The position numbers were made by a program, and so were the translations under genes. This document shows positions 1 to 52,359 of a DNA stretch of 52,359 nucleotides, piece after piece. The notes under the pieces were generated by a model. It saw only the letters and a program-made list of their open reading frames with translations, made no database searches and had not been told where the DNA came from. How positions within the stretch are numbered: the stretch's first letter is position 1; each line of letters starts with the position of its first letter. The stretch is from the IMG/VR virus record IMGVR_UViG_3300027365_000018, positions 1-52,359 of that record. One strand, given 5' to 3'. This stretch comes from a virus (Duplodnaviria; Caudoviricetes).

Positions 1-530
1 ATTACGACATGTCGCTGGCGATTCAGTGGCTCTATCTCATCGAGAACGCCACGATGGACAGCCAGACCGCCACGGGTCAGGGCAACGTCAACGGCTCGGC
101 AGCGCTCAATGTCGATGATGCGACGGTTGCCCAGGCCACATACCGAGGCATCGTCGGGCTCTGGGGCAACGTCTGGCAGTGGATTGACGGTGTGCGCACA
201 CTAAATAGTGTGATCGAGCGGCGCAGCTACAACGGTGCGTGGACCAGCACTGGCGAGAGCGTGCCGAATGGTGGTTCGACGCAGTACCCAATCACGTTCC
301 GCGCGACCGGTGATGAGTCATGGATTGCCAACACATACAGCACTGCCAACGACTCAACGGCGACGTTGCCTGACTACCGCTACTGGCGCGGGTCCGGGGA
401 GTATTACCCCTGCGTCGGCGGCAACTGGAGCATTGGCGCGAATGCCGGGCTCTGGGCAGTGTACTGCCCCAACGCCGCCTCGTACTCCTACTCGAGCATC
501 GGAAGCCGTCTCGCGAGGGTGGTGTCATGA
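1..530 (+). CDS. DGR target protein: C-terminal C-type-lectin-fold domain of a tail fibre/receptor-binding protein (5'-truncated by window edge)
   Basis: Frame is open from the window start (..YDMSLAIQWLYLIE..). It carries GLWGNVWQWIDG and GGNW..A.AG..N..S..IGSRL motifs typical of DGR CLec targets and contains the VR at its 3' end. Confidence 0.85.
   Translation, partial: YDMSLAIQWLYLIENATMDSQTATGQGNVNGSAALNVDDATVAQATYRGIVGLWGNVWQWIDGVRTLNSVIERRSYNGAWTSTGESVPNGGSTQYPITFRATGDESWIANTYSTANDSTATLPDYRYWRGSGEYYPCVGGNWSIGANAGLWAVYCPNAASYSYSSIGSRLARVVS
407..517 (+). repeat. DGR variable repeat (VR)
   Basis: 111-bp ungapped match to 956-1066 with 9 mismatches, all at positions that are A in the other copy. 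Confidence 0.95.
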
Positions 531-551
531 GTCATGGCGCCATGAGTCATG
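526..551. promoter_or_regulatory. Palindrome/hairpin downstream of VR (putative DGR target-recognition cruciform)
   Basis: CATGA-G-TCATGGCGCCATGA-G-TCATG is a perfect 14-bp central palindrome extended by 5-bp arms, starting 8 nt after the VR. Confidence 0.6.
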
Positions 552-925
552 GAGTCGCGGCCGATAGGCCGCGCTCCCAGCTGCCGCCGATCGAGGCGCT
601 GCTGGTCAAGCTCGAGGAGCTCGACGACTACTCGCACATCGCGCTGCGCCAGTACCCCAAGCACGAGCGCCACCTGCTGGCGGCCGAGACGCGGGCCAGC
701 CTCGAGACGCTGCTGCGTCTGGCCATCGCCGCCTGGAAGCACTACCACAAGAAGACCACGCTGCGCGATCTCGACATCGAGGTCGCAGTGCTGCGCCATC
801 GCGTGCGAAAGGCCCAGCGGATGCGCTACATCACCCCGGCTCGCTACAAGGTGTGGGCGGGCCACATCGACGAGCTCGGCCGTATGGTTGGCGGCTGGAT
901 TCGTCACGAAAAGCACAAGCACTGA
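527..925 (+). CDS. avd: DGR accessory variability determinant (bAvd-like four-helix bundle)
   Basis: YPKHER..L, KKTTLRDLDIE..LR and ELGRMVGGW motifs; basic protein lying between target and TR. The start may be 527 or 542. Confidence 0.9.
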   Translation: MSHGAMSHGVAADRPRSQLPPIEALLVKLEELDDYSHIALRQYPKHERHLLAAETRASLETLLRLAIAAWKHYHKKTTLRDLDIEVAVLRHRVRKAQRMRYITPARYKVWAGHIDELGRMVGGWIRHEKHKH

Positions 926-955
926 GCAGCATGGGCATCCGCTCACTTCGACGTT

Positions 956-1066
956 CCCCTACGTCGGCGGCAACTGGAGCAATGGCGCGAATGCCGGGCT
1001 CTGGGCAGTGAACTGCAACAACGCCGCCTCGAACTCCAACACGAACATCGGAAGCCGTCTCGCGAG
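956..1066 (+). repeat. DGR template repeat (TR), non-coding RNA template
   Basis: A-rich copy of the VR (26 adenines, 9 AAY codons) between avd and RT. Confidence 0.95.
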
Positions 1067-1085
1067 CGACCGCAACGGCCAGAAG

Positions 1086-1107
1086 CGCCGGGCTCACGGG
1101 CCCGGCG
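1086..1107 (+). other. GC-rich hairpin in the TR-RT spacer (likely part of the DGR RNA)
   Basis: CGCCGGGC-TCACGG-GCCCGGCG inverted repeat. Confidence 0.45.
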
Positions 1108-1215
1108 ACAGCGCCTTATCCCTCGGGGCGGGTGTCCTCGCCGCAAGGCGAAACATCAACATGGCGCGGCGGCCGCCGGTGGCTGCGCCCCATTCATCTG
1201 CAGTAAGGGCATGAC

Positions 1216-2247
1216 GTGCCAACGCTGTACGACAGCATTATCGATTTCGACAACCTGGTGACGGCGTACCACGCCGCGCGAAAGGGCAAGCGCTACCGCC
1301 CGGAGGTGGTGCGCTATGCTGCCAACCTCGAAGAGCGCCTGATCAATCTGCACAACCACCTGGTGTGGCAGAGCTGGCGGCCCTCGCCGCCCCGCGAGTT
1401 CACGGTTCTCGAGCCCAAGATGCGCCAGATCCAGGCGCCGCCGTTCGAGGACCGCATCGTGCATCACGCCCTGGTCGATCTGGTCGAGCCGATGTTCGAA
1501 CGCCGCTTCATTCATCACAGCTACGCCTGCCGTCGCGGCAAGGGCACGCACGCGGCGATTCTCGCCCTGCAGAAGATGCTTCGTCGCTGCCGACGCCAGT
1601 GGGGCGCCGTCTATGTAGTGCAGGCCGACGTGCGGCAATTCTTCGCCAGCATCGATCATGACGCCGCCATGGCCAGCGTGGCCCGGGTGATCGACTGCCC
1701 GCGCACCCTGGCGCTGTGGCGCACGATCCTGAGCGGCTACGGCCACGAGGACGGCATCGGTCTGCCGGTGGGCGCGCTGACCAGCCAGCTGACCGCCAAC
1801 ATCACCCTCGACGGCGTCGATCACGAGATGACCGACGGCCACGGCGCGGGGCGTTACCTGCGCTACATGGACGACATCATCATCCTCTGCCCGAGCAAGG
1901 CCGAGGCCTGGAAGCGTTTCGAGCAGCTCGGCGAGGCGCTGGCCCGCCGCGGGCTCTCGCTCAATCCCAAGAGCCAGGTTCGGCCGGCCAGCGCCGGCGT
2001 GGACTGGTGCGGGTATCGCACCTGGTCCACCCACATTCTGCCGCGCAAGCGCAACGTGCGGCGGTTTCGTATCCGGTTGCAACAACTCCAGCGCCGCTAT
2101 GCCGCCGGCGAGGCGACGCTCGACGAGGTGAAACAGCAAGTGCATTGCCTGCTGGCCTACACCCAGCACTGTGATGCCTGGCGCACCACGACCAGCATCC
2201 TGAATCAGCTCACTCTGCACCGCGAGGTAGACCATGCAGATCATTGA
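1216..2247 (+). CDS. DGR reverse transcriptase
   Basis: 343 aa with FEDRIVHHAL, SYACRRGKGTH, DVRQFFASIDH, GLPVGALTSQ (DGR-type SQ) and RYMDD motifs; no maturase or endonuclease domain. Confidence 0.95.
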   Translation: MPTLYDSIIDFDNLVTAYHAARKGKRYRPEVVRYAANLEERLINLHNHLVWQSWRPSPPREFTVLEPKMRQIQAPPFEDRIVHHALVDLVEPMFERRFIHHSYACRRGKGTHAAILALQKMLRRCRRQWGAVYVVQADVRQFFASIDHDAAMASVARVIDCPRTLALWRTILSGYGHEDGIGLPVGALTSQLTANITLDGVDHEMTDGHGAGRYLRYMDDIIILCPSKAEAWKRFEQLGEALARRGLSLNPKSQVRPASAGVDWCGYRTWSTHILPRKRNVRRFRIRLQQLQRRYAAGEATLDEVKQQVHCLLAYTQHCDAWRTTTSILNQLTLHREVDHADH

Positions 2248-2752
2248 AACGACCGACGGCCGCGCCCTCGACTACTCGGGCCAGCAGATTCCGCTGCCCG
2301 CGCTCGCCACCGACGCTGTCGTTCATGTCTACGACACGCCCAGCGGCCCATGGGTCGGCATCCAGCGGCCCGGCGAGGATCGGCCGGTGTATGCGGGCAG
2401 TGGTGGCCAGCATGTTGGGCGGCTGGAACTGCCGGCGGATGCCGGTGCCGTCGCTGACCAGCAGGCCGCCGAGACGCGGCGGCGCCTGACCGACGTGATC
2501 CAGCACCACATGGACGCCGTGGCGCAGCAGCGCAACTACGACGGAATCCTAAGCCTCTGCACCTACGCGACCAGTACCAACGCCAAGTTCAGCTCAGAGG
2601 GGCAGGCTGGCGTTGAGTGGCGCGACGCGGTGTGGGATACCGGCTATCAACTGCTCGACGAGGTGCAAGCCGGCACGCGCGCGATTCCCACCGAGAACGA
2701 ACTGATCGGGCTGCTGCCGACGATGCAGTGGCCGGCGGCAACCACTGCCTAA
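2234..2752 (+). CDS. Putative tail-fibre assembly/accessory protein
   Basis: C-terminal block HMDAVAQQRNYDGILSLCTYATSTNAKF..EG....WRDAVW...IPT..ELI..LP..QWP resembles phage proteins found next to tail fibres. Confidence 0.55.
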   Translation: MQIIETTDGRALDYSGQQIPLPALATDAVVHVYDTPSGPWVGIQRPGEDRPVYAGSGGQHVGRLELPADAGAVADQQAAETRRRLTDVIQHHMDAVAQQRNYDGILSLCTYATSTNAKFSSEGQAGVEWRDAVWDTGYQLLDEVQAGTRAIPTENELIGLLPTMQWPAATTA

Positions 2753-2783
2753 CCCCTTCCCCGGCAAACCGTGAGGTTTCCCC

Positions 2784-3845
2784 ATGGCAGCATTCGATAG
2801 ACAAGCCTATTACGAAAACAAGGCGGCGCAGCTCAACAAGACCGGCGAAGACGGAAAGAGAAACTGGACCGTCGTGGATGTAAAAAACGCCTTCAAAGAT
2901 GCCGGCCTATCTGCCCAGGAGCACTATGCTCGGTATGGCAAGGATGAGGGCATTGCTACCACCTCGAGCCGCTCTACACCGCAGATTGTCACGCCCACCT
3001 TCGACACCAACACCTACCTGCAGAACAAGGCCAAGCAGCTTAACCAGACCTGGCAGGGCGGGCGCAACGACTGGACGGTCGATCAGGTGGCCAAGGCGTT
3101 TCAAGACGCTGGGCTCAGCGCGCAACAGCACTACGCGCGCTACGGCGCCGCCGAGGGCGTGTTGCCGTATGCCGAGGCGCAGCCCATGACGGTCAGCGCA
3201 TCGGCACCGCAATCCACCGTCTCGCCCAACCAGACCAGCCAGTACCAGCTCCAGCAGATGCTCGCCAGCGATTCCCCGCTGATGCAGCAGGCCGCCATGC
3301 GCGGCCGCCAGAATGCCGCCTCCCGCGGGTTACTGAACTCGAGCATGGCCAGCCAGGCCGCGCAGGGCGCGATGATCTCTGCCGCCACACCGTTCGCCCA
3401 GCAGGATGCCCACACCTACTTCCAGAACAGCCAGGCCAACACCGATCGCCAGCAGCAGGCCTACATGTCGAACCTGCAGTACCAGCAGCAGCGTGGCCTG
3501 AATCAGCAGCAGTTCGATCAGTCGTTGCAGCAGATGGCCCAGCAGTACGGCTACGATTCGGCGCTCTCGACCCAGTCCGCCGATCAGGCGTTGAACAACC
3601 TCAAGGCCACCTCGACGGCCAACGCCTGGGGCGTGTACGCCAATAACGTCACCGACCTGATCGGCCAGGCCTCGAACGCCATCCAGCAGATTCAGGTGAA
3701 CCCGGACATCACGCCCGAGAACAAGTCAGCGATGATCCAGCAGATCCTCGACCAGCGCGACACCGACCTGTCGTTCCAGCAGGACCTCTACGGAAGCCTG
3801 AGCAGCTATCTCGACAACACCGGCGTTTTCCCCAACCTCGCCTGA
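2784..3845 (+). CDS. Putative virion/ejection protein with two N-terminal ~55-aa repeats
   Basis: 353 aa, Q/A-rich with an ASRGLLNSSMA motif; lies after the tail module and is preceded by a GAGG RBS. Confidence 0.6.
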   Translation: MAAFDRQAYYENKAAQLNKTGEDGKRNWTVVDVKNAFKDAGLSAQEHYARYGKDEGIATTSSRSTPQIVTPTFDTNTYLQNKAKQLNQTWQGGRNDWTVDQVAKAFQDAGLSAQQHYARYGAAEGVLPYAEAQPMTVSASAPQSTVSPNQTSQYQLQQMLASDSPLMQQAAMRGRQNAASRGLLNSSMASQAAQGAMISAATPFAQQDAHTYFQNSQANTDRQQQAYMSNLQYQQQRGLNQQQFDQSLQQMAQQYGYDSALSTQSADQALNNLKATSTANAWGVYANNVTDLIGQASNAIQQIQVNPDITPENKSAMIQQILDQRDTDLSFQQDLYGSLSSYLDNTGVFPNLA

Positions 3846-3855
3846 GGAGGCAATC

Positions 3856-4191
3856 ATGGACTGGAGCAGCATTGGCACCGCCGCCAGCGATGCGGCAACC
3901 GCGACCGCCGACGCGGCCGGCGGCCTGTTCGACACCCTGGGCGACTACACCACCACCGCCTTCGACTGGATCAACGACAACCCCGAGGCCGCCAACGTGA
4001 TCGGCGGTGTGATGAGCGGCATCGGCAGCTACTACGCCCAGAAGGACCAGCAGGCGTGGAAGGAGAAGATGTATCGCCGCCAGCGAGCCGACCAGATGGC
4101 CAACCCGGGCACGATCGAGAACTACGGCTCCTATGTCGGCACCGCCAAGAAGGGGCTACTGACCAACGGCCAGATCGCGGGAGGTGAGTGA
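3856..4191 (+). CDS. Putative small ejection (pilot) protein
   Basis: GAGGAGG RBS; G/A-rich 111 aa in the ejection-gene cluster. Confidence 0.55.
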   Translation: MDWSSIGTAASDAATATADAAGGLFDTLGDYTTTAFDWINDNPEAANVIGGVMSGIGSYYAQKDQQAWKEKMYRRQRADQMANPGTIENYGSYVGTAKKGLLTNGQIAGGE

Positions 4192-5243
4192 TGGGCTGGG
4201 CGGATTCGGCAACCGGCGGCGGGTACGGCGGCGGCAGCGACAGCAGCTCCGACCGTGACAACGACACCGACACCGGCGGTTATTCCAGAGGATTCGGTGC
4301 CGAGGTCGATACTGGTGGCGTGGCCCGAGGCGGAGGCAGCCAGACGTCGGCACGGTCCAGCCAATCAAACGGCACCGGCTCGGCCTCGACCGGCGACGCC
4401 GCCGCTGACAGCGGCTACAGCCGCGGCTTTGCGCGCGACGTTGCCGCTACCCCGAGCCAGAGCATCTCCAGCGGCTCGATCGCCAGCATGGACGAGATGG
4501 CAGCCCAGGCGGAGAAGTCGTTCCTCGACCGCACGAGCCTCGAGACCTACACCGGCATGCAGCGTGACTACAACCCGTCGGCCAACCTGAGCCGCGCCGA
4601 GAGCATGGTCGAGACCATCGCCCAGCGCACCGACCGCAAGCCTGGCCAGGTCGGCGACATGATCGGCCGCGAGAACTTCGGGCAGATGACCGATGGGGAC
4701 CTGTCAGCAGCTTATGGCGGCGTCCAGCAGGCATCGCAGCCGCACGGCCTGCTGTCCACGGCACAGAACGTCGCCACCAGCTTTCTCGGCCCGGCCGGGG
4801 TCGCTGTGGACACCGCCATCGATTCGGTGGTGGGTGGAAAGCGTGCGGCCGATACGCTCGGCGCGCTCAACGACCAATACGGCACGGACTTCAACGACAG
4901 CCTGGCCGACAATATCGGCCGGCAGGCAGCGGCCAACACCCTCGGCACGGTGACCAGCATGGGTCTGTCACGCTTCGGTGCCGATGCAGGGTTCGACCTG
5001 GCCGGCATCAACGGCGCACGCCTGGGCGGTCTGTTGGGTAACGCGGCCGGCGATCAGGTCGGCGACATGGCACTGAGCGACCCGGGCAGCCCGACGTCAC
5101 CCAACCCAACCGATGCCGGCAACACCCAGCCCCGCGGCCTGCTGGCCAGCGCGACACCCACCACCAAGACCACACCGGCAGCGAACTACGGCCCGGCTGA
5201 CTTCGACGGCTACGCGAGTTACGCTGAATCCTTCTTTGGTTGA
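4188..5243 (+). CDS. Hypothetical G/S/A/D-rich protein, putative ejection protein
   Basis: 351 aa, overlaps the upstream stop, GGAGG RBS, glycine-zipper-like segments. Confidence 0.55.
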   Translation: MMGWADSATGGGYGGGSDSSSDRDNDTDTGGYSRGFGAEVDTGGVARGGGSQTSARSSQSNGTGSASTGDAAADSGYSRGFARDVAATPSQSISSGSIASMDEMAAQAEKSFLDRTSLETYTGMQRDYNPSANLSRAESMVETIAQRTDRKPGQVGDMIGRENFGQMTDGDLSAAYGGVQQASQPHGLLSTAQNVATSFLGPAGVAVDTAIDSVVGGKRAADTLGALNDQYGTDFNDSLADNIGRQAAANTLGTVTSMGLSRFGADAGFDLAGINGARLGGLLGNAAGDQVGDMALSDPGSPTSPNPTDAGNTQPRGLLASATPTTKTTPAANYGPADFDGYASYAESFFG

Positions 5244-5264
5244 TCTCGCCGGGAGGCGACACAC

Positions 5265-5918
5265 ATGCCAGGACTTCTCGCCCAGGGCGCAAGCCCGCAG
5301 CAGCAACCCCCGCAACCCGCGCCCCAGCCTCGCCAACAGCAGCCCGAACAGGGCGGGCCCGAACAGAGCGACCCGCGCGTCGATGTCGATCGCCAGCAGG
5401 GCCAGCAGATGTACAACGCCGTTGTCGAGGCGATGCTTAAGTACCTCTACGGCCCCGGCCTCAAGCCGGTCGAGCAGGCACTTGGCCAAGGCGACAACAT
5501 CGTCGAGCGCATGGGCGTGGTGATCTCCACCGTCATGCTCACCATCCAGCAGTCCCTTGCCGCCCAGGGCAAGACCGTGCCGCCCGGGGTGATGTTCCAG
5601 GCCGGCATGGAGCTCGCCAAGGCCGTCGGCGAGATGGCGATGGAGATGGGCCGGCTGAGCAAGGCCGACAACGCCGACGCCATCGAATCCGCCTTCATGG
5701 CCGCCATGGGTCGCTTCGGCCAGCTCGTCAGCGATGCCGCGATGACCCGGGAGCAACGCCAGCGCTACGCCGAGCTGATCCGCACCGTGCGGGAGCTCAA
5801 GCAGCGCGCCGGCCCGCGCGAGACGCAGGAGCCGCGCCGCCAGGAGCAGGGCGAACCGATGGGGCAGGAGGCGCGCGAGGCGCCGATGCCTCGCCAGCCG
5901 ATGCAAGGGGGTATGTGA
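5265..5918 (+). CDS. Hypothetical protein in ejection cluster
   Basis: 217 aa, GGAGG RBS, phage-like codon usage, operonic position. Confidence 0.6.
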   Translation: MPGLLAQGASPQQQPPQPAPQPRQQQPEQGGPEQSDPRVDVDRQQGQQMYNAVVEAMLKYLYGPGLKPVEQALGQGDNIVERMGVVISTVMLTIQQSLAAQGKTVPPGVMFQAGMELAKAVGEMAMEMGRLSKADNADAIESAFMAAMGRFGQLVSDAAMTREQRQRYAELIRTVRELKQRAGPRETQEPRRQEQGEPMGQEAREAPMPRQPMQGGM

Positions 5919-5919
5919 G

Positions 5920-6927
5920 ATGGCCGGACTACTCGGGGCCGCGATGGCCGGGGCGGGCGAAGCCGTCCAGACCAACGCCCGGACGCAGATCAAGGCGCAG
6001 AAGGAAGCGGCGCTGATGGACCTGCGCAACCGCTACGCCATGCAACGCCAGAACGATCAACAGCAGTTCACGGCGGGCGAGAATCAGGCTGACCGTCAGC
6101 TTCGCCGAGATGAAGGGCAGGCCGATCGCCAGCAGCGTGCGAACCTCGCCGCCCAGCAGCAGGCCGGCGCCCAGTCGCGCACCAATGCCGGCGGCTGGAC
6201 GGTCGTTCCCAAGCAGGGCGGTGGCTATCAGCGCTTCAACACCATCACCGGCGAGACCGGCGATGTGCCGGAGGGCATCAACCCCACTGGCGGCCAGATC
6301 ACCAAGCGCCAGGAGCTGATGTTCAAGCAGTACGGCGACCAGATCGAGCAGATCGACAAGCGCCTCAACGACTCCAGCGCCATGCTTGACGATCAGCAGC
6401 GTGCCGAGCTGAAGGCCCAGCGCAACCGGCTGGAAAGCCAGCAGCAGCAGATTATCGGCATGCAGGGCCAGCAGGGCGGCGGCGACCTGGCATCGCGCCT
6501 GGCGAATCAGCTCAACCTGCCGGCGGATGGCGGCAAGCCGGCGCCGCAGGGTGGTCAACAGGGCAGCCAGTCATCAGGGCAGAACGACAACTTCCAGTCG
6601 GCCGTCGAGCGCACTCAGCAGAACCGTCAGGCCCAACAGGCGCAGCAGCAGACCGAGCAGCGCCAGGCGAGGATCGAGAGCCAGGTGGACGACGTCACCG
6701 CTCAGGTTCAGTCGATTTTCGGGCAGGACGTTCGCAAGGGGCTGCTCGGCATCAGCAGCCGGGCAGTCGGGATGAGCGACGCCGACAAGCAGCAGAAGGG
6801 CCGCGAACTGCTCAACCAGATGCGCGCCCTGTACAATGATCCCAACACCTCGGAGTTCCAGCGCCGGCGCATCGCCGAGCAACTGGACACGCTGGCCAAC
6901 GCCGGCATCTCGATCGAAGACTTCTAA
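5920..6927 (+). CDS. Q-rich coiled-coil protein, putative ejection protein
   Basis: 335 aa, MAGLLGAAMAGAGEA N-terminus, immediately upstream of the giant gene. Confidence 0.6.
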   Translation: MAGLLGAAMAGAGEAVQTNARTQIKAQKEAALMDLRNRYAMQRQNDQQQFTAGENQADRQLRRDEGQADRQQRANLAAQQQAGAQSRTNAGGWTVVPKQGGGYQRFNTITGETGDVPEGINPTGGQITKRQELMFKQYGDQIEQIDKRLNDSSAMLDDQQRAELKAQRNRLESQQQQIIGMQGQQGGGDLASRLANQLNLPADGGKPAPQGGQQGSQSSGQNDNFQSAVERTQQNRQAQQAQQQTEQRQARIESQVDDVTAQVQSIFGQDVRKGLLGISSRAVGMSDADKQQKGRELLNQMRALYNDPNTSEFQRRRIAEQLDTLANAGISIEDF

Positions 6928-6954
6928 GCCCACGCCAGTCGGGAGACTCGCTGC

Positions 6955-9900
6955 ATGCCCCTTCTCGAAGACCTGCGCGCGCAGGATCCGCGCCTGAAAT
7001 CCGTGCCCGACGAGCAGCTGCTCGGTGCGCTGGCCCAGCAGCCCGAGTTCCAGGGGCTGAGCCCGAACGAACTCAATGCACTGGCGTACGGCCAGGGTGG
7101 CAAGCCCGAACAGTCGGAGCCCGGCTTTACCGCGGGTCTGTCCGCCGGCATCGATCAGACCCAGGCCATGTTCGGTGGCCTGATGATGGCCGCCGGGCAG
7201 AAGTTCGGCGAGGAGTCGCTCTACACCGCCGGCAAGAACGTCTACCAGCGCAACATGGACGAGGCTCAGCAGAACGCGCTGGGCTACGGCTTCACCGACC
7301 TGTTCAGCGACCCGAACGCCTCCGCGCTGCAGTGGGCCAGCTACACCGCCGGCAACCTGCTGCCGACCATGGCTACCGCCGTCGCCGGGGGCGGCGTGGG
7401 CGGACTTGCCGCGCGCACCCTGGCCGGGGCCGCCGCCAAGCGCGCCGCTACCCAGGCTGGGCAGATGATCGGCACCTACGCCGCGTCTTCCGGCATGGAA
7501 ACCGGTTCGATCATGGGCGAGGTGGACAACGCCGACGTCGCCCTGGCCCATGGCTCCATCGCCGGCGCCCTCGACGCGCTGCCGGTTATCCGCGCGCTAC
7601 GCAAGGTTGGCGGCAAGGAGATCGCCGACCGCGCCACAAGCCAGATCGCCGACCGCACCCTGGCCGAGCTCAAGAAGACGGCTGGCCGGACAGTGAAGGG
7701 CGCTACCGGCAAGGGCATGCTGACTCAGGCTCTGGCCGAGTCATCGACGGAAGGCCTGCAGACGCTGATCGAGCAGAACGCCGCCTACTGGGTGCAGACC
7801 AACGGCGACACCCTGCTCAACAACCTGGGCGATGCCAACTGGAAAGAGGTCATCGACGCCGCAGCGGCCGGCGGGCTGGGCGGTATGGCCATGGGCGGCC
7901 CGGCAGGTCTGGCCGAGCGCAGCCAATCGCGGCGCGCGCTCAACAATCTGCCCGCCGATCAGCAGGCCGAGGGCTCATCTTCCGACCTGCCACCGACCCA
8001 GCAGGGACCGGACGCCAACCCCGACCCCCTGGTGTTCGAGAACGCCAACGTGTCGCGCAACGACTGGGAGCAGGCCTGGAAGCAGCAGGCCCAGCGCTTC
8101 GACAACCAGCAGCGCCGCGAGCAGCAGTTCAAGGAACAGGCGATCTCGTCGGCCCAGCAGCAGACGGCAGCGGCTGGGGGCGACCCGCTGCAGCAGGCCA
8201 CCGCGGGGCTGCGCGCCGAACAGGCGGCGGAAGCGGCCACCGGCGACGCCCGCGCCGCCGAGACCAACCGCACCGCAGCGGATCTTGGCAACCGCATCCA
8301 GCTGGCCATGAACACCGCCGACGACCTGGCACCGCTGGCCCGGGGCAGCGATCAGGCCCAGACCCGCCTGCGCAACCTCAACAGCGTGCTCCAGCGCGCC
8401 GAGGCCGCCTATGCCGACGGCAACACCGAGCTGGCCAACCGCCTGACCGGCCGCGCCGAGATGATCGGCAACAACCTGACCCGCTCGCTCAACCGCCCCG
8501 GCACCCGCGAGCGCCCGGCGACCGGCATCTATGAGCAGGCCCCGCCGTTCGGTGGGCTGCTGGGCCAGGACCGCGCCAACCGCCTCGAGGCGCCCGACCC
8601 CAGCATCATCAACATGGGCGGCCCCACCGCCGACACCACCCAGTACGAGCCACAGGCGCGCAACGTCCGCCGCGACCAGCGCATGACCGATCAGCAGCAA
8701 GGCGCCCGGCGGATGCGCGAGCAGGCCAATGGCCCCGCGCAGATAACCGACCAGGGCGTGGTCTACGGCCAGGGCCCCGTCGCCGGCAATGCCAACACCG
8801 GCATGGACCAGCCGTTCGAGCGGGCGCGGTTCACGGATACCGGCGCCCGGGACAATGCCGCCGTCGAGCGTGCGCAGAACCAGCGCCAGGCCGAACGGGC
8901 GGCCGAGATCGCCCGCACCCGCGGCCCGGCCGAGACTGCCTACCTGCCCGACAACACCCCGGTTCGCACCCGCTACCGGGTGATGGACCTCGCCGACCTG
9001 ACGCCCTCGAACACCGAGGATGGCCGCGTCAATCCGCGCTTCCCCGCCGAGCTGCAGCCGCGCGACCGCACCAACGCCAACAGCCAGGTACAGGTGCGCA
9101 ACATCGCCGCCAACCTCAACCCCGAGCGGCTGGGCCGCAGCCAGGATGCCGCCACCGGCGCCCCCATCGTCGGCGGCGACGGTGTGGTCGAATCCGGCAA
9201 CGGTCGCACCATGGCGATCGCCCAGGCCTACCGCCAGGGCAACGGCGAGGCCTACCGGCAGTACGTCAGCCAGCAGGCCGAGGCCATGGGCATGGACCCG
9301 GCCGCCGTGGCCGACATGCAACAGCCGGTGCTGGTCCGCGAGCGGGTGACCAACGTGGACCGCGCCGACTTCGCCCGCCGCGCCAACGAATCCACCGTGG
9401 CCGGCATGACCGCCTACGAGCAGGCCAGGGCCGACGCCGACGCGCTGAGCGCCGCAGACGTCCAGCAATGGAACCCGGACCAGTCCGGCGACCCGCTGGC
9501 GGCCAGCAATCGCGCCTTCCAGCGTCGCTTCGTCCAGCGCCTGGGCAACAACGAGACCAGCCGCTACACCACCCGCGACGGTCAGGCCAGCCCCGAGCTG
9601 GGCCAGCGCATGCAGCGCGCCGTGTTCGCCAAGGCCTACAACGACAGCGACATGGTCGAGATGGTCACCGAGCAGGGCGACGCCATGCGCAACCTGACCG
9701 GTGCCCTGCAGGAAGCCGCCGCCGATCTGGCCGCGGCCCGAGAAACCGGCAGCGAGGACGCGCTGACCGCCATCGGCACTATCAACGACGCCGTGCGTCT
9801 GGTGCGCCGCTCCCGGCAGGACGGCACACCCATCCGCGAACTGACCAGCCAGCAGGACGTGTTCAGCGAGCCCGTGCCGCCACTCACCGCCGACCTGGCC

Positions 9901-12900
9901 CTGGCCATCAACGCCAACATGCGCTCCCGCCGGGCGCTCGGCGAGGCCATGCGCTACATTGGGCAGGCCGTCCGCCAGCGCGCCGAGAGCGAGCGCAACG
10001 GCGCCCTGTTCGAAGACACCACCACCAACCGGGACGTGATCGATGAAGGATTCCGCCAAGCCGACACGCAACAACGAACCGCTGCGCGGGATGTTCCAGG
10101 ACGCGCTCGCCAAGGCGAACCGCAACCTGCCGAAGGGCGACAAGCTGATCGTGCCCCGGGGAATGAAGCCAAGCCGGTAGACGAACCGCTCCTGCAGACC
10201 TACACCGAGCAGGACATCGCCAACCGCGAACAGGCCGCCCGCCAATCCCGGCAGGCCGACGAGCAGGCCCGCCAACAGGCCGCGCAGCGCGCCGCCGCCG
10301 ACCGCGAGGCCAACGACTTCACCCTCGCCGGCAGCGACCGCCCGGCCGACCAGGCCGCCGCGCGTGGGCAGGGGGATCTGGTGGGGGCGCAGCCGTCGCG
10401 CGCGGAAGAATCAGCAAGCAGCCAACAGGCCGCAGCGCCAAGAGGGTTTGAGCCCTACCTCACCAACGTTCGAGGCATGGGCGAGATGTGGGCCGTGCCT
10501 GAACAGGCAGGCCGCCAGCAGTCAGGCGATAGCCTCTTCGAAACGCGCGATGATGCACTGGAAGAAGCGCGCCGCAATGCGCGGCGTGCCGACCAGCAAG
10601 CTCAGATGCGGGAAGATGCAGCGGCCAGCCAGCGACGCGACGAAAGGCAGCAATCCCGAGATCAGGAAGAGCTTGATGGACTGGCTGCCACTCTGGGCAC
10701 GACCAGGCTCGGCGCTGGAAAGGCCCGCGATGTGCTGAATCGACGCATGCGCTTCGATGGACAGGTAATGACCCGCAAGGCTCGCATCGAGCAGGCGATC
10801 GATGATGGCGCCACCGTCCAGGGTGAGGGCGCCGGCCGCCGCCTGATGGTCGGTGATAGCGAGTTCTACGATCAGTCAACGTTGACCAAGACCGGCATGG
10901 ATTATGCCGAAGCATTGATTGAACGGCGAGACAACGCAGAAACCCTGCAGAATGCCGACGAAAGCCCTGCAGAAAGCGAACCACGTCGCCAGTCCCGCAC
11001 CACCCAGCAGCGGGAGCGCCAGGGCGGCGAGCCTCTCTACAGCCTCGACTCCGCTACCACCGAGCAGCCGCCCACCGCCGAAGCCGTCCGCAATGCCCTG
11101 GCCGGCATGGAAGAGCCGCTCGGCGACTTCACTATTATCGACTCCACCCGTGACTTGCCGGAGCAGGCGATATTCGGCATGGCCCTACAGGGCATCAACC
11201 CCCGCCGGGTGAAGGGCATCTACCTGGGCGACAAGCTCTACGTCATCGCCGGCAACAACGACTCCATCGAAGAAGCCACCCGTACCGCGGTGCACGAAGC
11301 CGTGGGCCACAAGGGCATTCGCGGCGTGCTCGGCGAGGAGCTCGTGCCGGTGATGCGCAAGCTCTACAAGACGCTGCCGCTCTCCCGGCAGGGCCGCGCG
11401 GCGCTCAACGAGGTGCTGGAGAAGTACGACTACCTCGACCGCAACAACCCCGACGATCAGGTGACGATCGCCGAGGAGATGGTCGCCCACCTGCTCGAGA
11501 AGGGCTACCGGCCCAAGGCCTGGCAGCGCGCCGTGGCCAAGATCCGCGAACTGGCCCGCCGGCTGTTCCCGGGCATCAGCTGGTCATATACCGACGTGCT
11601 GGCCCTGGGCGAGAAGTCGCGGGACTACCTGCGCCGGCAGCAGGCGAAGGCCGACGGTACGAACGAGCAGCTCTACAGCCTCCGCGCCCAGCCCCGCAGC
11701 ACCGCCGACGCCTTCGACGACCTGACCGACGCGCAGACCAGCGCGCTCAACAAGATCGCGCCGCGCACGCCGAAGGAATCGGCGATCGCCTGGTTCAAGG
11801 AGCACATCGACCGCGCTGGCACCAAGATCCGCCAGGGGCTGGTCGATCGCTACGCCGCGCTCAAGGACATGGACATGGCGCTCAACGGCGAGGACAGCGT
11901 GGACGGCTCCACCGCCTCCTCGAGCTGGGTGCTGGCCCGCATGTCCTCCGCGGCGAGCGGGGCGCTGACGGCGATGCTCAACTACGGCCGCATCTACCTC
12001 GACCCCGACCAGAAGGTGATCGACGTCCGCGACGACGAGAGCCTGGGGCTGGGCAGCGTGCTGGCCCGGCTGGGCGACGCCGCCGAGATCGAACGCTTCA
12101 TGGGCTGGATCGCCGGCAACCGCTCCGCGCGCCTGGCCGCCGAGGGCCGCGAGAACCTGTTCGATGCCGGCGAGATCGAGGGCCTGCGCACGCTCAACCG
12201 CGGCACCATGAAGGACGGCCGCGACCGCGCCAAGCTCTACGACGAGGTGTTCGCCGAGTTCCAGCAGTATCGCGACGACGTACTGGCCATCGCCGAGCAG
12301 GCCGGCATCATCAGCAGCGAGAACCGGGCGATGTGGCGCGACGAGTTCTACGTGCCTTTCTACCGCATCGCCGAGGATGCCGAGGGCCCCAACGGCCCGC
12401 GGGCGACGTCGGGCATCACCAGGGCCGAGGCCTACAAGAAGCTCAAGGGCGGCAGCGGCAACCTGAACGACCTGCTCGGCAACACGATGATGAACTTCCA
12501 TCACTTGCTGCAGACGTCGCTCAAGAACCAGGCGGCGGTGCAGGCGATGGACAACGCCACCGACCTGGGCATCGCCACCGAGAAGCCCGAGGCCGAGGTG
12601 CGCGGCAACCCGGACGCGACGTTCGTGCTCCGCAACGGCCAGAAGGTCTGGTACCAGATCGACGACCCGCTGGTCTACAAGGCCGTGTCGTCGCTGGCTC
12701 ACCCGGGCATGAACAACACCGCCATGAAGGTGATGCGCGGCTTCAAGCGCCTGTTCACCAACATGACCACCACCACGCCGCAGTTCGTCGTCGCCAACCT
12801 GCTGCGCGACTCGATGCAGGCGGCGGCCACCTCGCCGCTGTCGAAGAACATCGCCGGCAATATGTTCAAGGGGGCGAAGACCTACGCCGACAAGCGCACC

Positions 12901-14316
12901 CGGGCGCGGATGATGGCCAGCGGCGGCTCGTTCAGCTTCGGCCATCTCTACGGCGAGAACGCCGACGAACTCAAGGTGCAGCTGACCAACACCATGCGCC
13001 GGGCCGAGCTGATCCGCGACCCCAGCCAGGTGCCGGCGGCAGCCAAGCTGCTCTGGCGTCGCTGGAACGATGCCACGGACTTCACCGAGAACATGAGCCG
13101 GGCGGAGATCTACCGCCAGAATGAGGCCCGCGGCAAGCTGTTCGCTGCCTTCCAGGCCCGCGACCTGATGGACTTCTCCAGTCACGGCGCCTGGCCGGCG
13201 GTGCGCTTCCTGATCGACGTCGTGCCGTTCATGAATGCCCGCCTCCAGGGCCTGGACAAGATCGGCCGCAGCGGCGTCGCCCCGGCGTTGCGTGTGGCGA
13301 TGGGCAAGGGCAGCGCCACCGACAAGGAAGCCGCGGCGCGCTTCTGGTCCGTGGCCGGCTCGCTGACGCTGGCCACCGTGGCGCTCTACCTGCACAACTG
13401 GGATGACGAGGAGTATCGCAAGCTCGAGCAGTGGCAGCGCGACAGCTACTGGTTCTTCCGCGTCGGCGACACCGGCATTTTCATTCCCAAGCCGTTCGAG
13501 GTCGGTGCGATCGCCACCCTGGCCGAGCGCATGACCGAGCAGATGGTAGACGACAAGGCCACCGGCGACCTGTTCGCCCAGCGCCTGGGACACATGCTGA
13601 CCAGCACATTCCAGTTCAGCCCGGTGCCGCAGGTCGCCCAGCCGCTGCTCGACGTGTACTCCAACTACGACGCCTTCACCGGCCGGCCGATCGAGTCGCT
13701 GGGCATGGAGCGCCTCTCTCCCAGCCTACGCTCGCGCAGCAGCACCACGGCCCCGGCCAAGTGGATCAGCCAGGCCAGCGAGGCGCTGTTCGGCGCCGAC
13801 GGCAAGCTGACTGTCTCACCAGTGCAGGTCGATCACCTGATCCAGGGCTACCTGGGGCAGGTGGGGGCGTGGGGTGCCGGCGTTGCGGATACGCTGTGGC
13901 GAATCACGCAGGGCGAAGAGAAGCCGGACAGCCACTGGTACGAATACCAGCCGATCCGCCGCTTCTACCAGAACCTGGGCGACGAGGACCGCTACACCCG
14001 CTACGGCACGCTGTTCTATGACGGGGTGCACGAAGCCAGCCGGGTCTATGCCGACATCAAGCAGTATCGCGAGCTCGGCGACCAGCAGCGCGCCATGGAG
14101 GTGCTCAACAACAACCGCGACATCCTGCGCATGCGGAAGTATCTCAACGGCGTGAAGTCGGACCTGACGAAGATCAACAACCGCATGAAGATGGTCGAGC
14201 GCGCCAATACCTCGGCCGAGTTCAAGCGGCGCGAGCTCGACCGTCTGCGGGCGATCAAGAACCGCCTGACCGAGATGGCCGGCAAGAAGCTGGAGAGCGT
14301 GAAGGCGTCAGGCTAG
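6955..14316 (+). CDS. Giant polyvalent internal virion protein (DdrB-like ParB domain, HExxxH zincin-like motif, LPD38-like C-terminus)
   Basis: 2453 aa. ELQPRDR..LNPERLG..GAPIV..DGVVESGNGRTMAI (about 8950-9420); VHEAVGHKG (about 11290); C-terminal W..DSYW..IPKPFEVG..N.D.FTGRPI..SP.QVDHLI.GY.G block. Confidence 0.75.
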   Translation: MPLLEDLRAQDPRLKSVPDEQLLGALAQQPEFQGLSPNELNALAYGQGGKPEQSEPGFTAGLSAGIDQTQAMFGGLMMAAGQKFGEESLYTAGKNVYQRNMDEAQQNALGYGFTDLFSDPNASALQWASYTAGNLLPTMATAVAGGGVGGLAARTLAGAAAKRAATQAGQMIGTYAASSGMETGSIMGEVDNADVALAHGSIAGALDALPVIRALRKVGGKEIADRATSQIADRTLAELKKTAGRTVKGATGKGMLTQALAESSTEGLQTLIEQNAAYWVQTNGDTLLNNLGDANWKEVIDAAAAGGLGGMAMGGPAGLAERSQSRRALNNLPADQQAEGSSSDLPPTQQGPDANPDPLVFENANVSRNDWEQAWKQQAQRFDNQQRREQQFKEQAISSAQQQTAAAGGDPLQQATAGLRAEQAAEAATGDARAAETNRTAADLGNRIQLAMNTADDLAPLARGSDQAQTRLRNLNSVLQRAEAAYADGNTELANRLTGRAEMIGNNLTRSLNRPGTRERPATGIYEQAPPFGGLLGQDRANRLEAPDPSIINMGGPTADTTQYEPQARNVRRDQRMTDQQQGARRMREQANGPAQITDQGVVYGQGPVAGNANTGMDQPFERARFTDTGARDNAAVERAQNQRQAERAAEIARTRGPAETAYLPDNTPVRTRYRVMDLADLTPSNTEDGRVNPRFPAELQPRDRTNANSQVQVRNIAANLNPERLGRSQDAATGAPIVGGDGVVESGNGRTMAIAQAYRQGNGEAYRQYVSQQAEAMGMDPAAVADMQQPVLVRERVTNVDRADFARRANESTVAGMTAYEQARADADALSAADVQQWNPDQSGDPLAASNRAFQRRFVQRLGNNETSRYTTRDGQASPELGQRMQRAVFAKAYNDSDMVEMVTEQGDAMRNLTGALQEAAADLAAARETGSEDALTAIGTINDAVRLVRRSRQDGTPIRELTSQQDVFSEPVPPLTADLALAINANMRSRRALGEAMRYIGQAVRQRAESERNGALFEDTTTNRDVIDEGFRQADTQQRTAARDVPGRARQGEPQPAEGRQADRAPGNEAKPVDEPLLQTYTEQDIANREQAARQSRQADEQARQQAAQRAAADREANDFTLAGSDRPADQAAARGQGDLVGAQPSRAEESASSQQAAAPRGFEPYLTNVRGMGEMWAVPEQAGRQQSGDSLFETRDDALEEARRNARRADQQAQMREDAAASQRRDERQQSRDQEELDGLAATLGTTRLGAGKARDVLNRRMRFDGQVMTRKARIEQAIDDGATVQGEGAGRRLMVGDSEFYDQSTLTKTGMDYAEALIERRDNAETLQNADESPAESEPRRQSRTTQQRERQGGEPLYSLDSATTEQPPTAEAVRNALAGMEEPLGDFTIIDSTRDLPEQAIFGMALQGINPRRVKGIYLGDKLYVIAGNNDSIEEATRTAVHEAVGHKGIRGVLGEELVPVMRKLYKTLPLSRQGRAALNEVLEKYDYLDRNNPDDQVTIAEEMVAHLLEKGYRPKAWQRAVAKIRELARRLFPGISWSYTDVLALGEKSRDYLRRQQAKADGTNEQLYSLRAQPRSTADAFDDLTDAQTSALNKIAPRTPKESAIAWFKEHIDRAGTKIRQGLVDRYAALKDMDMALNGEDSVDGSTASSSWVLARMSSAASGALTAMLNYGRIYLDPDQKVIDVRDDESLGLGSVLARLGDAAEIERFMGWIAGNRSARLAAEGRENLFDAGEIEGLRTLNRGTMKDGRDRAKLYDEVFAEFQQYRDDVLAIAEQAGIISSENRAMWRDEFYVPFYRIAEDAEGPNGPRATSGITRAEAYKKLKGGSGNLNDLLGNTMMNFHHLLQTSLKNQAAVQAMDNATDLGIATEKPEAEVRGNPDATFVLRNGQKVWYQIDDPLVYKAVSSLAHPGMNNTAMKVMRGFKRLFTNMTTTTPQFVVANLLRDSMQAAATSPLSKNIAGNMFKGAKTYADKRTRARMMASGGSFSFGHLYGENADELKVQLTNTMRRAELIRDPSQVPAAAKLLWRRWNDATDFTENMSRAEIYRQNEARGKLFAAFQARDLMDFSSHGAWPAVRFLIDVVPFMNARLQGLDKIGRSGVAPALRVAMGKGSATDKEAAARFWSVAGSLTLATVALYLHNWDDEEYRKLEQWQRDSYWFFRVGDTGIFIPKPFEVGAIATLAERMTEQMVDDKATGDLFAQRLGHMLTSTFQFSPVPQVAQPLLDVYSNYDAFTGRPIESLGMERLSPSLRSRSSTTAPAKWISQASEALFGADGKLTVSPVQVDHLIQGYLGQVGAWGAGVADTLWRITQGEEKPDSHWYEYQPIRRFYQNLGDEDRYTRYGTLFYDGVHEASRVYADIKQYRELGDQQRAMEVLNNNRDILRMRKYLNGVKSDLTKINNRMKMVERANTSAEFKRRELDRLRAIKNRLTEMAGKKLESVKASG

Positions 14317-14534
14317 CGGCGCTTCCCGGCGCCGCCGGCCGCGAAGGCCAGCAGGATGACGGCGCCGATGCCGAGTGTCGGCGACATGGCGATCACCAGC
14401 AGGACTGGGATCCCCAGTAGACTGAGCAAGACCCACACGCCCAGCGTCTGCCATTGCGGCGGCACGGCCGTCATGGCCAAGCCGCCGAAGACGAGGAGCG
14501 AGATGATGGCGCCGATGGCGCTGGAAAGTTCCAT
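14313..14534 (-). CDS. Small integral membrane protein
   Basis: 73 aa, almost entirely hydrophobic, with a basic C-terminus. Confidence 0.6.
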   Translation of the reverse strand: MELSSAIGAIISLLVFGGLAMTAVPPQWQTLGVWVLLSLLGIPVLLVIAMSPTLGIGAVILLAFAAGGAGKRR

Positions 14535-14581
14535 GGCCAGAGCGTAGCGGCCCTCGGCTCAATACGCGAGGGACTGGCACT

Positions 14582-15190
14582 TCAGTGCAGGCCAAAGGCG
14601 TGCAGTGCCCGGTCGCGCTGGTCGCGGAAATCCAGATCCGACACGCCGCCCAGCTTCTCGCAGGCGATGCCGTCAGCATAGGTCCCGATAAACCGTCTCT
14701 TGGCGTTCTGCGATGTCACCACCAGCGTGGTCCCAAACGCACAGCCCGGCGCACCGGTCGGCACTATCCCGGCGGAGTTTCCAACCACCTCCCTGTAGTA
14801 GCCCTTGCTGTAGACGTACTGCACCCGCTGTCCGCCAGCGAACAGGTAGCCGTCACTGTGATCCAGCGGCAGCATGACAGAGTTTCCGTCCACCCGGCGA
14901 AATAGCGCAGTCGCCACGCTGGTATTGCCGGACTTCCGGTTCCAGCCGATCCCCGCATCGCTCACGCTGGCCTGACCAGGGTCCGATGCCATCCTGTAAC
15001 CCGACTGGTAGCTGTCCGTGATCTCCGTGGCATAGCCGAAACCCTGCGGCTGATCGATCCTTTCCACGGGAAAGCCCGGCGCCAGGTACGCCGCCTGACT
15101 GTAATCGTAGTGAGGCGGCTCCGAATTCCCCGGCAGACCTGCGCAGCCGCCCAGCGCGAGGGCAAGGCCCAGTATAATTGCTCGCTTCAT
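14582..15190 (-). CDS. Lipoprotein (moron near attP)
   Basis: MKRAIILGLALALGGC signal peptide with lipobox; 202 aa. Confidence 0.7.
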   Translation of the reverse strand: MKRAIILGLALALGGCAGLPGNSEPPHYDYSQAAYLAPGFPVERIDQPQGFGYATEITDSYQSGYRMASDPGQASVSDAGIGWNRKSGNTSVATALFRRVDGNSVMLPLDHSDGYLFAGGQRVQYVYSKGYYREVVGNSAGIVPTGAPGCAFGTTLVVTSQNAKRRFIGTYADGIACEKLGGVSDLDFRDQRDRALHAFGLH

Positions 15191-15424
15191 GAGTGCGCCC
15201 TGATTGATGAGACGCCTCATACCGTAGCGCGAAATCTACTGGTCCCGCGAGGGGCTGGGGAAGGCGACAGTAGTACCCGGCCGGGTCGCCAATTCCGTGG
15301 CACAATTCTGGCACAGTGGATGTGCCAAATAGCGATTGCTTGCGAATGGTCGAATATGCCCGCGAGCCCCGTGATATCTAGGGTGGCAGCCTGAAAGCCC
15401 CGCTTCATGCGGGCCTGGCATCCC

Positions 15425-15470
15425 ACTCGTAATGCGTAGGTCGGTGGTTCGAGTCCACTCGCCGGCACCA
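15425..15470 (+). mobile_element. att core: 3' half of tRNA-Thr(CGT)
   Basis: ACTCGTAATGCGTAGGTCGGTGGTTCGAGTCCACTCGCCGGCACCA gives the CGT anticodon loop, T-arm and CCA end. The 5' acceptor strand and D-arm are absent, as in the P22 attP core at thrW. Confidence 0.9.
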
Positions 15471-15472
15471 GA

Positions 15473-15485
15473 AATCAGTATCTTA
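15473..15485 (+). promoter_or_regulatory. IHF-binding site in attP
   Basis: AATCAGTATCTTA matches WATCARNNNNTTR, next to the att core. Confidence 0.6.
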
Positions 15486-15565
15486 CCCTCGATTTTCGCC
15501 TACTCTCCAACTGTGCCACGGCTTTTGGCACAATCCTGGCACACCGGTATTCAGGAGCATGGAGA

Positions 15566-16531
15566 GTGGCGACCTACCAACGACGCTCCGGATCGTGGCG
15601 AGCCATGATCCGCAAGAAAGGGCACCCACAAGTCAGCGCGACGTTCGACACCAAGGCCGAGGCCGAGGCATGGGCCAAGGAAATCGAAACCGAGATGACC
15701 CGATCCCGGTTCGTCGATACCCGTGAAGCGGATGCGCTGACGCTCGACAAGGCGCTCGACCGATACCAGCGCGAGATCTCGGCGCAGAAGAAAAGCCACC
15801 GCAACGAGAAGTCGCGGATCGCGATGCTCAAGCGCGACCTCGGGCATCACACTATGACCTCGTTACGCTCGTCGGACGTGGCCGAATACCGCGACAAGCG
15901 GCTGAAGGTGACCAGCGGATCGACCGTGCGGCGCGACCTGGCGCTGTTGTCGCACCTCTACGCCATCGCCTTGAAGGAGTGGGGGCTGCCCGTGGACAAC
16001 CCCTGCGCGAAGATCCGCAAGCCCAAGCTCAACCCTGAGCGTGAGCGGCGGGTGACTGATCAGCAGTTGGAATTGATACTCGAACAGGCACGGAAGCGCC
16101 ATCGAGAGATGCCCAGCATCATCACCCTGGCCGTCGAAAGCGGCATGCGTCGGGGCGAGATTGTGGGGCTCAGGCGGGAGGATGTGCGGGGAAGTGTCGC
16201 CTACCTGGCGGACACGAAGAACGGCACGGCTCGGGCAGTGCCGCTATCCAAGGCCGCGAAGCAGGCGATTGCCGACCTGCCGGCGAGAATGGATGGCCGG
16301 CTGTTCACGGTGCATCCTGACACCGTCACCGGCTATTTCCGCCGCTGCTGCCAGGCGGCGGGGCTGAAAGGGCTGCGCTTCCATGATCTGCGGCATGAGG
16401 CCACGTCGCGGTTCTTCGAGAAGGGCCTGAACATCATGGAGGTGGCGTCGATCACCGGCCACAAGGATCTGCGGATGCTCAGGCGCTACACCCACCTCAA
16501 CCCCGCAACGCTTGCGGAGAGGCTGGGATAG
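15566..16531 (+). CDS. int: Tyrosine recombinase (phage integrase)
   Basis: SGMRRGEI, TKNG, FHDLRHEA, GHKDLRML.RYTH catalytic motifs. Confidence 0.95.
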   Translation: MATYQRRSGSWRAMIRKKGHPQVSATFDTKAEAEAWAKEIETEMTRSRFVDTREADALTLDKALDRYQREISAQKKSHRNEKSRIAMLKRDLGHHTMTSLRSSDVAEYRDKRLKVTSGSTVRRDLALLSHLYAIALKEWGLPVDNPCAKIRKPKLNPERERRVTDQQLELILEQARKRHREMPSIITLAVESGMRRGEIVGLRREDVRGSVAYLADTKNGTARAVPLSKAAKQAIADLPARMDGRLFTVHPDTVTGYFRRCCQAAGLKGLRFHDLRHEATSRFFEKGLNIMEVASITGHKDLRMLRRYTHLNPATLAERLG

Positions 16532-16757
16532 CCCGAGGGCGGCCGCGCTTGCGACGGGGCTGCTCGTGCTCGCCACTCTCCAGCCCATCAAGCCACGCCT
16601 CAACAGTCGAGCGCCGCCACGCCCACAATCGACCCATCTTGAACCGGCCGGGCGGCACGGCGCTGCTGTTGCGCTGCATGGCAGCGGTGAAGGCGTGCTG
16701 CGTCTTGCCCACCATGCGGGCAACGTCGGCGGCGTAGAGAATCTCCTGGTCTGACAT
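16497..16757 (-). CDS. xis: Excisionase/AlpA-like DNA-binding protein
   Basis: GGAGG RBS before ATG at 16757; LYAADVARMVG..PPGRFKMGRLWAWRRSTVEAWL; convergent with and overlapping the end of int. Confidence 0.7.
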   Translation of the reverse strand: MSDQEILYAADVARMVGKTQHAFTAAMQRNSSAVPPGRFKMGRLWAWRRSTVEAWLDGLESGEHEQPRRKRGRPRAIPASPQALRG

Positions 16758-17080
16758 ATCGTCCTCCCACAAAAGAAAGGGCCGCGCAGGCCCTGTGTAG
16801 ATCACACGGTTTGACGCAATTGCTCCATCCGGGCCATCTTCGCTTCCCTGATCGCCTCGGCAGCGGACTTTGCGCGCCGGCGGCCGCGGGTATCGGCTCC
16901 GTTCCAGTTCTCCTGGCACGTCCTGCACTCGAATTCGCTCATCGCTTTGCTCCAGTTTCCGCTCGAATTGTTCGCTCGCATCGCCGGCATCGCCTGACAC
17001 CTTGCTGAATGCCGCGCAGATAATGAGGCTGACAGTCACGTAGCCGCCGAACGCCAGCGGCCAGAACCATGGGGAAGTCA

Positions 17081-17530
17081 TCACGCCGCCACCTCCCGCC
17101 CGACCAGCGGCCGGATCTCCACCATCTCGCTGTCGAGGTGGTTCGGGTTGCCCCGGCCGCGCGCCTCGGCGAGCATCCGCTGCCATTCCTCCACCAGTTC
17201 GCCCAGCAGCACGGCCTGGCCGATGTCGGCGTCCTCCGTCTCCAGGTAGGTCGTGTCGCCGTTGACGAAGCGCACGGACACGCGGATGTGCCAGCGATGC
17301 GGCGCGGCCTCGGCGTAGTCGGCCAGCTGCTGCCGGTCGCTCATGGGGATCATGGCCGGGAACGACCACTGGCCATGCAGCTCATCGCCCATCGGGATGG
17401 CGCGGAACACCATGCCGGTCATCTTGCGCCGGGCACGGTCGATGTAGCGGTTCACGCCGGCCCGGCCCATGTGGGCGGCGCGGTTGTGGCGCTGGGCCTT
17501 GGCCTGGGCGCGTCGTTGGGCTCGGTTCAT
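17081..17530 (-). CDS. Hypothetical protein
   Basis: 149 aa, MNRAQRR start, translationally coupled to its neighbours. Confidence 0.65.
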   Translation of the reverse strand: MNRAQRRAQAKAQRHNRAAHMGRAGVNRYIDRARRKMTGMVFRAIPMGDELHGQWSFPAMIPMSDRQQLADYAEAAPHRWHIRVSVRFVNGDTTYLETEDADIGQAVLLGELVEEWQRMLAEARGRGNPNHLDSEMVEIRPLVGREVAA

Positions 17531-18564
17531 GACACCACCTCCTTGGACTTCGCCTCAGCCATCAGCGCCTGGTAGGCGATGCCGTCTTCGGCGCTGTCGG
17601 CGTGATAGCCCGCCCGGGTGAACATGCGCACGTCTTTTAGGATTCGCATGAAGTGCCAGCCCTGGGCCTCGGTCAGGTTGATGCCGTGGTGCAGATTGAA
17701 GATGGCCACGGTCTGCGCCATCGAGCGCTCGCCCTCGGGGCTGTCGTAGGTGGCGGCTCGGTCGCGCATGTGCTGCCCGGCGCGCTCGAGCAGATCCGGC
17801 GCCGTGGCGTCGTGGGCCGCGGTGGCATTGGCCGCCTGCATCATGTCGTCCATTCCGCGGCACAGGCGGCGCTCGCACTCGCGGAAGGCCTCGTCTTCGT
17901 AGTGTTCGCCGCTGCCATCGGACAGCAGTTCGACGAGATCAAGGCTGTCTTCCGCGCCGATTTCATAGTGGCCGTTCTGGAACCATCGGCGCACCCCATG
18001 CTCGCCTTCGAGTTCGCCACGGACGGGGGCTACCTTGTCGTCAATCTGGACGATCTTGACGGCATCACCTCCGCGCGTCTTCCACACCTGCCCAACCCGG
18101 AAACGCGGCAATTCGGCTATATCGGCTGATGATGCGTCGGTAGCGCTATCGGGGCGACGTTCGAGGGTCTGGCGCCAGTCGTGACCGGCGGGGATAGCGC
18201 CCCTAGATGCAAGCCCGGATAATCCAGATACCTGCCAGCAACCTTTCCCCATGGACACTGTTTCCTTTGGTTCTTCAGAAAACCAGCACCACAGCTCTGC
18301 TGTCTCGTTCTGCGCAAGCCAATCCGCCCACCCCGGCGCACCCTCCCAACTCGGCTTGTTGATCAGGCGTTTGCGCTCAGCGAGGTATTCGCTGCGGGTT
18401 ATTGTGACGCCATCTACCTCGACCGCGAGGATAACGCCTGACGATCCTTCCAGCCTGGCGCCCCTGAAACCCTTGTGTTCAGCCCAGTCAAATATCTCTT
18501 TGGGTTGGCTTGGCCACTCAGCCAATTCCATCGCCAGCTTCGTCAGCAATTCTCCACGGTTCAT
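17527..18564 (-). CDS. Mosaic hypothetical protein with DUF6378-like C-terminal domain
   Basis: 345 aa; C-terminal R.ATYDSPEGERSM..FN..HG..LTE.QGW.FM.ILK.VR..H.DS.ED.IAY.AL. Confidence 0.6.
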   Translation of the reverse strand: MNRGELLTKLAMELAEWPSQPKEIFDWAEHKGFRGARLEGSSGVILAVEVDGVTITRSEYLAERKRLINKPSWEGAPGWADWLAQNETAELWCWFSEEPKETVSMGKGCWQVSGLSGLASRGAIPAGHDWRQTLERRPDSATDASSADIAELPRFRVGQVWKTRGGDAVKIVQIDDKVAPVRGELEGEHGVRRWFQNGHYEIGAEDSLDLVELLSDGSGEHYEDEAFRECERRLCRGMDDMMQAANATAAHDATAPDLLERAGQHMRDRAATYDSPEGERSMAQTVAIFNLHHGINLTEAQGWHFMRILKDVRMFTRAGYHADSAEDGIAYQALMAEAKSKEVVS

Positions 18565-18818
18565 CCCAACCTCCTGTACTTGGGCAGGCCGCGCTCGTTC
18601 ACGCGGCGGATCAGTTCACGCTCCAGCCAGTGCTCGATGGCGGCCCCGGCCAGCGCCCCGGCCGCCCGGGCGTTGTATCCGGACACCTGGCTGGTGATGA
18701 CGGCAGTCAGGTCAGGCCGGCTCCATGTGGGCGGCAGCCGGGAGAGCAGTGTCAGCTGCCTGTCCGGACGCATCGCATAGCGGCAGCCGCGGACACGCAG
18801 CGTGTCGAGTCGCTTCAT
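18561..18818 (-). CDS. Hypothetical protein
   Basis: 85 aa, AGGAG RBS, coupled to the downstream gene. Confidence 0.5.
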   Translation of the reverse strand: MKRLDTLRVRGCRYAMRPDRQLTLLSRLPPTWSRPDLTAVITSQVSGYNARAAGALAGAAIEHWLERELIRRVNERGLPKYRRLG

Positions 18819-18836
18819 GTGGGGCTCCTGGGTGGG

Positions 18837-20405
18837 TCAAGCGGCCGCGTCGGCCGGCATGAACTGGCGCTCGTGGGTGAAGTTGGCCTCGACGATCGCG
18901 CGGGCCAGCGGCGGGCAGACGCTGTTGCCGACGAGACGCACCTGGGTGTACTTGGGCACTTTCTTGCCGGCGGCCTCGGCCAGCCGGTAGTGGGCGGGGA
19001 ATCCCTGGGCCATGGCGAGTTCGTGGGGCTGGAGCATGCGCATGCCGATGTCGGTGACCACGTACTGCTCGCCCTCGATGGTCACGGTGACCAGCCCGAA
19101 CCGGTCACGCGTCGGCGCTGTGTGCAGCGGGTCGCGCGGATCCTGCCCGACGCCACGGCCGTAATACTTCACCAGGAACGCGGACACGGCGGCAGCGTGG
19201 GTGCCGCCGGCACAGACGGTGGGCAGCGGCTCGCGCAGATCCCGGCCGCCACGGTCGGCGCCCTTGAGGTTGACCAGGCTGGCCGCGACCAGCGCGTTGT
19301 GGTCGGTGGCGGTGATTGTCGGCACCGGGCGGCGGAGATCGTCGCCGACAACGCCGGTGAAGTGCTTGGCGAGGAACGCCGAGACCAGGGCGTGTTTCTG
19401 TCCGCTGGCGACCACGGTGCCGAGCGGGCGTTGCAGGTCGAGCACTCGCGGCGCTTGGCCGGGCCGCTCGCCGTAGCCGGTCTGGATCAGCGTCGGTGAG
19501 ACAACCGCGAACGATCCGCCCTTGGGCCAGGCCGTGATCGTCCGGAGCGGCTCGCGGACGTCATTTGCCTGAACTGCCCCGTTGCCGTAGTTGGCGATCG
19601 GCACGATGAACGGGTCGCCGCTCTCGATGACGTACCGCATCACGCCCTTGGCGATGCGCTTGAGCGTGTTCTCGGCCAGCGGCCGGTCCCTGTCGAAGAT
19701 ACTGGGGCAGGGGATCGACCAGTCGATGCACTCGGCGGCGGTGCGCCAGGCCTTGAGCTTGCCGCGCTTCACGGCTGGCGTTGCCGGGTCGGCGTGGGTC
19801 GGCTTCGGCCACTGGATCGTCAGGCCGTCGCGGCGGGCGATCAGGAACAGCCGCCGCCGGATGGTCGGCGCGCCGTAGTCGCAGGCCCGCAGGATCTGCC
19901 AGTCAACCTGGTAGCCGTGCCGGTTCAGCGCCCGGACGAAGCCGCGGAAGGTCTGCCCCTTGCGCGCCGGGTCTGGCCGACACTTCGCATCGGCGCCCTT
20001 GATCAGCGGGCCCCAGTCTAGAAACTCCTCGACGTTCTCGAGGATGATGACCCGCGGCTTGACCTTGGCCGCCCAGCGCGCCGCCACCCAGGCGAGGCCG
20101 CGCACGCTCTTGCTCACCGGGCGCCCGCCCTTTGCCTTGGAGTGGTGCCGGCAGTCAGGCGAGAACCAGGCCAGGCCGACCGGCATGCCGTGCGTCGCAC
20201 GCTCGGGGTCGATGTCCCAGACGTCGGCGACGGCATGCTCGCTGCCCGGATGGTTGGCGGTGTGGACGGCGATAGCCGCCTCGTCGTGGTTGATGGCGAG
20301 ATCGACGGGGCGGCCCATGGCCTGTTCGATACCCTCGCTGGCCCCGCCGCCGCCGGCGAAATTATCGACCACCAGCTCGTGGCCGAACAGGTTCAGGTTG
20401 GTCAC
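18837..20405 (-). CDS. DNA (cytosine-5) methyltransferase
   Basis: Motif I DNFAGGGG, motif IV variant FSPDC, ENV, RRRLFLIARR and motif X GNSVCP. Start is GTG at 20405 (or ATG 20411). Confidence 0.9.
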   Translation of the reverse strand: MTNLNLFGHELVVDNFAGGGGASEGIEQAMGRPVDLAINHDEAAIAVHTANHPGSEHAVADVWDIDPERATHGMPVGLAWFSPDCRHHSKAKGGRPVSKSVRGLAWVAARWAAKVKPRVIILENVEEFLDWGPLIKGADAKCRPDPARKGQTFRGFVRALNRHGYQVDWQILRACDYGAPTIRRRLFLIARRDGLTIQWPKPTHADPATPAVKRGKLKAWRTAAECIDWSIPCPSIFDRDRPLAENTLKRIAKGVMRYVIESGDPFIVPIANYGNGAVQANDVREPLRTITAWPKGGSFAVVSPTLIQTGYGERPGQAPRVLDLQRPLGTVVASGQKHALVSAFLAKHFTGVVGDDLRRPVPTITATDHNALVAASLVNLKGADRGGRDLREPLPTVCAGGTHAAAVSAFLVKYYGRGVGQDPRDPLHTAPTRDRFGLVTVTIEGEQYVVTDIGMRMLQPHELAMAQGFPAHYRLAEAAGKKVPKYTQVRLVGNSVCPPLARAIVEANFTHERQFMPADAAA

Positions 20406-20420
20406 ATGCATCTCTCCATG

Positions 20421-20448
20421 AAAAAGCCCCGCCGAACTGGCAGGGCCT
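20421..20448 (-). terminator. Intrinsic terminator-like hairpin (near-duplicate at 21557-21583)
   Basis: Minus strand GCCCTGCC-AGTTC-GGCGGGGC-TTTTT. Confidence 0.55.
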
Positions 20449-20620
20449 GGGAATAAGCGGGCGTATCGTGCCCAGACGACCATCGCCTACACCTGCCGCA
20501 TGGCGGTGTGCTCGGCCCACGCGAGCGCGCCCCTCTGCGTGCGTCGCATGGGGTAGAGCAGGAGGTCGGTGTATCGATGGCTGCCGGTGTTGCCCACCGC
20601 CGGCTGGGGTTGTTCGGCTG

Positions 20621-21538
20621 TTACGGGGTAGTGGCCGCGGGCTGGGTCTCGCCGCCGTGGCCGGCGATCAGCGTGTCGATCGCCTGGCCCATGATTCGGG
20701 CCATCAGGATGAAGTCGGCCTCGACGCGCGCCTTCTCGTCGTCGGTCTCGGTTTCGGCGGCTTCGTCCAGCACGGCATCGCTGAACCGCAGCGACTTGAG
20801 CGAGAGGTCGTCGGCCAGAACCAGCGACAGGTCTTCGTTGACGGTGATGCCGAGCCGGGTGGCCTGGTAGCCGCTTTCCAGCGCGGCCTGCATTTCTTCG
20901 CCGTCGAGGTCCACCTGGCGGCCGCGGATCACCGCGCTGTCACCGGTGGCGCGCAGCTCGATCTGGTCGCCGATCTCCAGCCAGGCAGGGCGATCTGCCG
21001 GCTGCTTGAGCCAGTCGGTCATGGCGCGCACCGGCGTCATCTTGGTAGCCAGCGGCGTGACCTTGAGCGAGCCCAGGGTCTGGCGCAGCAGGTCGAGCAC
21101 ATCCTCGGCTCGGGCACGACTGGAGCTGTTGACGACGATCAGGCCGTTGGCGGTGTCCCACCAGAGGTCGATGCGCTGCGTGCGGATGAAGGCCTGGGGC
21201 AGGAACTCCTCGTAGATCTGCTCCTTGATCGCCTGTTTCTCCTGGCGGCGCAGCGGCTGGCCTTCGGCTTCCTCACGGTCGGCGACGCGCGCCTCGAGCT
21301 CCTCGCGGATCACGCTGGCCGGCAGTAGACGCTCCTGGCACCGCGCGCTGATCAGGCGATGGTCGCCGTGCTCGAGAATCAGCGGGCCGGGCGAGGTGAC
21401 CGGACCCCAGCCGAGACGCTTGGCTTCGCTGCCGCTGAGTGGGCGGAAGGCCTGATCGGCCAGGCAGGCGTCCAGGTCACGGAGCGGCAGGACGGGAAGG
21501 TCGTGGACGCGATAGAGATGGGCGGACTTGAACCACAT
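20621..21538 (-). CDS. rdgC: Recombination-associated protein RdgC
   Basis: MWFKSAHLYR, ERLLPASVIREEL and IKEQIYEEFLPQAF..LGSL motifs; 305 aa. Confidence 0.92.
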   Translation of the reverse strand: MWFKSAHLYRVHDLPVLPLRDLDACLADQAFRPLSGSEAKRLGWGPVTSPGPLILEHGDHRLISARCQERLLPASVIREELEARVADREEAEGQPLRRQEKQAIKEQIYEEFLPQAFIRTQRIDLWWDTANGLIVVNSSSRARAEDVLDLLRQTLGSLKVTPLATKMTPVRAMTDWLKQPADRPAWLEIGDQIELRATGDSAVIRGRQVDLDGEEMQAALESGYQATRLGITVNEDLSLVLADDLSLKSLRFSDAVLDEAAETETDDEKARVEADFILMARIMGQAIDTLIAGHGGETQPAATTP

Positions 21539-21604
21539 GGCAGGTCTCCAGAAAGCAAAGACCCCACCGAACTGGCAGGGCCTCGTGATGGGTGAGGGTG
21601 GGCG

Positions 21605-22030
21605 CTACCGCCCGCTGTGGCCGAACCCGCCATCGGCGCGCTGGGTGGCATCGAGCGACTCGGTGACGAGGAAGTCGGGCGTCTCGTAGCGCTCGAAAAT
21701 CAGCTGAGCGATGCGGTCGCCGGGCTTGAACTCGACCATGTACGGGCCGTGGTTGATCAGCGCCACATTTATTTCCCCGGTGTAGTCCGGGTCGATCACC
21801 CCGGCATGCACGTTGATGGCGTGCTTGACGGCCAGGCCGGAGCGGGGCGCGATGCGGGCGTAGGTGCCCACCGGGCAGCTGATGTGCACGCCGGTGGGCA
21901 GCTTGGCCTGCTGGCCGGGCTGGATCTCGACGCGCTCGACGGCGTAGAGGTCGTAGCCTGCCGAGCCGTTGGTGGCGCGGCTGGGGAGACGGGCTTTCGG
22001 GTGAGAGAACAGGATCTTGGCGTGTTGCAT
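21605..22030 (-). CDS. dut: Trimeric dUTPase
   Basis: GSAGYDL, PRSGLA, GVIDPDYTGEI, GDRIAQL and R..GGFGHSG motifs. Confidence 0.95.
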   Translation of the reverse strand: MQHAKILFSHPKARLPSRATNGSAGYDLYAVERVEIQPGQQAKLPTGVHISCPVGTYARIAPRSGLAVKHAINVHAGVIDPDYTGEINVALINHGPYMVEFKPGDRIAQLIFERYETPDFLVTESLDATQRADGGFGHSGR

Positions 22031-22050
22031 GGGGTTTCCGTGGTGGTTGG

Positions 22051-22548
22051 TCAGGAGATGCGCAGGCTGTCCTTGCCCGATGCAAGATGGCACCCCGGGA
22101 TCTGCTCCCCGGCTTTCAGCGCCTTGAGCAATTCGGCTTTATCGGGGGAGCGCACCTCCTTGATGCGGATGTAGTCGGATGGCAGCGCTGTTTCATCGTC
22201 GATCGCGCACACTGGCTTCCCGGCAACTCGAGTGATGGTGAAGAACTGGCGCTTCACCTTGTCCTTGCCGAGATCTTCCATCGATAAGCGCACGCGCTCC
22301 CGGCACGTTTCGGCGTTGCGCTCGAACTGCTTGGCGCGCTCTGAAAGGCGCCTGGCTTCGGCCTTGCACGCTTCGGCGTCGGCCTGGAGCTGCCGAGCGA
22401 CGATCACCGTGGCCTCGACCTTCTCCTCCCACTGCTCGCCCTGGGCGGCGAGCGTCTCGTCCAGCGCTTCGCGGAACGCTTCATCGTCCTCGGCATCCAT
22501 GGCGAGGAGTTGCTGGTATTCCTGGCTGAGCTCGTAGAGCGAAGACAT
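22051..22548 (-). CDS. Siphovirus Gp157-family protein
   Basis: MSSLYELS..coiled coil..PDK..L.KALKAGEQIPG..L....SLRI. Confidence 0.85.
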   Translation of the reverse strand: MSSLYELSQEYQQLLAMDAEDDEAFREALDETLAAQGEQWEEKVEATVIVARQLQADAEACKAEARRLSERAKQFERNAETCRERVRLSMEDLGKDKVKRQFFTITRVAGKPVCAIDDETALPSDYIRIKEVRSPDKAELLKALKAGEQIPGCHLASGKDSLRIS

Positions 22549-22590
22549 GGTGCCTCCTGAATCAAAAAGCCCCGCTGAGCGGGGCGCGGG

Positions 22591-23331
22591 TTACCAGACG
22601 ATGGGCATCGGGGCGAATGGGATCTCGTCGTCGAAGTCGTTGCTCGTCGGCCCCTGCATGCCTTGCTGCCCTGGGGTCGGCTGGTAGGGCTGGGCAGCAT
22701 ACCCACCATACTGGCCACCGCCGGCATTCTGGCGCTGAGCGTTCTTCGCCTGCTTGACGGGGTTCTCGGCGAGCCACCGGACCATGCGGGGCAGTTGGAT
22801 CGGCTGCGCCGCCTTGTCGAGGATCTCGCTGGCCACCATTTCGGTCTCTGGGTCGAACGGCGCGAAGATGATCATCCGCGTTTTCGGCGTGCCGTCGTCG
22901 CGAGTCTTGAGGACGCCGTTCTGGTCGGTTGTTTCTTCCTGGCGTAGCAGCAGGCCGATCCGCTTGTTGGTCAGCGCGGGGTAGGTATCCTTCTGCTTGG
23001 TGACCTCCTTGCCTTCGTTGAAGTCATAGAGCGATACCTGACCGGGCTGCGGCTGGATGGAGCGAACCTTGCCGCATGTCATCAGCGCCTGCAGCATGTT
23101 GAATCCGCCCAGCGCCTGACCATCCCTGCCGTGTGTGAACAGCATCAACGGGCCGGCCTCCTGCCCCTGGTCGCTCTCGAACTTGAAGCACACCGCCTCG
23201 GCGCCGGAAGGATAGGTTTCCGACCACGCCGCGGTCAGCGTGCCAGTGAACTTGCCGGACTCGGTGATGCGCTTACCGCCGCTGTTCGCGTCTCGGGCTG
23301 CTTGGGTGTCCAGTTCAAATGTGCGTGCCAT
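22591..23331 (-). CDS. Putative single-stranded DNA-binding protein
   Basis: Q/G-rich linker and acidic DFDDEIPF tail; adjacent to a Sak4-like ATPase. Confidence 0.65.
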   Translation of the reverse strand: MARTFELDTQAARDANSGGKRITESGKFTGTLTAAWSETYPSGAEAVCFKFESDQGQEAGPLMLFTHGRDGQALGGFNMLQALMTCGKVRSIQPQPGQVSLYDFNEGKEVTKQKDTYPALTNKRIGLLLRQEETTDQNGVLKTRDDGTPKTRMIIFAPFDPETEMVASEILDKAAQPIQLPRMVRWLAENPVKQAKNAQRQNAGGGQYGGYAAQPYQPTPGQQGMQGPTSNDFDDEIPFAPMPIVW

Positions 23332-23334
23332 TGC

Positions 23335-23976
23335 TTATGCCTCCTGGGCGGCTGGCTGGTTGAGACCGTAGTAGTCGCAGATGGCGGCATCGACGGCCGC
23401 CAGGTCGTTGTCGATGCGCTCATCCTTGAACAAGCCCATCGGGGTCTTCACCGTGTCGGAGCCGTTGTTCCGGGTGGCGAAGAAGTAGTGACCGTCCTGC
23501 ACCTGGGTGCGCAGGACGATCGTGAACAGGCCTTCCGGCGTGATCTTCTCGTCGAGCATCTTGCCGATCGTCTTCATCTTCACGCCGCCCTGGTCGTCCT
23601 CCTGGGTGTGACTGAGGACGTAGACGCGGACATGCTCAGGCAGGGCTGCGAGCGCTGAGATGACCTCCCAGGCGTGGCGGCCGATCTCGGTGAACTTGGC
23701 AAAGCCGGTTTCGTCCGAGCGGCGCATGAACTCGTTGGCAAGCAGATACTGGAAGTCGTCAATGACGATGGCCTGCTTGCCATTGGCGGCCGCCTTGCGC
23801 GCCGCCTGGATGATCATTCCCCACTGGTCGGTGGTGTACGGTTTCCAACCGGCTGACCGGAACGGCAGCGGCTTCTCGATGACCTTGATCAGCGCGGTCG
23901 TGGAAGCCTCCATGTTCCGCATGGACGTAGACTTGCCGGTGCCGGACTTGCCGAGCACCAAGGTGGCAATACTCAT
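23335..23976 (-). CDS. Sak4-like AAA ATPase (phage recombinase)
   Basis: Walker A GKSGTGKST, Walker B IVIDD, KTIGKMLDEKI and KTPMGLF...IDNDL. Confidence 0.85.
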   Translation of the reverse strand: MSIATLVLGKSGTGKSTSMRNMEASTTALIKVIEKPLPFRSAGWKPYTTDQWGMIIQAARKAAANGKQAIVIDDFQYLLANEFMRRSDETGFAKFTEIGRHAWEVISALAALPEHVRVYVLSHTQEDDQGGVKMKTIGKMLDEKITPEGLFTIVLRTQVQDGHYFFATRNNGSDTVKTPMGLFKDERIDNDLAAVDAAICDYYGLNQPAAQEA

Positions 23977-24191
23977 GACGCAACCCTCCATTGCTCATCT
24001 GCTGCGTTCTGCATTTCGCCATGGGCGTAGGCGATGCCGGCCAGCTCGTTCTTGAGCGCTGCCTCGTCGATTTCGCCTCGCTGAAACATGGCGCGCGCTG
24101 CTTGCTCTGCTTCGCTGCGTGTCATAGCCTGATCTCGATTCATTCGGTGGATCACCGCCCGCCCGGGTCTGCACACCCGAGGCGGGCTTCT

Positions 24192-24488
24192 TCATTCGCC
24201 GCGGGCCTTCTTGAGCGCCTGGCGCGCCAGTTGGCAGCACCGCCTTGCTTCCTCGTTGACGAACTCGTTGTCCTCAAGCACGCCGAAGTGGTGGTGGTAC
24301 GCCTCAAGTGCCTCGTAAAGCTCTGGTGCTGCGGCGATCAGCCGGGCGTTGGCATTGGCTATCGTTCGCGGGTGAGCTGATCCACGGCATGTCGCTACCA
24401 AGCCGCCACGGCTGCTCTCGCTGCTCGGCGAAATCACTTGTCGCTGATCTGCAAGCCAGGGTCCTGGCGCCCAACGTTTCTCGCTCAT
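24192..24488 (-). CDS. Hypothetical protein
   Basis: PGPW..ANARLIAAAPELYEAL motif common in small phage early genes. Confidence 0.7.
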   Translation of the reverse strand: MSEKRWAPGPWLADQRQVISPSSESSRGGLVATCRGSAHPRTIANANARLIAAAPELYEALEAYHHHFGVLEDNEFVNEEARRCCQLARQALKKARGE

Positions 24489-24730
24489 GCCGCCTCCCGC
24501 GCGTTGATCAGCTCACCGCAGATCCGATCATGGTCGCTGTCGGTCATCTTGCGTTCGAGCCACGGAGCCGGGCGGCCGCGGCGGTCGAGGATGTCGAACT
24601 CGATCTCATCGGGCTCGGGCGGATCGGCATCACCGAACCCGGACCCGGTGATGCGCATGGGCACGCCGGGCGAGTAGTAGGTGAGCGCTGCCTGGCAGGG
24701 GATGCCGGCAACGCGAGTGCGGATGATCAT
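24485..24730 (-). CDS. Hypothetical protein
   Basis: RVAGIPC..EFDILDRRGRPAPWLERKMT; overlaps both neighbours. Confidence 0.65.
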   Translation of the reverse strand: MIIRTRVAGIPCQAALTYYSPGVPMRITGSGFGDADPPEPDEIEFDILDRRGRPAPWLERKMTDSDHDRICGELINAREAA

Positions 24731-25047
24731 GCGGCCTCCTCCTTGCTCCGATTCTCGGCAATCCACTCGGCGAGCTGATCGCGCTGCTGTGTCAGGGTGC
24801 GTTCATGCGTCGCCAGGAACTCGGGCCCCGTGAGCTCGGCAACATCCACGCCCTCGGGGCTGATCGACGCCCACGTCGTGTGGGCTATCTCGGCATGTCC
24901 CGGCTGGCGGCAGGTAACGGTCGAATGCGTGCTGCCGTTCGCGCTGAACTCGACCCTGTGCTCGATGTTCCACCCGGTCTGAACCCGCCCGGCGCTGGCA
25001 AGTGATTGGATGCTGGCGAGCAAGGCTTGCTGGTCACTGCTGATCAT
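24727..25047 (-). CDS. Hypothetical protein
   Basis: 106 aa with GGAGG RBS, coupled to the downstream gene. Confidence 0.55.
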   Translation of the reverse strand: MISSDQQALLASIQSLASAGRVQTGWNIEHRVEFSANGSTHSTVTCRQPGHAEIAHTTWASISPEGVDVAELTGPEFLATHERTLTQQRDQLAEWIAENRSKEEAA

Positions 25048-26215
25048 TGGTGCGTCCCTCCAGGAACTCCCGGGCTGCCTCGGGCGCGTCGTCGCGCAGG
25101 CGCTCGGCGGTGAGTCGGTACATGCAGCCGTCGAGCGTCACCACGTCGGTGCCGCCGGCGGCGAGTAGATGGCGGATGGCTCGGCGAGCCGTTTCCTCGT
25201 CCATGTCACCCCCGGTACAGCTGCAGCAGGGGCTCGGCCTGGCCGTTCCAGCGCGCGTGGAATGCAGCGAGACGGGCACGGTTGGCGGGGTCAGAAGGAG
25301 CCCGATACGCCCGGCAGCCGATGATGGGGCGATCCGGCCCTGTGATGACGATGCCCCGGGCGCGCTGCTGCGAGCGATGCTCGGCGACAAGGGCGCGGCG
25401 GTGGGTGATGATGCTCATGGGCGGTCCTCCAGAATGTGCATGGCATAGGCGACGGCGACGCCGCCGGTGCCGATGGCGGCCAGCATCAGGACGAGGTAGG
25501 CGTAGGCCCACAGGCCCGGGCTGTGGATGCCCAGGGCGCCGAACACGGCGTCGAGGATGGCGGCGATCATGCGGACCTCCTGACGGTGCGGATCGTGGCG
25601 TCGGGGATGCCGGCGCGCCGGGCTGCCGCCTTGGCGGCCTTGCGGCTGGCGAACGGGGATCCGGGCAGTTCACAGCGCGGTACGCTGCGCCCGGCGTGGG
25701 GCTGGATGACGAGATAGCGGGCGGTCACTGGTACACCTCCCGCAGGTCGCGCTCGAGTTGCCGGCGCTCCTGCAGCTTCTCGATGTCCCGGCGACGGCGG
25801 AAAAGAACAGCTGCCCGGCGATCCTTGGCGATCTTTTGTTCCCAATCAGTCATCGGTGTCATGTGATCTCTCCTTGTTGTCTTTTGGGTGAGCGCTGCCG
25901 CACGCGGTTGCCTAGCCGCGTGTGATAAGGCATGCATCAGCGGGAACGCTCACTCAAAAAAAGCCCGCAGGGATGCGGGCAAGCAGGGTTCTTCAGTAAG
26001 GGATGCGCCGGCCTTGGTTCGACGCATCGGGGTGACAGCCGCCCGGAATCGAACCGAGAGTGCTGGCTGGGTTTGTTCGCCCCGGTGATCAAGCGGGGCG
26101 TGAGATGTTTCGCTACTGGCCGCTAAGCCGATCGCTCAATCTCACCAGTCAGCTCCGCTCCTGCCGACTGTCACTCCGATACGCCCGCAGATTACCCGCT
26201 GCGGCCCGGGTGGCA

Positions 26216-26428
26216 TCACTGCTTTTCCTTCAGTGCTATTTCGTGCGTCTTTGCACAGCTTTTGCAGATGACTACCCAATCGCCAAGATGATCTAGCGTT
26301 TGATGGATAAGCATGGTTCCACCATTTCTGACTCTGTCATCTATTTCGCCATCGCCGTAATTCAGGTTCGCGTCGTAGAAGACCTTGCGTTGGCATACGT
26401 CACATAGCCGATAATCTGCTTCCGCCAT
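26216..26428 (-). CDS. Small zinc-finger-like protein
   Basis: CDVC..CKSC pairs; GAGGAGG RBS. Confidence 0.6.
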   Translation of the reverse strand: MAEADYRLCDVCQRKVFYDANLNYGDGEIDDRVRNGGTMLIHQTLDHLGDWVVICKSCAKTHEIALKEKQ

Positions 26429-26528
26429 CTCCCCTCCTCGCCCTAGGCGCTGTGTTGTGTGGTTGGGCAGATATTCTCAGCCTCTGCCCAGGGCGCTTGG
26501 CCGCACTACGCAGCGGATCGCGTGTTGC

Positions 26529-26738
26529 TCACCCGGGCGGTAATGGACCTTTTCCATTAGCCGCCAATGCTTGCTGATGAAAGTCCTGAATTTTCTCCAG
26601 CGCATACTCGCGATCTTCATCACTCTCAATAGACGAGAAGACTTCAATTGCCACGCCGCGCACCGGACCTTCCATTTCAGATGTGACGCTTTCACCCCAA
26701 ACCTTGCATTTGGCATAGTGCTTTTTTCGTGACGCCAT
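26529..26738 (-). CDS. Hypothetical protein (first clear ORF downstream of PL)
   Basis: GAGGAG RBS, ATG at 26738, 69 aa. Confidence 0.5.
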   Translation of the reverse strand: MASRKKHYAKCKVWGESVTSEMEGPVRGVAIEVFSSIESDEDREYALEKIQDFHQQALAANGKGPLPPG

Positions 26739-27236
26739 AACCGTCTCCTCTGTTTGTCTGCATTTACGCACCCCGAAACCGACTCATCGAATCGGCTTTG
26801 GGATGGCCACTGCCGGAGCAATGGCCGATGGCACTCTCGCAGTTCCCGCGCCTTCTCAACCGCTGCGATGGCAGTCGATCCGGGCTCTCATTGGTTGGGC
26901 TGCGGACTTCCCTCCCCGGCGCTTAATCGCGTTGCGCCGCTTCACTGGGCTATTACGACGCCGCCTGTACAGTCCGACTTGTTGCCCTGGCTGGTGTGGG
27001 CACAGGCGACGAAGATGGCGATGGATGACTTCCCGCGCTCCCGAAGGACGCGGCACGCATCGCCTCTAACTTTGCTTTACGTCATCACCGGGCTGATCCG
27101 GTGCATCTCGGCTACTGGCAACTCAGTCCAGCTCGCCCTCGGCTCCCCGCGTATGTGTCAGACGTCCCGCGGATCTAAGCGTCGGCCACATTGCCCGGTG
27201 GCTCGGGTCGGCCTGTGAGGGCCTGGTTGTTTTCGA

Positions 27237-27298
27237 AACAACCTAAGTTGTAATTCAAGGTATAACTCCGGTTGTTTCCTGTCAACACCTAGGTTGTA
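27237..27298 (-). promoter_or_regulatory. PL promoter with OL operators
   Basis: Minus strand TTGACA(27285-27280)-N17-TACCTT. Three 16-bp sites resembling TACAACC-NN-GGTTGTA at 27237, 27261 and 27283. Confidence 0.8.
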
Positions 27299-27315
27299 AT
27301 TTTCGACGCAGGCAT

Positions 27316-27341
27316 GAAAAAGCCCGCCGGGTGGCGGGCTC
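27316..27341 (-). terminator. Terminator of the cI transcript
   Basis: Minus strand AGCCCGCC-ACCC-GGCGGGCT-TTTT. Confidence 0.7.
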
Positions 27342-27359
27342 TGTGGAGTCAGGCGGGAG

Positions 27360-27509
27360 TCAGCGGCACATATCGAAGCCGGGCACCATCCAGTCAGCGA
27401 CGGTGAACAGCAGCACGGTGTGCACCTCGTTGTCGCCGCAGTAGCGAGTCACCGGGATGCCGAACCCCAGGATCACCGCGGCGCCGAGGACGATCTGCCA
27501 GGTGCGCAT
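27360..27509 (-). CDS. Small hydrophobic protein (49 aa)
   Basis: MRTWQIVLGAAVILGFGIPVTRYC..; start overlaps the upstream stop; below the ORF-track cutoff. Confidence 0.45.
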   Translation of the reverse strand: MRTWQIVLGAAVILGFGIPVTRYCGDNEVHTVLLFTVADWMVPGFDMCR

Positions 27510-27874
27510 CAGCAGCCGGCGATGCCGCAGTTGCTGATGCCCCGGCCGGTCAGGCTGCCGCCCGAGCCGTAGTTATTGCCGTAGCTGTTGCCGTAGTCGT
27601 GCGTCGTGCTGCTCCAGGTGTCGCCACTGGAGTCGATGCCGCGGTGGTGGGTGGTGTTGCCGTAGGTGGTGCTGTTCTGGCTCCAGGTCGAGCCGGTTCT
27701 GGGGTTGGATCCGCTGATGTGGGTGCGGTTGCCGTAGCGCTGGATGTTGTAGCTGTTGCCGCTCTGGGCGTCGTAGCAGTGCTGGAACGAGCCGCTGCCG
27801 GTGCAGGCAGCCTGGGCGGAGAGTGACAGCAGGGCAGCCGTGAGGCCGCCTGCAAGGGCGATTGCGATCTTCAT
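27509..27874 (-). CDS. Secreted S/G/N/Y-rich protein downstream of cI
   Basis: Sec signal peptide ending AQA; mature part CTGSGSFQHCYD..SGNSY. Confidence 0.7.
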   Translation of the reverse strand: MKIAIALAGGLTAALLSLSAQAACTGSGSFQHCYDAQSGNSYNIQRYGNRTHISGSNPRTGSTWSQNSTTYGNTTHHRGIDSSGDTWSSTTHDYGNSYGNNYGSGGSLTGRGISNCGIAGC

Positions 27875-27943
27875 AGTCAGTTCCCTGATGGTGCGTTTCC
27901 GGCCGCTCTGATGGCAAGCCTGGTACTCAGGGTAGCATCCGAA

Positions 27944-28627
27944 TCAGACTTCGGTGCCGGCGAAGATGACGGTTCCGACGATCTCGCAGTTGCCGTTGAT
28001 CGGGACGTATTTCTCCGGCCAGTTGGGGTTCATGGCCTTGAGCATCTTCTGATCGCCGTCCTCGATGTATTGCTTGAACGTGGCCTTGTCCTGATCCACC
28101 AGCTTGGCGACGACCTTCTTGCCGCTGATCGCCGGCACCTCCGGATCGACGAAGATGATGCTGCCCTGGGGGAACGTCGGGGCCATTGAGTCGCCCTCGA
28201 CGCGCAGGGCAAAGGTGTGCTCGCTGCACTCGACCGGGCAGGGCCAGTGCTTCACCTCCGTCAGATCCAGGCCTTCGAGGCTCTCCATGTCCGTCCAGGC
28301 CCCGGCCTGCACCCAGGAGATCTCCGGTACCGCACGGATGCGGCTGGTGACCGGAGAGACGTTGGCTTTCCCGCTGGGATTCAGTTCGTAGACGTTGCCG
28401 CGATCCCTGACGTCAGCGATCAACCCCGGGTCCACACCGTATTCCAGCCATTCCGCCGTCACGCCCAGCGTGCGCGCGATTGCAGACAGCTTTCGCGAAC
28501 TCTTGGCCTGCCCGCTTTCCAGCTTCTGATAGGCGGCCTGAGAGATGCCGGACATCCGCGCCACTTCCTGCTGCGTCAGCCCGTGTTCCCGCCGCTTTGC
28601 GATGAGTCGATTCCGGAGAGTGTTCAT
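27944..28627 (-). CDS. cI: CI-like repressor (HTH + S24 peptidase)
   Basis: N-terminal HTH LTQQEVARMSGISQAAYQKLESG; VQAG cleavage site; GDSM and TFK catalytic residues. Confidence 0.95.
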   Translation of the reverse strand: MNTLRNRLIAKRREHGLTQQEVARMSGISQAAYQKLESGQAKSSRKLSAIARTLGVTAEWLEYGVDPGLIADVRDRGNVYELNPSGKANVSPVTSRIRAVPEISWVQAGAWTDMESLEGLDLTEVKHWPCPVECSEHTFALRVEGDSMAPTFPQGSIIFVDPEVPAISGKKVVAKLVDQDKATFKQYIEDGDQKMLKAMNPNWPEKYVPINGNCEIVGTVIFAGTEV

Positions 28628-28638
28628 ATCCGGAAAGC

Positions 28639-28701
28639 TACAACCGAGGTTGTACATTGACAAATCACCTTGGAAGTAATTAGATTACAACCTATGTTGT
28701 T
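28639..28701 (+). promoter_or_regulatory. PR promoter with OR operators
   Basis: TACAACCGAGGTTGTA (28639) and TACAACCTATGTTGTT (28686) with a degenerate site between; TTGACA(28657)-N18-TAGATT. Confidence 0.8.
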
Positions 28702-28713
28702 TGAGGGCTTGTT

Positions 28714-28971
28714 ATGACCACAAAGGTGATAATGCCGAGCATGGCGAAGCAGAAGAGGCTGATCGCGAAGGCGATCAAGCTCCTCGGCAATCGGCAGACG
28801 TCGATGGCCGACGCCCTTGAGTGCTCCCAGACGATGGTCTGGAAGCTCCTGAATGGTCATGCCCGCGTATCCATCCGCATGGCTCGCAAGATTCACCGCG
28901 CCACCCACGGCGAATGCGCTGAATACGAGCTGCGGCCCGACTTCTTCGAGCGGCCCACCGAGGCCGCTTGA
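28714..28971 (+). CDS. cro: Cro-like HTH regulator
   Basis: QTSMADALECSQTMVWKLLNG..ELRPD; divergent from cI. The true start may be 28741. Confidence 0.85.
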   Translation: MTTKVIMPSMAKQKRLIAKAIKLLGNRQTSMADALECSQTMVWKLLNGHARVSIRMARKIHRATHGECAEYELRPDFFERPTEAA

Positions 28972-29028
28972 AGCACCGAAGCCGCTCGTGAGAGCCGCGA
29001 CCATCGCAACCAGCAGTAGGGGATCAAC

Positions 29029-29355
29029 ATGGATCGCTATCTCTCCGATGACCGTCGTCGCAAGCCGGAAGGCGAGCACCTCGACCAGGTGGTGAAAGTG
29101 CGCTTCACCGAGGGCGAGCTGGAGGAACTCCAGGCCGCAGCGACGATGCAGACCGGCGGGCGACTTGCGCCCTATCTCCACGACCTCGTCATGGAGGCGC
29201 ACGAGATCCGCCAGAAACGCCACGCCCAGTTGCTCGATGACCTGGCCAACGGCAATCCGCTGAGTGACGAAAGCCGCGAGGCGGCAACGATGATGCTCCA
29301 GCGAATGGCCGAGCACGGACTCATGCGAAGCGTGGCTCAACAGCTGACGGCCTGA
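29029..29355 (+). CDS. Putative transcriptional regulator in the cII position
   Basis: 108 aa with an RHH-like VKVRFTEGELEEL segment, directly after cro. Confidence 0.55.
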   Translation: MDRYLSDDRRRKPEGEHLDQVVKVRFTEGELEELQAAATMQTGGRLAPYLHDLVMEAHEIRQKRHAQLLDDLANGNPLSDESREAATMMLQRMAEHGLMRSVAQQLTA

Positions 29356-29650
29356 CAGGGCCTTGGGAGGAAAGTGTGTTCGATCGACAGATGGCTCAGG
29401 TCGCGCTCGAGCGAATGGACCCGGCGATACGATCGCTGGCTGAGGCCCAGGCAAAAGCGAGAGGGGTATCGGCGATCGATGCGGTGCTCGAAGCCGGCCT
29501 GCGGGTAGCCAGCGAGCAGACAGGAGAGGCGCTCTATGCGCTGAAACGCAGTCAGTCACGTCCGCAACTGCGGGCCGTCCAGTAACCGGAAACGAGAAAG
29601 CCCCGGCGGGCTGTGGGGGCCATGTGCCGGGGCTTGCAGAGGATTTCAGT

Positions 29651-30565
29651 ATGACAAACGTTGCCGAGCTTGACCAGTACCGTGCGCGCCGAGAGGGCGC
29701 CCAATCGTCAGGCCCTGATAGTTCTCAGGGGCCTGCAAGGAGTCCGCAGGTGGAGGATGGGTTCACTCGCATCGCGAACGAGCTTTTCAGCGCGCTCATC
29801 CAGGCGCCGATGACGGATCGAGAGCGCCGTGTGGCACTGGCTGTCGTCCGCCTGACCTATGGCTGGAACAAGAAGGCCGACCGCATTGCAGACAGCCAAC
29901 TGTCCGAGATCGCCGGCATGCCGCGCCAGAAGGTCAACAAGGTCAAGCAGCAGCTCATCGCCAAGAAGATCATCAAGTCGGAGGGTAGCGGTCACGGCAT
30001 CCTCTCGATCAACAAGCACTTCGATCAGTGGGATTTCGGGGCCAAACATACCCCGATCCAAAAGGGTGACAAAAGGGGTGACACTGTCACCCACGAGGGT
30101 GACAAAGTTTGTACCCCACGGGGGTGCACACCAAAGACAGAAGACATGAATACTCTCTCTAACGAGAGAGAGCGTATCGGCGAGCCGACACGCGATGCGT
30201 CCGTCGGTGATAAACCGAAGTCCAAGACCCTGCCCGACTGCCCGCACAACGAGATCCTCGACCTGTGGGCCGAGGTCATGCCCGACAAGCGTCAGCCCGC
30301 CAAGAACCTTTGGCAAGGCACCGAGCGTGCCCGCCACCTGGCCGCCCGTTGGAAAGCCGGATTCAGCATCAAGCACGAGCGCACCGGCGAACCCCTGTAC
30401 ACCACCCGCGAGGAAGGCATCGCGTGGTGGGGCCGGTTCTTCCAGTTCCTGCGCAAGTCCGAGTTCCTGATGAGCGACCACCGCTGGTTCGGCCTGCAGT
30501 GGGTCGTGAAGCGCGAGAACTTCGTCAAGATCATGGAGCTGGCCTACCACGGGGGTAACGCATGA
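29651..30565 (+). CDS. Lambda O-like replication initiator
   Basis: VEDGFTRIANEL..RLTYGWNKK.DRIADSQ..INK motif; contains internal iterons. Confidence 0.88.
   Translation: MTNVAELDQYRARREGAQSSGPDSSQGPARSPQVEDGFTRIANELFSALIQAPMTDRERRVALAVVRLTYGWNKKADRIADSQLSEIAGMPRQKVNKVKQQLIAKKIIKSEGSGHGILSINKHFDQWDFGAKHTPIQKGDKRGDTVTHEGDKVCTPRGCTPKTEDMNTLSNERERIGEPTRDASVGDKPKSKTLPDCPHNEILDLWAEVMPDKRQPAKNLWQGTERARHLAARWKAGFSIKHERTGEPLYTTREEGIAWWGRFFQFLRKSEFLMSDHRWFGLQWVVKRENFVKIMELAYHGGNA
30064..30128. repeat. Replication-origin iterons within the initiator gene
   Basis: GGGTGACA at 30064, 30076 and 30097; inverted TGTCACCC at 30085; a degenerate pair at 30110-30128. Confidence 0.7.
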
Positions 30566-31944
30566 GCCTGTTTTCGCACGAAGCCGAGCAGAGCGTCATC
30601 GGTGCCTGCCTGCTCGAGAACCGCCTGATCGACAAGGTCTCCGACGTACTGGGTCACGCTGACTTCGCCTCCCTGGAGCACGCCGTGATCTGGTCGGCTA
30701 TGACCCGCGTCCGCAACGCCGGCGAGGCGGTGGACATCATCTCCGTCTCCGAGCGCCTCGAGAGCGACCGGACGGATCAGGAGGTCGGCGGGCTGGCCTA
30801 CCTCGCCGAGATCGCCAAGAACACGCCCAGCGCGGCCAATGCGCTGACCTACGCCGGCATCGTTGCCGATCTCGCCGCTCGCCGCCGGCTGCTGGAGTCC
30901 CTGACCGCCATCGAGGAGATGACCCGGGACAAGCAGCAGGCGCTGATGACGATCGTGGATGACGCCCAGGGGCGCCTGGCCAAGCTGATCCGCGCCGATG
31001 CCGACCAGGCGGGCCCGATGAGCGCCGACCTGGCCGACATGATCGATGAGATCGACCGCAAGTGGAACGGCGAGGAGGAGGCCATGGGCCTGTCCTTCGG
31101 CCTGACCGACCTCGACGCTAGGACCATGGGCATGCACCCCGGCCAGCTGATTCTCGTCGGCGGCCGCCCGGCGATGGGCAAGACCGCCTTCGCCCTGAAC
31201 ATCCTGCGCGCCTGCTGCGTGCGCGATCGCCGCCCGGCCGTGGTGTTCTCGATGGAGATGGACCGCCGGGCCCTGCGTAACCGCATGGCCGCTGCTATCG
31301 GCAACCTGCCGCTGCGCGCCATCCGCGACCCGAAGAGCTGCATGACGGACGAGCTGTGGCCGAAGCTCACCGACTCGGTCAACTCGCTCAAGGATGCGCC
31401 GCTGATCGTCGATGACCGCGCCGGCATGTCGCCCAACCAGATCCGCGGTGCCGCCAAGCGCTGGCGTGACCACTACGGCGACCTGGGCATCGTGGTCGTG
31501 GACTACCTGCAGCTGATGCGCCCGGACGGCAAGCACAACTCCCGGGAGCAGGAGGTGGCCGAGGCCAGCCGGACCATGAAGCTGATGGCCAAGGAGCTGG
31601 GCTGCCCGGTGGTGGCGCTCTCGCAGCTCAATCGCAGCCTCGAGCAGCGCAGCGACAAGCGCCCGCAGATGTCCGACCTGCGTGAATCCGGCGCCTTGGA
31701 GCAGGACGCCGACCTGATCCTGTTCCTGTACCGGGACGAGGTCTACCACCCGAACAACGAGGCGACCCGCGGCATCGCCGAGATCATCCTCGGCAAGCAG
31801 CGCGAGGGCGAGCTGGGCACCGTCTACGCCAGCTCCCAGCTGGGCAATGCGCGCTTCGCCGACCTGGACGCCGAGACGATTCGCAACCTGCGCAACCCCG
31901 AGCCAGCGGCCCCGGCCCCGCGCTCAGCCATGGCGGAGTTCTGA
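30562..31944 (+). CDS. dnaB: Replicative DNA helicase
   Basis: GRPAMGKT, FSMEM, VVDYLQLM, LSQLNR and DLRESGALEQDAD motifs. Confidence 0.95.
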   Translation: MSLFSHEAEQSVIGACLLENRLIDKVSDVLGHADFASLEHAVIWSAMTRVRNAGEAVDIISVSERLESDRTDQEVGGLAYLAEIAKNTPSAANALTYAGIVADLAARRRLLESLTAIEEMTRDKQQALMTIVDDAQGRLAKLIRADADQAGPMSADLADMIDEIDRKWNGEEEAMGLSFGLTDLDARTMGMHPGQLILVGGRPAMGKTAFALNILRACCVRDRRPAVVFSMEMDRRALRNRMAAAIGNLPLRAIRDPKSCMTDELWPKLTDSVNSLKDAPLIVDDRAGMSPNQIRGAAKRWRDHYGDLGIVVVDYLQLMRPDGKHNSREQEVAEASRTMKLMAKELGCPVVALSQLNRSLEQRSDKRPQMSDLRESGALEQDADLILFLYRDEVYHPNNEATRGIAEIILGKQREGELGTVYASSQLGNARFADLDAETIRNLRNPEPAAPAPRSAMAEF

Positions 31945-31945
31945 C

Positions 31946-32161
31946 ATGACGACCTCGATCGATACCGTGCTGACCTCGCGCGAGATCGCGCACCTCGAGC
32001 GCCGCGGCATCCGGCCGGAGCGCTTCTATCCGTCAACCGGCGAACTGCTGGTCTGGGTGAACGGCGAGCCCTACGGCCTGAGCCTGCACCGCGTGAAGCA
32101 GATGGCCCGGCCGACACTCATCGACCGCGTTCGCGATTGGATTGGAGGGATTGCCGCATGA
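31946..32161 (+). CDS. Hypothetical protein
   Basis: ATG immediately after the dnaB stop; 71 aa. Confidence 0.5.
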   Translation: MTTSIDTVLTSREIAHLERRGIRPERFYPSTGELLVWVNGEPYGLSLHRVKQMARPTLIDRVRDWIGGIAA

Positions 32162-32258
32162 CCAGCAACCTGCAGTGCCTGGCGATCATCGCCGGCAGCC
32201 ATGTCGCCATTCTCGCCATCACGGCGTGCATGTGGGCTATCGCGAATGGAGGTGTGGC

Positions 32259-32561
32259 ATGACCACCGTCACCCAACTCACCCCGCGCTCCCGCCAGCGC
32301 CTGAACAACGCCGAGTGCCAGCTGGGCCGGGTCTATCTCGTCATGCGCGACGCCACGTACTGGCTCCAGCTCCACGAGATCGGCGACATCATCCTCGACC
32401 GCTTCAACCGGATGGACAGCCATGCAGCGATCAGCGCCCGGCTCCGCGACCTGCGGGCCATGGGATTCACGGTCGCCCGGCGTGACGTGAAAGGGCCGGG
32501 CAATACGAGGCCCTGCGAGTACCGGCTGTTCGAGGGGCATGACGAGGGAGGTGCGGCATGA
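32259..32561 (+). CDS. Winged-helix-like hypothetical protein
   Basis: LHEI..AAISARLRDLR..EYRL; GGAGG RBS. Confidence 0.6.
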   Translation: MTTVTQLTPRSRQRLNNAECQLGRVYLVMRDATYWLQLHEIGDIILDRFNRMDSHAAISARLRDLRAMGFTVARRDVKGPGNTRPCEYRLFEGHDEGGAA

Positions 32562-32860
32562 AGATCAATCCATGGACCCATGACGACTCGTTGACCCTGG
32601 CGGAACTGAAGGTCCAGGGGCTCACGCATGCCGAGTGCGCCCAGGCGATGGGGCGCTCACGCCCGACGATTTACCGGTACTGGAAGCACCGGGACGTCAT
32701 GAACGAAGCGCGCCGGCTGCGCGCGGATGACATCCCCGAGGTCTACTACGAGGGCGTGGCCGCCTACCCCAGCCGGGAGTGCCCGTATCCCGAGTCGCGT
32801 ATCCGCAATTACTGCTGGTGGTGGGCCGGGTGGAATGACTGCGAGCGGGGTGTGGCATGA
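32558..32860 (+). CDS. HTH-containing hypothetical protein
   Basis: GLTHAECAQAMGRSRPTIYRY; C-terminal CPY..WW.GW. Confidence 0.6.
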   Translation: MKINPWTHDDSLTLAELKVQGLTHAECAQAMGRSRPTIYRYWKHRDVMNEARRLRADDIPEVYYEGVAAYPSRECPYPESRIRNYCWWWAGWNDCERGVA

Positions 32861-33035
32861 AAGCGATCCGCATCACCACCCTCGTCCTGCTGATCGGCCT
32901 CGCCATCTACACCGCCACAGCCCTGGTGCTGTGGCAGCCCTGCCCAGCTGATTGGTCGTCACGCTCGCAAGCCGGGAGCGTCACTGTTTGGACCACCGTG
33001 GCGCTGTTCGCCGCTGTCATCGGAGGTATGGAGTC

Positions 33036-33290
33036 TTGAGCAACGTCACGTATATCGGCTACGCAGAGTTCGACCTGCCCATGGAAGTGCTGGGCGTGCT
33101 GATGCGCCATGCCGAGCCGACCGCCGCAGAGATCGCGCACGACATTGAGATGAGCCATCAGCGCCGGTTTGCCGCCGAGGAGATCGTCGATGCCATCCAT
33201 CGGCTGCTGCAACTCGGCTACCGGGTGCTGGCCCACAACGACCCGGATGGCGTGCGGTATGAGCTGGTTACGGGAGGGAGTGCGGCATGA
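33036..33290 (+). CDS. Hypothetical protein (winged-helix-like)
   Basis: TTG start overlapping the upstream stop; 84 aa. Confidence 0.45.
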   Translation: MSNVTYIGYAEFDLPMEVLGVLMRHAEPTAAEIAHDIEMSHQRRFAAEEIVDAIHRLLQLGYRVLAHNDPDGVRYELVTGGSAA

Positions 33291-33760
33291 GTAAGGAGCT
33301 AGTCATCCCCGTCAACGTGCCGGCTGATTACGTGCCAGCCATTGAGCGGACAAAGGCGGCAGCTACAAAAGGCGTCCAGGGTGGGCGCCCCTTCGAGATC
33401 GCTCTGCGCTACCCGACCCGAGAGCAGATCCAGAACGCGAAGTTCCACGCCATGATCGGCGACATCCACCGCCAGTGCTTCCGGGGCTACTCGTTCGACG
33501 GCGTGAAGGCGGTACTTGTGAATCAGTTTGCGAGGGAAATGGATGAAGCTGGCACCCCATTGGCCAGCCCGGGCGAGAAGGTCTGGGACTGGCAGAGTCA
33601 GGAGCCGGTCTATGTCCGCCCATCCACGACCAAGTTCCGAAAGCCCGAGGCAGCTGCCTTCATCGAGTTCCTGTATGCGGCCGGCACGGATCTCGATGTG
33701 ACATGGAGCAAGAAGGCGCTGGCGATCTATGACGAGTACAAGGAGGCGAAGGCGGCATGA
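33287..33760 (+). CDS. NinB-like recombination protein
   Basis: R..QNAKFHAMIGDI..ST.KF...E...FIEFLYA.G....V.W pattern. Confidence 0.75.
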   Translation: MSKELVIPVNVPADYVPAIERTKAAATKGVQGGRPFEIALRYPTREQIQNAKFHAMIGDIHRQCFRGYSFDGVKAVLVNQFAREMDEAGTPLASPGEKVWDWQSQEPVYVRPSTTKFRKPEAAAFIEFLYAAGTDLDVTWSKKALAIYDEYKEAKAA

Positions 33761-34200
33761 AGAGAACTGCACTGAAACGTCGCACCCAGATTCGCGCCAA
33801 AACACCTCTTTCTGCAAAGCGCCCCGTGCAGAAAGCTTGCAGAAAGCCTAAGAGAGCCGTGCAGAAAGAGAGCCGGTTCCGCAGCGAGCGCTATCTGGCG
33901 TTCGTGCGCAGCCTGCCTTGCAGCGTGTGCGGCGCTCCGGCTGATTCAGCGCACCACATCATCGCCATGTACAACCTGTCCGGCATGGGCCTGAAAGCGC
34001 CGGATTCTTTCGTCATGCCAGTGTGTGACGGGCCGGTCGGATGCCACGCCCGCATTCATGCCGAACCCGAGCTGCAACGCCTGCAACCGTGGTGGCTGAC
34101 GGACACGATCAATCGCGGGCTCGACCAGTTCACCGACGAGCCGATAGTCGGGGCGCTATGTGAGGCGCTGGAATTCATCGCAGAGCGGGAGGCGGAATGA
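33757..34200 (+). CDS. DUF968/NinG-like zinc-binding nuclease-fold protein
   Basis: RSERYLAFVRSLPCSVCG..AHH..GMGLKAPD.FVMP.C..CH. Confidence 0.7.
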   Translation: MKRTALKRRTQIRAKTPLSAKRPVQKACRKPKRAVQKESRFRSERYLAFVRSLPCSVCGAPADSAHHIIAMYNLSGMGLKAPDSFVMPVCDGPVGCHARIHAEPELQRLQPWWLTDTINRGLDQFTDEPIVGALCEALEFIAEREAE

Positions 34201-34554
34201 TCGACAAGCTGCTTTTAGTCCTGGCCGGCGCTGCCCTGTGCCAATCGTTCTGGGGCGTGGTGATCACCGGCAACTGGGCGGGCGCGGCTGTGATGGTGCC
34301 GCTCTCGGTTCTGGCAATCGTTATTGCGGGAGGCGCGTGATGATCATGGTAAGCGGACCGGCTGCGCGGCGGCTGGCGAGGGCGGCGGCCGAGCATGACG
34401 CGGCAAGGCTCGCCTACATCCATGCTGACGTTGGCGAGGATCAGGCTGCGTGCGCTCGTCTGGATGACGCGAAGGTCGAGAAGGACGCCGCTTCTGATGC
34501 TGTCGCCGCAGAGCTGATCGAGGCTGGCTACCACGAGATGGAGGGTGACGACTA

Positions 34555-35055
34555 ATGGGCAAGACCTCCCGTACCAAGGGCGCCAAGGGCGAGCTGCAAC
34601 TGGCCGCCCTGCTCAACGAGCGCATGGGCCTCTCCCTAACTCGCCGCCTCACCCAGTACCAGTCAGGCGGACATGACCTCGACGGCTGGGATGGCGTCCA
34701 CATCGAGAGCAAGCGCAACAAGACCGCCACTCAAGGCCAGATCGCCGGCTGGTGGCAGCAGACCCTGGAGCAATGCCCCGGTGGCGAGACGCCTGTGCTG
34801 GCCTACCGGGCAGATCGTCAGGACTGGCGGTTCGTCATCCGTCCCAGCGACTGGTCCGGGCCTACTCACGAGCCTATCGAGGTGACGATTGACGGGTTCG
34901 TTGAGTGGGTCAGGCATGGGCGGCAACTCCTCATTCAGTTCGGTGGCATGAATCTCTGCCCGGACTGCGGCAATAAGCGCTGCCCGAAGGCGACAGATCA
35001 CCGGAACGCCTGCACCGGCAGCAATGAGCCAGGTCAGGCGGGGAGTCGGTACTGA
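34555..35055 (+). CDS. Putative Holliday junction resolvase (PD-(D/E)xK)
   Basis: SRTKGAKGE..DL..HIESKR..WW.Q..PVLAYRADRQ.W; C-terminal CPDCGNKRCP tail. Confidence 0.7.
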   Translation: MGKTSRTKGAKGELQLAALLNERMGLSLTRRLTQYQSGGHDLDGWDGVHIESKRNKTATQGQIAGWWQQTLEQCPGGETPVLAYRADRQDWRFVIRPSDWSGPTHEPIEVTIDGFVEWVRHGRQLLIQFGGMNLCPDCGNKRCPKATDHRNACTGSNEPGQAGSRY

Positions 35056-35346
35056 TGAGCGAGCCAGCAGAGAAGCCCCGCGATGCGCGATACCGGAACC
35101 AGCCGAGGCCGCAACGATGACCTACGGCGTCCGCCCCGAGGGCATGACAGATGCTGACTGGACGCTGGAGTGCCAGGCCAGAATGGTCGTCCGGCTTATG
35201 CTGGAAGTGCCCAAGGGGCAGCGAGAGGGAATCTTCCGGGAGTGGGAAGGGCGACTACCCGGGGTGACGCGGGAACGCGTCAGAGAGGCGCTCAGGCAAC
35301 AAACGGCAACAGCAGGCAACATTTAAGGCAACGCGAGGATAACAGC

Positions 35347-35964
35347 ATGCGATACGGGTCAGCGCGCCAGATGATCTTCGAAGCGTACCGCACGGGCGGC
35401 AATAGCGTCCTCGCCGGAGCGATCCAGAAAGCCCGATGGGGCGTGGACGTCCAGCTGAGCAACCGGAACAACAACGATTGGTGCATCGTGCACGGCCTCG
35501 AGGCTGGGGCGGTGATCAGCGCGGTAGAGAGTCAGGCGCCACACCTTCGGTCGCTCGCGCTCTACCTATTCGGGCCGTTCACACGAGACGAACTGGCCGA
35601 GGACCGCGAGACGGTGCAAATCGCACTGTACCGCAAGCTGCTGTCCGATGGAGTGCGACTACCAGGGCAGGGGAAAGGGCTGCCCACAGCCGAGCAACTC
35701 GAGACCCTGCGCTATCTGTGCGCCGCGGCGATCTATCACCACGGCGAGATCACCTGGCCGTACCGTCGGCAGGGGCTGGCAACTCCGCGGACGGTGCAGG
35801 CGTGGCTGGCGGACGAGTGCGGCATCGATATTGAGGTGAGGTTCTGGACCCGCACCGACCGCGCCACTTGGGGCGCGGTCTGGGAGCGGCTGCTTAGAGT
35901 GCTGGATAGCTGGGAGGGCGAATGCCTGGCGCCGGTGGCGGCGCTGGTGCCGATGGCGGCTTAG
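35347..35964 (+). CDS. Putative late-gene antiterminator (Q position)
   Basis: 205 aa, last gene of the nin-like region, upstream of a PR'-like promoter/terminator and the lysis genes. Function is inferred from position only. Confidence 0.5.
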   Translation: MRYGSARQMIFEAYRTGGNSVLAGAIQKARWGVDVQLSNRNNNDWCIVHGLEAGAVISAVESQAPHLRSLALYLFGPFTRDELAEDRETVQIALYRKLLSDGVRLPGQGKGLPTAEQLETLRYLCAAAIYHHGEITWPYRRQGLATPRTVQAWLADECGIDIEVRFWTRTDRATWGAVWERLLRVLDSWEGECLAPVAALVPMAA

Positions 35965-36017
35965 ACGAAAGGATAATGAAATTCTTTCTTGCGTGGTGAT
36001 ACCAAGGGTGCTACCTT
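35962..36017 (+). promoter_or_regulatory. Cassette-1 sigma70 promoter with candidate operator
   Basis: Header TAGACGAAAGGATAA, AT-rich tract, TTGCGT(35989)-N17-TACCTT(36012); GGTGATACC (35995) and GGTGCTACC (36007) lie in the spacer/-10. Confidence 0.7.
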
Positions 36018-36065
36018 TAATCATGTGAGGCGAGCGAAGCCTACAATCGAAAACAGGAGCTGAAA

Positions 36066-36311
36066 ATGTATAACGACGACACAATCGAAAAGACCCTTTA
36101 TGCCGTATTTGCTGACGGTACCTACTGGGGGAGCTGGTCTGCTGATACGCCTGAAGCGGCGACGCAAATGGCGGCAGACGAGATCGGTACGAATGGAGAT
36201 ACCGAAGGCTTTATCGCCTTTGAAGTCACCCCGGATGAACGAGAGCAGGTCGATCGCTGGTGGGAAGAGGGTGCCGATGCCGCGACTATTCCCAAGTGTG
36301 TCGAGCACTAA
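36066..36311 (+). CDS. Small acidic protein, candidate anti-defence/anti-CRISPR
   Basis: 81 aa, about 19 D/E versus 4 K/R, AGGAG RBS, own promoter, next to an acr-aca2 cassette. Confidence 0.6.
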   Translation: MYNDDTIEKTLYAVFADGTYWGSWSADTPEAATQMAADEIGTNGDTEGFIAFEVTPDEREQVDRWWEEGADAATIPKCVEH

Positions 36312-36359
36312 AACCCGTCGCCCCGGTCATGTGCCGGGGCTTTGCACTGGAGATACGCA

Positions 36360-36713
36360 ATGACCGATACAGCCCGCAACAAAAAACGCCCGAGCATCTA
36401 TCTGAGCCCGCCATTGGAGCGTGTCGTCGATAATCTGCGTCGAGGGCAAAGCCTGAGCGCCCGCCTGGCCGAGATCGCCGAGCGCTATCAACTGGTGTGC
36501 AGCAAGCCGCCGGAGCTCACAGACGACGAGCGTCAGTTGCTGGGCAATACGCTGTCCGGCTCATTCATCGAACCGCTGTTGATCAAGCACCTGGATGCCG
36601 AGCTCGAAGACAGCGATGCCGGCGACACTTCGGCGCTGCGGGATCTCGCCGCTAAGATTCGCGAGATGAGCTATGCCGAGCGCGTGGCATTAATCGAGTC
36701 GATTGGGTTCTAA
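36360..36713 (+). CDS. Putative ribbon-helix-helix-like regulator
   Basis: 117 aa; N-terminal KKRPSIYLSPPLERVV..SLSARLAEIAERY strand-helix-helix pattern; GGAG RBS. Confidence 0.6.
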   Translation: MTDTARNKKRPSIYLSPPLERVVDNLRRGQSLSARLAEIAERYQLVCSKPPELTDDERQLLGNTLSGSFIEPLLIKHLDAELEDSDAGDTSALRDLAAKIREMSYAERVALIESIGF

Positions 36714-36741
36714 GCGTCTTCGCTGAAACGCGGTTGCCACC

Positions 36742-36843
36742 TAGACGAAAGGATAAGTAATTTATTCCTTGCATTGTTCGTAATCGCGAACTAAGATTCG
36801 AATTACAGGGTTCGAGATCGGCTCGACCCGGCTCTACAGAGAG
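36742..36843 (+). promoter_or_regulatory. acr-aca2 promoter with Aca2-type operator and 5'UTR hairpins
   Basis: TTGCAT(36769)-N17-TAAGAT(36792); inverted repeat GTTCG-N6-CGAAC at 36776-36791; hairpins at 36808-36829 and 36832-36843. Confidence 0.8.
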
Positions 36844-36852
36844 ATCGACATC

Positions 36853-37137
36853 ATGACTACCTACCTCAGCAACGCCATTGCCAACGCCACCTCACTCGAG
36901 CAAGTCGTCGAGTACGTCAACGAAGGCACCTGCGAAGGCATGGAGGGCATCGAGTTCACATCCGACATGCTCGCCGGTCAGTATGCCTGGCAGGCTGCGA
37001 AAGACGCGGATGATGGCGAGATCACCGAATACCATATCGAGGGTCAGCTTGAGTATCTGCGCGATGCCGGCGGCGTGTTCAACGGACAGAACGCAATTGC
37101 CCACGGCATGAAGATCGTCGCAGCCGATTCTGAATAA
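36853..37137 (+). CDS. acrIF6: Anti-CRISPR protein, AcrIF6-like
   Basis: 94 aa, acidic. AN.TSLEQVVEYVN..LAGQYAWQAAKDA..ITE..LEYL...G....NAIA resembles AcrIF6 as recalled; lies directly upstream of aca2. Confidence 0.75.
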   Translation: MTTYLSNAIANATSLEQVVEYVNEGTCEGMEGIEFTSDMLAGQYAWQAAKDADDGEITEYHIEGQLEYLRDAGGVFNGQNAIAHGMKIVAADSE

Positions 37138-37191
37138 CCCCGCGCACTATCCTGCCCCGGCCCAGCGCTGGGGCCTTCTGTTGGAGCTGAT

Positions 37192-37572
37192 ATGAACGGG
37201 AAAGAACTCCAGGCGCTGCGCAAGTTCTGCATGCTGGACGTGCGTGAAGCCGCCGAAGTTATCGGCAAGGTATCGCCGCGCAGCTGGCAATACTGGGAAG
37301 CCGGACGCAGCTCGGTGCCGGAGGACGTGGAAGACCTGATGAACGGCATCATGACCATGCGGCAGGAGCTGCTCGCGCGCCTCGAGAGTGAAGCATGGGA
37401 ACATAGCGACGACCCTCAGGATGAGCATGGAGATCGCCTACCCGTGCCTTTCTACGCAACGCATGAGGAGTACGCGAAAGCGCATCCCGAGCAGGGTGGC
37501 GTTATTGCGTGGCGCTGCCATCAGTCGGTTGTCTCAGAGCTGTATGCCAATCACCTGGTGACGCTTACCTGA
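37192..37572 (+). CDS. aca2: Anti-CRISPR-associated protein Aca2 (DUF1870 HTH)
   Basis: KELQALRK..MLDV.EAAE.IG.VS.RSWQYWE.GRS.VP.DVE..FY..EY..VI.WR..QSV matches the Aca2 family pattern. Confidence 0.9.
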   Translation: MNGKELQALRKFCMLDVREAAEVIGKVSPRSWQYWEAGRSSVPEDVEDLMNGIMTMRQELLARLESEAWEHSDDPQDEHGDRLPVPFYATHEEYAKAHPEQGGVIAWRCHQSVVSELYANHLVTLT

Positions 37573-37576
37573 CTGC

Positions 37577-37605
37577 TTGCCACCTGCATCATTTTCGCTT
37601 ACGCT
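37577..37605 (+). promoter_or_regulatory. PR'-like late promoter
   Basis: TTGCCA-N17-TACGCT followed by a terminator and then the lysis genes. Confidence 0.55.
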
Positions 37606-37624
37606 GCCAACATGATCGGATACT

Positions 37625-37651
37625 ACGCCCTGGCATTTGCCGGGGCGTTTT
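37625..37651 (+). terminator. tR'-like intrinsic terminator
   Basis: ACGCCCTGGC-ATTT-GCCGGGGCGT-TTT. Confidence 0.7.
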
Positions 37652-37737
37652 CGTTTCCGCTCCACGCATCCCAAGGCCCTGCCATCCCCTGGCGGGACCT
37701 TCTTGTTTCTCCCACGCCGTGAGGCGCCGGAGGCCTT

Positions 37738-38340
37738 ATGCCCCGCATCACCCCCGAGAAGTCCGGTAGCCGCAACCTGTGCGCCTTCCTCGACATGATC
37801 GCCTATGCCGAGATCGGCGCGCGCATGCTTAACGACAGCGACGACGGCTACAACGTCCTGGTTGGCTCGCTGCCCGGCAAGATGCAGCTGTTCGACAGCT
37901 ATTCCGATCATCCGCGCAAGGTGATTCAGGTCAGCGCCAACCTGCGCTCGTCTGCTGCCGGTCGCTACCAGATCCTCAGTCGCTTCTGGGACCACTACAA
38001 ACGGCAGCTCGACCTGCCCGATTTCGGGCCGGTGAGCCAGGACCGCTACGCCATCCAGCAGATCCGCGAGCAGCGTGCTCTGGATGACGTGCACGCCGGA
38101 CGCTTCGACCGGGCCGTGGGCAAGGTGGCCAACATCTGGGCGAGCATGCCCGGCGCCGGCTATGGGCAGCACGAGCGCAAGCTCGACGAGCTTCGCCAGG
38201 CCTATATCGATGCCGGTGGCCGATTCGAGGGCGATACCGAGGAGCCGGCGCAAGACACAGAGCGCCCCGGCCAGCTGGATCGCATTGAAGCCAAGGTGGA
38301 TCAGCTGATTGCCCTGCAGCTGCGTGACGGAGGTGCCTGA
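37738..38340 (+). CDS. Endolysin, lambda R-type lytic transglycosylase
   Basis: AFLDMIAYAE..DDGYNVLVG..F.SYSDHPR..SSAAGRYQ.L...W..LPDF.P.SQD..IWAS.PGAGYGQHE. Confidence 0.92.
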   Translation: MPRITPEKSGSRNLCAFLDMIAYAEIGARMLNDSDDGYNVLVGSLPGKMQLFDSYSDHPRKVIQVSANLRSSAAGRYQILSRFWDHYKRQLDLPDFGPVSQDRYAIQQIREQRALDDVHAGRFDRAVGKVANIWASMPGAGYGQHERKLDELRQAYIDAGGRFEGDTEEPAQDTERPGQLDRIEAKVDQLIALQLRDGGA

Positions 38341-38645
38341 TGGCTGCCGAGGAGCGCAACGTGAAACCGTCAGTCTTCGAGCGCCATATGCAGACCGGAA
38401 TTCAAATCCTGCTGGTGGCGCTGATCATGTGGGCCGGGACCGAGCTGGTGAAGCTGGGCCAGCAGTCGATGGTCCTGGAAGAGCGCCTGACCAGTCAGGG
38501 GGCGCTGCTCAACGAGCTGCGCGCCGAGCTGCGGGAGTGGGGCGACCTCTACTATCGCCGCTCCGATGCCCAGCGCGACCTGGATGACATCGAGAACCGT
38601 ATCGACAGCCTGGACAGCCGCGTGTCGGCACTGGAGGGCAGGTAA
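38340..38645 (+). CDS. Single-TM coiled-coil protein in the lysis cassette
   Basis: N-terminal hydrophobic helix followed by heptad repeats. Confidence 0.6.
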   Translation: MAAEERNVKPSVFERHMQTGIQILLVALIMWAGTELVKLGQQSMVLEERLTSQGALLNELRAELREWGDLYYRRSDAQRDLDDIENRIDSLDSRVSALEGR

Positions 38646-39196
38646 TGGAGTGGCGTGATGTCGCAGAGACCGTGGGCAAGATCGCGCCGGCTGCTGGCGG
38701 TGCCCTTGGTGGTCCAGCGGGTGCTGCAGTTGGTGGTCTCCTCGCTCGTGCTCTGGGTGTGGCAGAGCAGCCAGAAGCGGTGGCGCAGGCGGTGCAGGCA
38801 GACCCCGAGGCGGCCGAGCGCCTCAAGCGCCTCGACCAGGAGCACGAACGGGAGATCCTGAGCCTGACCCTGCAGGCCGAGACTACCCGGATGACCGCGA
38901 TCAACAAGACGATGCGCGCCGAGCTGGGCAGCGACTCGGCATGGCGCGCCGGCTGGCGGCCGTTCAACGGTTGGATGCTGGCACTCAGCCTGGCCGCAGT
39001 GAACTTTGGCCTGGTTGCCGTGGTGCTGCGTGACCCGACGCAGCTGGCCCAGGTGGTGGACGTGCTGATCTGGTCCGTGGTCGCCCAGGGCGCCGTGCAG
39101 GGCGTGAACATCAAGCAGCGCTCCAACGACAAGGCTCGCCAGCTGGGGCAGGTCCCCGGCGGCTTCATGGACCTGGTCAAGGGCATCCGCAAGTAA
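38645..39196 (+). CDS. Putative holin (3TM-holin-like)
   Basis: APAAGGALGGPAGAAVG N-terminus, TMRAE..S...WRAGWRPFNGW, then hydrophobic helices. Confidence 0.7.
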   Translation: MEWRDVAETVGKIAPAAGGALGGPAGAAVGGLLARALGVAEQPEAVAQAVQADPEAAERLKRLDQEHEREILSLTLQAETTRMTAINKTMRAELGSDSAWRAGWRPFNGWMLALSLAAVNFGLVAVVLRDPTQLAQVVDVLIWSVVAQGAVQGVNIKQRSNDKARQLGQVPGGFMDLVKGIRK

Positions 39197-39210
39197 CCGA
39201 GGCTACTCCC

Positions 39211-39534
39211 ATGAGCGAAGTGTTCATCCACGCCGACGACTCGCCCCATCATGCCAAGCCCGAGGACGCCATCCCGCGCTACCAGAGCCACAAGGTGGTC
39301 AGGGCGCTGAAGATCGGCGTGATCCTCGAGACCGACCTCGATAGCGGCATCATGGTATTCGAGCCTGAGGACCAGACGCTGGGAATAGAGCGTGTCGAGA
39401 CCCGCCCGGGCTGGCTGGATCGCTACGCCCCCGATCTTGGGGCCGATGATCTTGGTTACTGGGTCCAGTACGAAGATGGCTTCTCGTCCTGGTCGCCAAC
39501 CGAAGCATTCGAGAGCGGCTATAGCCGCATCTGA
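39211..39534 (+). CDS. Conserved phage hypothetical protein
   Basis: PRYQSHKVVRALKI..GYWVQYEDGFSSWSPTEAFESGY. Confidence 0.7.
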   Translation: MSEVFIHADDSPHHAKPEDAIPRYQSHKVVRALKIGVILETDLDSGIMVFEPEDQTLGIERVETRPGWLDRYAPDLGADDLGYWVQYEDGFSSWSPTEAFESGYSRI

Positions 39535-39657
39535 CCGAATCCCCGAGGGGATAGGGCCACGCCGTGAGGCGCCGCCCGCCTTTTCAACCCGCGGCACGCC
39601 GTGAGGCGCCCGCACCCTACAACGGAGACGCCGCCCGTGAGGGCCGCGTAGACGACC

Positions 39658-40239
39658 ATGGCACACCGATACGACTGGGAGGCGATCGAGCTCGACTACC
39701 GCACCGGCCGATACAGCCTCGCGCAACTGTCCGAACGCCACGGCCCCAACCGAGCCTCGATCAGCAAGAAGGCGACCCGGGAGGGCTGGGCCAAGGATCT
39801 GACCGCGCCGGTGGCGCAGCGGACCCGCGAGAAGCTCAGCCGGCCGGAATCCGCGCCGCTCGACCTGCCAGAATCTGACGTGATCGAGCAGGTGGCGAGC
39901 GAGAACGCCGACATTGCGCGTGGCCATCGTCGCCTGCTGGGCAACTACCGCAAGATTGCCGACCGGTTCATCACCCAGCTCGGCGACCAACTCGACCGCG
40001 GCAAGCGAGAAGTGCAGCTCGCCAACGGCGACGTCATGGAGATCGATCTCGACCTCGAGTACATCGGCAAGTGCATGGGCCACGGCACCCAGGCGCTGGA
40101 GCGGGTCATCAAGATGGAGCGTCAGAGCTACCGGCTGGATGCCGAGGAGGGCGACGAGCCGCCGGAGCGCAACCTGAGTGACGACGAGATCGAACAGCGC
40201 ATCGAGGCGCTGCAGCGGAAGGCGGGGCGGAATGCGTGA
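39658..40239 (+). CDS. terS: Terminase small subunit
   Basis: N-terminal HTH DWEAIE.DYR.G..S..I.KKA.REGW; overlaps the terL start. Confidence 0.8.
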   Translation: MAHRYDWEAIELDYRTGRYSLAQLSERHGPNRASISKKATREGWAKDLTAPVAQRTREKLSRPESAPLDLPESDVIEQVASENADIARGHRRLLGNYRKIADRFITQLGDQLDRGKREVQLANGDVMEIDLDLEYIGKCMGHGTQALERVIKMERQSYRLDAEEGDEPPERNLSDDEIEQRIEALQRKAGRNA

Positions 40240-41903
40240 CGCTCACCACCGCCGAGAAGCGCGCCTACCTGGCGCTGCTTGAAGAGCAGGAGCGCCGCCG
40301 CCGCTACAACCTGATCGACCAGCTATTCCCCGAAGACGGCACCCTCAGCCGCCACAACTACGCCAAGCACCTCGAGTTCTTCCGCGCCGGGGCTATCCAC
40401 AAGGAACGGCTGTTCATGGCCGGCAACCGTTGCGTCACGCCATGGACATTCATTGAAACGGCGTCTGGTTCGGCCCGCGCCGCAGAAGCGCTGTTCGGCT
40501 GTGCTGGTAATCTTCGGGCGTGGGCTGATGGATCTGAACGTGATGTTCGACCTGTAGACGCACACCTGGTGGGCATTGAGCCAGCGTTTCGCGTGGTTCT
40601 GGACAGCGGTCGGTTTTTCGATTGCTCCCGTAAGCACCGGGTATTGACCGACGAGGGGTGGCTTTCTCTCGACCAGTTAGTGTCGCGCGCAGATGGTCTG
40701 CATTGGTCGCATACAGCTGGAGGTTATCAGGCCAGTTGTGTCGCGGGTGGTTATCTCGATGATCGACCACTTCCTCCGTGGTCAGATAGCGCCCAAGGAC
40801 AACTTCCATCACCAAGCGGTGCTCGAACACATAGCCGCTTGGCGCTTTCGCGTGAGGATGCAGAGGCGCGAACACCTCGACATATCCGTGTTTGTCAACG
40901 CGGCGGCCACCCCGCCAGCTTTGATGACCGTCACCGTGTCGAGGCCCTGTCCGAGCCGTTTTCAGCTGCAGCGACCGACAGCGACGTTCTACCGCTGACC
41001 TGGACACACCGAGCGTTTCGGCAGCTTGCGCTTGCGTCAGATGCTCAACCTCAATCAGGTGGCGAAGCTCGACATCATCAAGCCGCTTCGCATGTAGACG
41101 GCCTGCCGGGTTCGCTATTCCACGTCGCCGCAGGTAGGCCTGCAGGGATGCCCGGGTCAGACCCAGAGAATCAGCGATCCGATAGGTCGGCTCGCCTGTT
41201 TCAATGCGTTGACGTATTTCCGGGAAGTGCTGGTCGATTGGGGATTTTCTACCCATCACGTATTCCTCGACTGGTAGGTGGAGAAACAATAGCGGCAATA
41301 GTTCCCATTGGTTTCCAGCCAATAATAGACGCTCATGTTCCCGGCCTCAACAACTACCGGGCAGCGGGCGTCTATCACCACAACTGCGGGAAAACCATCG
41401 CTGGCGGCGCTGAAATCGCCTACCACATGACTGGCCGCTACCCAGAGTGGTGGGAAGGCAGGCGGTTTGACCGCCCGATCAACGCCCTGGCCGCCGGGGA
41501 CACCAGCCAGACCACGCGCGACATCATCCAGAAGAAGCTGCTGGGAGGGCTGTGGGATACCGAGGAGTTCGGCACCGGCCTGATCCCCCGTGCGCTGCTG
41601 GGCAAGCCGACGCCTGCCCGGGGCGTGGCCAATCTCTACGAGGAAATCAGCGTAAAGCACGCCTCCGGCGGCTGGTCCCGGCTGATGCTTCGCAGCTACG
41701 ACCAGGGCCGGCGCATCTTCCAGGGCACCGAGCAGGACGTGGTGTGGCTGGACGAAGAAGTCCCGAAGGACGTCTATGACGAGGCGCTGATCCGCACCAT
41801 GACGACCCACGGCATCGTGATCATGACGTTCACGCCGCTCTCGGGCCTGACCGAGCTGGTGGTGTCGTTCCTCGAGTCGAAACACGAACAGGAGTCGGTA
41901 TGA
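40236..41903 (+). CDS. terL: Terminase large subunit, ATPase part (P22-like), containing an intein
   Basis: ERLFMAGNR|intein|CGKT Walker A, TGRYPEWWEGRRF, Walker B VWLDEE, MTFTP; 237 aa after splicing. Confidence 0.9.
   Translation: MTLTTAEKRAYLALLEEQERRRRYNLIDQLFPEDGTLSRHNYAKHLEFFRAGAIHKERLFMAGNRCVTPWTFIETASGSARAAEALFGCAGNLRAWADGSERDVRPVDAHLVGIEPAFRVVLDSGRFFDCSRKHRVLTDEGWLSLDQLVSRADGLHWSHTAGGYQASCVAGGYLDDRPLPPWSDSAQGQLPSPSGARTHSRLALSREDAEARTPRHIRVCQRGGHPASFDDRHRVEALSEPFSAAATDSDVLPLTWTHRAFRQLALASDAQPQSGGEARHHQAASHVDGLPGSLFHVAAGRPAGMPGSDPENQRSDRSARLFQCVDVFPGSAGRLGIFYPSRIPRLVGGETIAAIVPIGFQPIIDAHVPGLNNYRAAGVYHHNCGKTIAGGAEIAYHMTGRYPEWWEGRRFDRPINALAAGDTSQTTRDIIQKKLLGGLWDTEEFGTGLIPRALLGKPTPARGVANLYEEISVKHASGGWSRLMLRSYDQGRRIFQGTEQDVVWLDEEVPKDVYDEALIRTMTTHGIVIMTFTPLSGLTELVVSFLESKHEQESV
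40431..41384 (+). mobile_element. Intein 1 (318 aa) in the TerL Walker A motif
   Basis: Starts CVTPWT, block-B-like CSRKHRVLT, ends GVYHHN followed by Cys+1. Removing it restores AGNRCGKT. Confidence 0.9.
40450..41256 (-). CDS. HTH-HNH homing endonuclease encoded antisense within intein 1
   Basis: GAGGA RBS 7 nt before ATG at 41256; two HTH-like segments; WRGGR..GYV..HP.A..GYVFEHRLVME..LGRYL...EVVDHRD....HN...NL. Confidence 0.85.
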   Translation of the reverse strand: MGRKSPIDQHFPEIRQRIETGEPTYRIADSLGLTRASLQAYLRRRGIANPAGRLHAKRLDDVELRHLIEVEHLTQAQAAETLGVSRSAVERRCRSLQLKTARTGPRHGDGHQSWRGGRRVDKHGYVEVFAPLHPHAKAPSGYVFEHRLVMEVVLGRYLTTEEVVDHRDNHPRHNWPDNLQLYATNADHLRATLTGREKATPRRSIPGAYGSNRKTDRCPEPRETLAQCPPGVRLQVEHHVQIHQPTPEDYQHSRTALLRRGPNQTPFQ

Positions 41904-42187
41904 CCGCCCATCCCATCCCCGCCGATGTCGGCGCTGCGATCGCCGAAGGCCTGGCCGAGATCCAGCGCGACGCCAAGCGTGCAATCTCCCGCATCGAGAT
42001 GCCGCCGGCCTCTGCCGCCTACGTGGGCCGCACCACCAGCATGGCCAAGCGCCTCGCCGATACCGTGCGTGCCCGAGGCATCCAGTCCGGCACGCTGGCC
42101 CTGCGCATCGCCCGTCAGGTGGACCCGCACATCAGGCCCGGGCAGCGCATGGTGATCGCCGGGGCCGAGTTCACGGTGGCCGAATGA
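41900..42187 (+). CDS. Hypothetical 95-aa protein between the two terL halves
   Basis: ATGA overlaps with both flanking terL genes; AGGAG RBS. Confidence 0.65.
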   Translation: MTAHPIPADVGAAIAEGLAEIQRDAKRAISRIEMPPASAAYVGRTTSMAKRLADTVRARGIQSGTLALRIARQVDPHIRPGQRMVIAGAEFTVAE

Positions 42188-43869
42188 GCCGCTATGTCGT
42201 GCAAGCCGGTTGGCGAGACGCCCCACACCTCAGCCAGCAGGACATCGACGACATGAGCCGCTCGATCTCGCCGCATCAGCTCAAGGCGCGCATGGACGGC
42301 ACGCCCACCCTGGGCGCCGGGGCCATCTACCCGGTGCCGGAGGAGGACATCGTCGTCGAACCGTTCCAGATTCCCGAGTGGTGGCCGCGGCTGTATGGCC
42401 TCGACGTCGGCTGGAACAAGACCGCCGCCATCTGGGGCGCGCTGGACCGCGACACCGACACGCTCTACCTGAACAGCGAGCACTACCGGGGCCAGGCCGA
42501 GGCCGCCGTGCACGCCAAGGCAATAAGGATGCGCGGCGAGTGGATGCCCGGCGTCATCGACTCTGCCGCCCGGGGCCGCAGTCAGGTGGACGGCAAGAGC
42601 CTGTTTTCGCTGTACGAGGACGAGGGGCTGCACCTGCACAACGCCAACAAGGCCGTCGAGGCCGGGTTGATGGCGGTGCTCGAGCGGCTCAGTACCGGCC
42701 GGCTCAAGGTGTTCTCCACCCTGCAGCACTGGCTCGGCGAATACCGCCTGTACCGGCGCGACGAGAAGGGCCGCGTCGTGAAGGAAAACGACCACTGCCT
42801 GCACCCCGATACGCAAGTCATCACCCGGCAGGGGAGACAACGTATTTCTGACCTCGTTGGGTCAACTGGCGAGGTATTGACGCAGGGTGGGCGATGGACT
42901 TCGTATCGGAACTGCCGGATGACAGCGCGAAACGAGAAGGTCGTTACTGTGTCGTTCGAGGACGGGAGCCGGGTGACTTGCACGCCAGATCATCGCTTCT
43001 TGACGCCTGATGGGTGGGTGGAGGCGCGCGATATGGCTGGCCTGGAATGCTATAATGCAGTAACGCAAAGCATCCATGAGAGCCAGCCATGCAAGTCACC
43101 ATCATCTCCGACACCATCCAAGAGTTTGAAGGGCGGCGTTATTACCTGTGCGGCGCTTATTTCCAGAGCGATGGTGTCCGGCTACACCGCCAGGTATGGG
43201 AGCGCGCGAATGGAAAAGTGGTGCCGGAGGGTTTCCATGTACACCACAAGGATCATGACCGCAGCAACAACCAGCCGGGCAATCTCGAGCTGGTGTCAGC
43301 GTCTGACCACATGCGGCACCACCATGAAGGGCATGATCGGGGCGTTCCTGCAGAGGCAATCGAGGCTGCCAGGGCTTGGCATGGCAGTGACGCCGGGCGC
43401 GACTGGCATCGCCAGCATTACGAGCGAACCAAGGGCAAGCTCCACGTGCGCCGATCCTTCGTCTGTGAGCAGTGCGGCACCGAGTTCACGGCTCTGGATC
43501 GAGGCATCAACAGGTTCTGCTCCAATAGCTGCAAGACCAAATGGCGGAAAGAGGCGGGGCTGGATGACGAGGTTCGTCAGTGCGTTGAGTGCAAGGCGGA
43601 GTTCACGGCCAACAAGTATTCCCGCAAGCAAACATGCAGCCGCAAGTGCGGTGGTGCGCTGTCTGGGCGTAAGCGACGCCGGGAGGAGTGATGTCTACTG
43701 CCTGACGGTGCCTGAAACGGCCGCCTTTGCCGTGGAAGGCGGCGTGGTTGTTCACAACTGCATGGACGCCACCCGTTATCTGGTCATGGGGCTGCAGCAC
43801 GCCACCACGCGACCCATCGAACGCCATGCCACATCGGCCCGCCCGGGCGATCTGACGACAGGATACTGA
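42184..43869 (+). CDS. terL: Terminase large subunit, nuclease part, containing an intein
   Basis: GWRDAPHL..AR.DG.PTLG.GAIY, GLDVGWN, EYRLYRRDEKG.VVKENDH|intein|CMDATRY; 240 aa after splicing. Confidence 0.9.
   Translation: MSRYVVQAGWRDAPHLSQQDIDDMSRSISPHQLKARMDGTPTLGAGAIYPVPEEDIVVEPFQIPEWWPRLYGLDVGWNKTAAIWGALDRDTDTLYLNSEHYRGQAEAAVHAKAIRMRGEWMPGVIDSAARGRSQVDGKSLFSLYEDEGLHLHNANKAVEAGLMAVLERLSTGRLKVFSTLQHWLGEYRLYRRDEKGRVVKENDHCLHPDTQVITRQGRQRISDLVGSTGEVLTQGGRWTSYRNCRMTARNEKVVTVSFEDGSRVTCTPDHRFLTPDGWVEARDMAGLECYNAVTQSIHESQPCKSPSSPTPSKSLKGGVITCAALISRAMVSGYTARYGSARMEKWCRRVSMYTTRIMTAATTSRAISSWCQRLTTCGTTMKGMIGAFLQRQSRLPGLGMAVTPGATGIASITSEPRASSTCADPSSVSSAAPSSRLWIEASTGSAPIAARPNGGKRRGWMTRFVSALSARRSSRPTSIPASKHAAASAVVRCLGVSDAGRSDVYCLTVPETAAFAVEGGVVVHNCMDATRYLVMGLQHATTRPIERHATSARPGDLTTGY
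42796..43758 (+). mobile_element. Intein 2 (321 aa) in the TerL nuclease DH-xx-DA-x-RY motif
   Basis: Starts CLHPDTQV, block B CTPDHRFLT, block F DVYCLTV, ends VVVHN followed by Cys+1. Confidence 0.93.
43089..43691 (+). CDS. HNH homing endonuclease with zinc-ribbon repeats, in an alternate frame within intein 2
   Basis: LHRQVWE..G..PEGFHVHHKD.DRSNN...NLEL....H; CEQC..FCS..C and CVEC..CSRKC; offset +2 from the terL frame. Confidence 0.88.
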   Translation: MQVTIISDTIQEFEGRRYYLCGAYFQSDGVRLHRQVWERANGKVVPEGFHVHHKDHDRSNNQPGNLELVSASDHMRHHHEGHDRGVPAEAIEAARAWHGSDAGRDWHRQHYERTKGKLHVRRSFVCEQCGTEFTALDRGINRFCSNSCKTKWRKEAGLDDEVRQCVECKAEFTANKYSRKQTCSRKCGGALSGRKRRREE

Positions 43870-43870
43870 G

Positions 43871-46006
43871 ATGCACGACGACGCGACTGTCGAGATGACA
43901 GACGACATCGAGGCGCAGGAAGCCGAGCGCCAGGCGCTTGAGGAGAAGCTCTCCGGCCTCGGCGGCAAGCTTCAGAACCTCGCCCAGGAGCAGGTCGCCA
44001 AGCGGCAGATGGTCGAGCAGCGCTGGTTGGAGGATCTGCGCCAGTACCACGGCGAGTACACCGCCGACGAGAAGTCGCGGATGCAGGCCAACGGCAGCTC
44101 GCAGGTCTACGTCAACATCACCCGCAACAAGACCCGCGCCGGGCAGTCCCGCCTGGCCGACATGCTACTGCCCAACGATGACCGCAACTGGGGCATCAAG
44201 CCCACCCCCGAGCCGCAGATGTCCGCACTGGGCACGGATGACGACCCCGAGGAACAGCGCGAGAAGGCCGACGACGCCGCCCGGGGCATGCAGCGCGCCA
44301 TCGAGGACGATTTCACCGAGGCCCGCTACAACTCGAAGATGCGCGACATCATCGGCGACGTGGCGCAGCTCGGCACCGGCATCGTCAAGGGGCCGATCGT
44401 CGTCAACCGTCAGCGCCGCGCCTGGCGTCGCGATCCGGAATCCGGCTATCCGGTGCTGGAGATCGTTGACGAGTTCCGCGCCGGCCTCGAGCGTGTCGAT
44501 CCCTGGGACTTCTTCCCCGACATGAGCTCGGCCAGCATGGAAGAGGCCGAGTTCGTCTTCGAGCGCAAGCTGCTCAACAAGAAGCAGCTGCGCGAACTGG
44601 CCAACCTGCCCGGCGTGATCGACGGTCAGCTTCGCAAGGTCCTCGAGATGGACAGCGAGGGCCACAAGATCAGCCAGGATTACCGCGACCAGATCCGCGC
44701 CATCACCGGCGTGGACACCGTCACCAACAAGGGGCGCTGGGAGCTGTGGGAATACTGGGGCCCGCTCGACAAGGACGAGCTGCGCGCCTGTGGCTGCGAG
44801 GTCGAGGACGACCCGCTGACCGAGTACAACGGCTGCGTGCTGTTCGTCGGCGAGCATGTCATCAAAGCGGCGATCAACCCGCTGGACAGCGGCGATCTGC
44901 CGTACAGCGTGTCGAACTGGGAGGAGGACAACTCCTCGATCTTCGGCTTCGGCATCCCGTACCTGATGCGCGACCCGCAGAAGGTGGCGGCCAGCGCCTG
45001 GCGGATGATCATGGACAACGCCGGGCTGACCGCCGGGCCCCAGGTCGTGGTCAACCGCAAGGCTGTGAAGCCGGTTGACGGCGACTGGAGGCTGTCACCG
45101 CGCAAGGTGTGGGAATACACCGGCGACGGTCCCATCAACGGCGCCTTCTACGCCTACAACATCACCTCGAACCAGGGCGATCTGTCCAGCATCTTCCAGG
45201 CCGCCCAGCAGCTCGCCGACACCCAGACCAACCTGCCGATCATCCTCCAGGGCGAAGGCGTCAGCGGCGGCCCCGGCTCGCAGACCGCGACCGGCATGCA
45301 GATGCTGATGAACAACTCCAACATCGTGCTGCGCAGCGCGGTGAAGAGCTTCGACGACGGCATCACCGAGCCGCTCGTGCGCCGGTTCTACGACTGGCAC
45401 ATGGCCTATGACGAGAACGACGAGCACAAGGGCGATTTTAGCGTCGTCGCCCGCGGCTCCAGCGTGCTGATCGCCCGGCAGGAACAGCAGGACAAGCTGC
45501 TCGCCCTGGCCCAGGTCGCCGCCAGCAATCCCGAGTTCGCCCGCTCCACCGAGTGGCAGGGCCTGTACCGCGAAATCGTGCGCTCGATGTCCGTGCCCGC
45601 CGAGAACGTACTCAAGGACGAAGAGACGGTCGAGCAGGAAGCCGAGCAGCAGGGCCAGCAGATGCCACCGGAACTGCAGCTCAAGATGGCCGAGCAGCAG
45701 CTCAAGCAAGAGCAGTTCCAGTTCGAGCAGCAGAAGACCCAGTGGGAATTCCAGCTCAAGCAGCGGGAGCAGCAGTTCGACCAGCAGTACAAGGCCGCCG
45801 AGCTCGAGCAGGAGCGCGAGATCAAGCTGGCCGACCTGGCCCTCAAGCGCGAGATGACCCTCGAGCAGCTCAAGGTCAAGCTCGGCATCGAGACGGCCAA
45901 TATCCAGACCGAGCGCGAGACCACCGCCGCCAACCTGCTCGACAGCCAGAACCGCCGGCAGGCGAAGGAACAGAACATGGGCATGGGGTACGACAGCTAT
46001 GGCTGA
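43871..46006 (+). CDS. Portal protein
   Basis: 711 aa directly after terL; VYVNITRNK, VDPWDFFPD, FGFGIP.LMRD.Q, TATG..ML; C-terminal coiled coil. Confidence 0.88.
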   Translation: MHDDATVEMTDDIEAQEAERQALEEKLSGLGGKLQNLAQEQVAKRQMVEQRWLEDLRQYHGEYTADEKSRMQANGSSQVYVNITRNKTRAGQSRLADMLLPNDDRNWGIKPTPEPQMSALGTDDDPEEQREKADDAARGMQRAIEDDFTEARYNSKMRDIIGDVAQLGTGIVKGPIVVNRQRRAWRRDPESGYPVLEIVDEFRAGLERVDPWDFFPDMSSASMEEAEFVFERKLLNKKQLRELANLPGVIDGQLRKVLEMDSEGHKISQDYRDQIRAITGVDTVTNKGRWELWEYWGPLDKDELRACGCEVEDDPLTEYNGCVLFVGEHVIKAAINPLDSGDLPYSVSNWEEDNSSIFGFGIPYLMRDPQKVAASAWRMIMDNAGLTAGPQVVVNRKAVKPVDGDWRLSPRKVWEYTGDGPINGAFYAYNITSNQGDLSSIFQAAQQLADTQTNLPIILQGEGVSGGPGSQTATGMQMLMNNSNIVLRSAVKSFDDGITEPLVRRFYDWHMAYDENDEHKGDFSVVARGSSVLIARQEQQDKLLALAQVAASNPEFARSTEWQGLYREIVRSMSVPAENVLKDEETVEQEAEQQGQQMPPELQLKMAEQQLKQEQFQFEQQKTQWEFQLKQREQQFDQQYKAAELEQEREIKLADLALKREMTLEQLKVKLGIETANIQTERETTAANLLDSQNRRQAKEQNMGMGYDSYG

Positions 46007-46199
46007 CATCGATCGCCACAGCGCCACCTGGCGCGCCCTCGAGGCCGAGCTGCACAAGCGCCGTCAGGACGCCCTCGACGCCCTGATCGCCGGCGGCGGC
46101 AACGACGACAAGCGCCGCGGCGAGATCGGGCTGATCGACGAGCTGCTCGAACTGGGCAAGGCCAACGACGAGCCACCTCCGCCACCCGTCACCTACTGA
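45999..46199 (+). CDS. Small hypothetical protein after the portal
   Basis: 66 aa, overlaps the portal stop, RGEI..I.ELL.L motif. Confidence 0.65.
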   Translation: MADIDRHSATWRALEAELHKRRQDALDALIAGGGNDDKRRGEIGLIDELLELGKANDEPPPPPVTY

Positions 46200-46262
46200 T
46201 TCCACCACAGGCCTGCCATCGTGCGGGCCTTTCTGTAACGAGCCGATCGGGAGATCCGCTAC

Positions 46263-47234
46263 ATGGCACATGAAGCCGCCAACACGGCCCCTGGAGACCA
46301 GGCGCCGGACGAGACGCAGGACAAAGCCACCGACGACTTCGAGTCGCACTTCGCCAGCTTTGCCAGTGGGAATGCCGAGGAGACGCCGCCGGAAGAACCG
46401 GCCGCCGAGTCCGAGCAGCCCGAGAGCGAAGCCGGGGAAGAGCAGGGCGGCCAGCCCAGGGAAGAGGGGCAGAGCGAACCGCCCGCCGAGGAACCGGAGC
46501 TGACCGAGCGCGAGAAGGAGCTACAGGCCCAACTCGAGCGCCTCCAGCAGAGCGAGGCCAGCCAGCGCGGCCGTGTCGGCGCGCTCCAACGCCAGATCAA
46601 CGAATTCAAGCGGCAGCAGCAGGCCCCTCAATCGAGCGGCCAGCCGTCTGCCAGTCAATCCACCCAGCAACCCGCCGGGCAGTCTCAGCAGGAACGTGAC
46701 CAGAAACAGGCCATCGCCGAAGAGGCAGGCAGCGAAGACTGGGAAGCGTTCAAGCAGGACTTCCCCGACATCGCCAATGCGCTCGACGCCCGCTTTGCCG
46801 AACTGAGCCGGCTGGAAGAGCGCGTCAATCAGCGGATCAGCTCTGTCGAGCAATCCGTGCAGCCCATGCAGGAGCAGGCCCATCAGCAGTACCTCGCCGA
46901 TCAGATGCGCGCCCTCGAGGCCCGCCACTCGGATTGGCAGGAGGTCGTGAATGCGCCCGCGTTTCAGGAGTGGCTGCAGCAACAGCCTCAGTGGGTTCAG
47001 GACCAGATGGAGTCCGATAACGCCGACGATGCGTCCGCGCTGCTCGACTTCTACAAGGCCACGTCCCAGCAGGCTGGCAGCGACGATCGTGCCGCCGCCC
47101 AACAGGCGGAGCGCGAGAAGCGCAATCAGCGACTGGCCAACGCGCAAACCCCGACCCGCCGCGGTCCTGCGCAACGCCAGGCCGTCCCCGACGAGTTCGA
47201 GGCGGCATTCAACCACTACGCGAAAAAACGCTAA
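46263..47234 (+). CDS. Putative scaffolding protein
   Basis: Acidic, Q/E-rich coiled coil immediately upstream of the capsid gene. Confidence 0.75.
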   Translation: MAHEAANTAPGDQAPDETQDKATDDFESHFASFASGNAEETPPEEPAAESEQPESEAGEEQGGQPREEGQSEPPAEEPELTEREKELQAQLERLQQSEASQRGRVGALQRQINEFKRQQQAPQSSGQPSASQSTQQPAGQSQQERDQKQAIAEEAGSEDWEAFKQDFPDIANALDARFAELSRLEERVNQRISSVEQSVQPMQEQAHQQYLADQMRALEARHSDWQEVVNAPAFQEWLQQQPQWVQDQMESDNADDASALLDFYKATSQQAGSDDRAAAQQAEREKRNQRLANAQTPTRRGPAQRQAVPDEFEAAFNHYAKKR

Positions 47235-47253
47235 GACCGAGAGGTACTGAGCA

Positions 47254-48246
47254 ATGGCAACGACCACTTACGGCGACATCTCCCAGCGTACTGCCGCCTG
47301 GGCCGCCGCCCAGATGCTGTCCCACGCCGAGCCCATCCTGGTGCTCTCCAAGTTCGGCCAGTCCAAGCCGCTGCCGAAGAACAAGGCCGACACGGTCAAG
47401 TTCCGCCGGCCGATCCCGTTCCCTGCGCTGACTACGCCGCTGACCGAGGGCGTCACTCCGACGGCTCGCCAGATGGCCTACGAAGACGTCACCGTCACCA
47501 TCAAGCAGTGGGGTGACGTGGTCGAGATCACCGACCAGGTGGCCGACTTGGCCGAGGATCCGGTCCTGTCCGATGCCTCAACCCTGTGTGGCGAGCAGGC
47601 CGCCGAGACCATCGAGCTGCAGACCTGGGGCGCGCTCCGTGCCGGCACCAATGTCTTCTACTCGACCGGCTCCAGCCGTGCAGCAGTGGCGGACAAGATC
47701 AGCTTGGCAAAGCAGCGCGCTATCACTCGCTCGCTCAAGGGCAACCGGGCCAAAAAGGTCACCAGCATGGTGTCGGCCTCGCCGAACTATTCAACCGAGC
47801 CGGTGGACGCGGCCTACATCGCATTCGCCCACACCGATCTCGAGGCGGACATCCGCGACATGGTCGGCTTTACCCCGACCGAGAAGTACGGCTCGATGAA
47901 GGCGCTGCCGCACGAGATCGGCAAGGTAGAGGACGTGCGCTACATCCTCAGCCCGGTGCTGACCAAGTGGGAGGATGCCGGCGCTACAACGTCCACCATG
48001 ATCTCCACCAGCGGCACCAATGCCGACGTCTACCCGGTGGTCTACGTGGGCAAGGAGTTCTACGGCCTGATCCCGCTCAAGGGCGCGAATTCCATGCAGC
48101 CCATGGTGCTCAACCCCAACAGCCCGCGCGGCGGCGACCCGCTGGGCCAGCGCGGCACGGTCGGCTGGAAGTCCTACTTCGTGGCCAAGATCCTCAACGA
48201 GGGGTGGGGCGCCCGCCTCGAGTGCGCCGCCAGCGACCTGGCGTAA
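47254..48246 (+). CDS. Major capsid protein (N4-gp56-like family)
   Basis: TTYGDISQRTAA, LTEGVTP, EIGKVE.VR and DPLGQRGTVGWK motifs. Confidence 0.9.
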   Translation: MATTTYGDISQRTAAWAAAQMLSHAEPILVLSKFGQSKPLPKNKADTVKFRRPIPFPALTTPLTEGVTPTARQMAYEDVTVTIKQWGDVVEITDQVADLAEDPVLSDASTLCGEQAAETIELQTWGALRAGTNVFYSTGSSRAAVADKISLAKQRAITRSLKGNRAKKVTSMVSASPNYSTEPVDAAYIAFAHTDLEADIRDMVGFTPTEKYGSMKALPHEIGKVEDVRYILSPVLTKWEDAGATTSTMISTSGTNADVYPVVYVGKEFYGLIPLKGANSMQPMVLNPNSPRGGDPLGQRGTVGWKSYFVAKILNEGWGARLECAASDLA

Positions 48247-48261
48247 CCCGCCACCTGACCG

Positions 48262-48285
48262 AAGCCCGCCACCCGGCGGGCTTTT
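48262..48285 (+). terminator. Intrinsic terminator after the capsid gene
   Basis: AAGCCCGCC-ACCC-GGCGGGCTT-TT. Confidence 0.8.
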
Positions 48286-48315
48286 CCGTTTCTGACATGC
48301 CGTGAGGTATCTCCC

Positions 48316-48723
48316 GTGAGCGACATCAACACCGCCGACATGACCCGTGACGATCTGGAAACCACCGCCAACGACCTGGGCGTGCAATTCCAGAAGAACA
48401 CCGGCGACGACACCCTGCGCAAGCGTATCGACGAGGCACTGGGCAATCCCGCGCAGCCGGCTGCTGAGAGCCACCCGGCAGCACCGGGCGAAGGGAAAAA
48501 CGAGAAGCGCTACAAGGTCATCATTCAGACCAGCGACCAGGACCAGCAGCCGGTCCCCGTCTTCGTCAACGGCCGCTCCTACGTGATCAAGCGCGGCGAA
48601 GAAGTCACCGTGCCGGCCTCCGTGGTCGAGGTGCTCAACAACGCTGTCCAGCACGTCTATGACCCGAGCACGATGAAAGAGCGCACGGTGCTCGCCTACC
48701 CCTTCCAGGCACGCGAGGCCTGA
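48316..48723 (+). CDS. Hypothetical virion-associated protein
   Basis: VPVFVNGRSY.IKRGEEV.VP.SVVEVL.NA motif, typical of the gene following N4-gp56-like capsids. Confidence 0.7.
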   Translation: MSDINTADMTRDDLETTANDLGVQFQKNTGDDTLRKRIDEALGNPAQPAAESHPAAPGEGKNEKRYKVIIQTSDQDQQPVPVFVNGRSYVIKRGEEVTVPASVVEVLNNAVQHVYDPSTMKERTVLAYPFQAREA

Positions 48724-48726
48724 TCC

Positions 48727-49359
48727 ATGACGTTCCTCGAGCTCTGCCAGCGGCTGCGCCAAGAGGTGGGCGCGGCCGGTACCGGCCCGGCGAGCGTCAC
48801 CGGCCAGAACGGCGAGTACGCGCGCCTGATCGACTGGGTGCGGCAGGCATGGCGCGAGATCCAGTCGGAGCGCCGCGGCTGGCGTTTCGACTGGGCCGAG
48901 GGCTCGGTGGAACTGACCGCCGACTTCCGCGACTACTCGCTGCCGGCCGACTTCGACCGCTGGGTCGATGACTCGCTCTACATCGGCGACGACCGGTTGC
49001 GCGTGCTGGATTACGACGACTTCCGCCAGCGCTTCCGCGAGCCCGCCGACGAGCAGACCATCAGCGCCGCGACGATCCTGCCCGACATGACGCTGCGGCT
49101 CAGCCGGGCGCCGACCGCGGACGCCACCCTGGCGTTCGAGTATTACCGCGCGCCCCAGGAGCTGGCCAACGCCAGCGACGTGCCGCGCATGCCGGCGCGC
49201 TTCCACATGTTGATCGTCTACCGCGCGATGATGCAGTACGGCCTGTATGAGGAGGCGCCAGTGGTGGTCCAGCAGGGCAACAGCAACGCCTCGCGCATGA
49301 TCGACGACCTCATGCAGAGCGAGCTGGGCCGCATCGAGATGCCGGAGGCGCTGGCATGA
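48727..49359 (+). CDS. Head-tail adaptor protein
   Basis: MTFLELCQRLRQE..Y.LP.DF..L....DVP.MP.RFH.LIVY.A pattern and position. Confidence 0.7.
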   Translation: MTFLELCQRLRQEVGAAGTGPASVTGQNGEYARLIDWVRQAWREIQSERRGWRFDWAEGSVELTADFRDYSLPADFDRWVDDSLYIGDDRLRVLDYDDFRQRFREPADEQTISAATILPDMTLRLSRAPTADATLAFEYYRAPQELANASDVPRMPARFHMLIVYRAMMQYGLYEEAPVVVQQGNSNASRMIDDLMQSELGRIEMPEALA

Positions 49360-51149
49360 CCGACTCCGCCTACATCCGCCTCGGCGGCGGCATCGACCTC
49401 GTCACGCCGCCGGAGAAACTCTCGCCCGGGGCCGCCATCTACGCCGTCAACTACGAGTGCCCGATCACCGGCGGGTACCGACGCATCGACGGCTACACCC
49501 AGCTCGGCCCGGTCGTGCCCGGCGAGGGGCCGCTGCTCGGCGTGGTGACGTTCAACGACAAGATCCACGCCGTGCGCAAGGACACCGGCGCCGACAGCGC
49601 GACGCTCTACGTGCTGAACACCGGCACCAATGCCTGGGACGTGGTCGGCACCGCCGGGGCGCTCACCAACGGCCGCCACGAGTTCGTCGAGGGCAACGTC
49701 AAGGGCCTGGAGAAGGACCGCGCCCTGTACGGCGTCGGCGGGGGCAAGCCGTTCCAGCTGATGGCCGAGCAGCCGGCGTCGCAGACGTTCGACTCGCTGG
49801 TCGAGCTGACCGCCTACCTGAAAGGCTCGCCGCCCGAGGGCGTCAACTACAGCGCCTCCGGCGACACCTTCACGATCAGCGACGAGGACGGCCGGGCGAT
49901 CACCGGCATCAGCGTCACCGACAAGACGGACGCCTCGCTGACCACCGCGACCGACGTGGCGGCCAATAGCAATGGCACCTCGCAGACCATCGACTTCTCG
50001 AGCGTGACGCTCAATGACGTCGGCTACATCAAGTTCACGGTCGGCAGCGAGCCGCAGACGGTGCTGACCATCCCCGAGCTGGCCAGCCCGTTCACCGAGA
50101 TCACCGCGGCGCAGGCCGGCGCGATCTACATCGCCCTGCACCGCAACCACCTGTTTCTGGGCTACGAGGCCGGCAGCGTCCAGCACTCCAACCTTGGCAA
50201 TCCGATGGCATTCAACGCCGCCACCGGCGGAGCCGGGGAGATCGCCGTGGGGCAGACCGTCACTGGCCTGGTGCCCGGCACCGGCGGCACGCTGCACATC
50301 ATCTGCCGCGACAGCGTGAAGACGCTCTACGGCACGTCGGCGGCCGACTGGCAGCTCAAGGTCACGGTCCCCAACTCCGGCGGCCGGCCGTACAGCGCCC
50401 AGTCGCTGATGCAGCCGTATTTCGTTGCCGAGCGGGGTATCGCCTCGCTCGAGGCCACCAACAACTACGGCGACTTCCGGCCGATGCAGCCCGGCGCCCG
50501 GGTCGAGCCGCTGTTCACCGAGAGCGGCTATGCCACCCGCGTGGTCGCCACCGGAATCAGCAAGAAGCGCGCCCAGTACCGCGTGTGGTTCGACGACGGC
50601 ACCGGCATCTACATGAGCCCGGCGGGCATCACCCGCGTGGACTTCCCCGACCAGGTGGTGGTCGCCCACACCGGCGAGCTGACCGATGGCGAGGAGCAAC
50701 TGCTGATCGGCGACGACGCCGGCTTCGTGCACCGCCTGGGCAACGGCGCCACCTCGTTCAACGGCGCCGACATCGATGCCTTCCTGACGCTGGCCTATAA
50801 CGACCTCGGCAAGCCCAACGTGCGCAAGCGCTACCGCCGGGTGTTCTGGGACCTGCGCTCCGGTTCCAACGCCAGCATCTCGATCAAGGCCGACCTCGAC
50901 TATGGCGGCACCGAGTCCGCCTCGGCACGTCGCGAGTTCCTCGACTTCCTGCAGGGCGGCGGGCTGTGGGATGTCGCCAAGTGGGGCGAGTTCAGTTGGT
51001 CCGTTCCCACGCTCGGCCAGGAGCCCATGGATCTGACCGGCACCGGGGTCTCGATCAACTTCGCCATCTACTCGACGGGCAGCGACCCCAGTCATGAGCT
51101 GCTCGGCTACGACCTGCATTTCGACGTGAGGAGACGCCGCCGTGGCTAA
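49356..51149 (+). CDS. Tail nozzle/DNA stabilization protein
   Basis: 597 aa, beta-rich, GG.DL..P..PG....A.NYE....GGYRRIDG; lies between adaptor and fibre. Confidence 0.65.
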   Translation: MTDSAYIRLGGGIDLVTPPEKLSPGAAIYAVNYECPITGGYRRIDGYTQLGPVVPGEGPLLGVVTFNDKIHAVRKDTGADSATLYVLNTGTNAWDVVGTAGALTNGRHEFVEGNVKGLEKDRALYGVGGGKPFQLMAEQPASQTFDSLVELTAYLKGSPPEGVNYSASGDTFTISDEDGRAITGISVTDKTDASLTTATDVAANSNGTSQTIDFSSVTLNDVGYIKFTVGSEPQTVLTIPELASPFTEITAAQAGAIYIALHRNHLFLGYEAGSVQHSNLGNPMAFNAATGGAGEIAVGQTVTGLVPGTGGTLHIICRDSVKTLYGTSAADWQLKVTVPNSGGRPYSAQSLMQPYFVAERGIASLEATNNYGDFRPMQPGARVEPLFTESGYATRVVATGISKKRAQYRVWFDDGTGIYMSPAGITRVDFPDQVVVAHTGELTDGEEQLLIGDDAGFVHRLGNGATSFNGADIDAFLTLAYNDLGKPNVRKRYRRVFWDLRSGSNASISIKADLDYGGTESASARREFLDFLQGGGLWDVAKWGEFSWSVPTLGQEPMDLTGTGVSINFAIYSTGSDPSHELLGYDLHFDVRRRRRG

Positions 51150-52359
51150 CTCGTACTACGACAACTCGGATGCCGGCCAGCGCTTCCAGCCCGGCACGAC
51201 CGCCAAGGGCAGCGAGGTCGATGCCAAGTTCGATCAGGTGCAGGCCGGGTTCGACGGCACCGAGACCGACACCAATCGCTCGATCAAGCTGCCGAGCGAT
51301 GCCGGCGTCAGCCAGGAGATCACCGAAACGAAGCTCGAGCGGCGGGGCATGGTCGTGGGCTTCGACGCCAATGGCGACCTGGTGCTGAAAACGCCAGGCA
51401 ATTGGCGCGGCGACTGGGCGACCGGCACGGTCTACTACGTCAACGACGTGGTGCGCGACCCGGCGACCGGCGACATCTACTGGGCGCCGCTCAAGCATAC
51501 GTCGAACACCATCGCCAACGATGCCGCCGCCGGCAATCTCGACAAGACCATCGACGTCGCCGAGATCAAGGCGCTGCGTACCGAGGCCCACCACTGGGCC
51601 AGCTACGCCGAGGGCCAGCCGGTGCCCGAGGGCGACGGCACCGAGGAGTCGGCCTACAGCTACTCGCAGAAAGCTGCTGCCGACCGACAGCAGACCAGCG
51701 CAGACCGCACGGCCACCGGCCAGGATCGAACAGCCGTCGCCAACGACAAGCAGACGGTTCTCGGCTACAAGCAGGACGCTGCCACCTCGGCCGCCGCCGC
51801 CGCCGCCAGCTATGACAGCTTTGATGACCGCTACCTAGGCACCAAGGCCAGCGACCCGGCGACCGACAACGATGGGAATGCCCTGCTGGAAGGCGCGCTG
51901 TATTGGAACACGACCTCCAAGCACATGCGCGTCTATGACGGCTCCGCCTGGCAGATCGCCTATGTGCCCATCGGGCAGTATGTGGCTGGTCCCGCATCTG
52001 CCATGGATGGGCACGTTGCGCTGTTCGATGGCGCATCGGGCAAGATCATCAAGGACACGGGGGAGACGCTGACTCGCGCCCTAACCCAAACCCTCACCGC
52101 CCCCTCCCAGGTCGCCGATGTGGCCGACTACACCATCGACGCCTCCGCCACTAGCCGCCAGACCGGGGGCTCGATCGCCTCGTTCGTGGTGACGTGGTGG
52201 GACGGCGTTACCGAAACTATCGCTGCCTCCGGCGGGGCGGCAACGCTGTCCCGTGCCGTCGATCAACCGGTCGGCGGGATAGTGTCGGCGACGGTCCATG
52301 CCGTGGATGATGTGGGCAATATCTCGGCGCGCGAGACCGTGACCGCTGACGTGGTGGCC
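51142..52359 (+). CDS. Tail fibre protein, N-terminal part (runs off window end)
   Basis: GTG at 51142 after GAGGAG, open for 406 codons: MANSYYD.., WRGDWATGTVYYVNDVV, FDDRYLG.K.SDP.TDNDGN.L.EGALYWNT. Missing from the ORF track because no stop is present. Confidence 0.8.
   Translation, partial: MANSYYDNSDAGQRFQPGTTAKGSEVDAKFDQVQAGFDGTETDTNRSIKLPSDAGVSQEITETKLERRGMVVGFDANGDLVLKTPGNWRGDWATGTVYYVNDVVRDPATGDIYWAPLKHTSNTIANDAAAGNLDKTIDVAEIKALRTEAHHWASYAEGQPVPEGDGTEESAYSYSQKAAADRQQTSADRTATGQDRTAVANDKQTVLGYKQDAATSAAAAAASYDSFDDRYLGTKASDPATDNDGNALLEGALYWNTTSKHMRVYDGSAWQIAYVPIGQYVAGPASAMDGHVALFDGASGKIIKDTGETLTRALTQTLTAPSQVADVADYTIDASATSRQTGGSIASFVVTWWDGVTETIAASGGAATLSRAVDQPVGGIVSATVHAVDDVGNISARETVTADVVA

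What the first reader, a model, noticed from the sequence alone, without database searches (positions are those of the whole stretch)
35962..36713. Candidate new anti-defence protein with a non-HTH (RHH-like) Aca-type regulator
This cassette is an architectural twin of the adjacent acrIF6-aca2 unit. Both have the same 15-bp header, a sigma70 promoter with operator-like repeats between -35 and -10 (here GGTGATACC and GGTGCTACC, 12 bp apart), a small very acidic gene (here 81 aa, about 19 D/E versus 4 K/R, 4 Trp), an attenuating hairpin (36320-36343) and then a DNA-binding gene. The 117-aa regulator looks ribbon-helix-helix-like rather than HTH. I recognise neither protein. Guilt by association makes the 81-aa protein a strong Acr or DNA-mimic candidate and its partner a possible new Aca marker for mining further inhibitors.
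Basis: partly seen in the sequence, partly recalled or inferred. Interest (0 to 1): 0.8.

Follow-up and report, generated by a model that had tools for sequence, protein, structure and literature searches.

The report
Phage anti-CRISPR operon with AcrIE10-type repressor
A phage of a salt-loving bacterium carries a small self-switching operon whose second gene belongs to the recently described AcrIE10 family of anti-CRISPR regulators and whose first gene is a very acidic, uncharacterised protein that is a reasonable but untested candidate for a new inhibitor of bacterial immunity.

Summary
The 15-nt header, two GGTNNNACC sites, the 81-aa acidic gene, a hairpin and the 117-aa gene lie where stated.

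The 117-aa protein is not unknown. It is a full-length relative of AcrIE10 by sequence (PDB 9m7t, E 2.3e-9) and by fold (TM 0.73-0.78). AcrIE10 is a bifunctional anti-CRISPR and ribbon-helix-helix (RHH) autorepressor (NAR 2024; Nat Commun, Aug 2026).

Comparative evidence supports autoregulation:
- The operator changes with the RHH type, not with the upstream gene.
- In 33 loci the upstream genes fall into 17 unrelated clusters. Nine are strongly acidic and one is an AcrIE9 homologue. This is an Acr-Aca pattern, not a toxin-antitoxin pair.
- Five of 7 mapped Cas7-contact residues, including the essential glutamate, are retained.

The 81-aa protein has 35 distant relatives among 1.84 billion proteins and no known fold or family. 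One relative again sits directly before an AcrIE10-like gene. Another is fused to an AcrIC5 domain. It is a fair but untested anti-defence candidate.

The header marks the left edge of an insertion hot spot between a Q-like gene and the late promoter. This scan has already noted AcrIE10-like cassettes on other DNA.

The parts
35347..35964 (+). 205-aa Q-like gene that forms the left border of the insertion hot spot. Its function is not shown.
   Evidence: phrog_3373, function unknown, E 5.9e-17. Thirteen related viral loci were found. In them this gene is followed either directly by the late-promoter/terminator unit or by other small cassettes.
35962..35976 (+). Header copy 1 (TAGACGAAAGGATAA). 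It begins with the stop codon of the Q-like gene and marks the left junction of the hot spot.
   Evidence: Similar junctions (TTAGACTAAAGG) follow the Q-like gene in L142, L146 and L150.
35989..36017 (+). Promoter core. The -35 is TTGCGT (35989-35994) and the probable -10 is TACCTT (36012-36017), with a 17-nt spacer.
   Evidence: Read from the sequence. Relatives share the register TTGCAA-N17-TACCTT. The consensus scan does not call it.
35995..36015 (+). Operator of two GGTNNNACC sub-sites (GGTGATACC and GGTGCTACC) separated by 3 bp. Predicted binding site for two RHH dimers.
   Evidence: Unique in the window, 0 of 100 shuffles. The same two-sub-site design is present in all 9 relatives with this RHH type whose promoter I read.
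36066..36311 (+). 81-aa acidic cargo gene, the candidate anti-defence protein.
36320..36340 (+). GC-rich stem-loop (8 bp, 5-nt loop, then TTT) between cargo and regulator. Possibly a partial terminator.
   Evidence: A stem-loop occupies this position in all 19 intergenic stretches folded. The energy is not above shuffles.
36360..36713 (+). 117-aa AcrIE10-family protein with an N-terminal RHH (about residues 9-46) and a C-terminal helical domain.
   Evidence: PDB E 2.3e-9. Foldseek TM 0.73-0.78 to 9m7t, 9m71 and 8ji9. phrog_14350 E 2.5e-20. 49 proteins at E <= 0.001, the window's own included.
36742..36756 (+). Header copy 2, at the start of the neighbouring acrIF6-like/aca2 unit.
36853..37572 (+). 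Neighbouring unit, given for context only: 94-aa AcrIF6-like gene, hairpin at 37154-37174, and 126-aa Aca2 gene.
37580..37696 (+). Right border of the hot spot: a conserved late-promoter-like stretch and two terminator-like hairpins just before the endolysin gene (37738-38340).
   Evidence: Terminator-like sites at 37625-37648 and 37678-37696. Alignment with L142-L144 at 78% mean identity. Endolysin phrog_90 E 9.4e-54.

Best explanation
This is a self-repressed anti-defence operon inserted as a moron between the Q-like gene and the late promoter of a temperate phage. The nearest homologues are Halomonadaceae proteins, so a host of that family is likely.

Proposed mechanism:
1. A host-type promoter drives the 81-aa cargo gene and then the 117-aa gene.
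2. The 117-aa protein is an AcrIE10-family Acr-Aca. Its N-terminal ribbon-helix-helix dimerises. Two dimers would sit on the two GGTNNNACC sub-sites, which fill the promoter spacer and overlap the -10. This would shut the operon off once enough protein has been made (inferred by homology and comparative data).
3. Its C-terminal helical domain probably still binds free type I-E Cas7, as in Klebsiella. That binding could both inhibit Cascade assembly and relieve repression (inferred from retained contact residues).
4. The 81-aa protein is interchangeable cargo, most likely an inhibitor of a host defence system. Its target is unknown; CRISPR-Cas is the first guess.
5. The stem-loop between the genes may lower read-through into the repressor gene (inferred).

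Shown here: homology, fold, operator co-variation, cargo variability and the hot-spot structure.
Not shown here: DNA binding, repression, Cas7 binding, or any inhibition by the 81-aa protein.
For: Regulator identity:
- phmmer gives E 2.3e-9 to AcrIE10 over residues 9-114 of 117.
- The AlphaFold model has pLDDT 89.7. In Foldseek it matches only AcrIE10 entries, at TM 0.73-0.78 over 112-113 columns. No other listed match has TM by query above 0.32.
- The published function (RHH autorepressor plus Cas7 binder) was read in named sections of PMC13530269 and PMC11317147.

Operator co-varies with RHH type, not with cargo:
- K(K/R)RPSIYL type, 10 loci read: the window, six with GGTAGCACC-N3-GGTGCTACC (L001, L004-L008), two with GGTACTACC-N3-GGTAGTACC (L002, L009) and L155 with GGTCCTACC-N3-GGTAGTACC. 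The -35 and -10 are in the same register in all.
- RNPSFTPSP type, which reads the same as Klebsiella AcrIE10: 7 of 7 loci carry GTAYGACA-N2-TGTMATAC. The 2-bp spacer matches the one the paper reports as required.
- KRTIYMSEPL type (low-GC): 10 of 10 loci carry TACGTATA palindromes around TTGAC...TATAAT.

Cargo variability:
- 35 upstream proteins from 33 loci fall into 17 blastp clusters, 9 with net charge of -9 or more negative.
- One cluster (L021) is an AcrIE9 homologue (9wdl, E 3.2e-9).
- The promoter and the start of the 5'UTR stay conserved while the cargo changes.

Cas7-contact residues:
- The published contacts are Q56, N63, S65, E68, Y74, E78, D83 and R116, with E78 essential.
- Through the alignment the first seven map to Q59, S66, S68, E71, H77, E81 and D86. 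Five of these 7 are identical.
- E81 is invariant in all 49 homologues.

81-aa protein:
- It is a real gene; differences from its L155 relative fall 25/15/44 by codon position.
- Its one relative in 342 family genomes again lies directly upstream of an AcrIE10-like gene. There it is the third of three small acidic genes behind the same operator type.
- In P0068 the family's N-terminal domain is fused to an AcrIC5 domain (PF22147, 42.6 bits against a cut-off of 27, residues 51-97).

Likely target is present in the host family: a type I-E Cas7 marker was found in 81 of 342 genomes of the family of G001.

The structure is not an assembly artefact. Contigs of runs X2/X3 and X4, from other studies than X1, cover both junctions or cassette parts with 0-1 differences.
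Against: - No experiment was done and no RNA data are available.
- The promoter is not called by the consensus scan.
- The window's left sub-site (GGTGATACC) is not the inverted copy seen in relatives, so binding may be weaker.
- The hairpin folds no better than shuffles.
- The 81-aa protein shows no similarity to any known Acr in Pfam, PHROGs or NCBIfam. It shows none by PDB sequence or profile either.
- No fold search gave a significant match for it.
- The AcrIC5 link is a single fusion in one metagenomic protein whose context I could not fetch.
- Three other relatives of the 81-aa protein (L031-L033) are not next to an AcrIE10-like gene.
- Of the 5 genomes that carry AcrIE10-like genes, only 1 has the I-E marker, 1 the I-C marker and none the I-F marker. 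The one holding the 81-aa relative (G226) has none of the three.
- Seven of the 17 cargo clusters are not markedly acidic and have no known family, and the AcrIE9-like cluster (L021) is not acidic either.
- Cargo ORFs were chosen by a heuristic with three manual corrections.
Confidence: 0.6

Rival explanations
1. The operon is as described, but the 81-aa protein is a moron with a role unrelated to host defence. It could be a lysogenic-conversion factor, a superinfection-exclusion factor, a modulator of the phage's own regulation, or a helper of the AcrIE10-like protein.
For: No similarity to any known anti-defence protein or fold was found. The site between the Q-like gene and the lysis genes holds varied cargo in related phages. 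Three relatives of the 81-aa protein lie in other phage contexts without an Aca-like neighbour.
Against: Two independent members sit directly upstream of AcrIE10-type repressors (window; L155). The same slot holds an AcrIE9 homologue in L021 and AcrIE9.2 in Klebsiella. One relative is fused to AcrIC5. Strong acidity and small size are typical of Acrs, although not specific to them.
Confidence: 0.25
2. The 81-aa protein is an anti-defence protein but not an anti-CRISPR. It could be, for example, a DNA mimic acting against restriction-modification or another DNA-binding defence.
For: It has 19 D/E against 4 K/R. A preprint reports Aca-controlled operons that hold non-CRISPR anti-defence or RM genes (10.64898/2026.07.27.740549, passages read). 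The genome with the closest in-context relative has no I-E, I-F or I-C marker.
Against: Nothing here speaks for a specific target. The model is a small beta-beta-alpha-beta-alpha fold without likeness to known DNA mimics in the fold searches.
Confidence: 0.12
3. The pair is a toxin-antitoxin or addiction module in which the RHH protein is the antitoxin.
For: RHH proteins are common antitoxins and autorepressors (general knowledge). The unit is a two-gene autoregulated operon on a mobile element.
Against: The partners are not fixed: 17 clusters in 33 loci. None of 18 representative partners hits a toxin family in Pfam or NCBIfam. The RHH gene comes second, and its C-terminal domain is that of a solved Cas7-binding Acr.
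Confidence: 0.03

Closest known systems
AcrIE10 and the acrIE9.2-acrIE10 operon of Klebsiella pneumoniae plasmids (PDB 8ji9, 9m71, 9m7t; PMC11317147, PMC13530269)
   Same: - Full-length homology (E 2.3e-9) and the same fold (TM 0.73-0.78).
- An N-terminal RHH followed by a helical domain.
- The gene lies second in a two-gene operon behind a small gene.
- A two-part repeat fills and overlaps the promoter.
- Five of 7 mapped Cas7-contact residues are kept, including the essential glutamate.
   Different: - About 30% identity only.
- The DNA-reading strand is K-R-P-S-I-Y instead of R-N-P-S-F-T.
- The operator is 9-bp GGTNNNACC sub-sites with a 3-bp spacer, instead of an inverted repeat with a 2-bp spacer.
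- The upstream gene is not acrIE9.2. Across phages it is highly variable, whereas the paper describes acrIE9.2-acrIE10 as a functional unit.
- The element is a phage rather than a plasmid, and the host is halophilic rather than enterobacterial.
Aca14, an RHH anti-CRISPR-associated repressor (Feussner et al., bioRxiv 10.64898/2026.07.27.740549; abstract and passages read)
   Same: An RHH protein in the Aca position. It represses through an inverted repeat overlapping the -10 and is associated with varied acr or anti-defence genes.
   Different: Aca14 was found from a different seed protein. No Acr domain is described for Aca14 in the passages I read. AcrIE10 is not mentioned in that text (0 occurrences).
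Aca2-controlled acr operons (the neighbouring acrIF6-like/aca2 unit at 36742-37572)
   Same: The same layout: header, promoter with the operator in the spacer, a small acidic gene, a GC hairpin, then the regulator gene. Both lie in tandem in the same hot spot.
   Different: The Aca2 regulator is an HTH protein (PF08965) with a different operator (TTCG-N6-CGAA, found once in the window). No cross-operator sites were seen in either promoter.
AcrIC5 (PF22147), a small acidic type I-C inhibitor
   Same: It is small and very acidic. The N-terminal domain of the 81-aa family is fused to an AcrIC5 domain in one protein (P0068).
   Different: The 81-aa protein itself has no AcrIC5 match (Pfam up to E 1). 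Its C-terminal part (W-W-x-x-G-A-D-A-A...P-x-C) is a different module.
Bifunctional HTH Acr-Aca proteins (AcrIIA1, AcrIF24 and others, as listed in the discussion of PMC13530269)
   Same: One polypeptide joins an inhibitor domain to a DNA-binding autorepressor domain.
   Different: Those use HTH domains. This one uses RHH.

Membership tests
AcrIE10 family (RHH Acr-Aca) | Sequence homology over the whole protein | tested here: met
   phmmer E 2.3e-9, residues 9-114 of 117 against 7-113 of 116. Bridging homologues carry the AcrIE10-type N-terminus joined to a window-type C-terminus (P0042-P0048).
AcrIE10 family (RHH Acr-Aca) | Fold: N-terminal RHH plus C-terminal helical bundle | tested here: met
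   Foldseek matches 9m7t_A, 9m71_A and 8ji9 at TM 0.73-0.78, probability 1.00. No other listed match has TM by query above 0.32. In the monomer model, residues 10-16 are extended but not called as a strand.
AcrIE10 family (RHH Acr-Aca) | Repeat operator overlapping the -35/-10 of its own operon promoter | tested here: met
   Two GGTNNNACC sites lie at 35995-36015 between TTGCGT and TACCTT. They are unique in the window, conserved, and co-vary with RHH type in relatives.
AcrIE10 family (RHH Acr-Aca) | Binds that operator and represses transcription | not testable with these tools
   Needs EMSA and a reporter assay. Shown only for the Klebsiella protein.
AcrIE10 family (RHH Acr-Aca) | Binds type I-E Cas7 through C-terminal residues, with E78 essential | tested here: inconclusive
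   Seven of the 8 published contacts could be mapped. Five are identical (Q59, S68, E71, E81, D86) and two are conservative (S66, H77). E81 is invariant in 49 homologues. Binding itself was not tested.
AcrIE10 family (RHH Acr-Aca) | Co-transcribed with an upstream acr gene | not testable with these tools
   Gene order and the 48-nt gap fit this. No RNA run holds the stretch.
Aca in the operational sense (conserved regulator next to variable acr genes) | Homologues are paired with diverse small genes that include known acr genes | tested here: met
   17 partner clusters in 33 loci. One is an AcrIE9 homologue. acrIE9.2 is the published partner. Only 6 of the 17 clusters were compared with solved structures.
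Anti-CRISPR protein (the 81-aa gene) | Inhibits a CRISPR-Cas system | not testable with these tools
Anti-CRISPR protein (the 81-aa gene) | Similarity to a known Acr family | tested here: inconclusive
   No family in Pfam, PHROGs or NCBIfam. No Acr found by PDB sequence or profile. In the fold searches AcrIE2 scored Z 3.4 and AcrIC9 Z 2.3, within noise. One relative carries a fused AcrIC5 domain.
Type II toxin-antitoxin pair with RHH antitoxin | A fixed toxin partner of a recognisable toxin family | tested here: not met
   17 unrelated partner clusters. None of 18 representatives matches a toxin family.

The most novel reading that the evidence does not exclude
Two linked claims. First, the 81-aa protein would found a new anti-defence family. 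Its roughly 45-residue N-terminal module (Y-A-I-F-A-N-G-T-Y-W-G...G-T-D-G-N-T-D-G-L-T-A) would be a reusable inhibitor or adaptor domain that evolution has joined to different C-terminal parts, an AcrIC5 domain among them. Second, AcrIE10-type RHH proteins would be a broad marker rather than a fixed partner of acrIE9.2. Across phages of Gammaproteobacteria and low-GC bacteria they would flag at least 16 further uncharacterised cargo families. These families would be swapped between a fixed promoter-operator-leader and a fixed hairpin-repressor end.
Probability: 0.35. Interest if true: 0.65.

Novelty: new member of a known kind. Interest (0 to 1): 0.45.

Why it matters
Acr-Aca operons are the main route to finding new inhibitors of bacterial immunity. 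RHH-type regulators entered the literature only in 2026.

This locus shows three things about the AcrIE10 family:
- It is not tied to acrIE9.2 or to enterobacterial plasmids.
- It works as a swappable regulator module in phages of distant hosts.
- Its operators change together with the DNA-reading strand.

It also gives a concrete list of untested cargo families. These include the 81-aa family, a ParB-N-like acidic family and several others. They could be screened against type I-E, I-F and I-C CRISPR-Cas and other defences.

The matched pairs of RHH strand and operator are a natural data set for studying RHH specificity.

Tried and rejected
Header as a portable signal: the exact 15-mer has at least 106 hits in viral contigs. 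Flanks of the 105 copies I could score match the window at no more than 20 of 50 positions. These are chance hits. I reject the header as a general acr-cassette tag and read it as the local junction of the hot spot.

Fold of the 81-aa protein:
- Foldseek against PDB: 0 of 293 listed matches at E <= 0.001; best E 0.82.
- VIA-align wide: best Z 5.7 (PaaB 4iit_B, rmsd 2.5, 53 aligned), below the stated noise level.
- BFVD: best E 0.016, to an unnamed protein.
- ESM Atlas: best score 0.85, no family.

Word-based protein search for the 81-aa protein found only itself.

Wider context for the 81-aa family:
- The viral-contig scan gave 3 loci and the metagenome-contig scan gave 2. None of those I read (L031, L033) had an AcrIE10-like neighbour. 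L032, L034 and L035 were not read.
The contexts of P0051 (Modicisalibacter) and of the AcrIC5 fusion P0068 therefore remain unknown.

Phage collection: megablast of 35300-37700 found no match.

RNA evidence: no RNA holder was listed.

A joint in run X1 that skips 35610-37709 has only 28 letters on one side at 85% likeness. I do not use it.

Cross-regulation: neither operator type occurs a second time in the window.

Complex prediction was not used. I claim no specific binding pair, and the AcrIE10-Cas7 pair would pass merely by likeness to 8ji9.

Four long repeat proteins among the 35 HMMER hits (P0071, P0079, P0084, P0085; 549-819 aa) were left out of alignment A2 as probable composition matches.

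They may already list Halomonadaceae homologues or gene neighbourhoods that overlap my tabulation. I searched papers for 'AcrIE10', 'AcrIC5' and 'Aca14' with 'ribbon-helix-helix'. I made no search that would show the 81-aa family is absent from print.
Full report
WHAT IS THERE.
The window is a whole 52,359-base virus record. The following features lie in order on the + strand between 35962 and 36713:
- TAGACGAAAGGATAA at 35962-35976. It begins with the stop codon of a 205-aa gene (35347-35964).
- TTGCGT at 35989-35994.
- GGTGATACC at 35995-36003, then AAG, then GGTGCTACC at 36007-36015.
- TACCTT at 36012-36017, overlapping TTTAAT at 36016-36021.
- AGGAG, followed by an 81-aa ORF (36066-36311).
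- A stem-loop at 36320-36340.
- GGAG, followed by a 117-aa ORF (36360-36713).

Checks on the individual features:
- The 15-mer recurs once, at 36742-36756, at the head of the next unit. None of 100 shuffles gave a match. The likeness runs over 47 nt at 74%.
- The composite GGTNNNACC-N3-GGTNNNACC is unique in the window, with 0 of 100 shuffles.
- The strict promoter scan calls nothing here.
- TTGCGT to TTTAAT is 21 nt. TTGCGT to TACCTT is 17 nt, and this is the register shared by relatives.

THE NEIGHBOURING UNIT.
The 94-aa protein matches AcrF6 (6vqx, E 2.7e-4, residues 10-91). The 126-aa protein matches Aca2/YdiL (PF08965, E 7.3e-22). The 'twin' comparison is therefore fair.

THE 117-aa PROTEIN IS AN AcrIE10 RELATIVE.
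- Pfam finds nothing. PHROGs gives phrog_14350, of unknown function (E 2.5e-20).
- Against PDB sequences it matches AcrIE10 (9m7t, 9uer, 9m71, 8ji9) at E 2.3e-9 to 3.2e-9 over residues 9-114.
- An AlphaFold2 model built on 49 sequences has pLDDT 89.7. In Foldseek it matches only the AcrIE10 entries, at TM 0.73-0.78 over 112-113 columns. No other listed match has TM by query above 0.32.

What the literature says about AcrIE10:
- It was described in 2024 as a type I-E* inhibitor that binds free Cas7 (PMC11317147; outline and sections 27, 29, 30 read).
- In August 2026 it was described as a bifunctional Acr-Aca (PMC13530269; outline and sections 6, 7, 13 read).
- According to those sections, its N-terminal ribbon-helix-helix binds an inverted repeat overlapping the -35 and -10 of the acrIE9.2-acrIE10 promoter.
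- It does so as a dimer of dimers that needs a 2-bp spacer.
- R7, N8 and S10 read the bases. Cas7 binding relieves repression.

Mapping onto the window protein, through the alignment:
- The base-reading residues correspond to K9, R10 and S12. The strand is kept but its reading residues differ.
- The published Cas7 contacts Q56, N63, S65, E68, Y74, E78 and D83 correspond to Q59, S66, S68, E71, H77, E81 and D86.
- Five are identical and two conservative. R116 could not be mapped.
- E81, the counterpart of the essential E78, is invariant in all 49 homologues.

COMPARATIVE TEST OF THE REGULATOR ROLE.

Homologues and loci collected:
- 49 homologues at E <= 0.001 among 73 candidates, the window's own protein included. 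The named ones are from Halomonas, Billgrantia, Salinicola and Microbulbifer.
- 3 loci in genome contigs, out of 16 pattern matches.
- 27 loci in viral contigs, out of 68 pattern matches.
- 5 of 342 genomes of the family of G001 carry the gene. This added L155/L157 and L158.
- Some loci are the same element sampled twice (L001/L006, L003/L012, L156/L001, L159/L002, L160/L003).

The N-terminal strand comes in types, and the promoter repeats change with the type, not with the upstream gene:
- K(K/R)RPSIYL type: GGTAGCACC-N3-GGTGCTACC in L001 and L004-L008.
- K(K/R)RPSIYL type, continued: GGTACTACC-N3-GGTAGTACC in L002 and L009, and GGTCCTACC-N3-GGTAGTACC in L155.
- The window has GGTGATACC-N3-GGTGCTACC. 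All of these sit between TTGC(A/G)(A/T) and TACCTT. L002, L009 and L155 have K-A-K-R-P-S-I-Y-L.
- RNPSFTPSP type, as in Klebsiella AcrIE10: 7 of 7 loci (L003, L012, L014, L016, L021, L026, L028) carry GTAYGACA-N2-TGTMATAC. The 2-bp spacer fits the paper.
- KRTIYMSEPL type, in low-GC contigs: 10 of 10 loci carry TACGTATA palindromes around a canonical TTGAC...TATAAT.
- No such repeat was seen in the 130 nt I read upstream of the presumed cargo in L010/L011, L024 and L030. L158 was not read.

Two further points:
- The window's left sub-site is not the inverted copy of the right one, as it is in most relatives. It looks like a direct copy with one change. Each sub-site has palindromic ends (GGT...ACC), so an RHH dimer could still bind, but strength may differ (inference).
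- The start of the 5'UTR (catgtgaggcgaacgaagcc...) is conserved in loci with four different cargo genes.

CARGO VARIABILITY.
I took the ORF ending just before each AcrIE10-like gene. The pick was heuristic, with manual corrections for L001/L006, L002 and L030. I added three genes from L155.
- The 35 proteins from 33 loci fall into 17 single-linkage blastp clusters at E < 1e-4.
- Nine clusters have a net charge of -9 or more negative.
- The L021 cargo is an AcrIE9 homologue (9wdl, E 3.2e-9).
- Five other clusters compared with PDB sequences gave nothing.
- Of 18 representatives, none hit Pfam at E <= 0.001; the only two Pfam hits were at E 0.0037 and 0.0067. None hit NCBIfam.
- PHROGs gave only ParB-like or methyltransferase N-domain hits for the 118-120-aa acidic family, and one family of unknown function.

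It also differs from the statement in PMC13530269 that acrIE9.2 and acrIE10 form a functional unit. That statement rests on enterobacterial data whose supplements I could not see.

THE 81-aa PROTEIN.

Sequence relatives:
- A word-based search finds only itself.
- A full HMMER search of 1.84 billion representatives finds 35 proteins at E <= 0.001, 3 of them at E <= 1e-10.
- I dropped four long repeat proteins and aligned the remaining 31 with the query.
- The first 45 or so residues are the conserved part. The tail (E-V-T-x-x-E...W-W-x-x-G-A-D-A-A-x-x-P-x-C) is shared by about a dozen.
- Others end after the N-domain or carry different tails.
- One of the 32 rows has a Pfam family. P0068 (99 aa) joins the N-domain to an AcrIC5 domain (PF22147, E 6.6e-11, residues 51-97).
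- A profile of the family does not find any Acr in the PDB.

Model and fold:
- The model (pLDDT 84.3) is beta-beta-alpha-beta-alpha.
- No fold search gives a match above noise, and the ESM Atlas adds nothing.

Context of relatives:
- In 342 genomes of the family of G001 there is one relative, in G226 (E 4.2e-31).
- There, behind an operator of the same type, lie three genes: a 128-aa acidic gene of the L005 cargo family, a 62-aa acidic gene, and the 81-aa relative (56% identity).
- Each of the three is followed by a GC stem-loop. An AcrIE10-like gene then follows.
- Another orthologue (P0051, 62% identity) is from Modicisalibacter.
- Three more distant relatives in viral contigs lie among small phage genes without such a regulator.

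Coding signature: between the window and G226 the differences fall 25/15/44 by codon position for the 81-aa gene and 25/11/46 for the 117-aa gene. Both are coding genes under constraint.

THE HAIRPIN.
- A stem-loop lies between cargo and regulator in all 19 stretches folded: 2 in the window and 17 in other loci.
- The stems are nearly the same in the high-GC loci (GCCCCGGC...GCCGGGGC). They have different sequences but the same form in distant loci. L026 has a plain terminator shape.
- Taken singly, the window's hairpins fold no better than shuffles: z -0.66 and +0.06.
- The 36320 hairpin has only TTT after it and is not called by the terminator scan.
- Such stems are rare in the window: 3 matches against 0.23 expected.
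- Positional conservation therefore suggests a role, either as a partial terminator setting the cargo-to-repressor ratio or as a cassette boundary. This is inference.

THE HEADER AND THE SITE.
Thirteen viral loci encode relatives of the 205-aa gene.
- In L143, L144 and L147 that gene is followed directly by a promoter-like stretch and two terminator-like hairpins just before the endolysin.
- The same unit follows aca2 in the window (37580-37696).
- In L142, L146 and L150 another cassette sits in between. It has an 85-aa acidic gene, a 96-aa gene and a 66-aa HTH gene. It begins with TTAGACTAAAGG and has a palindrome in the promoter spacer.

The header is thus the left junction of an insertion hot spot. 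Its second copy between the two units suggests that two cassettes from the same site in different phages were joined in tandem (inference). As a free 15-mer it has only chance hits elsewhere.

INDEPENDENT SIGHTINGS.
- Contigs of runs X2/X3 (which may be one data set filed twice) and X4, from studies other than that of the probable source X1, cover several parts with 0-1 differences.
- The parts covered are 35823-36032, 36082-36501, 36722-36901 and further pieces. The tandem arrangement is therefore not an assembly artefact.
- X1 also holds a short contig at about 80-fold higher depth with an L005-type promoter and operator.
- No RNA run is listed.

HOST DEFENCES.
- A type I-E Cas7 marker is found in 81 of 342 genomes of the family of G001, 80 of them over the cut-off.
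- Among the five genomes with AcrIE10-like genes it is present in one (G003). A type I-C marker is in one (G065). A type I-F marker is in none.
- This neither supports nor excludes a target for the 81-aa protein.

WHAT IS KNOWN AND WHAT IS NEW.
- RHH Acas are now in print twice: AcrIE10 (PMC13530269) and Aca14. For the Aca14 preprint (bioRxiv 10.64898/2026.07.27.740549) I read the abstract and passages. AcrIE10 is not mentioned in its main text.
- This scan has also noted AcrIE10-like last genes in cassettes on other DNA. One of those notes led me to the Aca14 preprint.
- The regulator is therefore a new member of a known kind.
- Three things add to the published picture. The family has wide cargo variability outside enterobacterial plasmids. 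RHH strands and operators change as matched pairs. There is an untested 81-aa family with a modular N-domain.

VERDICT.
- AcrIE10-type autorepressor: about 0.9.
- It retains Cas7 binding: about 0.6.
- The 81-aa protein is an anti-defence protein of some kind: about 0.55-0.6.
- The 81-aa protein is specifically an anti-CRISPR: about 0.4.
- Interest: 0.45.

Noticed in passing
L142 4612-5520 (also L146, L150): At the same site after the Q-like gene, related phages carry a different three-gene cassette: an 85-aa acidic protein, a 96-aa protein and a 66-aa HTH protein. It sits behind a promoter whose spacer holds the palindrome GGGAAATAATTTCCC. It looks like another acr-aca-type unit. No family was found for the first two proteins, and the third has only a weak HigA-like HTH hit.
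   Followed up: partly
L003/L012 versus L004; proteins P0042-P0048: Domain shuffling within the family. These proteins have a C-terminal domain close to the window's but carry the Klebsiella-type RNPSFTPSP strand, and their promoters carry the matching GTATGACA-type repeat. The same 81-aa acidic cargo (MQNITVRH..., unrelated to the window's) occurs behind either RHH type.
   Followed up: partly
L155 1443-2085 (minus strand): In the three-cargo operon of G226, every cargo gene is followed by its own GC-rich stem-loop. One has z -3.0 against shuffles. The stem-loops might mark cassette boundaries.
   Followed up: partly
L015, L017-L020, L022, L025 (about 3576-3956): A 118-120-aa very acidic protein with a ParB-N-like motif (GxPILYTNxGLVTGSHRLAAL) is the cargo in 7 low-GC loci. 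PHROGs links it only to ParB-like or methyltransferase N-domains.
   Followed up: partly
L003, L007, L008, L012, L026, L028, L158, directly after the AcrIE10-like gene: The gene just downstream is often a protein with a conserved C-L-E-C-G-(R/K)-W-(F/Y) ... H-L-x-R-(T/I)-H motif, which I recall as MucR/Ros-like (recalled, not tested). In the low-GC loci the downstream gene is a G-Y-W-T-V-I ... C-x-C-x-C-G protein instead.
   Followed up: no
window 36001-36045, run X1: The probable source sample holds a 178-nt contig at word depth 3902, against about 48 for the phage. Its flanks read like the L005-type promoter and operator. A much more abundant element with the same operator type seems to share the sample.
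   Followed up: no
L031 2526-3210 and L033 2669-3240: Distant relatives of the 81-aa protein lie in runs of small genes. Each gene there is preceded by a similar short leader, which in one frame reads H-T-T-H-R-R-H-T-M. The runs lie next to a cytosine-methyltransferase-like gene.
   Followed up: no

What the first reader, a model, noticed from the sequence alone, without database searches (positions are those of the whole stretch)
40431..41384. Intein whose homing endonuclease is a separate gene on the antisense strand
A 318-aa intein splits the TerL Walker A motif (AGNR|C...HN|CGKT). Its central region has no recognisable endonuclease in the intein frame and reads as shadow sequence. The opposite strand (41256-40450) encodes a coherent 268-aa HTH-HTH-HNH protein with its own GAGGA RBS. 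Both strands stay stop-free over about 800 bp, including overlap with the N-terminal splicing domain. Canonical inteins carry the nuclease in frame. Here it would need its own antisense transcript, uncoupling homing from TerL expression. I cannot confirm whether this arrangement has been reported before.
Basis: partly seen in the sequence, partly recalled or inferred. Interest (0 to 1): 0.85.

Follow-up and report, generated by a model that had tools for sequence, protein, structure and literature searches.

The report
Terminase intein with antisense HNH gene
A phage DNA-packaging gene is interrupted in its ATP-binding loop by a self-splicing intein whose homing nuclease is an intact, selected HNH gene on the opposite strand; it is an HNH version of a layout already described for other nucleases.

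Summary
The stretch 40431-41384 is a 318-aa class-1-type intein in the TerL Walker A motif (AGNR|C...HHN|CGKT). Only residues 1-86 and 272-318 fold as a Hint domain. The middle 185 residues show no protein-level constraint.

The opposite strand (41256..40450) carries an intact 268-aa HTH-HTH-HNH gene with a Shine-Dalgarno site and a sigma-70-like promoter site.

The layout recurs:
- 66 of 68 related loci have it.
- All 42 non-redundant inteins keep both frames open in the same relative register.
- Substitution patterns show purifying selection on the HNH frame in the centre (dN/dS 0.11-0.27) and on the intein frame at the ends.
- No wobble position remains over about 200 nt where the HNH tail overlaps the N-terminal splicing domain.

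The closest TerL relatives (84-90% identical) lack the element, so it behaves as mobile.

The arrangement is published for antisense LAGLIDADG and VSR-like nucleases (Gorbalenya 1998 as cited by Gosselin et al. 2025). I found no paper on an antisense HNH version. This scan has noted the same layout before on other DNA (89 findings in at least 71 genomes).

The same TerL carries a second intein with an out-of-frame HNH gene on the same strand. Expression, splicing and cleavage remain untested.

The parts
40236..40430 (+). TerL N-extein (65 aa), ends ...FMAGNR, the first half of the Walker A motif
   Evidence: ORF 40236..41903. tblastn of JB8 and Bjorn TerL aligns from the P-loop onward.
40431..41384 (+). 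Intein-1, 318 aa, C1 ... HHN, followed by the +1 Cys at 41385
   Evidence: Translation. Boundaries are shared by 63 related loci. Profile match to DnaB mini-inteins, E 1.7e-4, in two stretches. Hint fold.
40431..40688 (+). N-terminal splicing (Hint) region, intein residues 1-86
   Evidence: pLDDT 56-83, beta-rich. Aligns to mini-inteins. Invariant C1, T6, E9, T10, D64, C65, H69.
40689..41243 (+). Intein-frame linker, residues 87-271: stop-free shadow of the antisense gene with no protein-level constraint
   Evidence: pLDDT below 50 throughout. No Pfam domain. Sense-frame dN/dS 1.45-2.59. Most variable at intein codon position 2.
41244..41384 (+). C-terminal splicing (Hint) region, residues 272-318 (...GFQPIIDAHVP...VYHHN)
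   Evidence: pLDDT 61-77. Sense dN/dS 0.06-0.27. Invariant G294, Q296, P297, D300, H317, N318.
41385..41903 (+). TerL ATPase C-extein (CGKT...), ends with a stop at 41901-41903
   Evidence: Pfam Terminase_6N, E 1.3e-16, residues 384-551 of the precursor. 49-55% identity to Pseudomonas phage TerL proteins.
40450..41256 (-). Antisense HTH-HTH-HNH gene, 268 aa plus stop (stop at 40452..40450)
   Evidence: PHROG HNH families, best E 8.8e-21. 337 database relatives, more than 100 of them full length. Antisense dN/dS 0.11-0.27 in the centre. pLDDT 82.4.
40675..40905 (-). HNH nuclease core, residues 118-194
   Evidence: pLDDT above 90. Invariant E145, H146, D168, H173, N174, W175, N178, N185, H188 in 33 sequences. 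I-HmuI 1u3e_M: Z 4.8, rmsd 4.3, 79 aligned.
40972..41241 (-). Two helix-turn-helix units, residues 6-44 and 61-95
   Evidence: Model helices. HTH fold matches at Z 5-6.5. Weak Pfam HTH hits. The short forms of the family lack the first unit.
40450..40688 (.). Dual-coding zone: the HNH C-terminal tail (helical domain, residues 221-260) is encoded antisense to the Hint N-terminal region
   Evidence: No wobble position across 861 pairs. 40 of 42 sequences have no antisense stop against 8.8 expected. Tail pLDDT 84-95. Tail conserved in 33 aligned homologues.
41264..41268 (-). Shine-Dalgarno GAGGA, 7 nt before the ATG at 41256
   Evidence: Read. An SD-like motif is present in 33 of 42 non-redundant relatives.
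41322..41350 (-). Sigma-70-like promoter site TTGAGG-17-TATTAT inside the block-F codons of the intein
   Evidence: The only site found in 40200-41700 on either strand (0.3 expected). A promoter-like site lies within 150 nt upstream of the HNH start in 16 of 42 relatives against 2.3 expected, 9 of them at the same position. Not tested for function.
42796..43758 (+). Intein-2 in the TerL nuclease half (KENDH|CLHP...VVVHN|CMDATRY), 321 aa
   Evidence: Pfam Intein_splicing, E 7.7e-9. Boundaries. Absent from the 15 TerL relatives examined.
43089..43691 (+). HNH gene nested in intein-2 on the same strand in another reading frame, 200 aa
   Evidence: Pfam HNH_3, E 3e-17. phrog_15471, E 1.4e-54. The same nesting is seen in 7 of 11 related loci.

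Best explanation
This is a composite selfish element.

Shown:
- A class-1-type intein sits in the TerL P-loop.
- Both reading frames are open and conserved.
- Selection acts on each frame where expected.
- The Hint fold and the conserved HNH residues are present.
- The element is patchily distributed among TerL genes.

Inferred (sense strand): the late terL message is translated into a precursor. Intein residues 1-86 and 272-318 form the Hint domain. The 185-residue middle is an unstructured tether that only has to stay free of stop codons. Splicing then restores AGNR-CGKT.

Inferred (antisense strand): a separate transcript, probably started at a promoter inside the C-terminal splicing codons, is translated from its own Shine-Dalgarno site and ATG into a 268-aa HTH-HTH-HNH protein. 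This protein cuts or nicks intein-free terL alleles near the Walker A codons in co-infecting phages. Recombinational repair then copies in the intein, the nuclease gene and a short 3' flank.

Transcription, splicing, cleavage and target site are all untested.
For: **Intein**
- C1, block-B His69, D300 and H317-N318 are invariant in 6 aligned inteins, and +1 is C, S or T. All 42 non-redundant alleles have C, S or T at +1.
- The profile matches DnaB mini-inteins at E 1.7e-4 in two stretches, 17-85 and 284-315.
- The model folds only residues 1-86 and 272-318. All 23 PDB matches at E <= 0.001 are intein splicing domains, e.g. RecA mini-intein 5i0a at E 1.1e-4, rmsd 2.3 over 87 columns.

**Nuclease gene**
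- tblastn reaches phage HNH genes at up to 43% identity, E 2e-22.
- PHROG HNH families score as low as E 8.8e-21.
- 33 BFVD matches have E <= 0.001, and the named ones are mostly HNH or homing endonucleases.
- The database holds 337 relatives.

**Recurrence**
- 66 of 68 loci have the opposite-strand frame open over the whole HNH match.
- 63 of 68 have Hint-N and Hint-C hits in one frame.
- 42 of 42 non-redundant inteins carry an antisense open segment of 222-317 codons in the same relative frame.

**Selection**
- In 13 chosen close pairs the centre has sense dN/dS 1.45-2.59 and antisense dN/dS 0.11-0.27 (12 of the 13 pairs; one antisense estimate failed). Hint-C has sense dN/dS 0.06-0.27 (11 of the 13 pairs; two estimates failed).
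- The position-specific pattern holds over 861 pairs.

**Mobility**
- Of 78 TerL relatives, 73 have empty sites, including eight of the nine at 84-90% identity. Four carry an intein and one is cut by a contig end.
- The HNH is 50-57% identical between TerL genes whose exteins do not align.
- The element has lower G+C (0.55-0.62) than its flanks (0.63-0.68).
- The window, L074 and the intein-free L077 share the same +1 Cys and the same 3' flank codons, unlike the other close empty alleles.

**Own expression signals**
- The window has GAGGA before the ATG. SD-like motifs occur in 33 of 42 relatives.
- Promoter-like sites occur in 16 of 42 against 2.3 expected.
Against: - No expression, splicing or cleavage data exist for any member that I could find.
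- Pfam HNH_3 on the window's protein is below the curated cut-off (19.0 against 24.8 bits).
- Foldseek against the PDB gave no match at E <= 0.001 for the HNH model, and the I-HmuI match is middling (Z 4.8).
- 26 of 42 relatives have no promoter-like site by the simple rule. The -10-like hexamer at block F is TANNAT in only 20 of the 40 sequences that have the block-F motif.
- The 42 sequences are related, so the counts are not independent events.
- In the overlap zone the antisense frame looks weakly constrained in the closest pairs (dN/dS 0.64-0.78 against 0.21-0.26 for the sense frame). The tail's function is therefore less certain than the core's.
- The co-conversion reading rests on three alleles. 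No general flank signature appears across the whole family.
Confidence: 0.8

Rival explanations
1. The antisense HNH gene was co-opted for a phage function. It could be a packaging-associated HNH that works with terminase, or its HTH units could act as a regulator. In this reading it does not drive homing of the intein.
For: - HNH genes next to terminase genes are common in phages (abstract of PMC3592412, seen in the listing).
- The protein carries two HTH units that resemble regulators.
- Purifying selection shows that the protein functions but not what it does.
Against: - Eight of the nine closest TerL relatives (84-90% identical) lack the intein and the HNH together, so the protein is dispensable for packaging in this lineage.
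- The HNH always travels with the intein: all 4 intein-carrying alleles found through the extein carry one.
- It occurs in unrelated TerL families, which is the pattern of a selfish element.
- Its relatives are annotated as HNH or homing endonucleases.
Confidence: 0.08
2. The HNH gene is no longer expressed or active. The element is now a vertically inherited intein with a long tether. The open antisense frame persists through recent ancestry and through constraint from the sense frame.
For: - No RNA or protein evidence exists.
- 26 of 42 relatives lack a promoter-like site.
- The sequences are phylogenetically related.
- The published model expects antisense ORFs to decay quickly once homing stops (section 15 of 10.1101/2025.01.02.630785).
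Against: - Antisense dN/dS is 0.11-0.27 at dS up to 4.7.
- All 42 non-redundant copies are intact down to about 46% identity.
- The catalytic-type residues are invariant.
- In the centre the sense frame imposes no constraint that could explain the conservation (sense dN/dS above 1).
- Antisense stops are missing even where synonymous resampling expects them: 2 observed in total against 1.6 per sequence expected.
Confidence: 0.07
3. The insertion is not a splicing intein. It would be an in-frame insertion tolerated as a loop, or an intron-like element carrying a hidden HNH, like the ShiLan insertion in a phage methylase.
For: - Pfam does not detect a Hint or intein domain in the window's own sequence.
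- Out-of-frame HNH insertions without splicing domains exist (abstract of PMC11855218).
Against: - The Hint fold and mini-intein matches are present.
- C1, the block-B His and the terminal HN are conserved, and +1 is C, S or T in 42 of 42 alleles.
- The insertion splits the P-loop itself, where a 318-residue loop is unlikely to be tolerated (inference).
- The ends are under purifying selection in the sense frame.
Confidence: 0.03

Closest known systems
Non-canonical inteins with an antisense homing-endonuclease ORF: antisense LAGLIDADG (Synechocystis DnaX and a Chloroflexus SpoVR-like protein; Gorbalenya 1998 and Gogarten 2002, as cited in the preprint) and antisense LAGLIDADG or VSR-like in actinobacteriophage inteins, including TerL (Gosselin, Arsenault, Gogarten, bioRxiv 10.1101/2025.01.02.630785; abstract and sections 8 and 15 read)
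   Same: - A contiguous intein keeps its frame open across a nuclease gene on the opposite strand.
- The nuclease resembles free-standing phage endonucleases.
- TerL is a host gene.
- The distribution is patchy and suggests continuing transfer.
   Different: - The nuclease here is an HTH-HNH (HNH_3-like) protein, a type not among the antisense forms listed in that preprint.
- The hosts are high-G+C and enterobacterial-type phages and MAG prophages, not actinophages.
- The family is large: 337 proteins and 66 loci.
[quoted passage not shown]
- I could not see the preprint's supplementary tables, which list its clusters.
Canonical bifunctional inteins with an in-frame nuclease (LAGLIDADG, or in-frame HNH as cited from Dalgaard et al. 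1997 in the preprint)
   Same: A Hint splicing domain is interrupted, between its N- and C-terminal blocks, by DNA that encodes a homing nuclease. The insertion lies in a conserved active-site motif.
   Different: The nuclease is not part of the intein polypeptide. It needs its own transcript and ribosome-binding site. The in-frame middle of the intein is non-functional filler.
Fractured genes: split inteins with a free-standing GIY-YIG or VSR-like endonuclease gene between the halves (Dassa et al. 2009, PMC2677866; passages read)
   Same: A free-standing-type endonuclease gene sits at the usual nuclease position of an intein. The hosts are phage-like and include a terminase. There are short coding overlaps (6-69 bp) with the intein part.
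   Different: Here the host gene and intein stay in one open frame, so splicing is in cis. The nuclease is on the opposite strand, and the overlap is far longer.
TerL P-loop inteins of mycobacteriophages (Kelley et al. 2016, PMC5050341; passages read)
   Same: The intein lies in the Walker A motif of the TerL ATPase. A minority of this family (L049 and L056 types) uses the classic GK|T position.
   Different: Those passages describe no antisense or out-of-frame nuclease. Most members here insert three residues upstream (GNR|C/S/T-GKT).
ShiLan-type hidden out-of-frame HNH insertions (Arsenault et al. 2025, PMC11855218; abstract read) and the frame-3 endonuclease VII-like nuclease in actinophage inteins (same preprint as above)
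   Same: These are the closest match for the second intein of this TerL (42796-43758). There an HNH gene (43089-43691) lies on the same strand in another frame.
   Different: ShiLan has no splicing domain. The frame-3 case in the preprint uses endonuclease VII, not HNH.

Membership tests
Intein (Hint splicing domain, class-1 type) | N-terminal Cys or Ser at position 1 | tested here: met
   C1 in the window. Invariant in 6 aligned inteins and present in the 63 loci with mapped boundaries.
Intein (Hint splicing domain, class-1 type) | Block-B His (TxxH-type motif; the motif name is recalled) | tested here: met
   SRKH with H69 invariant. It aligns to the corresponding stretch of DnaB mini-inteins.
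Intein (Hint splicing domain, class-1 type) | C-terminal His-Asn followed by Cys, Ser or Thr at +1 | tested here: met
   HHN|C in the window. All 42 non-redundant alleles end in HN, and +1 is C, S or T.
Intein (Hint splicing domain, class-1 type) | Hint fold formed by the N- and C-terminal parts | tested here: met
   AF2 model: residues 1-86 and 272-318 at pLDDT 56-83. All 23 Foldseek PDB matches at E <= 0.001 are intein splicing domains. The window sequence alone gets no Pfam intein hit, and only 1 of 6 relatives gets a weak one (E 0.0066).
Intein (Hint splicing domain, class-1 type) | In-frame insertion at a conserved host site, with homologues that lack it | tested here: met
   73 of 78 related TerL loci read GNR-xGKT without an insertion. 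JB8 and Bjorn TerL are contiguous.
Intein (Hint splicing domain, class-1 type) | Protein splicing activity | not testable with these tools
   Inferred only: TerL is essential, and the sense-frame ends are under purifying selection.
HNH endonuclease (Pfam HNH_3 type) | Score at or above the Pfam gathering cut-off | tested here: not met
   19.0 bits against the cut-off of 24.8, E 0.0011. Several homologues carry PF13392 in precomputed annotation. PHROG HNH families match at E 8.8e-21, 2.1e-18 and 3.1e-17.
HNH endonuclease (Pfam HNH_3 type) | Conserved His and Asn residues of the nuclease motif | tested here: met
   E145, H146, D168, H173, N174, N178, N185 and H188 are invariant in 33 sequences. 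Assigning them to catalytic roles is recall, not a test.
HNH endonuclease (Pfam HNH_3 type) | beta-beta-alpha-metal fold like solved HNH homing endonucleases | tested here: inconclusive
   I-HmuI 1u3e_M: Foldseek probability 0.82 at E 0.6; VIA Z 4.8, rmsd 4.3, 79 aligned. BFVD predicted HNH and homing endonucleases match at E 3.7e-10 to 1e-3.
HNH endonuclease (Pfam HNH_3 type) | Site-specific nicking or cleavage | not testable with these tools
Non-canonical inteins with an antisense homing endonuclease (Gorbalenya 1998; Gosselin et al. 2025) | Nuclease ORF on the opposite strand inside a contiguous intein whose own frame stays open | tested here: met
Non-canonical inteins with an antisense homing endonuclease (Gorbalenya 1998; Gosselin et al. 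2025) | Nuclease of the LAGLIDADG or VSR-like type (the described antisense forms) | tested here: not met
   The nuclease is HTH-HNH. This makes it a different variant of the same kind.
Non-canonical inteins with an antisense homing endonuclease (Gorbalenya 1998; Gosselin et al. 2025) | Secondary ORF outside the splicing domain (described as typical, section 15) | tested here: not met
   The HNH ORF covers 40450-40688 of the Hint N-terminal region. Both frames are constrained there.
Fractured gene / split intein with free-standing endonuclease (Dassa et al. 2009) | Host gene and intein broken into two ORFs with the nuclease gene between them | tested here: not met
   One open frame runs through the whole intein in the window and in 66 of 68 loci.
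Mobile (homing) element | Patchy presence among close host alleles, and presence in unrelated host alleles | tested here: met
   Eight of the nine relatives at 84-90% identity are empty. The HNH is 50-57% identical across TerL genes with unalignable exteins.
Mobile (homing) element | Co-conversion of flanking extein sequence | tested here: inconclusive
   The window, L074 and the empty L077 share TGC-GGG-AAA...GCn-GAA in the first 30 nt of the C-extein: 26 of 30 identical against 17-21 for the other close alleles. This rests on three alleles, and there is no family-wide signature.

The most novel reading that the evidence does not exclude
The nuclease gene and the splicing element are physically interlocked.
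- The last 70 or so codons of the HNH protein, a confidently predicted helical domain that may bind DNA, are read antisense to the N-terminal Hint codons.
- The HNH promoter lies inside the block-F codons of the C-terminal Hint region.

If this is right, neither recombination nor decay can separate the nuclease from the intein without breaking terL. It would also mean the nuclease is transcribed against, and perhaps before, the late terL message, so homing is timed independently of packaging. That would be a new way for a homing element to resist the usual cycle of nuclease loss.
Probability: 0.3. Interest if true: 0.7.

Novelty: new variant of a known kind. Interest (0 to 1): 0.5.

Why it matters
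- Inteins are thought to have acquired their nucleases by invasion of a splicing element by free-standing endonuclease genes. This family is a large, living set of such composites in which the two parts are still separate genes. It offers named, culturable examples (the Pectobacterium phage Ymer group) for testing that model.
- About 200 nt are under selection on both strands in opposite directions, which is rare in bacteria and phages.
- Gene callers annotate only one of the two strands. In the Ymer record TerL is a 'hypothetical protein' and the HNH is not annotated. Terminase genes and nucleases of this kind are therefore systematically mis-annotated.
- The nuclease, if active, would be a new sequence-specific HNH enzyme aimed at a conserved P-loop coding sequence.

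Tried and rejected
**Readings rejected**
- Chance ORF: rejected by the shuffle tests and by homology.
- Split intein or fractured gene: rejected because the frame is continuous.

**Searches that gave little**
- Foldseek of the whole HNH model against the PDB gave no match at E <= 0.001. VIA-align mostly returned HTH domains.
- The idea that the block-F Ile codons are universally kept as an antisense -10 box did not hold. TANNAT occurs there in 20 of the 40 sequences that have the block-F motif. ATA makes up 19 of 40 codons at one position, against 111 of 480 Ile codons elsewhere. This is suggestive only.
- A family-wide 3' flank codon signature was sought and not found.
- RNA evidence: the look-up of sequencing runs listed no RNA holder.
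- Complex prediction and the search of protein representatives were not used because no claim needed them.

**Literature**
- Six full-text searches returned no paper describing an antisense HNH gene inside an intein.
- The library lacks most subscription journals. Gorbalenya 1998 and Gogarten 2002 were not read; they are cited only through the preprint.
- Supplementary tables of the preprint were closed and may list related cases.

**Limits of the counts**
- Alignment A1 used 31 of the 120 listed proteins plus 2 locus translations.
- A2 used the window plus 5 of the 7 loci then in hand (three of those loci are near-identical).
- The dN/dS tables used 13 and 11 pairs that I chose for moderate divergence, out of 861.
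- One search examined 15 of the 78 extein loci: the 10 at 76-90% identity and 5 of those at 62-69%.
- One 'empty' row (L146) looks like a poor alignment.
Full report
**What is in the window.** The window is an IMG/VR virus record of 52,359 bp with about 65% G+C. TerS lies at 39658..40239 (phrog_1206, E 1.2e-34). It is followed by an ORF at 40236..41903 (555 aa) whose residues 384-551 match Terminase_6N (E 1.3e-16).

Between ...FMAGNR and CGKTIAGG lies a 318-aa stretch (40431-41384). It starts CVTPWT and ends VYHHN. TerL proteins of Pseudomonas phages JB8 and Bjorn read GNRCGKT straight through.

The opposite strand holds an ORF at 41256..40450 (268 aa). GAGGA lies 7 nt before its ATG (read). 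The insertion has lower G+C (0.55-0.62) than its flanks (0.63-0.68).

**Is the double open frame chance?** No. I kept the HNH protein and its codon usage and shuffled synonymous codons. The intein frame then acquires 5.4 stops on average. None is observed, and only 0.06% of 5000 shuffles have none.

The reverse test resampled synonymous codons of the Hint N-terminal region in 42 non-redundant relatives. It expects 1.6 antisense stops per sequence and 8.8 stop-free sequences. In fact 40 of 42 are stop-free.

**The intein is real.**
- Pfam does not see it in the window's sequence.
- A profile of six family members matches DnaB mini-inteins in the PDB (4o1r, E 1.7e-4). The match falls in two stretches, positions 17-85 and 284-315, and skips the middle.
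- The AlphaFold2 model folds residues 1-86 and 272-318 as beta structure (block means 56-83). It leaves 87-271 below pLDDT 50, with block means of 23-40.
- Foldseek finds 23 PDB matches at E <= 0.001, all intein splicing domains. The best is the RecA mini-intein 5i0a (E 1.1e-4, rmsd 2.3 over 87 columns).
- C1, H69, D300, H317 and N318 are invariant. The +1 residue is C, S or T in all 42 non-redundant alleles.

**The antisense gene is a real HNH gene.**
- tblastn finds phage HNH genes (43% identity over residues 72-196, E 2e-22).
- PHROG HNH families match at E 8.8e-21 to 3.1e-17.
- The large protein database holds 337 relatives, and more than 100 are full length (266-281 aa) at 46-88% identity.
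- In an alignment of 33 of them, E145, H146, D168, H173, N174, W175, N178, N185 and H188 are invariant.
- The model (pLDDT 82.4) shows two HTH units, an HNH core above pLDDT 90, a disordered linker (199-211) and a helical C-terminal domain at pLDDT 84-95.
- Fold matches to solved structures are weak: I-HmuI at Z 4.8. Pfam HNH_3 is below its cut-off. BFVD gives 33 matches at E <= 0.001, and the named ones are mostly HNH or homing endonucleases.

**The layout recurs.**
- In Pectobacterium phage Ymer, a 754-aa 'hypothetical protein' upstream of the portal gene is a TerL with an intein at GFG|C...HHN|TGKS. A 232-aa HNH homologue lies on the opposite strand and is not annotated.
- Searches of viral contigs and species-representative genomes with the HNH protein or its alignment returned 68 loci.
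- In 66 of them a single opposite-strand frame is open over the whole HNH match. The two exceptions (L065, L066) are distant partial matches that look free-standing.
- Of the 68, 63 have Hint-N and Hint-C matches in one frame. L012 is cut by its contig end. L072 and L073 match only at the C-terminal part, and L072 still reads as C...HN|CGKT.
- After removing near-duplicates, 42 inteins remain. All carry an antisense open segment of 222-317 codons in the same relative frame.
- Most sit at GN[RQ]|[CST]GK[ST]. A minority sit three residues downstream at GK|[TS].
- A relative found through the extein (L130/L131) has the same site and an antisense HNH of 189 aa with a short, different tail that does not reach the Hint N-terminal region.

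**Which frame is selected where.** Intein codon position 2 is the antisense wobble position, and intein position 3 is the antisense second position. The table gives differences per site over 861 pairs.

| Region | Intein position 2 | Intein position 3 | Reading |
|---|---|---|---|
| 40701-41195 | 0.59-0.72 | 0.24-0.59 | antisense frame is coding |
| 41241-41384 | 0.03-0.34 | 0.44-0.64 | sense frame is coding |
| 40431-40655 | no wobble position; all three positions 0.28-0.52 | | both frames constrained |

Nei-Gojobori estimates for 13 chosen pairs:

| Region | Frame | dN/dS |
|---|---|---|
| Centre | sense | 1.45-2.59 |
| Centre | antisense | 0.11-0.27 (12 of 13 pairs; one estimate failed) |
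| C-terminal Hint part | sense | 0.06-0.27 (11 of 13 pairs; two estimates failed) |

In the overlap zone both dS values are depressed and both ratios are intermediate. The sense frame is the more constrained in the closest pairs. So the HNH core is clearly selected. The tail is kept open and predicted to fold, but its function is less certain.

**Mobility.**
- A search with the C-extein returned 78 TerL loci: 73 empty sites, 4 with an intein and 1 cut by a contig end. All 4 intein-carrying alleles have an antisense HNH.
- Of the nine relatives at 84-90% identity, only L074 carries the intein. L074 lies on the same contig as L006.
- Empty alleles mostly have V, I, L, F or M where intein alleles have C, S or T.
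- The HNH is 50-57% identical between TerL genes whose exteins cannot be aligned.
- Within the window's clade, the first 30 nt after the intein (TGC GGG AAA ... GCn GAA) are shared by the window, L074 and the intein-free L077, but not by the other empty alleles: 26 of 30 identical against 17-21. I read this as a co-conversion tract, and L077 as a footprint of loss. That is an inference from three alleles.

**Expression signals.**
- One sigma-70-like site (TTGAGG-17-TATTAT, 41350..41322, minus strand) is the only one found in 40200-41700 on either strand. Its -10 is the reverse complement of the two ATA Ile codons of the block-F motif QPIID.
- By the same rule, 16 of 42 relatives have a site within 150 nt upstream of the HNH start, against 2.3 expected from triplet shuffles. 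The sites fall at two recurrent positions.
- SD-like motifs precede 33 of 42 starts.
- No RNA run could be listed, so transcription is not shown.

**Comparison with what is known.**
- The preprint by Gosselin, Arsenault and Gogarten (abstract and sections 8 and 15 read) describes actinophage inteins, including TerL inteins, with antisense LAGLIDADG or VSR-like nucleases and a frame-3 endonuclease VII-like nuclease. It credits antisense LAGLIDADG inteins to Gorbalenya 1998 and Gogarten 2002.
- It lists HNH only as an in-frame form. [quoted passage not shown]
- Six literature searches found no antisense HNH case.
- This is therefore a new variant of a known kind: a new nuclease family, other phage groups, a large family and a long dual-coding overlap.
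- The scan's own records hold 89 earlier findings of this layout in at least 71 genomes, several followed up with the same conclusion. My results were obtained independently and agree with them.

**What is special to this window.** The same TerL has two further insertions.
- A second intein (42796-43758; Pfam Intein_splicing, E 7.7e-9) splits KENDH|CMDATRY in the nuclease half. It contains a 200-aa HNH_3 gene (43089-43691; E 3e-17) on the same strand in another frame.
- The same nesting occurs in 7 of 11 related loci. This intein is absent from the 15 TerL relatives examined.
- A 95-aa ORF (41900..42187) with host-like third-position G+C (0.87) separates the ATPase and nuclease halves into two genes. 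It is present in the 10 relatives at 76-90% identity and absent from the 5 more distant ones examined.

**Verdict.** The mechanism is well grounded for everything sequence can show. It is untested for transcription, splicing and cleavage.

Noticed in passing
42796-43758 (intein-2) and 43089-43691 (nested HNH): A second intein in the TerL nuclease half (KENDH|C...VVVHN|CMDATRY) carries a 200-aa HNH_3 gene on the same strand in another reading frame. The same nesting occurs in 7 of 11 related viral loci. The intein is absent from the 15 TerL relatives examined.
   Followed up: partly
41900-42187: A 95-aa ORF with no family match and host-like codon bias splits TerL into separate ATPase and nuclease genes, with ATGA overlaps on both sides. 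JB8 and Bjorn TerL are contiguous here. The split is conserved in the 10 relatives at 76-90% identity and absent in the 5 more distant ones examined. This is the subject of another first-reader note (e1-6300863).
   Followed up: partly
L077 1730-1765 (IMG/VR locus, empty terL allele): This intein-free allele carries Cys at the +1 position and the same 3' flank codons as the intein-bearing window and L074. That looks like a footprint of precise intein loss or of co-conversion without the intein.
   Followed up: partly
L130 and L131 (upstream of 2498 and 1050); L001 2959-3657 (phage Ymer): These variants have the same layout, but the antisense HNH has a different, shorter C-terminal tail that does not overlap the N-terminal splicing region. 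The long overlapping tail is therefore specific to the window's subfamily.
   Followed up: partly
L049-L054, L056, L064: In these loci the same intein-plus-antisense-HNH element sits three residues downstream, at the classic P-loop position GK|T/S instead of GNR|C/S/T. This suggests movement between neighbouring sites.
   Followed up: no
L001 1586-3850 (Pectobacterium phage Ymer, OP748252.2): The intein-bearing TerL is annotated as 'hypothetical protein', the antisense HNH ORF is not annotated, and a small upstream gene is labelled 'terminase'. Seven further named phages gave the same HNH match, but their annotation was not inspected.
   Followed up: no
41322-41350 and the homologous positions in relatives: Promoter-like sites on the antisense strand fall at two recurrent distances from the HNH start, with the -35 element about 94 nt or about 61 nt upstream, in 16 of 42 relatives.
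   Followed up: partly

What the first reader, a model, noticed from the sequence alone, without database searches (positions are those of the whole stretch)
42796..43758. Second intein with an HNH endonuclease overprinted in a different sense frame
A 321-aa intein with clear blocks A, B, F and G has an S/T/A/R-rich middle with no recognisable domain. The +2 frame (43089-43691) encodes a complete 200-aa HNH protein with two CxxC..CS..C zinc-ribbon repeats, its own ATG, and a stop at the start of block F. Together with intein 1, this genome shows two independent solutions (antisense and frame-shifted) to nesting a free-standing HNH gene inside a mini-intein. This may be an intermediate in how inteins acquire homing endonucleases.
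Basis: partly seen in the sequence, partly recalled or inferred. Interest (0 to 1): 0.78.

Follow-up and report, generated by a model that had tools for sequence, protein, structure and literature searches.

The report
Terminase intein hiding out-of-frame HNH gene
A phage DNA-packaging gene carries a self-splicing protein insert (an intein), and a complete, selected HNH homing-nuclease gene is written inside it in a second reading frame; this is real and widespread, but the arrangement is already in print.

Summary
Window 42796-43758 is a 321-aa class-1 intein in the nuclease motif of the terminase large subunit (NDH|C...HN|CMDATRY). Its middle is overprinted by a 200-aa HNH_3 and zinc-ribbon endonuclease ORF (43089-43691) in the +2 frame.

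It is not an assembly error. Contigs of four sequencing runs show no indels. A 95%-identical variant from another study carries 36 listed substitutions in the ORF: 26 fall at HNH third codon positions, 24 are synonymous for HNH and only 7 for the intein frame.

The same two-frame layout occurs in 14 other loci. These include annotated TerL genes of Acinetobacter, Tetrasphaera, Clostridium and Rhodobacteraceae phages. All 15 have zero stops in the host frame, against 1-14 stops in 14 non-nested homologues. The frame-0 middle has no predicted fold (pLDDT <50). The HNH frame folds at pLDDT 89 and resembles I-HmuI.

Fifty-six close TerL relatives lack both the intein and the HNH gene.

The kind is known. 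Brucellaphage TerL (Virol J 2015) and 2025-2026 preprints describe out-of-frame or antisense endonucleases in inteins. This scan has noted the layout before on other DNA (135 earlier findings hold the search words). Verdict: new member of a known kind. It looks like a stable state rather than a passing intermediate.

The parts
42184..42795 (+). N-extein of the TerL C-terminal (nuclease) ORF, ending ...KENDH
   Evidence: 56 relatives match it to residue 204 at 48-96% identity and continue directly with LMDAxRY.
42796..43758 (+). Class-1 intein, 321 aa (C1 ... HN), read in the TerL frame
   Evidence: Pfam Intein_splicing. NCBIfam intein N-terminal and C-terminal models above their cutoffs. The AF2 model matches mini-inteins by Foldseek with prob 1.00.
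42796..43088 (+). N-terminal splicing domain (block A CLHPDT, block B CTPDH)
   Evidence: pLDDT 87-96 for residues 1-90. C1 and H66 are invariant in 9 inteins. The 3 listed X3 substitutions here are all synonymous in this frame.
43077..43079 (+). TGA that closes the HNH frame 9 nt upstream of its ATG
   Evidence: It leaves no room for a long frameshift fusion.
43078..43082 (+). Weak Shine-Dalgarno-like GAGAG, 6 nt before the HNH ATG
   Evidence: Read from the sequence. Stronger SD-like motifs precede the nested HNH start in L004, L006, L073/L075 and L078. The function is inferred.
43089..43691 (+). HNH_3 and double zinc-ribbon endonuclease ORF, 200 aa, +2 frame relative to TerL
   Evidence: Pfam HNH_3 3e-17. 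PHROG 15471 1.4e-54. AF2 mean pLDDT 89.3. I-HmuI is the top structural match, Z 7.2. Purifying selection acts on this frame.
43090..43644 (+). Frame-0 'passenger' linker of the intein (S/T/A/R-rich, no fold), kept free of stops
   Evidence: pLDDT <50 for residues 91-283. No Pfam or PHROG match. 29 of 36 listed X3 substitutions are non-synonymous in this frame, and none makes a stop.
43645..43758 (+). C-terminal splicing region (blocks F and G, DVYCLTV...VVVHN). About 47 nt overlap the 3' end of the HNH ORF.
   Evidence: pLDDT 69-96 from residue about 284. V300, Y301 and N321 are invariant. NCBIfam intein_Cterm matches residues 299-321.
43759..43869 (+). C-extein CMDATRYLV... (+1 Cys replaces the Leu of intein-less alleles)
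40431..41384 (+). Intein 1 in the TerL Walker A loop (AGNR|C...HHN|CGKT). Context for the finding, not its subject.
   Evidence: Boundaries. The intein-less relative L009 reads AGNRVGKT. Only weak NCBIfam hits to intein-bearing proteins. No Pfam intein hit at E<=0.01.
40450..41322 (-). Antisense HTH-HNH ORF (290 aa) inside intein 1
   Evidence: PHROG HNH endonuclease families, best 9.8e-21. Pfam HNH_3 only 0.0012, below cutoff. 32% identity to P0002 residues 30-94, E 5.7e-5.

Best explanation
The TerL nuclease half is translated in frame 0 as a 561-aa precursor. Residues 1-~90 and ~284-321 of the insert fold into a HINT (mini-intein) domain. This domain excises itself together with a ~190-residue unstructured linker and joins ...KENDH to CMDATRY..., which restores the nuclease motif.

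The DNA that encodes the linker is really a gene in the +2 frame: a 200-aa I-HmuI-like HNH_3 endonuclease with two zinc ribbons. It is translated on its own from ATG 43089 on the same late mRNA. Its likely role is that of a homing endonuclease. It would cut or nick intein-less TerL alleles of co-infecting relatives at the conserved DH|LMDAxRY coding sequence, so that repair copies the intein and the gene together.

Selection acts on the HNH frame. The intein frame across the overlap only has to stay free of stops.

Shown: the anatomy, the selection pattern, the recurrence, the sporadic distribution and the predicted folds. Inferred: splicing, internal initiation, cleavage and homing. The confidence given is for the whole statement; the two-frame anatomy alone I put at about 0.95.
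For: Anatomy.

Not an error: read laying found no inserted or deleted letters in contigs of 4 runs (table 4). Run X2 (another study) holds four contigs that are 100% identical within the intein. Run X3 (another study) holds a 932-nt contig over 42874-43804 with 48 substitutions and 0 gaps.

Selection on the HNH frame: 39 of the 48 X3 differences are listed. Of the 36 inside the HNH ORF, 7/3/26 fall at HNH codon positions 1/2/3. 24 are synonymous for HNH and 7 for the intein frame (chi-square p 3e-6). The 3 listed in the N-terminal splicing domain are all synonymous in the intein frame. In 14 of 14 homologue pairs, differences peak at HNH position 3, and HNH identity (0.40-0.84) exceeds host-frame identity (0.16-0.73). 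Two of those pairs include L090, whose host frame differs, so the host-frame figure is not meaningful for them.

Recurrence: a host frame at HNH+1 is fully open across the HNH homologue in the window, L002, L003, L004, L102, L006, L070, L071, L073, L075, L076, L077, L078, L091 and L095. L090 uses the other frame. Stops in the host frame number 0 in 15 of 15 nested loci and 1-14 in 14 of 14 non-nested loci.

Host ORFs are TerL plus intein. Intein_splicing scores above cutoff in L070, L075, L076, L091 and L095, below cutoff in L071, L077 and L090, and gives no hit in L078.

Folds: frame 0 has pLDDT <50 over residues 91-283 and 87-96 in the flanks, with mini-inteins as matches at prob 1.00. The HNH model has mean pLDDT 89.3. 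Its top match is I-HmuI, Z 7.2, rmsd 3.1 over 76 residues, with the next row at 4.6. HNH residues H52, H53, H74 and the four cysteines are invariant.

Mobility: 56 relatives carry the N-extein followed directly by the C-extein, and none of L009-L069 has an HNH hit within about 4 kb. An intein-less allele (DH|LMDALRY) stands at depth 19 in run X2 beside the intein-bearing one. Only 32 of 50,697 phage records match the HNH at E<=1e-5.

Own start: a TGA lies 9 nt upstream of the ATG, and SD-like motifs precede several nested homologues.
Against: - No expression, splicing or cleavage data exist for this uncultured phage.
- The SD-like motif before ATG 43089 is weak (GAGAG), and L071 and L095 have none.
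- For the window alone, a synonymous shuffle leaves frame 0 stop-free in 6.4% of trials. The single-locus statistic is therefore weak, and the case rests on recurrence and substitutions.
- Foldseek alone gave no significant PDB match for the HNH model, and phmmer found no solved relative.
- A VIA-align Z of 7.2 is within the range the tool calls 'middling'.
- The runs are contigs, not raw reads, and X1 may be the source sample.
- Free-standing homologues sit next to terminase genes. That position would also fit a packaging role.
Confidence: 0.8

Rival explanations
1. Assembly or sequencing artefact: two compensating indels put a normal in-frame HNH intein out of frame.
For: The window is a metagenome-assembled viral contig. 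In-frame HNH_3 inteins do exist, for example in the ribonucleotide reductase of L080.
Against: No indels appear in contigs of 4 runs from 3-4 studies. 14 other loci, several from isolated and annotated phages, show the same frame relation. The HNH frame is closed by a TGA 9 nt before its ATG and by its own stop. Substitutions follow the HNH frame only inside the ORF and the intein frame outside it.
Confidence: 0.02
2. The HNH ORF is a decaying relic. The intein is now inherited vertically as a mini-intein with a junk linker, and the ORF is open by chance.
For: High GC (about 0.60) makes long open frames common. The synonymous shuffle gives P=0.064 for an open frame 0 in the window. No expression data exist.
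Against: 24 of 36 listed substitutions are synonymous in the HNH frame. Catalytic and zinc residues are invariant across 14 homologues. The model has pLDDT 89. The ORF is full length against PHROG 15471. AT-rich relatives keep both frames open (L002 P=0.0002, L004 P=0.0004).
Confidence: 0.05
3. The HNH protein is a packaging cofactor of terminase (as proposed for HK97-type phages; that work is recalled from memory and cited within PMC4422536). On this reading it is not a homing endonuclease, and nesting merely keeps it next to TerL.
For: Free-standing homologues lie between TerL and portal (PAE1, SN1, CL2, EauM-23, Poludnitsa, Shemara) or before terS (BP10). The brucellaphage paper speculates on such a link (passages read).
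Against: 56 close TerL relatives lack it within about 4 kb. It matches only 32 of 50,697 phage records at E<=1e-5. It belongs to Pfam HNH_3 and resembles the intron homing enzyme I-HmuI. It travels with a mobile intein found at three neighbouring sites of one motif.
Confidence: 0.08
4. The HNH is made by programmed frameshifting from the intein frame, giving a TerL-N/IntN/HNH fusion, and not by internal initiation.
For: The SD-like motif in the window is weak. L003 and L077 have longer open HNH-frame extensions upstream.
Against: In the window only 9 nt (GAGCCAGCC) lie between the upstream TGA and the ATG, and I see no slippery run by eye. Most homologues have a stop 6-75 nt upstream of a start codon. 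One relative uses the other frame offset (L090).
Confidence: 0.03

Closest known systems
Brucella phage Tb/Pr TerL intein with an out-of-frame HNH gene (Virol J 2015, PMC4422536, passages read; GenBank NC_019446)
   Same: TerL is annotated 'intein present', with a separate same-strand HNH CDS nested inside it in another frame. [quoted passage not shown] Pfam finds Intein_splicing in that TerL.
   Different: The HNH family differs: Pfam HNH PF01844 with the zinc ribbons N-terminal. It shares only motif-level similarity with the window's protein (E 4e-4 over 45 residues). The frame offset is +1 and not +2. The intein sits in the middle of TerL, not in the C-terminal nuclease motif.
Non-canonical actinobacteriophage inteins (Gosselin, Arsenault & Gogarten, bioRxiv 10.1101/2025.01.02.630785; abstract, sections 8 and 15 and passages read)
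   Same: An endonuclease is encoded between the splicing blocks in 'reading frame 3 relative to the intein', TerL is among the hosts, the in-frame translation has no fold, and free-standing relatives exist. The proposed origin is invasion of a mini-intein by a free-standing endonuclease gene. Antisense cases are also described.
   Different: Their same-strand case is endonuclease VII-like (IPR004211). They list HNH only as in-frame. Here the enzyme is HNH_3 with zinc ribbons, in phages outside PhagesDB. Their supplements are closed, so I could not check for overlap.
ShiLan-domain hidden HNH in phage methylases (Genes 2025, PMC11855218; abstract, discussion and passages read)
   Same: A 195-aa HNH with flanking zinc fingers is written in the third frame of a host gene whose own frame stays free of stops.
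   Different: No intein is present, so the insert is thought to remain in the methylase.
Fractured genes / split inteins with a free-standing endonuclease between the halves (Dassa et al. 2009, PMC2677866; search listing and abstract start only)
   Same: An endonuclease gene sits between the N-terminal and C-terminal splicing parts. Homologues of this HNH show exactly that layout in Lactobacillus phage CL2, Brochothrix phage BL3 and Vibrio phages.
   Different: In the window the host frame is continuous, so the intein is contiguous (cis-splicing).
I-HmuI (PDB 1u3e), HNH homing endonuclease of a Bacillus phage group I intron
   Same: It is the best structural match of the HNH model: Z 7.2, rmsd 3.1 over 76 residues, 21% identity.
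   Different: I-HmuI is intron-encoded and lacks the two C-terminal zinc ribbons. No sequence-level match was found.

Membership tests
Class-1 intein (HINT splicing domain) | Cys/Ser at position 1, block B TxxH, terminal (H)N, and a nucleophile at +1 | tested here: met
   C1, CTPDH (H66), VVVHN and +1 Cys are present. C1, H66 and N321 are invariant in 9 aligned inteins.
Class-1 intein (HINT splicing domain) | Profile match above the curated cutoff | tested here: met
   Pfam Intein_splicing 38.0 bits against 35.8. TIGR01445 35.9 bits against 24.5, and TIGR01443 21.8 bits against 15.6.
Class-1 intein (HINT splicing domain) | HINT fold | tested here: met
   The AF2 flanks have pLDDT 87-96. Foldseek matches mini-inteins at prob 1.00, with NpuDnaB at TMt 0.79.
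Class-1 intein (HINT splicing domain) | Inserted in a conserved site, with intein-less alleles existing | tested here: met
   56 relatives read DH|LMDAxRY without an insert.
Class-1 intein (HINT splicing domain) | Protein splicing activity | not testable with these tools
   No experiment was possible.
HNH_3 / PHROG 15471 homing-type endonuclease | Profile match above cutoff, at full length | tested here: met
   HNH_3 62.4 bits against 24.8. PHROG 15471 E 1.4e-54, residues 1-198 on profile positions 1-175 of 183.
HNH_3 / PHROG 15471 homing-type endonuclease | Catalytic His/Asn/His and zinc ligands conserved | tested here: met
   H52, H53, D55, H74, C126, C129, C144 and C148 are invariant. N61, N65 and H78 are at least 90% conserved.
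HNH_3 / PHROG 15471 homing-type endonuclease | Beta-beta-alpha-metal fold like a known homing HNH | tested here: inconclusive
   VIA-align puts I-HmuI on top at Z 7.2, with the next row at 4.6. Foldseek gives E 0.37 for the same entry. A Z under 8 is 'middling' by the tool's own note.
HNH_3 / PHROG 15471 homing-type endonuclease | Site-specific cleavage of the insert-less allele, and homing | not testable with these tools
   Only the sporadic distribution supports it.
Non-canonical intein with a same-strand out-of-frame endonuclease | Endonuclease ORF between the splicing blocks, in another frame, with the host frame free of stops | tested here: met
   Also 15 of 15 nested loci against 14 of 14 non-nested loci.
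Non-canonical intein with a same-strand out-of-frame endonuclease | Selection on the endonuclease frame, not on the host frame, across the overlap | tested here: met
Non-canonical intein with a same-strand out-of-frame endonuclease | In-frame translation of the overlap has no fold or domain | tested here: met
   pLDDT <50 over residues 91-283. No Pfam or PHROG match.
Fractured gene / split intein | Host gene broken into separate ORFs at the intein | tested here: not met
   Frame 0 is continuous from 42184 to 43869.
Terminase-associated packaging HNH | Conserved in all related phages as an essential partner of terminase | tested here: not met
   No HNH hit in any of the 61 TerL-relative loci L009-L069 within about 4 kb; 56 of them carry the full N-extein to residue 204. 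Genes farther away were not searched.

The most novel reading that the evidence does not exclude
One HNH_3/zinc-ribbon endonuclease family repeatedly moves between three positions. It can be a free-standing gene at the TerL-portal junction. It can be an overprinted gene inside a contiguous TerL intein, nearly always at +2. It can be a gene between split-intein halves (CL2, BL3, Vibrio phages).

On this reading the overprinted form is a stable end state found across phages of several bacterial phyla, not a short-lived intermediate. Its frame preference follows from the genetic code. The host frame at HNH+1 carries few stops (mean 0.85-5.2 in synonymous shuffles) and the other frame many (8.4-35.7). 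An invading gene would therefore survive mainly in that register.

The closest pair of composites (window and L070) sit 4 codons apart in the same motif. This suggests that the unit can re-target neighbouring sites.
Probability: 0.45. Interest if true: 0.5.

Novelty: new member of a known kind. Interest (0 to 1): 0.3.

Why it matters
The finding adds a well-supported case to a class of 'non-canonical' inteins that most gene callers miss. Callers annotate only the long TerL ORF, or they split TerL wrongly.

The family around this case offers, in one set of homologues, every stage of the 'endonuclease invades a mini-intein' model: free-standing, overprinted in either frame, split, and in-frame in another host gene. 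That could make the origin of intein homing domains and of natural split inteins testable.

There is practical value too. It gives a rule for annotation: look for a second frame inside intein linkers. It also points to possible new split-intein and nicking-endonuclease reagents.

For this window alone, the result is confirmatory rather than new.

Tried and rejected
Steps that led nowhere or added little:
- Megablast of the whole TerL region against phages found no match.
- Scans with the HNH protein found no relative closer than about 52% identity in viral, metagenome or genome contigs. Within-family selection therefore had to come from L073/L075 and from run X3.
- phmmer against PDB sequences gave 0 hits.
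- Foldseek of the HNH model against PDB gave no match at E<=0.001.
- An Rfam scan of 39500-44500 at E<=1 gave 0 matches. This gives no support for an intron, either in the gap between the two TerL ORFs or around the HNH gene.
- The HNH tree of 28 rows is poorly resolved, with 5 of 25 inner branches starred. It shows only that at least 3 changes of the nested state are forced. The labels are not clustered more than in shuffles. I draw no donor or order of events from it.
- L079/L089, which first looked like an antisense nested copy, has no open host frame across the HNH. It is a split-like or truncated locus, not an antisense overprint.
- No RNA holder was listed by the look-up of sequencing runs, so nothing can be said about expression.
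- Two literature searches returned nothing: 'intein, overlapping, homing endonuclease, alternative reading frame' and 'intein, free-standing, different reading frame'.
- I did not run the big protein searches (search for homologous proteins, the search of protein representatives, the atlas) or complex prediction. Gene callers rarely call nested ORFs, and no binding claim is made.
- Supplements of the 2025 preprint are closed. I could not see whether its tables already list HNH_3 out-of-frame cases.
Full report
**What is there**

The window is a 52,359-base viral contig, estimated 68% complete. Its terminase large subunit is written as two ORFs. ORF 40236-41903 matches Terminase_6N. ORF 42184-43869 is the nuclease half.

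The second ORF is open for 561 codons. Residues 205-525 (window 42796-43758) start CLHPDTQV, contain CTPDH, end DVYCLTV...VVVHN and are followed by CMDATRY. This stretch matches Pfam Intein_splicing at 38 bits against a cutoff of 35.8. NCBIfam intein_Nterm scores 35.9 bits and intein_Cterm 21.8 bits, both above their cutoffs.

The +2 frame holds an ORF of 200 codons, 43089-43691. It matches Pfam HNH_3 at E 3e-17. It also matches PHROG 15471, 'HNH endonuclease', at E 1.4e-54 over its whole length. The protein carries two CxxC...CSxxC zinc ribbons. A TGA closes this frame 9 nt before its ATG, and frame 0 has no stop between 43000 and 43760.

The frame-0 translation of the overlap is 51% S+T+A+R. 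It matches no Pfam family and no PHROG family.

**Is it an error?**

I found ten public runs that hold part of the stretch and laid four of them. No inserted or deleted letter was reported in any.

- X1 may be the source sample. It covers the whole stretch at depth about 52 with no difference.
- X2, from another study, holds four contigs of 151-157 nt that are identical to the intein and HNH region.
- X3, from another study, holds a 932-nt contig over 42874-43804 with 48 substitutions and no gap.

These are contigs, not raw reads. They are, however, independent assemblies.

**Which frame is selected?**

Thirty-nine of the 48 X3 differences are listed by the tool, and 36 of them lie in the HNH ORF. 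They fall 7/3/26 at HNH codon positions 1/2/3. Twenty-four are synonymous for HNH and only 7 for the intein frame. None makes a stop (chi-square p 3e-6). The three listed differences in the N-terminal splicing domain are all synonymous in the intein frame.

So selection switches frame at the ORF boundary. Among homologues the same holds. In 14 of 14 pairs the differences peak at HNH position 3, and HNH identity (0.40-0.84) exceeds host-frame identity (0.16-0.73). Two of those pairs involve L090, whose host frame differs, so the host-frame figure is not meaningful for them.

**Recurrence**

A tblastn search with the HNH protein found 32 of 50,697 phage records at E<=1e-5. Scans of viral, metagenome and genome contigs added further loci.

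The frame one base after the HNH frame is fully open across the HNH homologue in these loci:
- the window;
- Acinetobacter phage Highwayman (L002);
- Tetrasphaera phage TJE1 (L003);
- Clostridium phages phiCDHM19 and phiCD119 (L004, L102);
- Rhodobacteraceae phage LS06 (L006);
- L070, L071, L073, L075, L076, L077, L078, L091 and L095.

Several further loci are duplicates of these: L081=L071, L088=L077, and L082/83/85/87 have the same HNH region as L075. L090 is nested in the other register.

Stops in the host frame number 0 in 15 of 15 nested loci (window included) and 0 in L090's own host frame. They number 1-14 in 14 of 14 non-nested homologues.

Synonymous shuffles leave the host frame open in 6.4% of trials for the window. 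The figure is 0.02% for L002, 0.04% for L004 and 0.18% for L070. This test is conservative because the codon pool is already purged of stop-prone codons.

The host ORFs are TerL plus an intein. Intein_splicing scores above cutoff in 5 of 9 nested host ORFs tested and below cutoff in 3. It gives no hit in L078, where the motifs are visible only in the alignment.

**Folds**

With a 9-row alignment, the intein model has pLDDT 87-96 for residues 1-90 and about 284-321, and below 50 for residues 91-283. Foldseek matches it to mini-inteins at probability 1.00.

With a 14-row alignment, the HNH frame of the same DNA folds at mean pLDDT 89.3. Foldseek gave no significant match for it. VIA-align against 48,161 chains puts the homing endonuclease I-HmuI first, at Z 7.2 and rmsd 3.1 over 76 residues, with the next row at 4.6.

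**Mobility**

Fifty-six TerL relatives (48-96% identical in the N-extein) run straight from ...DH into LMDAxRY. None of the 61 loci L009-L069 has an HNH hit within the roughly 4 kb fetched. Run X2 holds such an intein-less allele at depth 19 beside the intein-bearing sequence at depth 2-3.

Related composites sit at three neighbouring places in the same motif. Some sit after DH (window, L090, L071, L075, L006). Some sit after DHx (L003, L077, L078, L095). Some sit after DHxxDx (L070, L002, L076, L091). The window's closest composite, L070 (HNH 52% identical, N-terminal splicing domain 50%), lies 4 codons away.

Free-standing homologues lie between TerL and portal or before terS. A tree of 28 HNH proteins is poorly resolved. 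It does pair a nested with a free copy (L002 with L101, support 96/93) and a +2 with a +1 copy (L095 with L090, support 96/91). This forces at least 3 changes of state.

**How it most likely works**

Frame 0 is translated as a precursor. The HINT domain forms from the two ends of the insert and splices out, taking the unstructured linker with it. The HNH protein is made separately from ATG 43089, with a weak GAGAG 6 nt upstream. Several relatives have clear AGGAG-type motifs at the equivalent place. The protein acts as the homing nuclease of the composite.

The near-constant register has a simple reading. The frame at HNH+1 carries few stops by the nature of the code: a mean of 0.85-5.2 in shuffles, against 8.4-35.7 in the other frame. 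Splicing, internal initiation and cleavage are all inferred.

**What is known already**

[quoted passage not shown] The GenBank record annotates both genes. That HNH belongs to another Pfam family, sits at offset +1 and occupies another site of TerL.
- Gosselin et al. (bioRxiv 2025; abstract, sections 8 and 15 and passages read) describe antisense LAGLIDADG and VSR-like endonucleases in actinophage inteins. They also describe a 'frame 3' endonuclease VII-like one, with TerL among the hosts. They propose invasion of mini-inteins by free-standing endonuclease genes.
- Arsenault et al. (PMC11855218; abstract, discussion and passages read) describe a third-frame HNH in methylases.
- Phillips et al. 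(bioRxiv 2026; abstract and passages read) describe the cyanobacterial dnaX case.
- The scan itself holds 135 earlier findings containing the words I searched (intein, HNH, out-of-frame, overprinted, terminase). The 8 it showed me describe this or the antisense layout on other DNA.

**Verdict**

The finding is real, selected and widespread, but it is a new member of a known kind. What is particular to this window is threefold. It has an antisense and a +2 overprinted HNH intein in one TerL. The TerL is itself written as two ORFs. And an independent metagenomic variant shows the selection pattern directly.

The 'intermediate' reading is not supported as such. The state persists across deep divergence, so it looks stable.

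Noticed in passing
window 40236-43869; L009 3077-4723: TerL is written as two ORFs: an ATPase part ending at 41903 and a nuclease part starting at 42184. A 95-codon ORF (41900-42187) lies between them, overlapping both by ATGA. It matches no Pfam or PHROG family. The 86%-identical relative L009 is split at the same place, with a shorter spacer of about 213 nt. Rhodobacteraceae phage LS06 is also annotated with two TerL pieces and a small ORF between them. Rfam gave no match (so no intron family) at E<=1.
   Followed up: partly
window 40431-41384 (+) and 40450-41322 (-): A second intein sits in the Walker A loop (AGNR|C...HHN|CGKT; the intein-less relative reads AGNRVGKT). Its middle is antisense to a 290-aa HTH-HNH ORF (PHROG HNH families, best E 9.8e-21). 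Pfam did not detect the splicing domain at E<=0.01.
   Followed up: partly
L098 (Lactobacillus phage CL2, NC_028835) 473-2774: TerL appears fractured at the same DH|C...HN|CMDATRY site into three ORFs: N-extein plus IntN (473-1954), an HNH ORF 46% identical to the window's (1967-2590), and an unannotated 94-codon ORF with IntC plus C-extein (2490-2774). This is a candidate natural split intein. Brochothrix phage BL3 (L103) and Vibrio phage 1.245.O (L005) look similar. BL3 has only a remnant of the HNH.
   Followed up: partly
L090 1-1161: One relative carries the same intein type at the same site, but its HNH gene is in the other register (host frame = HNH+2). That frame has 0 stops where relatives have 5-36.
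   Followed up: partly
L080 562-5058: A class II ribonucleotide reductase carries an ordinary in-frame HNH_3 intein (Pfam Intein_splicing 2.6e-18, HNH_3 5.2e-12). This HNH type therefore also exists fused in frame.
   Followed up: no
L071 221-3745: A 1175-codon TerL ORF carries two inserts: one with a weak LAGLIDADG_3 match and one with the overprinted HNH.
   Followed up: no
window 43076-43108 (run X1, tables 7-8): In run X1, short contigs (33-58 nt, depth 52-110) share the 30-33 letters around the HNH start codon. They then run on both sides into the same unlike 27-28 letters, which do not occur in the window. This is unexplained. It may be a branch or loop of the assembly graph.
   Followed up: partly
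L102 (Clostridium phage phiCD119, NC_007917) 201-2595: TerL is annotated as three separate genes (ter1, ter2 and a 'hypothetical protein'). The last is the frame-0 reading of the HNH region plus IntC. The near-identical phiCDHM19 has one 799-codon TerL ORF. This looks like a mis-annotation or old sequencing errors.
   Followed up: no
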